The notes under the pieces were generated by a model, which was not told where the DNA came from, searched no databases, and saw only the letters and a list, made by a program, of their open reading frames with translations. From IMG/VR virus record IMGVR_UViG_3300037067_003729: a stretch of DNA of 20,000 nt. One strand, written 5' to 3'. The stretch is from an uncultured virus (IMG/VR IMGVR_UViG_3300037067_003729) (lineage: Duplodnaviria; Heunggongvirae; Uroviricota; Caudoviricetes). Made by a program: the position numbers and the translations under genes. Below, piece after piece: positions 1-20,000 of the stretch (its first letter is position 1; each line of letters opens with the position of its first letter).

Positions 1-423
1 AGCATTAAAACCACAAGCGTAAATGCTGCCAACTTGTATTTCACTATCTTAGCCGACCCAATTAATACAGTTACATTATATACCAATAATCCCGCACTAG
101 ATTATACCACCATTACCCACGAACACACTACACAATCCGGTTCAACCAATATCACTGCCACAGGTGGAAATGCAGCGGCTATGTATGTGGAAAATAATGT
201 TGTATGGCACGGTGGCAATTTGAAAAATGGTAGCACGGTAGCAAGCAACGACATGGTATTAACTCACGGTCTATCATCTGGTTTATATGGTCAAGTTTCT
301 CCGCAAACAAGCGGAATAATAGCAGGGTGCGTTGTTACACAAACAGGGATACAGTTTTCTATAACTAACATCTCAGGTGTTTCAACAAGCGCATCGGTTT
401 ATTGGACAGTATACGGAGATTAA
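1..423 (+). CDS. C-terminal part of a phage tail/tail-fibre-like structural protein (5'-truncated by the window)
   Basis: Frame is open from base 1 (SIKTTSVNAANLYF...). T/S/G/N-rich beta-type sequence with a VWHGGN motif and an SVYWTVYG end typical of fibre proteins. First gene of a tightly packed structural run. Confidence 0.55.
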   Translation, partial: SIKTTSVNAANLYFTILADPINTVTLYTNNPALDYTTITHEHTTQSGSTNITATGGNAAAMYVENNVVWHGGNLKNGSTVASNDMVLTHGLSSGLYGQVSPQTSGIIAGCVVTQTGIQFSITNISGVSTSASVYWTVYGD

Positions 424-435
424 AGGGGTGATTTT

Positions 436-951
436 ATGATTAGTGCAAGCGTAGTATCGACAATAACATTAACATATTCCGGTTCAAATCCGTGGACCGT
501 GTTTGATTCGTCAAATTTAGCAACAGGTGGTGCGTTGCAAGCGAATTGGAATGATGTTGTAAGCCAAATAGACGGGCTTTACAAGCCTTTACTGAACAGT
601 TCCGTAAATGAAATGAACTTTATCGAGGGCGCAAGCGGTGCAAGATACGTTGGCATGAGCGGAATTGATGGAATAGGCACGGGTTCAACGGTGTTTTCTG
701 CCTTGTATGCGATCAGCACAGCCGTATCGGCTATAAACATTTCGGCGGCTTACGCAGGTTCGGCGGGTACGTTAAGCGGTTACGGAAACATCATGACCAC
801 TACAGGCAGCCAGGTAATGACCAATAAACTTGCAGCACAGAATCATAGTTCGTATACGTCACCATATTTGAGAAATGCAATATATTCCACAACGGCAGCA
901 ACAGGCGGGGCATGTAATAGCGGCGACACATGGTTGATGTATACGCCATAG
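436..951 (+). CDS. Phage tail fibre/baseplate-associated structural protein
   Basis: RBS AAGGGGTGA before the ATG. S/T/G/A-rich, and ends in STTAATGGACNSGDTWL, resembling the S..P....GD.W motif of fibre proteins. Confidence 0.55.
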   Translation: MISASVVSTITLTYSGSNPWTVFDSSNLATGGALQANWNDVVSQIDGLYKPLLNSSVNEMNFIEGASGARYVGMSGIDGIGTGSTVFSALYAISTAVSAINISAAYAGSAGTLSGYGNIMTTTGSQVMTNKLAAQNHSSYTSPYLRNAIYSTTAATGGACNSGDTWLMYTP

Positions 952-960
952 GAGGGCATT

Positions 961-1914
961 ATGAGCATTCAAGTGAATATAGATGGTGCCATAAAGAATG
1001 TGGTAAATGTACAAGTGAATATAGATGGTGCTATAAAACAAGTAGCTAAAGTATTTGCCAATATAGACGGGGTTATAAAGACCGTTTGGGATTATGTCGG
1101 CGCGTGGGCAGCGGGTGGCAACCTTAACACCGCCCGCGGTGGTTTAGCTGGAGCAGGAACACAGACGGCGGGGCTAAGTTTCGGAGGTAATAGCGGTGGA
1201 CTTAGTGTTGTAACCGAGGAATACGACGGCGTTGCATGGGCGGCTGGCGGAAACCTTAATACTGCTAGAGAATATTTAGCCGGAGTTGGCACACAAACAG
1301 CAGGACTTTCGTTCGGGGGACAGACTAGTTCATATTCCAATATCACTGAAGAATATGATGGTGCTACGTGGACGGCAGGAGGAAATTTAAGTACGGCTAG
1401 ATATCAATTAGGCGGCTGTGGCGTTCAAACAGCAGGACTTTCGTTCGGGGGTATAGTAGGTGTCGCCATTTATAGTAATGTTACTGAAGAATACGACGGT
1501 TCTACATGGACAGTAGGAGGAAACCTTAATACAGCACGTGGTGGATTGGGCGGTTGCGGCACACAGACAGCAGGATTGAGTTTTGGAGGCAATGGCGGCG
1601 GGTATAGTGCTGTCACCGAGGAATATGATGGTTCTACGTGGGCGGCAGGAGGCAACCTCAATACTGCACGTAGCAGTTTAGCTGGAGCAGGTTCACAAAC
1701 AGCAGGACTTTCGTTCGGGGGCGGACTTACCAGTATTCCAATAGGGTATCATGCTGTAGGTATCACTGAGGAATACGATGGTTCTGTTTGGATAGTAGGC
1801 GGCAGTCTTAATACTGCAAGGGTTGGTTTAGCCGGTTGTGGCGTTCAAACAGCAGGGTTATCTTTCGGGGGTAGTGATCCGTCTAATGTAACTGAGGAAT
1901 ATACAAAAATTTAG
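961..1914 (+). CDS. Kelch-like six-bladed beta-propeller protein, probable receptor-binding/adhesin
   Basis: RBS AGGAGG. N-terminus has 3x (V/A)NIDG(A/V)IK, followed by six ~44-50 aa repeats W..GG.L.TAR..L.G.G.QTAGLSFGG....TEEYDG with Kelch hallmarks (GG, Y, W). Confidence 0.75.
   Translation: MSIQVNIDGAIKNVVNVQVNIDGAIKQVAKVFANIDGVIKTVWDYVGAWAAGGNLNTARGGLAGAGTQTAGLSFGGNSGGLSVVTEEYDGVAWAAGGNLNTAREYLAGVGTQTAGLSFGGQTSSYSNITEEYDGATWTAGGNLSTARYQLGGCGVQTAGLSFGGIVGVAIYSNVTEEYDGSTWTVGGNLNTARGGLGGCGTQTAGLSFGGNGGGYSAVTEEYDGSTWAAGGNLNTARSSLAGAGSQTAGLSFGGGLTSIPIGYHAVGITEEYDGSVWIVGGSLNTARVGLAGCGVQTAGLSFGGSDPSNVTEEYTKI
970..1031 (+). repeat. 20-bp exact direct repeat CAAGTGAATATAGATGGTGC (970-989, 1012-1031)
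   Basis: Read directly; 42-bp period, encodes QVNIDGA twice. Confidence 0.9.
1294..1721 (+). repeat. 26-bp exact repeat CAAACAGCAGGACTTTCGTTCGGGGG x3 (1294-1319, 1426-1451, 1696-1721)
   Basis: Read directly; encodes QTAGLSFGG in Kelch repeats 2, 3 and 5. Confidence 0.9.
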
Positions 1915-1922
1915 GAGGTCTT

Positions 1923-2606
1923 ATGAATTTCAACACGCAATCATTCTCGATCATTGAATCATCTAAGGTACTTAAATCGGATGATTTTTTTACATTGTCT
2001 GAGTTAAAATCTGAATTGCAGGACACGTTTCTTAATGTTCAAATATTCCGCACAAGAACAGAAATGGAAACAAGCGTATTAAACGACTTGAAACATCCTA
2101 CGCCTGACTCAAAGTATTGGCAGGCCATGCGCGAACAAAACGTCATGTTTCAAGAACTTGTCATGTTATCTTATGAATATAGAAAGAATCAGGTGGAAAT
2201 AAAAATCCTGGAAAGAAAACTTGCCCTTGAGAATGATGATCTGGAGAAAGAACTTTTGCAGATTGAGATTGAAAAGAAAAAATTCATCGGGACAAATCAG
2301 GAACGCACGGCGAAAGACCGTATCAGGGAACTTCGCGAATGGCATGAAATCAAGGAGTCCTTGAAACCTGATATGGAATGCGGTATAGACAATGTTGACA
2401 CTCACCAACTGGTAAGCTATACTCTGCGCTGGATAAATCAACTTTCGGGAATGAGCGAGAACGCAAGCATATCGGAAAGGAACAATCTTTTAGGCCAGTT
2501 GGACAAAGGGATTAAGCTTTGTAAACAAAAAGGATGCATGACCAAAGTCTTAAAGCAAATTTCTGACAAGGACACACTGGAAATGATTAAAAAAATAGGA
2601 AACTAA
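1923..2606 (+). CDS. Conserved alpha-helical/coiled-coil phage protein, possible fibre assembly chaperone
   Basis: RBS AGGAGG. The motif QIFRTRTEM..SVLND..HPTPDSKYWQAMREQ resembles proteins I recall lying next to such Kelch-repeat genes in uncultured phages. Central charged coiled coil. Function is inferred. Confidence 0.55.
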   Translation: MNFNTQSFSIIESSKVLKSDDFFTLSELKSELQDTFLNVQIFRTRTEMETSVLNDLKHPTPDSKYWQAMREQNVMFQELVMLSYEYRKNQVEIKILERKLALENDDLEKELLQIEIEKKKFIGTNQERTAKDRIRELREWHEIKESLKPDMECGIDNVDTHQLVSYTLRWINQLSGMSENASISERNNLLGQLDKGIKLCKQKGCMTKVLKQISDKDTLEMIKKIGN

Positions 2607-2611
2607 GACTA

Positions 2612-2640
2612 TTGTATAAAATACCAATAAATAGTATTAT
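2612..2640 (+). promoter_or_regulatory. Sigma-A-like promoter TTGTAT-17-TATTAT
   Basis: TTGTAT at 2612-2617 and TATTAT at 2635-2640, 17-bp spacer, about 22 nt before ATG 2663. Confidence 0.55.
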
Positions 2641-2662
2641 ATGTTTAGAAAGAAGAATTGTG

Positions 2663-3358
2663 ATGAAAAAATATATAATACTGTTATCTGTAATATTTTC
2701 ATGTATCTTTACTACGGTACACGCGGAAGATATTTCGCTAAACTCCTTCTTTGACGGACTTGGATTTGAGACGCAACAAACGGATGAATATTTCCTTGCC
2801 AGTTTATACACTGATACAAAATATGAATATTCCGTAAAAATCGACTTAGCCGATGGGGACTTATTTATCAACGACATCCGGCAGGAAAATACATTACCTG
2901 ATTGTGAACTGATAGACAATGAAACATATGGTTATCTTTCATACTTTCAACGACTGTTTGTTGATAATGAAGGGGATATGCTTGTAAAAGGATATTCTGA
3001 ATTTAAGACAGCTATTTGGGATGCTTTAAGTGATATGAAAGAAAACTACCCTGACGAATACGACATTGTCACTAAAAATTTGATTAGCGTTTCGCAAGGG
3101 GAAAGGAACGGGGCATATCTTGAACATGGATTTTGTACTTTAACAATAGATATGATTTCAGACCACAAATATCTTATGGCGGCACTGCTGCACGAAGCGA
3201 CACATATCAGCGACTATAAGGCTAAAACATGCGTAACGACTGAGGATTATGAGAATGGCGTATATCCTGTAACGCATAACTTTCTTGTCAAATTGGAATA
3301 TGAGAACATTCAACGGTACGATAACCAATATCAAAATAAGTATTGGGAGAATTATTGA
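2663..3358 (+). CDS. Secreted protein with HExxH zinc-metallopeptidase motif (moron-like)
   Basis: ATG 2663 preferred over TTG 2612. MKKYIILLSVIFSCIFTTVHA is a signal peptide with a VHA cleavage site. Contains LLHEATH; acidic and AT-rich. Confidence 0.65.
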   Translation: MKKYIILLSVIFSCIFTTVHAEDISLNSFFDGLGFETQQTDEYFLASLYTDTKYEYSVKIDLADGDLFINDIRQENTLPDCELIDNETYGYLSYFQRLFVDNEGDMLVKGYSEFKTAIWDALSDMKENYPDEYDIVTKNLISVSQGERNGAYLEHGFCTLTIDMISDHKYLMAALLHEATHISDYKAKTCVTTEDYENGVYPVTHNFLVKLEYENIQRYDNQYQNKYWENY

Positions 3359-3360
3359 GT

Positions 3361-3543
3361 ATGTTGGAAGCAGCAACGGCAATGGCTAAAATGACACTAA
3401 TGACTACGATTATCGGTCTACCATTAGTCATACTTGCAGTATACGTAAAAGTAAAATGCAAGGCAGATACATTTGAAAAGTTGAAGCTGTTTTACGGATT
3501 TCTCGTATTGATATTCGTTTTTTATTTATCATTTAAAAGGTGA
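3361..3543 (+). CDS. Small membrane protein with two TM segments
   Basis: Two hydrophobic stretches (IIGLPLVILAVYV; LFYGFLVLIFVFYLSF). GGAG upstream of ATG 3361; start uncertain. Confidence 0.55.
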   Translation: MLEAATAMAKMTLMTTIIGLPLVILAVYVKVKCKADTFEKLKLFYGFLVLIFVFYLSFKR

Positions 3544-3547
3544 TTAT

Positions 3548-4111
3548 ATGATTTTAATAGGTGCAGGACAAAATAGTTTAGATGTCCTTTCTTTTATACC
3601 TCACCAAGAGGTATTTTTTATTGATGATTTTAAGGTTGGGAAATTTGAAGGATATAAGATTTTAGGAACCGTTGACGATCTGTGTCAAGGGCGAATACCT
3701 ATACGATACCCTGTTTATAATGCTGTGGGAAGCGTAGGCGACAACACTACAAGAAATCGAATATATGAGAAACTGAAAAAGGCTGGCCTTCGGGTACAGC
3801 CTTTAATATTTCCATCACATATTTGCCATAACGTGCAAATCGGTGAAAACGTTGTTATCGGATTGGGTTCTCAGATACACCATGATTGCATGATAGGTGA
3901 ATCGTGCATTCTCAGTCCGAGAGTTACTTTATGCGGGGCCGTGACACTCTCTGATAACGTTTTCCTTGGAGTGGGTGCAATAATCATTCAGGGTATCACG
4001 GTGGGTAAAAATGCCATTGTAGGCGCAGGCAGTTTAGTTATAAGGGACGTTCCGGACAATGTTACCGTTGTGGGAAATCCAGCAAGGATTATTGAGAAAA
4101 CTGAGGGGTGA
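3548..4111 (+). CDS. NeuD/PglD-family sugar O/N-acetyltransferase (hexapeptide left-handed beta-helix)
   Basis: ILIGAG and FFIDD N-terminal Rossmann-like part, IHHDC catalytic-His region, hexapeptide repeats, and C-terminal GAGSLVIRDVPDNVTVVGNPAR. Confidence 0.88.
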   Translation: MILIGAGQNSLDVLSFIPHQEVFFIDDFKVGKFEGYKILGTVDDLCQGRIPIRYPVYNAVGSVGDNTTRNRIYEKLKKAGLRVQPLIFPSHICHNVQIGENVVIGLGSQIHHDCMIGESCILSPRVTLCGAVTLSDNVFLGVGAIIIQGITVGKNAIVGAGSLVIRDVPDNVTVVGNPARIIEKTEG

Positions 4112-4115
4112 TTTT

Positions 4116-6287
4116 ATGGCTACTGTTAAAATAAAAAGCGGCGATACATTAAGCGCACTTGCCAAAGCTAACAATACCACCGTTGCGGCTATAGTTGCAG
4201 CAAATCCAAGCATAAAAGATGCGAATAAGATACAGGCTGGTGCGGCGTTGACGATACCTACAAAGACTACTACGGTTACGCCAGTCAAAACACAGACAAT
4301 AACGCCAACGATCACTAAACCAACTACAGGAACGACCACACAGACAAGTACACCGGTAGTAAAACCAGCAACTACTGCAGACCCCGACAGAGAACTTGCG
4401 CGTCAGATTAGAGACAATCAAATAAGCGGTGCTGCGGCTGATACAGCGGTGAGAAATCTCGCAGCAACGTCTTCCTCGACTTCTTCGACTTCCTCGACGA
4501 GTTCTACAGCACCTACAATAGACACAACCTTACAAAACTACAAAGATCAGTATGCCGCCGCTCAAAGCACAGGTAACAAGGTTGGCATGCTTATAGCCGC
4601 CGAAGCTGCGGACAATTACAGGGTATCACAGGGGCAGGCTGCGCAAAACGCGACTCAAATCGCAAGATTGAAAAGCGAACTCTCGTCGCAGGACTATCTT
4701 GATTATTATGCCGGTTCGCTATCAGATAAAAACGCTCAACTTACTAACTTTAACCAAAATTACGTTCCTGAAACGTCTGAAGAAGATTACATGACTAAAA
4801 TTTCTGACTACGTAAATAGTATCTTGCAGGAACAGAAAAACACGGCTGAAGCTAATGCCAAAAAGGCAAGGACTGGAATTTTATCGGATGCGGACATTAC
4901 CAAGCAGGAGTTGGACGATGCATACGCTACGCAATTGGCTGAATTATCCAGCCAGGCCGATGAGATAAGAAACGCCTATTCGTCCGGGAAAAGGAACGTC
5001 GAAACGCAAAACACTGATACCATGGATAGCATAGCCGCGCAGGCCGATAAGATAATTCAGCTGTATGAACAGAGTAAAAACCAGTTAGGCGCAAACAAAC
5101 AATCTTTGTCAGACGAATTGTCGGCTAACGTAGACAAGATCAAAAATGCTTATTCGACGGCCAAGACAGGGATAGAATCCACGAAGGCCGAGACTTTGCC
5201 TACTTACGACGTAGCAATGAACCAGCAGGATATTCTCGCCCAAAGGCAGACTAAACAGCTTGAGGGTGAATTCGCACAAAGAGGATTATCTGCCGGCGGT
5301 CAAGTCACTTCCGAATTAGGTCAGGCCGGTCAGGCTAATCTAAGCGAAATCGGCAAAATTACAGGTCAAAAGCAGTCATATGAACGGGACGTGTCCAACA
5401 AGTTAACGGGACTTGAACAGGAACAGGCTACAGGACTTGCGGACGCGGAACGTAAAAAAATACAGATAGAACAGGACTACACTAATAGTATAAGTGAGAT
5501 TGAATCCAACAAGACTTTAAGCCTGGCAGATGCAGAAAGATTAAAAAGCCAAGCAACAAGAGACTACCAAAATTCCTTGGCCAATCTTGAACAAGGCCGG
5601 GTATCAGGTTTGGCAGGTATCGCCAGGGCAGAGGGGGCAGCCGCACAGACCTTATCAAGTGGGAAAATGGCGATCATTAAAAAGGTCAACGATGCCTTAA
5701 ACAACCTTACCACAGACGAACAGACCTCACTTGATAACCTTGCTGAAAAACGTTCACAGATGCTTTACGAGGCTAATCAAAAATATGGTGATTTGAGTAA
5801 AGCGGAAAAAGACACCGCCTTTAATCAATTATTGCAGGAGGCAGGTGTAGCAGCTGATTCGGTGGATACAATGAGGGCTTTGATAGATGATGTCAATAAG
5901 GCGAAAACAGCTGCATTGGAATATCAGATAAAAGAACTCGAATACGCAAATATGTCTAAATCGCAGAAACTTGAACTTGATAAGCTTAAAAATGATATCA
6001 AACTTGGCAATATATCAGCAGCACAGGCAGGAGCACAGATCAAACTCCAGCAGGACAAGTTTAAATTCGACAAGGAACAGCAACTTACAGAAACCGAAAG
6101 AACACAGTATAACAACTACATAGACATGGTAGACAGTAGTTCGTTTATTTCCAAGGACGCTGCTGGCGTGACGCAGATCAGTGATAAAACAGGGTTACGA
6201 AAATACATATTAAGTCTTACATCTGATGATAATGTAACCGTTCCGCTGCTTGCCAGATATGGGTTGCCAACAGAACCACAAAAATAA
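4116..6287 (+). CDS. LysM-domain, Thr/Ser-rich, long coiled-coil virion protein (probable internal/ejection protein)
   Basis: True start is ATG 4116 (RBS GAGGGGTGA). LysM: VKIKSGDTLSALAKANNTTVAAIVAANPSIKDANKIQAGAALTIP. Then a T/P/S-rich linker and an A/Q/E/K helical region with 29-aa periodicity. Confidence 0.75.
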   Translation: MATVKIKSGDTLSALAKANNTTVAAIVAANPSIKDANKIQAGAALTIPTKTTTVTPVKTQTITPTITKPTTGTTTQTSTPVVKPATTADPDRELARQIRDNQISGAAADTAVRNLAATSSSTSSTSSTSSTAPTIDTTLQNYKDQYAAAQSTGNKVGMLIAAEAADNYRVSQGQAAQNATQIARLKSELSSQDYLDYYAGSLSDKNAQLTNFNQNYVPETSEEDYMTKISDYVNSILQEQKNTAEANAKKARTGILSDADITKQELDDAYATQLAELSSQADEIRNAYSSGKRNVETQNTDTMDSIAAQADKIIQLYEQSKNQLGANKQSLSDELSANVDKIKNAYSTAKTGIESTKAETLPTYDVAMNQQDILAQRQTKQLEGEFAQRGLSAGGQVTSELGQAGQANLSEIGKITGQKQSYERDVSNKLTGLEQEQATGLADAERKKIQIEQDYTNSISEIESNKTLSLADAERLKSQATRDYQNSLANLEQGRVSGLAGIARAEGAAAQTLSSGKMAIIKKVNDALNNLTTDEQTSLDNLAEKRSQMLYEANQKYGDLSKAEKDTAFNQLLQEAGVAADSVDTMRALIDDVNKAKTAALEYQIKELEYANMSKSQKLELDKLKNDIKLGNISAAQAGAQIKLQQDKFKFDKEQQLTETERTQYNNYIDMVDSSSFISKDAAGVTQISDKTGLRKYILSLTSDDNVTVPLLARYGLPTEPQK
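4472..4498 (+). repeat. 9-bp tandem repeat TTC(C/T)TCGAC x3 encoding (SST)n
   Basis: ttcctcgac ttcttcgac ttcctcgac, read directly. Confidence 0.8.
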
Positions 6288-6299
6288 GAAGGTGATAGC

Positions 6300-9200
6300 A
6301 TGGGTAGTAAGTACGATAAGGAACGCGAAGCGCTTGGAATAAACGTTACGGCGAAAACGCAAGGCACTGCACAAAAAACTAAAAAGGCAAGCGTATATGA
6401 TAAAGAAAGGCAAGCACTGTTTGAAACCGTTACCCCCGTACAAAGTATTCCTGCTTATCAGAGCATTACAAAGCAACATACCCTTGAATCTCCTACACTC
6501 AACTTACCGACGCTAACCAAAAATACACAGCCGAAACGTATTTCCGACGCTATATTCAATACACCCTTTAAGTTGTCAACAAACTTCATGGATATAAAAA
6601 ACAGAATCGATCAGGAAAAGGCAAAGTCGGAAGCCGCCGCAAAAATACCCAATTACAATAGCAAGTCATCTTTTTATAACACGCCTGTAATCGGTAATAT
6701 GTTGAAAAAAGACGAGGAAAAAACAAGGCAAAAGGCCAAAGAGGTGTTGACCGCTGATGAAATAGATATCTTGAGTAAAGGACTATCCTTGAGTCCGAAA
6801 TCTCACAACATGGGTGGTGAAATTACCGCATACTATTTCGATAAGAAGGTGCCGGATGGGTTTACTCAGCAATTTCAGAAAGTAATGGAAAAGGTTGAAT
6901 ATGCTAAAAAAGGCACTCTCGGGAAAGTTTTTGACAGAACAGGAAGGCAAGCCGTATCGGTAGGGTTCGGCGACAGCAGTGCGAAGGATTATGCTGAATC
7001 TGCCGGAATTGGCGGTGCCGGTAAAGTTGGAAACGTTATTTCAGATGTAGGTGGGACAATAGCAGGGTTTATGGTTCCTACAGGTAGTCCCGGTGTCACA
7101 TTGCCAACGGCGGCTAATACTATGGCAAAAAAAGCGGTGAATAAATTATTTCCTGTTGCTGAAAGACTAGCGAATAAGGCCGGTAAAAGAGTGGTTCAGG
7201 CTACGGTAGAATCATTGCCATATTCAGCACAGCAGATTGCCACGCAGAGGGAAATTGATACGCCTAAAAAGGCTCTAAAAACAGCGGTTGACAATGCTCT
7301 GTTTGCTATGGGCGCGGAACTTGGAATAATGGGCTTAAGTGGGATTGCAAAAACGGTTTTCAAAAAACTAAAAGGCGGTCAAAAGCTAACAGTAGCAGAA
7401 AAGGAAATAGTCAACAATACTCCTGAACTCCGCGCACTGCCGGAAGCAAAACAGTACCTTATGCTTGAAGCGCCAAAACTGCGTACGCCTGATGTAATTG
7501 AATCCTTACCTCCAAAGCCGACAACGGCAGAGATAAAAAAGCTGAATACCCCGGTAAAAACCTTGCCAAAAGAAAAGGCAATTGCAGAAAAAAAGGCTGA
7601 TTTTACCGTTGACCAATATGGCAACACATTAAAAAGCGGTCAAAAAGCGCCTTTGTTGTTAAGTGAATCTAGCGCAAAAGCTAAAGCGGTTGAGCCTACA
7701 ATGACAAGAGAAGAGTATTTCGGCAAGGAAGGTGATCTGCTGACTCCGGCTGAAGTAGACGAACTTTTGGGCAATGAACCCATGTATAGTAAAACCAAAG
7801 ATAGCATACCATCAGAAATAGGTAGTATATCAAAAATAAACGATGGCATTGTAAAAAAAGCAAAGTCGGAATTCGGTATAACAACAAATCCGCGCGAAGC
7901 CGGTTACATACTTGACGATGGTACAGTGCTGGATTTTAGCGGGAAACGCGAAGGTGGACCCGCAAACGAACGGTATATGGATCACAGAGAAGTACAATCT
8001 TTGTATGACGATTTGCAGCAAACGGCAGCCATGACAAAATTTATGGATGACACAAACGCCGTAAGGATAAGCGTAGGCAAAGATGGACTTGTGCTTATTG
8101 ATATTACAGGGATTAAACCGTTAAGTGAAAAGCAAGTAACAAAAATAAAACAAATATCAGCGAGAAAAGAAAGCGTTGTTATCGACTATTACGACAACAT
8201 AAATTCAAGTAAAGCGGCGGCACATAAAGAATTTGATTTTCCCAAAGTAAAAGATATTGAAGATGCACTGGATGAAATACAAAAAGGCAAGGAAATAAAA
8301 ACGCCATTACAAAATGATGTAGGAAAAAAGATAACGACAAATGAAACGCCGGAAGGCGTTTTTTCTTTACCTGAAAGGCAGATAGAACGCCCATTTGCTG
8401 TGACAAAAGGCGAAATTAAAAAGTTCCGGTTACCTCAAGACATAACAAAACAATCTGATTTAATACCTAAAGAACCTGTTACAAAATCTCAGTCAGATTG
8501 GGTGAAATCATTACCTAAAATTGATACTGCTGATTTGAGGGCAAAACAATCTATAAAAGAAAAACTCAGGATATATGGCGAAGCCGCAAACAACGTTAAA
8601 TTCAATGTCCCTGAACAGTACCGCAAAGAAACGCCGTTTACCGTGGCAAAGTCAACTGTACCGCCGAAGGTTGAAAGCAAATATGCAACAGAATCAGTAA
8701 CTGGAAACACTGCACAAGGCACACGGACTTTAAAGGCAGCTGAACAAGTACCTTTGATAGAATCAACTACTAAAAACGGTGTACAAAAGCTTAAAACACC
8801 AGAAGAAGCGGTAAGCAAAGTATATTCCAACACGCTTAAAAAAACGCCGATGCTGACTGACGTTGAAAAGAAAATGCTCGATTCTAAAGATTATAAATAT
8901 GATGTCAAGAGCGAAAAAGAAAGCATAGCAGAGGCGCAACAAAGGCTTGCTAAGGATTTCGAGGGTGAAGTTAACAAACTGTCTGAAAAAGAATCGTTTA
9001 CTGGTTCGGATATTGATACTATGTTTGGAATTGTAGAAAAGAATCTCGATGAAGCCAGAAAAACAGGTGACTATTCAGATGTTCATTCTATGTTAAAAAA
9101 TGTTCGCAAGGGCGGAACCGAAAGCGGTAGAGGCGTACAGGCATTTGCAAAATATTCCAGAACTACAGAGGGAAAACTTGCAACAGCACAGGGCGCAATT

Positions 9201-11606
9201 GACGCAGCGGAAAACGAGATAAAAAAGACAAATCCGAACCTAATGAAAAGGATAGACGATGAAGTTGCCGAACTTGCAAAGAAAACTGAAAAAACACCAA
9301 AAGTCACTAAAAAGGATGAAATCCGTAGTTGGCTTGATTCCAAAGAGGCAGAAGCAACGCAAAGAGTAAAAGACTTTTTTAAACCTGATACAAGTGGACT
9401 GATAAAAATGCGCGCAGGACTTCCAGGGGATGTCCTGACTGATCTTGCAATTGTCGGAGCTACAAAATTAGCAAAAGCTTCAATGAATTTTGCTGACTGG
9501 TCTGTAGCCATGATAAAGGAGTTCGGCGACAAAATCAAACCTTATTTGAAAGAGGTATTCGCTCATTCCAACAAAGTACTAAAAGGCGGTAGTAAAAACC
9601 TGCCGAAGCCAAGAACCATAAAAGACATAACAAAAAACACTTCCGAGGAAGACATAAGAAATCTTGTTAAAAAGAAATACGGCGTTCCGGTTCTGGAAGA
9701 GAACGACATTAAATTTATAGTTGAGAAAATGGACGAAGCTCGGAAGTTGCCCGAAGGGAGTTATAAACAAAAAATGCTGGAAGGTAAGGTTGCTCAAATG
9801 ATAGCCAATAAAATACCTTCCGACATGATAGAAAAAGTCAAAGCTGTCCAAAGAATGTTCATGCTTATAAATCCTAAAACTGTAGTTACCAGGAACCCCG
9901 TGGGAAATCTTCTACTGGGTGCTGTCGAGACTGTTAAAAACGTTCCAGCCGCAGGAATTGACACAATTATTTCAGCAATAAGAAAAAGCGAACGCACTAC
10001 CAAACTTGCGCCAATCGCAAAAGGCAAAGCGTCGTTAAAAGGTGCTGGCAAGGGACTGAAAGAATGGGCGCTAGATATCGTAAACAATGTGGACACCAAT
10101 CCGACTGGTGCAGGCGTAGAAATGCCAAAAAATAAAATATTCAGTGAGAACCATAAAATATCCAACCCAGCAGTAAAGGCCGTTGCGGACATGGGCGGGA
10201 AAGCTGCCAATTTTGTTCATTCAATAGTTGGTAAAATGCTGTCCTTGGGAGATAGGCCATTTTATGAATCTGCATACGCTTCAAGAATTGCTGAACTTAA
10301 AAAGATTAAAAAGACCAACATTATTACTGATGAAATGGAGGAAATGGCAAGAGAACACGCGCTTGAAAGAACTTTGCAGAACGACAGCTGGATATCTAAA
10401 AAAGTATCAAGTTTGGGTGCTAACAAGAATGACCCGTTTGTATGGCGCTTGTTTGTAAATCTTGTTGTACCGTTTAAGAAGACACCTGGAAATATACTTG
10501 ACAAGTTTATTGACTATTCACCCGCCGGAGCCTTTAAAGCAGTAGGGCACGGTCTGAAAACAGCAGGCAAGGGAACATTTAATCAGAGGTTTTTTGTTAA
10601 TACTTTGGCAAGAAGTTTGACTGGTATGGGGCTTGCTGTAACCGGGTATCTTTTGGCTAAAAACGGGTTGGTGACAAGCTCAAGAGACTCAAGCAACAAG
10701 GTTGAAAACATTGAAACTGCGTTAGGCAAACAAAATTATGCCTTTAAAATTGGTGACAAATATTATTCATATGATTGGGCGCTTCCGGCCTCAGCTCCTA
10801 TTGCAATGGGGGCAGATTTTTATTACGCCGAAAGCAGAACAAAAGATGGTCAAAATGCATTCCTGAAAGGCACAGAAAGTTCAATCAATCTATTATTCAG
10901 ATCAACAATGTTACAGGGACTGTCAAGGTTAACCGCTGGTTATAGTCCGGCCGCAAGCATAGGGCAAACCCTTTTGGGAAGTACTACACAATTTACGCCA
11001 ACGGCAGGGAAACAGATAGCACAGTTAAGAGACCCATACCAAAGAGAGACATACGACCCCAACTGGGTTATACAGACACTTAACAAGACAAAAGTGAGAA
11101 TACCGGTATTAAGTGAACAACTTCCTGCAAAAGTAGATGTGTTCGGAAACGATGTAAAGGCTTTTCAAGGCAAAAACAATGTCTGGAACGTACTGTTTAA
11201 TCCCGGATTTACAACTGAATTCAAGCCAAATGAAATCCAGAAAGAAATAATAAGACTGTATAACGATACAGGAAGTACAACACATATACCTGTCGCAGTT
11301 GAAAAGTACATTGACGCGACAAAAGACCATCCCAAGATAATATTAACGGCTGATGAGTACACAAATTATCAAAAAACATTAGCCAAGTATACTTTTGACG
11401 GATGGGCGACTAAGGGCAAATTAAAAAGCTCTACAGGGTTCAATGGGATAATACCATCCGATACATACAAAAACGTAAAACCGGATAAGGAGGATACAGC
11501 AGATGAAAAAAGGATAAAAATGCTTGGAAGTATTATTGAAAATGCCAAAAAACAAGCCAAGGCAGAAATACTTGAAAGACGAGGATATAAACAAGTCGGG
11601 AATTGA
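6300..11606 (+). CDS. Giant (1768 aa) probable internal virion / DNA-ejection protein, large-polyvalent-protein-like
   Basis: RBS AAGGTGA; K/E/A-rich. The C-terminal region (PFKKTPGNIL..YSPAG; KIGDKYYSYDWALP; hydrophobic G/A segments) resembles podovirus-type ejection proteins. Sits at the end of the virion module. Confidence 0.6.
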   Translation: MGSKYDKEREALGINVTAKTQGTAQKTKKASVYDKERQALFETVTPVQSIPAYQSITKQHTLESPTLNLPTLTKNTQPKRISDAIFNTPFKLSTNFMDIKNRIDQEKAKSEAAAKIPNYNSKSSFYNTPVIGNMLKKDEEKTRQKAKEVLTADEIDILSKGLSLSPKSHNMGGEITAYYFDKKVPDGFTQQFQKVMEKVEYAKKGTLGKVFDRTGRQAVSVGFGDSSAKDYAESAGIGGAGKVGNVISDVGGTIAGFMVPTGSPGVTLPTAANTMAKKAVNKLFPVAERLANKAGKRVVQATVESLPYSAQQIATQREIDTPKKALKTAVDNALFAMGAELGIMGLSGIAKTVFKKLKGGQKLTVAEKEIVNNTPELRALPEAKQYLMLEAPKLRTPDVIESLPPKPTTAEIKKLNTPVKTLPKEKAIAEKKADFTVDQYGNTLKSGQKAPLLLSESSAKAKAVEPTMTREEYFGKEGDLLTPAEVDELLGNEPMYSKTKDSIPSEIGSISKINDGIVKKAKSEFGITTNPREAGYILDDGTVLDFSGKREGGPANERYMDHREVQSLYDDLQQTAAMTKFMDDTNAVRISVGKDGLVLIDITGIKPLSEKQVTKIKQISARKESVVIDYYDNINSSKAAAHKEFDFPKVKDIEDALDEIQKGKEIKTPLQNDVGKKITTNETPEGVFSLPERQIERPFAVTKGEIKKFRLPQDITKQSDLIPKEPVTKSQSDWVKSLPKIDTADLRAKQSIKEKLRIYGEAANNVKFNVPEQYRKETPFTVAKSTVPPKVESKYATESVTGNTAQGTRTLKAAEQVPLIESTTKNGVQKLKTPEEAVSKVYSNTLKKTPMLTDVEKKMLDSKDYKYDVKSEKESIAEAQQRLAKDFEGEVNKLSEKESFTGSDIDTMFGIVEKNLDEARKTGDYSDVHSMLKNVRKGGTESGRGVQAFAKYSRTTEGKLATAQGAIDAAENEIKKTNPNLMKRIDDEVAELAKKTEKTPKVTKKDEIRSWLDSKEAEATQRVKDFFKPDTSGLIKMRAGLPGDVLTDLAIVGATKLAKASMNFADWSVAMIKEFGDKIKPYLKEVFAHSNKVLKGGSKNLPKPRTIKDITKNTSEEDIRNLVKKKYGVPVLEENDIKFIVEKMDEARKLPEGSYKQKMLEGKVAQMIANKIPSDMIEKVKAVQRMFMLINPKTVVTRNPVGNLLLGAVETVKNVPAAGIDTIISAIRKSERTTKLAPIAKGKASLKGAGKGLKEWALDIVNNVDTNPTGAGVEMPKNKIFSENHKISNPAVKAVADMGGKAANFVHSIVGKMLSLGDRPFYESAYASRIAELKKIKKTNIITDEMEEMAREHALERTLQNDSWISKKVSSLGANKNDPFVWRLFVNLVVPFKKTPGNILDKFIDYSPAGAFKAVGHGLKTAGKGTFNQRFFVNTLARSLTGMGLAVTGYLLAKNGLVTSSRDSSNKVENIETALGKQNYAFKIGDKYYSYDWALPASAPIAMGADFYYAESRTKDGQNAFLKGTESSINLLFRSTMLQGLSRLTAGYSPAASIGQTLLGSTTQFTPTAGKQIAQLRDPYQRETYDPNWVIQTLNKTKVRIPVLSEQLPAKVDVFGNDVKAFQGKNNVWNVLFNPGFTTEFKPNEIQKEIIRLYNDTGSTTHIPVAVEKYIDATKDHPKIILTADEYTNYQKTLAKYTFDGWATKGKLKSSTGFNGIIPSDTYKNVKPDKEDTADEKRIKMLGSIIENAKKQAKAEILERRGYKQVGN

Positions 11607-11624
11607 TTTAAATTTACTTAATAC

Positions 11625-11653
11625 GAGGCACTCGAAAGGGTGGCTTAATTTTT
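11625..11653 (+). terminator. Imperfect intrinsic terminator/attenuator hairpin
   Basis: GAGGCACTC-GAAA-GGGTGGCTT, GNRA loop, one G-G mismatch, followed by AATTTTT. Confidence 0.45.
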
Positions 11654-11665
11654 GAAAGGAATCAT

Positions 11666-12382
11666 ATGGAGATAATCGCAGAAATCGGCCTGAATCACAT
11701 GGGTGATCTTAACAAGGCACTTGACATGGTAAAAATAGCAAAGGAGTGCGGCACGGACATTGTAAAATTTCAATTCTACTATACAGATATTTTGTGTGTT
11801 AACCGGAATTGCTTTGATTCATTCAAACTGCTGGATAAAATACGTCTACGGCCGCAATGGATTCCAATACTCGCCGACGAATGCAAACGGCTGAATATCG
11901 AGTTTTTATGTACATGTTTTGATAAGTTTAGCGCAGAGGAAATAAACCCGTTCGTTGAGAGATTCAAGATAGCAAGCCCGGAAGCAACGAACATTAATTT
12001 CATAAAACAAGTTGCAGGATTCGGGAAACCGCTTATTATTTCAACCGGCAAAATAGACGACGATCAGATCAAAGACATTCTCAATGCGGTTGATGTTCCT
12101 GTTACACTGCTTTACTGTGTCTCAAAATATCCGTCACAGCCAAGCGATTACAAACTGTCTGAGATCAAACGGCTGAAGAAAAAATTTCATGTTCCGGTTG
12201 GGTTATCGTGTCATTGCGCCGGAATTAAGAATGCGCTTGACGCGGTTGACATGGGCGCGGACATACTGGAGAAACATTTCAAAGTTGACGAAAAATGCGT
12301 CGACGCTGCCGTATCGTTATTACCAGCAGATTTTACTAAAATGTGCGAAATTATAAGGAGGAACAATGGAAAATGGAATTGA
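11666..12382 (+). CDS. neuB: NeuB/PseI/LegI-family nonulosonic acid (N-acetylneuraminate-type) synthase, TIM-barrel only
   Basis: Motifs IIAEIGLNHMGD, DIVKFQ, FKIAS, KPLIISTG, CVSKYP, GLSCH and EKHF. 238 aa with no C-terminal SAF/antifreeze-like domain. Product sugar unknown. Confidence 0.9.
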   Translation: MEIIAEIGLNHMGDLNKALDMVKIAKECGTDIVKFQFYYTDILCVNRNCFDSFKLLDKIRLRPQWIPILADECKRLNIEFLCTCFDKFSAEEINPFVERFKIASPEATNINFIKQVAGFGKPLIISTGKIDDDQIKDILNAVDVPVTLLYCVSKYPSQPSDYKLSEIKRLKKKFHVPVGLSCHCAGIKNALDAVDMGADILEKHFKVDEKCVDAAVSLLPADFTKMCEIIRRNNGKWN

Positions 12383-12521
12383 TGTAATTTTTCAGTACAT
12401 TACCTTTAACCCGGTGGAGATAAACGGGAAACAGACCTTTGACAATATGTTTATTGTGCTTGATGCTACCGACAAAATCGGGGCCGGCATGGTGTACGCG
12501 CAGGAGGTACAGAATGTTTGA
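12366..12521 (+). CDS. 51-aa hypothetical protein (not in ORF track)
   Basis: AAGGAGG RBS at ~12355-12361. MENGIDVIFQYITFNPVEINGKQTFDNMFIVLDATDKIGAGMVYAQEVQNV overlaps the neuB stop and the maf start. Confidence 0.65.
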   Translation: MENGIDVIFQYITFNPVEINGKQTFDNMFIVLDATDKIGAGMVYAQEVQNV

Positions 12522-14118
12522 AAGGAACTGTAAGCTTTTAAGTGAGTTTCAGTCGGAAGCATTTAAAAAGATTCAAACCCCTGAAACCACATTGATATTT
12601 ACGGAACAAGTCTTGTTCGGATTGAATGAAAATCAAGCAGTTGACAATTTGGTGATAAATTCAGATGATAAAATGCTGACTGTCGGAACTTCAGACAATG
12701 AAAGTTGGCTGCAAAACGTCAATCCTGACATGCATACCATTATTGTGTACGGACTTGGATTGGGAAACCACATAGAGTCACTAATAAAGAAATATCCGGA
12801 CAAAAAAATAATCGTCATCGAACCGGATAAGAGACTGTTTTACCATGCTATCCAGATACGAGACTTTGAATTCATCGTAAAAAACTGCACTATTTGGCTG
12901 GATGAACCTATTGACCTTGTCAAGGCGAAGATACATGAAATGATAACCCATCCATTGGCAAGAGGAATCATGCTGTTGCCGTTTTATGCGAACGTCTACC
13001 AGGATTATTTTAACCTTTTGCTGAACAGTATAAAGCAAATAATCAACGATTATGCGGTAATGGTGAATACTAAGTGGTGTCTTGTGGACAAGTGGTATGC
13101 CAACCGGATAATCAACGCCCGTAAACCCTCATACAGCGGAAAGGCTTTGATAGACGCACATAAAGGATTGCCGGGTATCATTGTCGGGGCGGGGCCGAGT
13201 CTGCAGACACAATTAGAAAAATTAAGGGAGATTCAAGGAAAGGCCGTTGTGATCGCCGCGTCAACCGCAATGGAAATTTTGCACTCTCACGGCATAAGAC
13301 CAACTTACATGATCGCAATAGACCAAGACCCCATTACGTCAGGCGGGTTACATGAAAACCTCGACTCTGACGTCCCTTTGATCTTCGACACGCAGATAGC
13401 GCAAAATTCACTGAATTACACTGGCCCCAAGATACAGGTACAACTTAATGTCAATCGATACACAACCGTTGAACTGCCTATATTTGAGTCTGGTCCCTCG
13501 GTGGCAAATGTTGCCCTTGATGTTTTACATAAAATGGGGTGTAGCCCGATTCTTATAGTAGGAATGGACATGTCTTATACAGACAACAAATTATACTGCG
13601 ACGGGACAAAGTTCAATCAAGACATTCAAGAAACCAACTTATTACAAATGATCAACAATAAAGGTGAGATGTGTTTTACGGAACCGTCGTTTGTATCAAT
13701 GCGAAACTGGTATGAAGATTACGTGAACCGTGTGAAACTGGAAGTCTACAATTGCACTGAGAGGGGATTGGTAATCAAGTCTATCCCGAATAAAGTTTTG
13801 GACGAATTTACTTTTGACAAAGAGGTCATCATGCCTGAATTTGAATTAATAGATGGCGCAAAGGATGATTACAAGACTGAGTTATTGGAAATAAAGGACT
13901 TTATTGAAAAGAACAGATCTGTCAACCCTGCGTTTCAAAAGTGCAAAGCGTGGATTCTGATAGACGAATATGTTCAGCCTGACATTTATATTGCGGAAAT
14001 CCGAAGTGAAGGACGCATAAAGAGGGGAATGGATATCAAAGAATCCGTCAAGATGTTTCAAGAACAGCGAATTAATCTTATTTTAACCGCTGTGGAGAAA
14101 TTACTTAATTTATTTTAA
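12514..14118 (+). CDS. maf: Motility-associated factor (Maf, DUF115/MAF_flag10) family glycosyltransferase
   Basis: True start is ATG 12514 (RBS AGGAGGT). Motifs IVYGLGLG..IIVIEPD, IIVGAGPSL, VIAASTA..L...GIRP...IAID, GPSVAN and MGCSPILIVGMDMSY, as in flagellin nonulosonate transferases. Confidence 0.87.
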   Translation: MFERNCKLLSEFQSEAFKKIQTPETTLIFTEQVLFGLNENQAVDNLVINSDDKMLTVGTSDNESWLQNVNPDMHTIIVYGLGLGNHIESLIKKYPDKKIIVIEPDKRLFYHAIQIRDFEFIVKNCTIWLDEPIDLVKAKIHEMITHPLARGIMLLPFYANVYQDYFNLLLNSIKQIINDYAVMVNTKWCLVDKWYANRIINARKPSYSGKALIDAHKGLPGIIVGAGPSLQTQLEKLREIQGKAVVIAASTAMEILHSHGIRPTYMIAIDQDPITSGGLHENLDSDVPLIFDTQIAQNSLNYTGPKIQVQLNVNRYTTVELPIFESGPSVANVALDVLHKMGCSPILIVGMDMSYTDNKLYCDGTKFNQDIQETNLLQMINNKGEMCFTEPSFVSMRNWYEDYVNRVKLEVYNCTERGLVIKSIPNKVLDEFTFDKEVIMPEFELIDGAKDDYKTELLEIKDFIEKNRSVNPAFQKCKAWILIDEYVQPDIYIAEIRSEGRIKRGMDIKESVKMFQEQRINLILTAVEKLLNLF

Positions 14119-14124
14119 ACGAGT

Positions 14125-14158
14125 AGGCCGGGAGTACCTCAATACCCCCGGCTTTGTT
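14125..14158 (+). terminator. Intrinsic terminator-like hairpin after maf
   Basis: AGGCCGGGAGTA-CCTCAA-TACCCCCGGCTT followed by TGTT. Confidence 0.55.
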
Positions 14159-14159
14159 A

Positions 14160-14204
14160 TGCCATCCTTCTGCCTACGGGCAAGCGAGGACGGCAATTTT
14201 TATT
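14160..14204 (+). terminator. Second hairpin with C(UACG)G tetraloop and T-tract, upstream of the lysis genes
   Basis: TGCCATCCTTCTGCC-TACG-GGCAAGCGAGGACGGCA followed by ATTTTTATT. Confidence 0.55.
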
Positions 14205-14231
14205 ATAAATCAAATATACGGGAGGTGTCAA

Positions 14232-14474
14232 ATGGATGAAAAGCTTCAGGAAGTATTAACCGACATCAGAGACAGGGTAATCAGGATTGAAACTAAAATA
14301 GAGGATTACACCGGACTACGGGAAAAGACAGATAAAACATACGGCATATCAAGGGCAAACGAAAAGGACATATCTGAAATGAAAGATAACCAAAAATGGC
14401 TATGGCGCACTGTGATAGGCGGGTTTATCGGGGCTGTAATAGCCTTTATTGTGAAGTTTGGAGGTAAGCCATGA
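14232..14474 (+). CDS. xhlA: XhlA (hemolysin XhlA family) holin-like lysis protein
   Basis: True start is ATG 14232 (RBS GGGAGGTG). Coiled coil RVIRIETKIE...NQKWLWRTVIGG plus one C-terminal TM segment. Confidence 0.8.
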   Translation: MDEKLQEVLTDIRDRVIRIETKIEDYTGLREKTDKTYGISRANEKDISEMKDNQKWLWRTVIGGFIGAVIAFIVKFGGKP

Positions 14475-15115
14475 AACGACCAATACCAATATATCAAGCT
14501 AACTTCAGTAATGTACCCTACAGCGACAACATTCCACCGGCACCAAGAGAAACGATCAAGGAATCCGGATGTGGCATTGTATCATCAGTTATGATGTTGA
14601 ATACTTTTGGAATAAATGTGTCCGTACAGGAACTTGCTAAATTGTCTATGGATCATAAATTCCGAGTCGAGGTAGGAACGTCATGGGCACTGTTCCCGTT
14701 CATCGCAAAACAATACGATTTGCAGTTGGTTCAATCCGATGATATGCAGGCTGTAACAAAAGCACTTCAAAACGGTTCGCTGGTAATTTGCTCAATGGGA
14801 CCCGGAACATTTACTAAAGGCGGTCATTTCATTCTAGCATACGATTATGCCGGTGGACTACTGTATTTTTGCGATCCTGCAAGTTCGCTGAGAACAGGAA
14901 GAGGTTACACGCCTGAGTTAGTTCAGAAAGAGCATAAAGAGTATTTCATATTTAGCAAGAAGATAGCGCCTAAATTGACCGCACAGGAGCTTGTTGAATA
15001 CGCAAAGGGAAAGATACTCACCGATGAAACCAAATGGCTCAAAAAGGCAATGGTGGACAAAGAGATATATGCCTTGTTAGATAAGTTTAAAAAATATGAT
15101 GAAGGGAGGAAATAA
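14471..15115 (+). CDS. C39-like cysteine peptidase, putative endolysin
   Basis: YQ..PY..TIKESGCG (Cys), GHFIL (His), FCDP (Asp). ATGA overlap with xhlA; lies between two holin-like genes. Confidence 0.8.
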   Translation: MKRPIPIYQANFSNVPYSDNIPPAPRETIKESGCGIVSSVMMLNTFGINVSVQELAKLSMDHKFRVEVGTSWALFPFIAKQYDLQLVQSDDMQAVTKALQNGSLVICSMGPGTFTKGGHFILAYDYAGGLLYFCDPASSLRTGRGYTPELVQKEHKEYFIFSKKIAPKLTAQELVEYAKGKILTDETKWLKKAMVDKEIYALLDKFKKYDEGRK

Positions 15116-15116
15116 C

Positions 15117-15293
15117 ATGAAAGAACGCTTTGCAAAACTGGTAGACGTAAAAACAATTGTAACTCTTGCCCTTGTTGCAGCTGCCATAGCTTTTGTCGCA
15201 GTAGGTAAACTGGAATCCAAGGTGATTGAAAACCTTGTAGTAATGGCAGTATCATTTTACTTAGGTACAAAGATTGCTGAGAAGAATATATAG
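15117..15293 (+). CDS. Small two-TM holin
   Basis: RBS GGGAGG; MKERFAKLVDVKTIVTLALV...VSFYLGTK; follows the endolysin. Confidence 0.7.
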   Translation: MKERFAKLVDVKTIVTLALVAAAIAFVAVGKLESKVIENLVVMAVSFYLGTKIAEKNI

Positions 15294-15301
15294 ACATAAC
15301 A

Positions 15302-15339
15302 AAGGCTCCTGTCAATCGGCGGGGGCCTTATTTTTGTTT
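15302..15339 (+). terminator. Intrinsic terminator ending the late/lysis operon (at a convergent junction)
   Basis: AAGGCTCCTGTC-AATC-GGCGGGGGCCTT, 12-bp stem with G-U pairs, then ATTTTTGTTT. Confidence 0.8.
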
Positions 15340-15461
15340 CCGATAAAATCTGAGCAAGAATGTGACTGATCGTTATATTCTGTCTTAAGTTTACAAAACA
15401 GGTAACCTTCATTGTGGCAATATCTTGACCAAAAACAATCCTTACAAATTCCCTTTGTCAC
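15312..15461 (-). CDS. 49-aa Cys-rich hypothetical protein (not in ORF track)
   Basis: GTG start after AAGGAAGTGA; MTKGICKDCFWSRYCHNEGYLFCKLKTEYNDQSHSCSDFIGNKNKAPAD; CxxC...C...C pattern. Confidence 0.6.
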   Translation of the reverse strand: MTKGICKDCFWSRYCHNEGYLFCKLKTEYNDQSHSCSDFIGNKNKAPAD

Positions 15462-15467
15462 TGCTTA

Positions 15468-15632
15468 TCACTTCCTTTCATTCCAATCTACAACAGCTTC
15501 TTCTGGTTCGTCAAATTTGCCAGACCGTTGCGCTCCGCAATCATAATTTGAACATCTTATCCAAACCATATCACATTCGCCATAATATTCTGCTGGGCTT
15601 CCGCAGAAAGGACACAACCTTAATTCATCCAT
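15468..15632 (-). CDS. lar: Lar-family restriction alleviation protein (54 aa, not in ORF track)
   Basis: RBS GGAGG; MDELRLCPFCGSPAEYYGECDMVWIRCSNYDCGAQRSGKFDEPEEAVVDWNERK, showing the L..CPFCG, CxxxxC and EEA...WN.R signature. Confidence 0.8.
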   Translation of the reverse strand: MDELRLCPFCGSPAEYYGECDMVWIRCSNYDCGAQRSGKFDEPEEAVVDWNERK

Positions 15633-15659
15633 CCCTATTACCTCCATTATATTATAGGC

Positions 15660-15914
15660 TCAAACTAGCCCCTTTTCTGCGTAAACATTCTCAACGGAAT
15701 TAATCATTGCCTTCTTGCTGATCGTTTCAAGTGGGAGGACTTTCAAAAATCTTTCAAGCACAAACGTTGCTGAAGATACATTATTTTCCTCAGTAAAACT
15801 ATTTCTCATTGCTTCCCAAAACTCCTTAAAAAATTTATCCTGTTCAGAATATTGGTTGCCCTGCAAAACCATTTCCGCAATAACAATACTTCTTATCCAT
15901 TTCTTTATGTCCAT
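15660..15914 (-). CDS. Hypothetical phage protein
   Basis: ORF in the minus operon. ATG 15914 follows AGAAGGGAG; GTG 15941 is an alternative start. Confidence 0.6.
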   Translation of the reverse strand: MDIKKWIRSIVIAEMVLQGNQYSEQDKFFKEFWEAMRNSFTEENNVSSATFVLERFLKVLPLETISKKAMINSVENVYAEKGLV

Positions 15915-15950
15915 CCCTGCATCTATCTCCCTTCTATTCACGCCTGCGTT

Positions 15951-16133
15951 TCACCAATTTCTATCCATAAGAGGTACTCTTCGAAGTTTACGCATCTTTT
16001 TAATAAATGCACCTTGTATTGTTAAAAATGCGTTTTTATCACCTTTACTAAAGGCAACAACACAATCCGTTCTGAGTGCGTCTAGCTCTGGCACTGATTT
16101 GCAAGTTTTAATTTTTTTGAGTAGTTCTTCCAT
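15951..16133 (-). CDS. Hypothetical phage protein (60 aa)
   Basis: Strong RBS AAGGAGG; ORF packed in the operon. Confidence 0.7.
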   Translation of the reverse strand: MEELLKKIKTCKSVPELDALRTDCVVAFSKGDKNAFLTIQGAFIKKMRKLRRVPLMDRNW

Positions 16134-16181
16134 AGTTATCCTCCTTCTCCGCTATGTGTGGAATATCCTGCTATTGTGTAA

Positions 16182-16439
16182 TTAAGCCATCCAAATTTCA
16201 AAGGCGCCTCTGGTAAGTTTATCAACACACATATATACACCCTCACCCTTACCAAATTCCATCTGGCTATCTTCTGTTCCGTTAGGGAAATAACGCATGT
16301 ATCCATCTCCGACATCAGCAATATCAACATCCCTATACCCTTCCTCTATTACTGTTTTGACAAATTCTTCTTTGGTTTTATATTCTGACTTTTTGCCAGC
16401 AATATCGCCTGTTGGTTGTAGTGTTATTAATCCTTTCAT
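16182..16439 (-). CDS. Hypothetical phage protein (85 aa)
   Basis: ATG 16439 lies 6 nt after AAGGAGG; YMRYFP...G.G.Y....RGAFEIW. Confidence 0.7.
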   Translation of the reverse strand: MKGLITLQPTGDIAGKKSEYKTKEEFVKTVIEEGYRDVDIADVGDGYMRYFPNGTEDSQMEFGKGEGVYMCVDKLTRGAFEIWMA

Positions 16440-16460
16440 CTCAATCCTCCTTCTATTCAC

Positions 16461-16529
16461 CTATAAACCCACACTGCCTACATTCCGCATATAATCAGCA
16501 TATACAGATACCACCATCCACAACAGCAT
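16461..16529 (-). CDS. Possible 22-aa leader peptide MLLWMVVSVYADYMRNVGSVGL
   Basis: GAGGGTG upstream of the ATG; stop abuts the next gene's leader motif. Very short, so uncertain. Confidence 0.3.
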   Translation of the reverse strand: MLLWMVVSVYADYMRNVGSVGL

Positions 16530-16558
16530 TACGCCACCCTCGGCTGTGTGAGTTTATT

Positions 16559-16860
16559 TGAGGAAGACGGGTTATCACCCCGCATGCAGCTTGTAACCTT
16601 TCGGTATCGGGAATTTAGTGGCACGCCCCCGACAAGCGACCCTACTTACTAAGGAACTTCCCCATGTCATAGTATTAGGTGGTAGGCAGCACTCTCTCTT
16701 ATCGAATAGGCTTTCTCCAGTTTCTATTCCTTTACAGGCCCGTCGGCTAAATCGGGTTTATCCTGCCAATGACCAGCAAGGTTTTAACCTTGTACATCGT
16801 AACCCATTGTTCGGTAAATTTGCTGCATTGTTACTCCGAAAGGACTTTTACTACCACCTA
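16559..16860 (-). ncRNA. Candidate ~300-nt two-domain structured RNA / 5' leader
   Basis: Begins at the predicted TSS of a TTGACA-17-TATACT promoter. Nested helices with G-U pairs only on the minus strand and an ACC-GAAA-GGU tetraloop; no convincing ORF. Confidence 0.6.
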
Positions 16861-16865
16861 TATAC

Positions 16866-16894
16866 AGTATAGTCCTATTTACGGTTGCTGTCAA
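16866..16894 (-). promoter_or_regulatory. Near-consensus sigma-A promoter TTGACA-17-TATACT (leftward)
   Basis: -35 at 16894-16889, -10 at 16871-16866. Confidence 0.85.
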
Positions 16895-16912
16895 TACCTA
16901 TAACGAACTATG

Positions 16913-16941
16913 TTGACTTATGTATTCCATTGTGGTAATAT
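16913..16941 (+). promoter_or_regulatory. Sigma-A promoter TTGACT-17-TAATAT with extended -10 TG (rightward)
   Basis: -35 at 16913-16918, TG at 16933-16934, -10 at 16936-16941; RBS GAGGTGA follows. Confidence 0.75.
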
Positions 16942-16960
16942 TAATGTGAGGTGATAGATA

Positions 16961-17263
16961 ATGAAAATAGCATTAAAAATAGATAATGGAAGCACGTTAT
17001 GGGTTAATGCTCACAGGGTATTTAAAAATGAATTTCCTAAACTTGAATTGTATCTTCATTACGGTGTAAACGCTGAAAATAAAAAAGATAGCGGCTTATA
17101 TGGCATTTCTACAAAAGACGGGTTTGGAGTTGTCCCGTACAATTCATTGACTGCATGGGGTATTGCAGGCCGTGTGGAATCTTTTATTTATAGGGTAGGT
17201 CAAGACAAAGTTATTGAAAGACATGAGGAAATGAGGGGAAAAGTTTTATGCCAGACTACATAA
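16961..17263 (+). CDS. Hypothetical phage protein
   Basis: RBS GAGGTGA; first gene after the promoter. Confidence 0.7.
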   Translation: MKIALKIDNGSTLWVNAHRVFKNEFPKLELYLHYGVNAENKKDSGLYGISTKDGFGVVPYNSLTAWGIAGRVESFIYRVGQDKVIERHEEMRGKVLCQTT

Positions 17264-17427
17264 AAGTACCTGATATTATGCGTATGTACGGCGTCGCAAA
17301 ATCAACTGTATATAATTGGATAGACTACGGTATGCCATCGTATAAAATGGGAGTGCTGCGCAGGTTCAAAGAAAATGAAGTAGACAACTGGATAAGGAAT
17401 GAACTGCCTAAGATTATGCAGAAATAG
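17248..17427 (+). CDS. Excisionase/AlpA-like winged HTH DNA-binding protein (59 aa, not in ORF track)
   Basis: MPDYIKVPDIMRMYGVAKSTVYNWIDYGMPSYKMGVLRRFKENEVDNWIRNELPKIMQK, a typical HTH_17/MerR-like pattern; RBS GAGGGG. Confidence 0.8.
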   Translation: MPDYIKVPDIMRMYGVAKSTVYNWIDYGMPSYKMGVLRRFKENEVDNWIRNELPKIMQK

Positions 17428-17459
17428 GCTATCTGAAGTCAATAGAATGGAGAAGCAAT

Positions 17460-17705
17460 ATGATACACAATCTGAAAACATGGCCTGAATATTTTGAACA
17501 GGTAGTTATAGGCACAAAGACATTTGAGATTCGCAAGAATGATGATAGGACATTTTCCGTAGGCGATATATTGAAATTGGAGGAATTTGACCCTGTAAAA
17601 CAAATGTACACCAGCAGAATATCTTTTGTAATAGTTACTTATATTCTTGCAGATAAACCATTTGTGCCAGATGGTTATGTGTGCATGGCTATTCACAAGT
17701 TGTAA
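17460..17705 (+). CDS. DUF3850 / ASCH-PUA-like domain protein
   Basis: HNLKTWPEYFEQV..GTKTFEIRKNDDR.F.VGD.L.L.E signature. Confidence 0.85.
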   Translation: MIHNLKTWPEYFEQVVIGTKTFEIRKNDDRTFSVGDILKLEEFDPVKQMYTSRISFVIVTYILADKPFVPDGYVCMAIHKL

Positions 17706-18061
17706 TACCGTAAGGAGGTAGGAAAGGAAGGAAAGTAAAATGACAAAGGTATATGGAGCGTCGGATGATTTAATAGAACTTGAAGGTTTCATAACGCATG
17801 AAATGGATTGCTACAATAAAGTAACAACATTCACATTTGATGATGGAACAAAGGCTAAGATTAAATATGGGAAGAAACACGAAGGTGAATCTATCGGAGT
17901 ATGGCAGATTGAAGTTATTGCCAAAGGAACTGGCTTTATTGAGTTGCAGGAATGCTTTGATGAAGACGGTAAGATTTATTCAGATGTACTTATATTGAAT
18001 AATTCTGTTACATCGTTTAACGCAATTAAACGGAAGTGTTCGGAGTAATACCGTAAGGAGG
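17702..18061 (+). repeat. 17-bp direct repeat GTAATACCGTAAGGAGG at gene junctions (17702-17718, 18045-18061)
   Basis: Read directly; each copy is a stop codon, TACCGT and an SD sequence. Confidence 0.9.
17740..18048 (+). CDS. Conserved hypothetical phage protein (VYGASDDLIE motif)
   Basis: ORF with a recurrent phage motif; purine-rich RBS region. Confidence 0.7.
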   Translation: MTKVYGASDDLIELEGFITHEMDCYNKVTTFTFDDGTKAKIKYGKKHEGESIGVWQIEVIAKGTGFIELQECFDEDGKIYSDVLILNNSVTSFNAIKRKCSE

Positions 18062-18070
18062 GGAAGGGAA

Positions 18071-18265
18071 ATGAACTGTGTTAATTGTCAATGGTTTAAT
18101 AGGCAAGAATCAAGATGCTGGGTTACTAAAAGAAAAATAAGACGTTTGAAATCGTATCCTCATCTGTTCAAAAAGTGTCCGCTTATCGTGAATGACGGAG
18201 ATATCAACATATTTGATAGGATTATTTCGCTGTATATTAAAATCCGGTTTGGAAAGGTTGAGTGA
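18071..18265 (+). CDS. Small Cys-containing hypothetical protein
   Basis: RBS AAGGAGG; CVNCQW...C...CP. Confidence 0.6.
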   Translation: MNCVNCQWFNRQESRCWVTKRKIRRLKSYPHLFKKCPLIVNDGDINIFDRIISLYIKIRFGKVE

Positions 18266-18524
18266 TACTATATCAGCTATTAAATTGCCGGAAACAGAGC
18301 ACAGCAAATTGCCATGGAAAGTAATAACATGGGGACAAGGCAACACAAGAATCGTAGATGCGAATGATGATTTACTGTATGGGGACATTGACAACGCTCC
18401 GTTTATCGTCGAAGCCTGCAATTCCCATGATGCATTAGTAGCGAGGGTGAAGGAGTTGGAAGATACCTTGCGCGACGTATATTTGCGTGTAGACAAGATG
18501 AGTGAGCAACTACTGAGCAAGTAA
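18258..18524 (+). CDS. Hypothetical phage protein (PW...NA.FI..A.N motif, Ead/Ea22-like)
   Basis: LPWKV...DNAPFIVEACNSHDALVARVKELE; start uncertain (TTG 18258 or ATG 18192). Confidence 0.5.
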   Translation: MSDTISAIKLPETEHSKLPWKVITWGQGNTRIVDANDDLLYGDIDNAPFIVEACNSHDALVARVKELEDTLRDVYLRVDKMSEQLLSK

Positions 18525-18588
18525 CCCACACCCTGGATACAGGGGTATAAGGGAATATAAAAAGTAGGTGAAGAAAGAAGGTGCCTAG

Positions 18589-18804
18589 ATGGTTGATATA
18601 CCAAAATGGGTTGATTGCGAAAAGTGCCATGCTATAATGTGTTTTTCATGTGCCGTAAAGCATCCCGAAAGCCCGTATATAAACTTCGGAGATAAGGGTA
18701 AGGACTGTGAGTATAACAAGGACGGGGTATGTACTGCACTTGCTTGTTATAACGTCCGATTATGTACTGCAAAAGACGAAAACGGGCATCCCCAATATGC
18801 GTAA
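18589..18804 (+). CDS. Cys-rich hypothetical protein
   Basis: Eight Cys including CEKC and CFSC; GAAGGTG RBS. Confidence 0.55.
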   Translation: MVDIPKWVDCEKCHAIMCFSCAVKHPESPYINFGDKGKDCEYNKDGVCTALACYNVRLCTAKDENGHPQYA

Positions 18805-18839
18805 TAGAAGGAAAATCCGTCATCCCATCCCCTTTTACC

Positions 18840-19067
18840 TTAACCGGTGAGGGGATTATTTTTGCCATTAAAATCTACTATAGCCATCTGTACATTCTTA
18901 CTAAACGTGACGATCTCAACGTCCGTCTCACCGGCCTTCATGAACCAAGCGTGAAAGCCTTCTGGCTCCGACCAGCGATATTGCATCTGCCAGACTTTCC
19001 AGCCGTTGGCGCGGAGCTTGGACAGGAAACGAGCGCATTTGTCCATGTCATTTACGATATAAGGCAT
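18840..19067 (-). CDS. Hypothetical protein (75 aa), solitary minus-strand gene
   Basis: RBS AGAAGG; possible promoter TTGAAC-17-TAGTAT (19140-19112). Confidence 0.6.
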   Translation of the reverse strand: MPYIVNDMDKCARFLSKLRANGWKVWQMQYRWSEPEGFHAWFMKAGETDVEIVTFSKNVQMAIVDFNGKNNPLTG

Positions 19068-19161
19068 ATAAACCTTCTTTTTATATAAAGTATTTAGTGT
19101 TTGATACCGATATACTATATGTAACCCGAATGAAGTTCAAGGGAAATGACAATAATTAAAG

Positions 19162-19196
19162 CATATTCGAATATGATAATGGTGAGTTGCTATAAT
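19162..19196 (+). promoter_or_regulatory. 14-bp palindrome CATATTCGAATATG (19162-19175) over the -35 region of an extended -10 promoter TGcTATAAT (19188-19196)
   Basis: Read directly; upstream of the antitoxin-PIN pair. Confidence 0.6.
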
Positions 19197-19241
19197 TAAC
19201 CAATATTATATTTGCAATATATGACAAGAGGTGATAGGGTT

Positions 19242-19484
19242 ATGGTTAATATAGAAAGTAACGTGAGTGAATTAAAATTAATAATAGGGGGAGCTGGAAA
19301 AATGGAAGCTGTAATTGATAATAGAGTGCTTACCATGAGTTCAGCAAAAGTTGAGACAGAATCTATTTGGGATGAATTGTGTGATTGGTGTACGTCTGAG
19401 GCTAAAAAAGCAGGTATAACAGAAAATTATTCTAATGATCTCTTGCTACAAGTGAGGAAATATCTTGATGAAAGCAGTCGTTGA
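19242..19484 (+). CDS. Putative antitoxin for the downstream PIN toxin
   Basis: Small gene overlapping the PIN gene; W.EL......AKKAGITE....LL..VR C-terminus. In-frame ATGs at 19242 (GAGGTGA) and 19302 (AGGGGGAG) both have an RBS. Confidence 0.6.
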   Translation: MVNIESNVSELKLIIGGAGKMEAVIDNRVLTMSSAKVETESIWDELCDWCTSEAKKAGITENYSNDLLLQVRKYLDESSR

Positions 19485-19950
19485 CACGAACGTGTTTGTG
19501 AATGCTATATTTCATGGTGACAAGTGGTCAAGAGAAGTACTAAACAGACACATGAACGAAGAAATAACAATTTCAATGAATAAGGAATGCCAGACTGAAC
19601 TTCTGGTGATTTTTCTTATTTTTGTTGCCGAAAAATTTAAAACAGATAAGCGACAACTATACAGATACTATGGAAAATTAACAGATGCTCTATGGACAAT
19701 GGAAAGAACGCCGTGCAAAACCAGAACTAAATATAGTATTGATAACGGAGATAATAAATTTATTAATTGTGCTATTGATAGTAATGCCGAATATATAGTT
19801 ACTTATAATAGTGATCATTTATGTGGATTTGAAGAACAGATAAAAAAGGATCACGGAGTAAACATAAAAGTCTTAACTCCATACAATTTTATTATAGAAG
19901 TAAATAAATTTCGATTTCGCGATACTGTTAATTCAAACAGAATAAGGTAA
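19468..19950 (+). CDS. PIN-domain (PIN_3 / VapC-like) putative toxin ribonuclease
   Basis: KAVVDTNVF, a TE in the first helix region, and DNGDNKFINCA....AEYIVTYN.DHL. Confidence 0.85.
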   Translation: MKAVVDTNVFVNAIFHGDKWSREVLNRHMNEEITISMNKECQTELLVIFLIFVAEKFKTDKRQLYRYYGKLTDALWTMERTPCKTRTKYSIDNGDNKFINCAIDSNAEYIVTYNSDHLCGFEEQIKKDHGVNIKVLTPYNFIIEVNKFRFRDTVNSNRIR

Positions 19951-19965
19951 ATTTAGCACCCATTC

Positions 19966-19992
19966 AAGCCCCCATCCGGGGCTTTTATTTTT
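19966..19992 (+). terminator. Intrinsic terminator after the PIN gene
   Basis: AAGCCCC-CATCC-GGGGCTT followed by TTATTTTT. Confidence 0.85.
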
Positions 19993-20000
19993 ACCCTGCT

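Follow-up and report, generated by a model that had tools for sequence, protein, structure and literature searches.

Phage RNAs that come from tRNA regions have been described in T4 and in PAK_P3. According to the cited sections of these reports, T4 RNA C and RNA D and PAK_P3 sRNA2 are made late, in real tRNA clusters of lytic phages (PMC4933390, PMC3014915, PMC9697503). In the record of Pseudomonas phage PAK_P5 (L149), the sRNA2 row of the supplement to PMC4933390 falls on a tRNA-shaped element, where it spans the T arm and the 3' acceptor strand. The RNA that it overlaps there, at about 1946-2064, is framed like a tRNA and has a large interior; at about 1455-1528 the same record has a tRNA-like gene, anticodon CCA, that is not annotated and was missed by ARAGORN. 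Other relevant cases are not tied to phage tRNA clusters. The sections cited here describe mascRNA of MALAT1 as a tRNA-like module cut from a longer transcript (PMC4919913, PMC10424219), the YrlA Y RNA as a tRNA mimic of bacteria on which tRNA enzymes act (PMC10424219), and, alongside allo-tRNAs and polycistrons of irregular tRNAs, tRNA-like genes of Clostridia and phages that are irregular and partly inactive, some of them in tandem (PMC5389517). They also state that RNase P cleaves any RNA presenting a stack of T arm and acceptor, with a dispensable D loop (PMC4919913), and that precursors lacking CCA are matured by RNase Z (PMC4919913, PMC10424219).

We analyzed a 20,000-nucleotide stretch of DNA (the window) that forms the final 20 kb of a complete 67,361-bp record of an uncultured virus bearing direct terminal repeats. 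On the minus strand of the window, behind a near-consensus promoter, is a non-coding leader of 420 bases (Table 1). It occupies a gap of 500 bp; on one side lies a short operon of five small ORFs on the minus strand, and on the other a series of small genes on the plus strand. The middle part of this leader, domain 2, is predicted to resemble a tRNA. Unlike the T4 and PAK_P3 RNAs, it belongs to a temperate phage without full tRNA genes, and to a leader that is presumably early. The 67,361-bp genome contains an integrase-like ORF, and ARAGORN called no tRNA genes in it. Terminase relatives with 35-43% identity were found in 6 of the 399 Clostridia-class genomes scored, from which we infer that the host is probably clostridial.

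Table 1. Features of the leader region and the putative early operon, in window coordinates.
Feature	Position	Strand	Remarks
Sigma-A type promoter	16866..16894	-	TTGACA-17-TATACT; putative start site near 16859
Domain 1	16676..16860	-	P1 closing helix 16860-51/16685-76, P2 hairpin 16844-35, P3 16826-21/16691-86
Single-stranded linker	16664..16675	-	would-be RNase P 5' leader; conserved in G003, similar in G030
Domain 2, tRNA-like unit	16559..16663	-	105 nt; secondary structure only
Acceptor, 7 bp	16663-57 with 16566-60	-	
U8-U9	16656-55	-	
D-like arm, 4-bp	16654-40	-	
Extra 6-bp helix	16637-32 with 16594-89	-	encloses two hairpins
Anticodon-arm-like hairpin, 12-nt loop	16631-08	-	inside the 6-bp helix
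GAAA hairpin	16605-596	-	inside the 6-bp helix
Variable loop, 5-nt	16588-84	-	
T-like arm, 5-bp, non-canonical 7-nt loop	16583-67	-	stacked directly on the acceptor
3' acceptor strand, alternative pairing	16561..16568	-	8-bp pairing with the Shine-Dalgarno sequence
Discriminator A	16559	-	no CCA after it
Domain 3, long hairpin	16463..16557	-	16557-46 with 16474-63, probability 0.88-1.0
Shine-Dalgarno sequence of first early gene	16446..16451	-	sequence
First gene, 85 aa, no family	16182..16439	-	relatives in L002 and L003 without the leader
Remaining operon ORFs: 60, 93, 59 (Lar restriction-alleviation family) and 49 aa	15312..16133	-	

A preliminary description of this locus had proposed a novel RNA of about 300 nt on the minus strand. 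Its promoter is present as described (16894-16866, 11 of 12 consensus bases), and is one of six promoter-like sites in the window that score at least 11/12. It had also noted that no U-tract follows, and no terminator-like site was found within 16559-16860. Given the host-type promoter and the gene content, we infer that the operon is a phage early operon. An 84-codon ORF on the plus strand (16618-16872) overlaps the leader region and is without support. Elsewhere in the window, a perfect TTGACA-18-TATAAT promoter at 14231-14100 on the minus strand points away from the lysis genes. Behind it come two hairpins, one of 9 bp on which an inner stem is stacked and one of 11 bp that is terminator-like, making up a candidate small RNA of about 90 nt. 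By eye, similar hairpin pairs occur at the place of this small RNA in two relatives (G014 and G032) and in L116.

All 12 of the originally drawn helices that we checked pair fully on the minus strand, and the claim of five G-U pairs on that strand was exact. Taken whole, 16559-16860 was not more stable than shuffled sequence (z -0.86, with 18 of 100 dinucleotide shuffles as good; z -1.04 in a second run), an outcome that the preliminary description had itself listed as refuting. Domain 1 alone beat its shuffles (z -2.3 and -3.0); among 45 background windows of 186 nt, one reached z -2.3 and none reached -3. Pair probabilities were 0.85-0.97 for P1 and 0.78-0.88 for P3, which stacks on P1 and encloses further hairpins. 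When the leaders of G032 and G014 were folded in isolation, the P1-P2-P3 layout was found with different letters, and the whole-leader fold of G032 favored another pairing over its P3 counterpart (probability 0.01). The helix 16799-803/16830-34 pairs in sequence and crosses P3. The 7-bp inter-domain pairing (16822-28/16584-90) likewise exists as sequence, and a pseudoknot is not supported because its 5' strand already has a 6-bp partner within domain 1 (16826-21/16691-86, 0.78-0.88). The structured leader itself stands; its extent was underestimated, since a third hairpin at 16463-16557 adds to its length.

Three roles had been suggested for the RNA, and two of them, an HK022 put-like antiterminator and a riboswitch- or ribozyme-like leader, seem to us highly improbable. 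In the case of HK022 put, downstream terminators are read through. The location at the start of the early transcript and the absence of a terminator from the leader count in favor, but the minus strand of the 1.2-kb operon gave no terminator-like site, so that a put-like element would lack an evident target there. The strand needed for the pseudoknot is taken up within domain 1, the relatives described below share no conserved core sequence, and the Rfam search gave no riboswitch or ribozyme match. In addition, a riboswitch or ribozyme is unlikely because the relatives wholly exchange the domain interiors and keep the framing helices. The third suggestion, a processed phage ncRNA, fits best.

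A search of the region against Rfam returned no match at E≤5, and a narrower one a single chance match of 14.6 bits, in agreement with the earlier statement that no known family could be recognized. The preliminary description was right in placing a structured ncRNA absent from Rfam on the minus strand behind a strong promoter, and missed both domain 3 and the tRNA shape; for domain 2, its stems hold, and what it had seen as a closed helical region matches, position by position within the frame, the secondary-structure geometry of the top half of a tRNA without the anticodon loop and without CCA. There is no 5-bp anticodon stem with a 7-nt loop; the 6-bp helix opens into two hairpins. The T loop lacks the UUCRANY consensus. 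Domain 2 was not called by ARAGORN, which gave only noise at relaxed thresholds, and scored below the Rfam gathering cut-off for RF00005. A strict pattern for the tRNA top half, drawn up after the first units had been seen, matched once in the 67 kb on both strands, at domain 2, and was matched by 0 of 400 shuffles of the leader (7 of 400 for a lenient version). By folding energy, domain 2 alone did not stand out from its shuffles (z -0.5 and -1.0). The probability of the domain-2 acceptor was 0.92-1.0 in every transcript prefix ending before the ribosome-binding site. In equilibrium folds of whole leaders the acceptor dropped to 0.02 in the virus studied here (G000), 0.0 in both units of G003 and 0.01 in G032, and was 0.92 in G030; the values from prefix folds of these five units were 1.0, 0.0, 0.91, 0.5 and 0.46. 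In the window the acceptor is lost because of the 8-bp pairing with the Shine-Dalgarno sequence, and in G003 and G032 because similar neighboring stems cross-pair.

Compared with class II tRNAs (tRNA-Ser and tRNA-Tyr of Clostridia, RF00005), domain 2 shares the acceptor sequence, U8, the layout of the D arm and the 7 + 5 bp stack; it adds the 6-bp helix and the non-canonical T loop, and is without the 7-nt anticodon loop. The discriminator is A or C in the phage units and G in the tRNA-Ser matches. The cited section of PMC10424219 recognizes tRNA-like structures by a full or partial tRNA fold and by interaction with RNase P, RNase Z, the CCA enzyme or a synthetase. At the level of secondary structure, domain 2 can take up such a fold, and the equilibrium folds of the whole leader disagree.

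Domain 2, with its predicted cleavage, is proposed to work like mascRNA, a module from another kingdom, and like further RNase P substrates that are not tRNAs, tmRNA and 4.5S RNA, which have other functions. We rejected tmRNA itself, since domain 2 has its G-U at pair 2 and not the conserved G3-U70, is 105 nt long versus about 350, has no tag ORF and was not called. Allo-tRNAs, in the cited part of PMC5389517, are 8/4 or 9/3 with an anticodon, and domain 2 is 7/5 without one. For a YrlA-type Y RNA, no Ro60/TROVE gene was found in any of five phage records (the control was positive in 2 of 14 genomes), and no Rfam Y RNA matched. Retron or other reverse transcriptase-linked RNAs and TnpB omega-RNA were set aside because PF00078 and PF07282 were found in 0 of 5 records, two of them incomplete, with positive controls. 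Group I and II introns and RNase P RNA were rejected on motif order and the lack of an Rfam match. In searches with the skipping-rope (RF02924), DUF2693-FD (RF02926) and salivarius-1 (RF03030) models, which had no positive control since the control genomes were also below cut-off, 0 of 5 phage records exceeded the cut-off for each model and nothing was found at the units. Skipping-rope RNAs, as described in part of PMC5737381, end in a terminator and seldom lie in 5' UTRs, whereas domain 2 lies inside a leader without a terminator. An attP tRNA fragment does not account for domain 2, because the attP-like piece of this genome lies elsewhere, outside the window (G000 about 850-933, L039); it is the 3' portion of tRNA-Leu(UAA) and neighbors the integrase. 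Another tRNA 3' piece follows the integrase in G014.

We located the matching region in relatives through scans for terminase, motif and Maf-like protein. G003, G030, G032 and G014 each have a near-consensus promoter at the matching place followed by a long structured leader; G003 and G012 are identical in this region and were counted as one, and several of the records are perhaps from related samples and give no measure of habitat breadth. The top-half unit was present, on the sense strand only, in four of five leaders examined (G000, G003, G030 and G032, not G014). Near the unit of the window, 26 of the 29 bases of the linker region (16658-16686) are kept in G003. The G003 leader has two units in tandem, one of them 8/5. 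One of the two scored 28.9 bits against the Rfam tRNA model (gathering cut-off 29, E 0.003) and has an 11-nt anticodon loop, and the T loops of both have the canonical consensus or are near-canonical. The G030 unit has a large insert in the D loop and a 4-nt anticodon loop, and that of G032 is reduced to 59 nt, with a single hairpin between acceptor and T arm. A sixth unit, in G014, lies between genes outside the matching leader and ends in ACCA; the T loops of G032 and G014 are, like that of domain 2, without UUCR. The G014 unit (L075 18220-18310) is the only one with G3-U70 together with ACCA, and with its A73 and encoded CCA it carries the marks of alanine charging, without a normal anticodon loop. 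Because the set of virion genes differs in G030, the element is not restricted to a single type of phage.

Contigs from two further runs, X1 and X2, agree with the window over domain 3 and over the 3' strand of domain 2 and diverge upstream; in one run-X2 contig, 421 bases are swapped for 388 different ones. At their loose ends, contigs from the runs have a compensated 5-bp hairpin in place of 16583-67, which adds another T stem with compensating changes. A motif of 11 nt near the beginning of domain 1 (16829-16840) recurs in another relative just 5' of the ribosome-binding block (run X1, 16468).

Pairing of the acceptor and T arm is conserved. Counted over the units, which number only six, 41 of 42 cells are paired in the acceptor and 30 of 30 in the T stem; the T-stem count is partly circular. 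Changes on both sides occur at T-stem pairs 2-4 and acceptor pair 5, and acceptor changes are mainly one-sided, from G-C to G-U. In an alignment of five units, which left out G032 because it was misaligned, 98.3% of cells were paired and four pairs had changed on both sides. Slid controls gave 50-63%, and one of 500 shuffles was as high, a figure to be taken as support and not as a probability because relatedness by itself can lift sequences above shuffles of this kind. The middles, which lie between acceptor and T arm, range from 27 to 91 nt and are unalignable. These comparisons suggest that selection acts on the acceptor-T-arm part, the part that RNase P measures. We conclude that the structure of the leader RNA is real and selected, and that it is longer than and different from the one first described.

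The units could also be the decaying remnant of a tRNA cluster, accompanied by short repeats that serve recombination of gene cassettes, with no present RNA function. Some of them are close to tRNA and others heavily altered, the folding z-scores are weak, and G003 has three recurrences of the motif found at the 5' end of the unit, one of which stands before an ORF and not a unit. However, decay would break stems at random, and here pairing survives two-sided changes while the middles are wholly replaced; we therefore consider it very unlikely. Small genes in the window are flanked by short shared blocks (15645-65, 15912-37, 16152-77 and 16444-68), and in G030 the stretch from the leader to the early genes contains three copies of a 14-nt motif (L085 about 2485-2950); both are possibly points of cassette exchange.

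A model of the five units points to the likely ancestor. In 151 Clostridia-class genomes, its top 30 loci were 29 tRNA-Ser and one tRNA-Tyr, scoring up to 42.8 bits, with no family member among them, and the left-out G032 unit was found weakly (13.9 bits, E 3.5). Because the model ranks tRNA-Ser and tRNA-Tyr on top, domain 2 is, judged from sequence, a descendant of a class II tRNA, and as drawn it is unable to decode.

When the region was compared by BLAST with cultured phages and plasmids, only short chance matches came back (E≥0.1). Among terminase-related records, most of which are fragments, 2 of 27 (G003 and G012) matched the region, at E about 1e-5. Pattern scans of viral contigs gave no matches in one case, only chance matches in two (28 of 28 and 3 of 3) and 3 true matches of 11 in another, and all 14 matches in genome contigs were due to chance. 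A scan of 1.12 Mb of loci yielded 18 distinct matches, comprising five family units, three true tRNAs and 10 apparent chance matches, 7 of these in L062 and L064. A metagenome scan with a divergent 100-aa gene recovered the phage itself and one fragment without the region, and no family member was found in the regions around the terminase in four of the six terminase-positive Clostridia-class genomes. We found no published description of the domain-2 family in a search that was thin on subscription papers and did not extend to large supplements of candidate RNAs (e.g. PMC8040213).

Domain 3 begins one base past the discriminator and extends to the ribosome-binding site. It was more stable than shuffles (z -2.4 and -2.0), and its 5' arm is kept, with different interiors, in G003 and G030 as well as in the X1 and X2 contigs. 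The gap from discriminator to domain 3 is 0-1 nt in G000 and G003 and about 12 nt in G030, and domain 3 is absent from G032. Across domain 3, an acceptor 3' strand left unformed or uncut could pair with the Shine-Dalgarno sequence and silence the first gene, acting as a translational switch in cis. This is quite unlikely in our view. The 8-bp pairing of 16568-61 with the Shine-Dalgarno region is there, and in ViennaRNA the masked fold is 2.1 kcal/mol more stable and prevails once the site is transcribed; but composition alone lets acceptor strands rich in C/U pair with ribosome-binding sites rich in A/G, the relatives show only about 4-5 bp by eye, and the folding model ignores coaxial stacking and the order of folding. 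The pairing thus either reflects composition only or serves as a switch.

We propose that domain 2 is a tRNA-derived punctuation mark for host tRNA-processing enzymes in the leader of the early operon, a reading that we hold with evenly balanced confidence. Host sigma-A polymerase would start near 16859, and the acceptor and T arm would fold during transcription. RNase P would cut before 16663, and RNase Z, proposed because the 3' end of domain 2 has no CCA, would cut after the discriminator at 16559. The predicted products are a domain-1 RNA of about 195 nt, the 105-nt tRNA-shaped RNA, which carries a swappable insert and could receive CCA, and the early mRNA. A hairpin at the 5' end guards an mRNA against RNase J, and the mRNA released here would begin nearly at the domain-3 hairpin and so would be shielded from 5' exonucleases. 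The RNase Z cut would also remove the strand able to mask the ribosome-binding site. Several points count against punctuation: the acceptor is mostly lost in whole-leader folds, domain 3 is missing from G032 and offset in G030, and the G014 leader has no unit. The non-canonical T loops of the window, G032 and G014 may weaken recognition by RNase P, RNase Z and the CCA enzyme. In an extended form, which we think quite unlikely, the leader would be gated by processing. The uncut 3' acceptor strand would mask the ribosome-binding site and the RNase Z cut would unmask it, capping the mRNA with a hairpin and freeing two swappable structured RNAs; early translation would then depend on host tRNA maturation, and the phage would sense the state of its host through RNase P/Z activity.

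The freed tRNA-shaped RNA may itself be what matters, as a stable carrier of inserts or as a decoy for tRNA-attacking defenses or tRNA-binding proteins, and processing would then be biogenesis only. The tandem units of G003 would suit this, as would the G014 unit between genes with its own CCA, G3-U70 and A73, the inserts that are folded and different in each phage, the Lar-family gene in the operon and the abundant tRNA-region RNAs of T4 and PAK_P3 (PMC3014915, PMC4933390, in the sections cited). Anticodon nucleases, however, need an anticodon loop, which is missing or altered in every unit, the inserts have no shared motif, and the PIN-domain gene nearby in G000 has no comparable ORF, by eye, in the ORF lists of G003 and G030. 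We regard this explanation as rather unlikely.

Other observations concern the gene content of these phages. The PIN_3-domain gene (E 6e-12) follows a 90-aa ORF on the plus strand at 19212-19950 of the window, forming a pair like a toxin-antitoxin system. NeuB-family and Maf/MptE-like genes and an acetyltransferase-like ORF (recognized from its repeats) adjoin virion genes at 11666-14118 and 3548-4111, and more ORFs resembling sugar-pathway genes lie elsewhere in the 67,361-bp genome; the sugar genes near the virion genes are possibly a module for virion glycosylation common to the relatives. In G003 (L068 about 700-990), a branched stem of about 255 nt (z -2.1) is predicted where there is also an arginine-rich ORF of 58 codons, itself preceded by a good ribosome-binding site; the two overlap, and either the ORF is spurious or the region has a dual use.

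The units described here add an uncatalogued family derived from tRNA-Ser/tRNA-Tyr to the tRNA-shaped phage RNAs that annotation tools have overlooked. The series from near-tRNA units (G003 and G014) to the minimal 59-nt unit of G032 reveals which part is kept. With their predicted cut sites, the units are ready substrates for deciding between punctuation and decoy.
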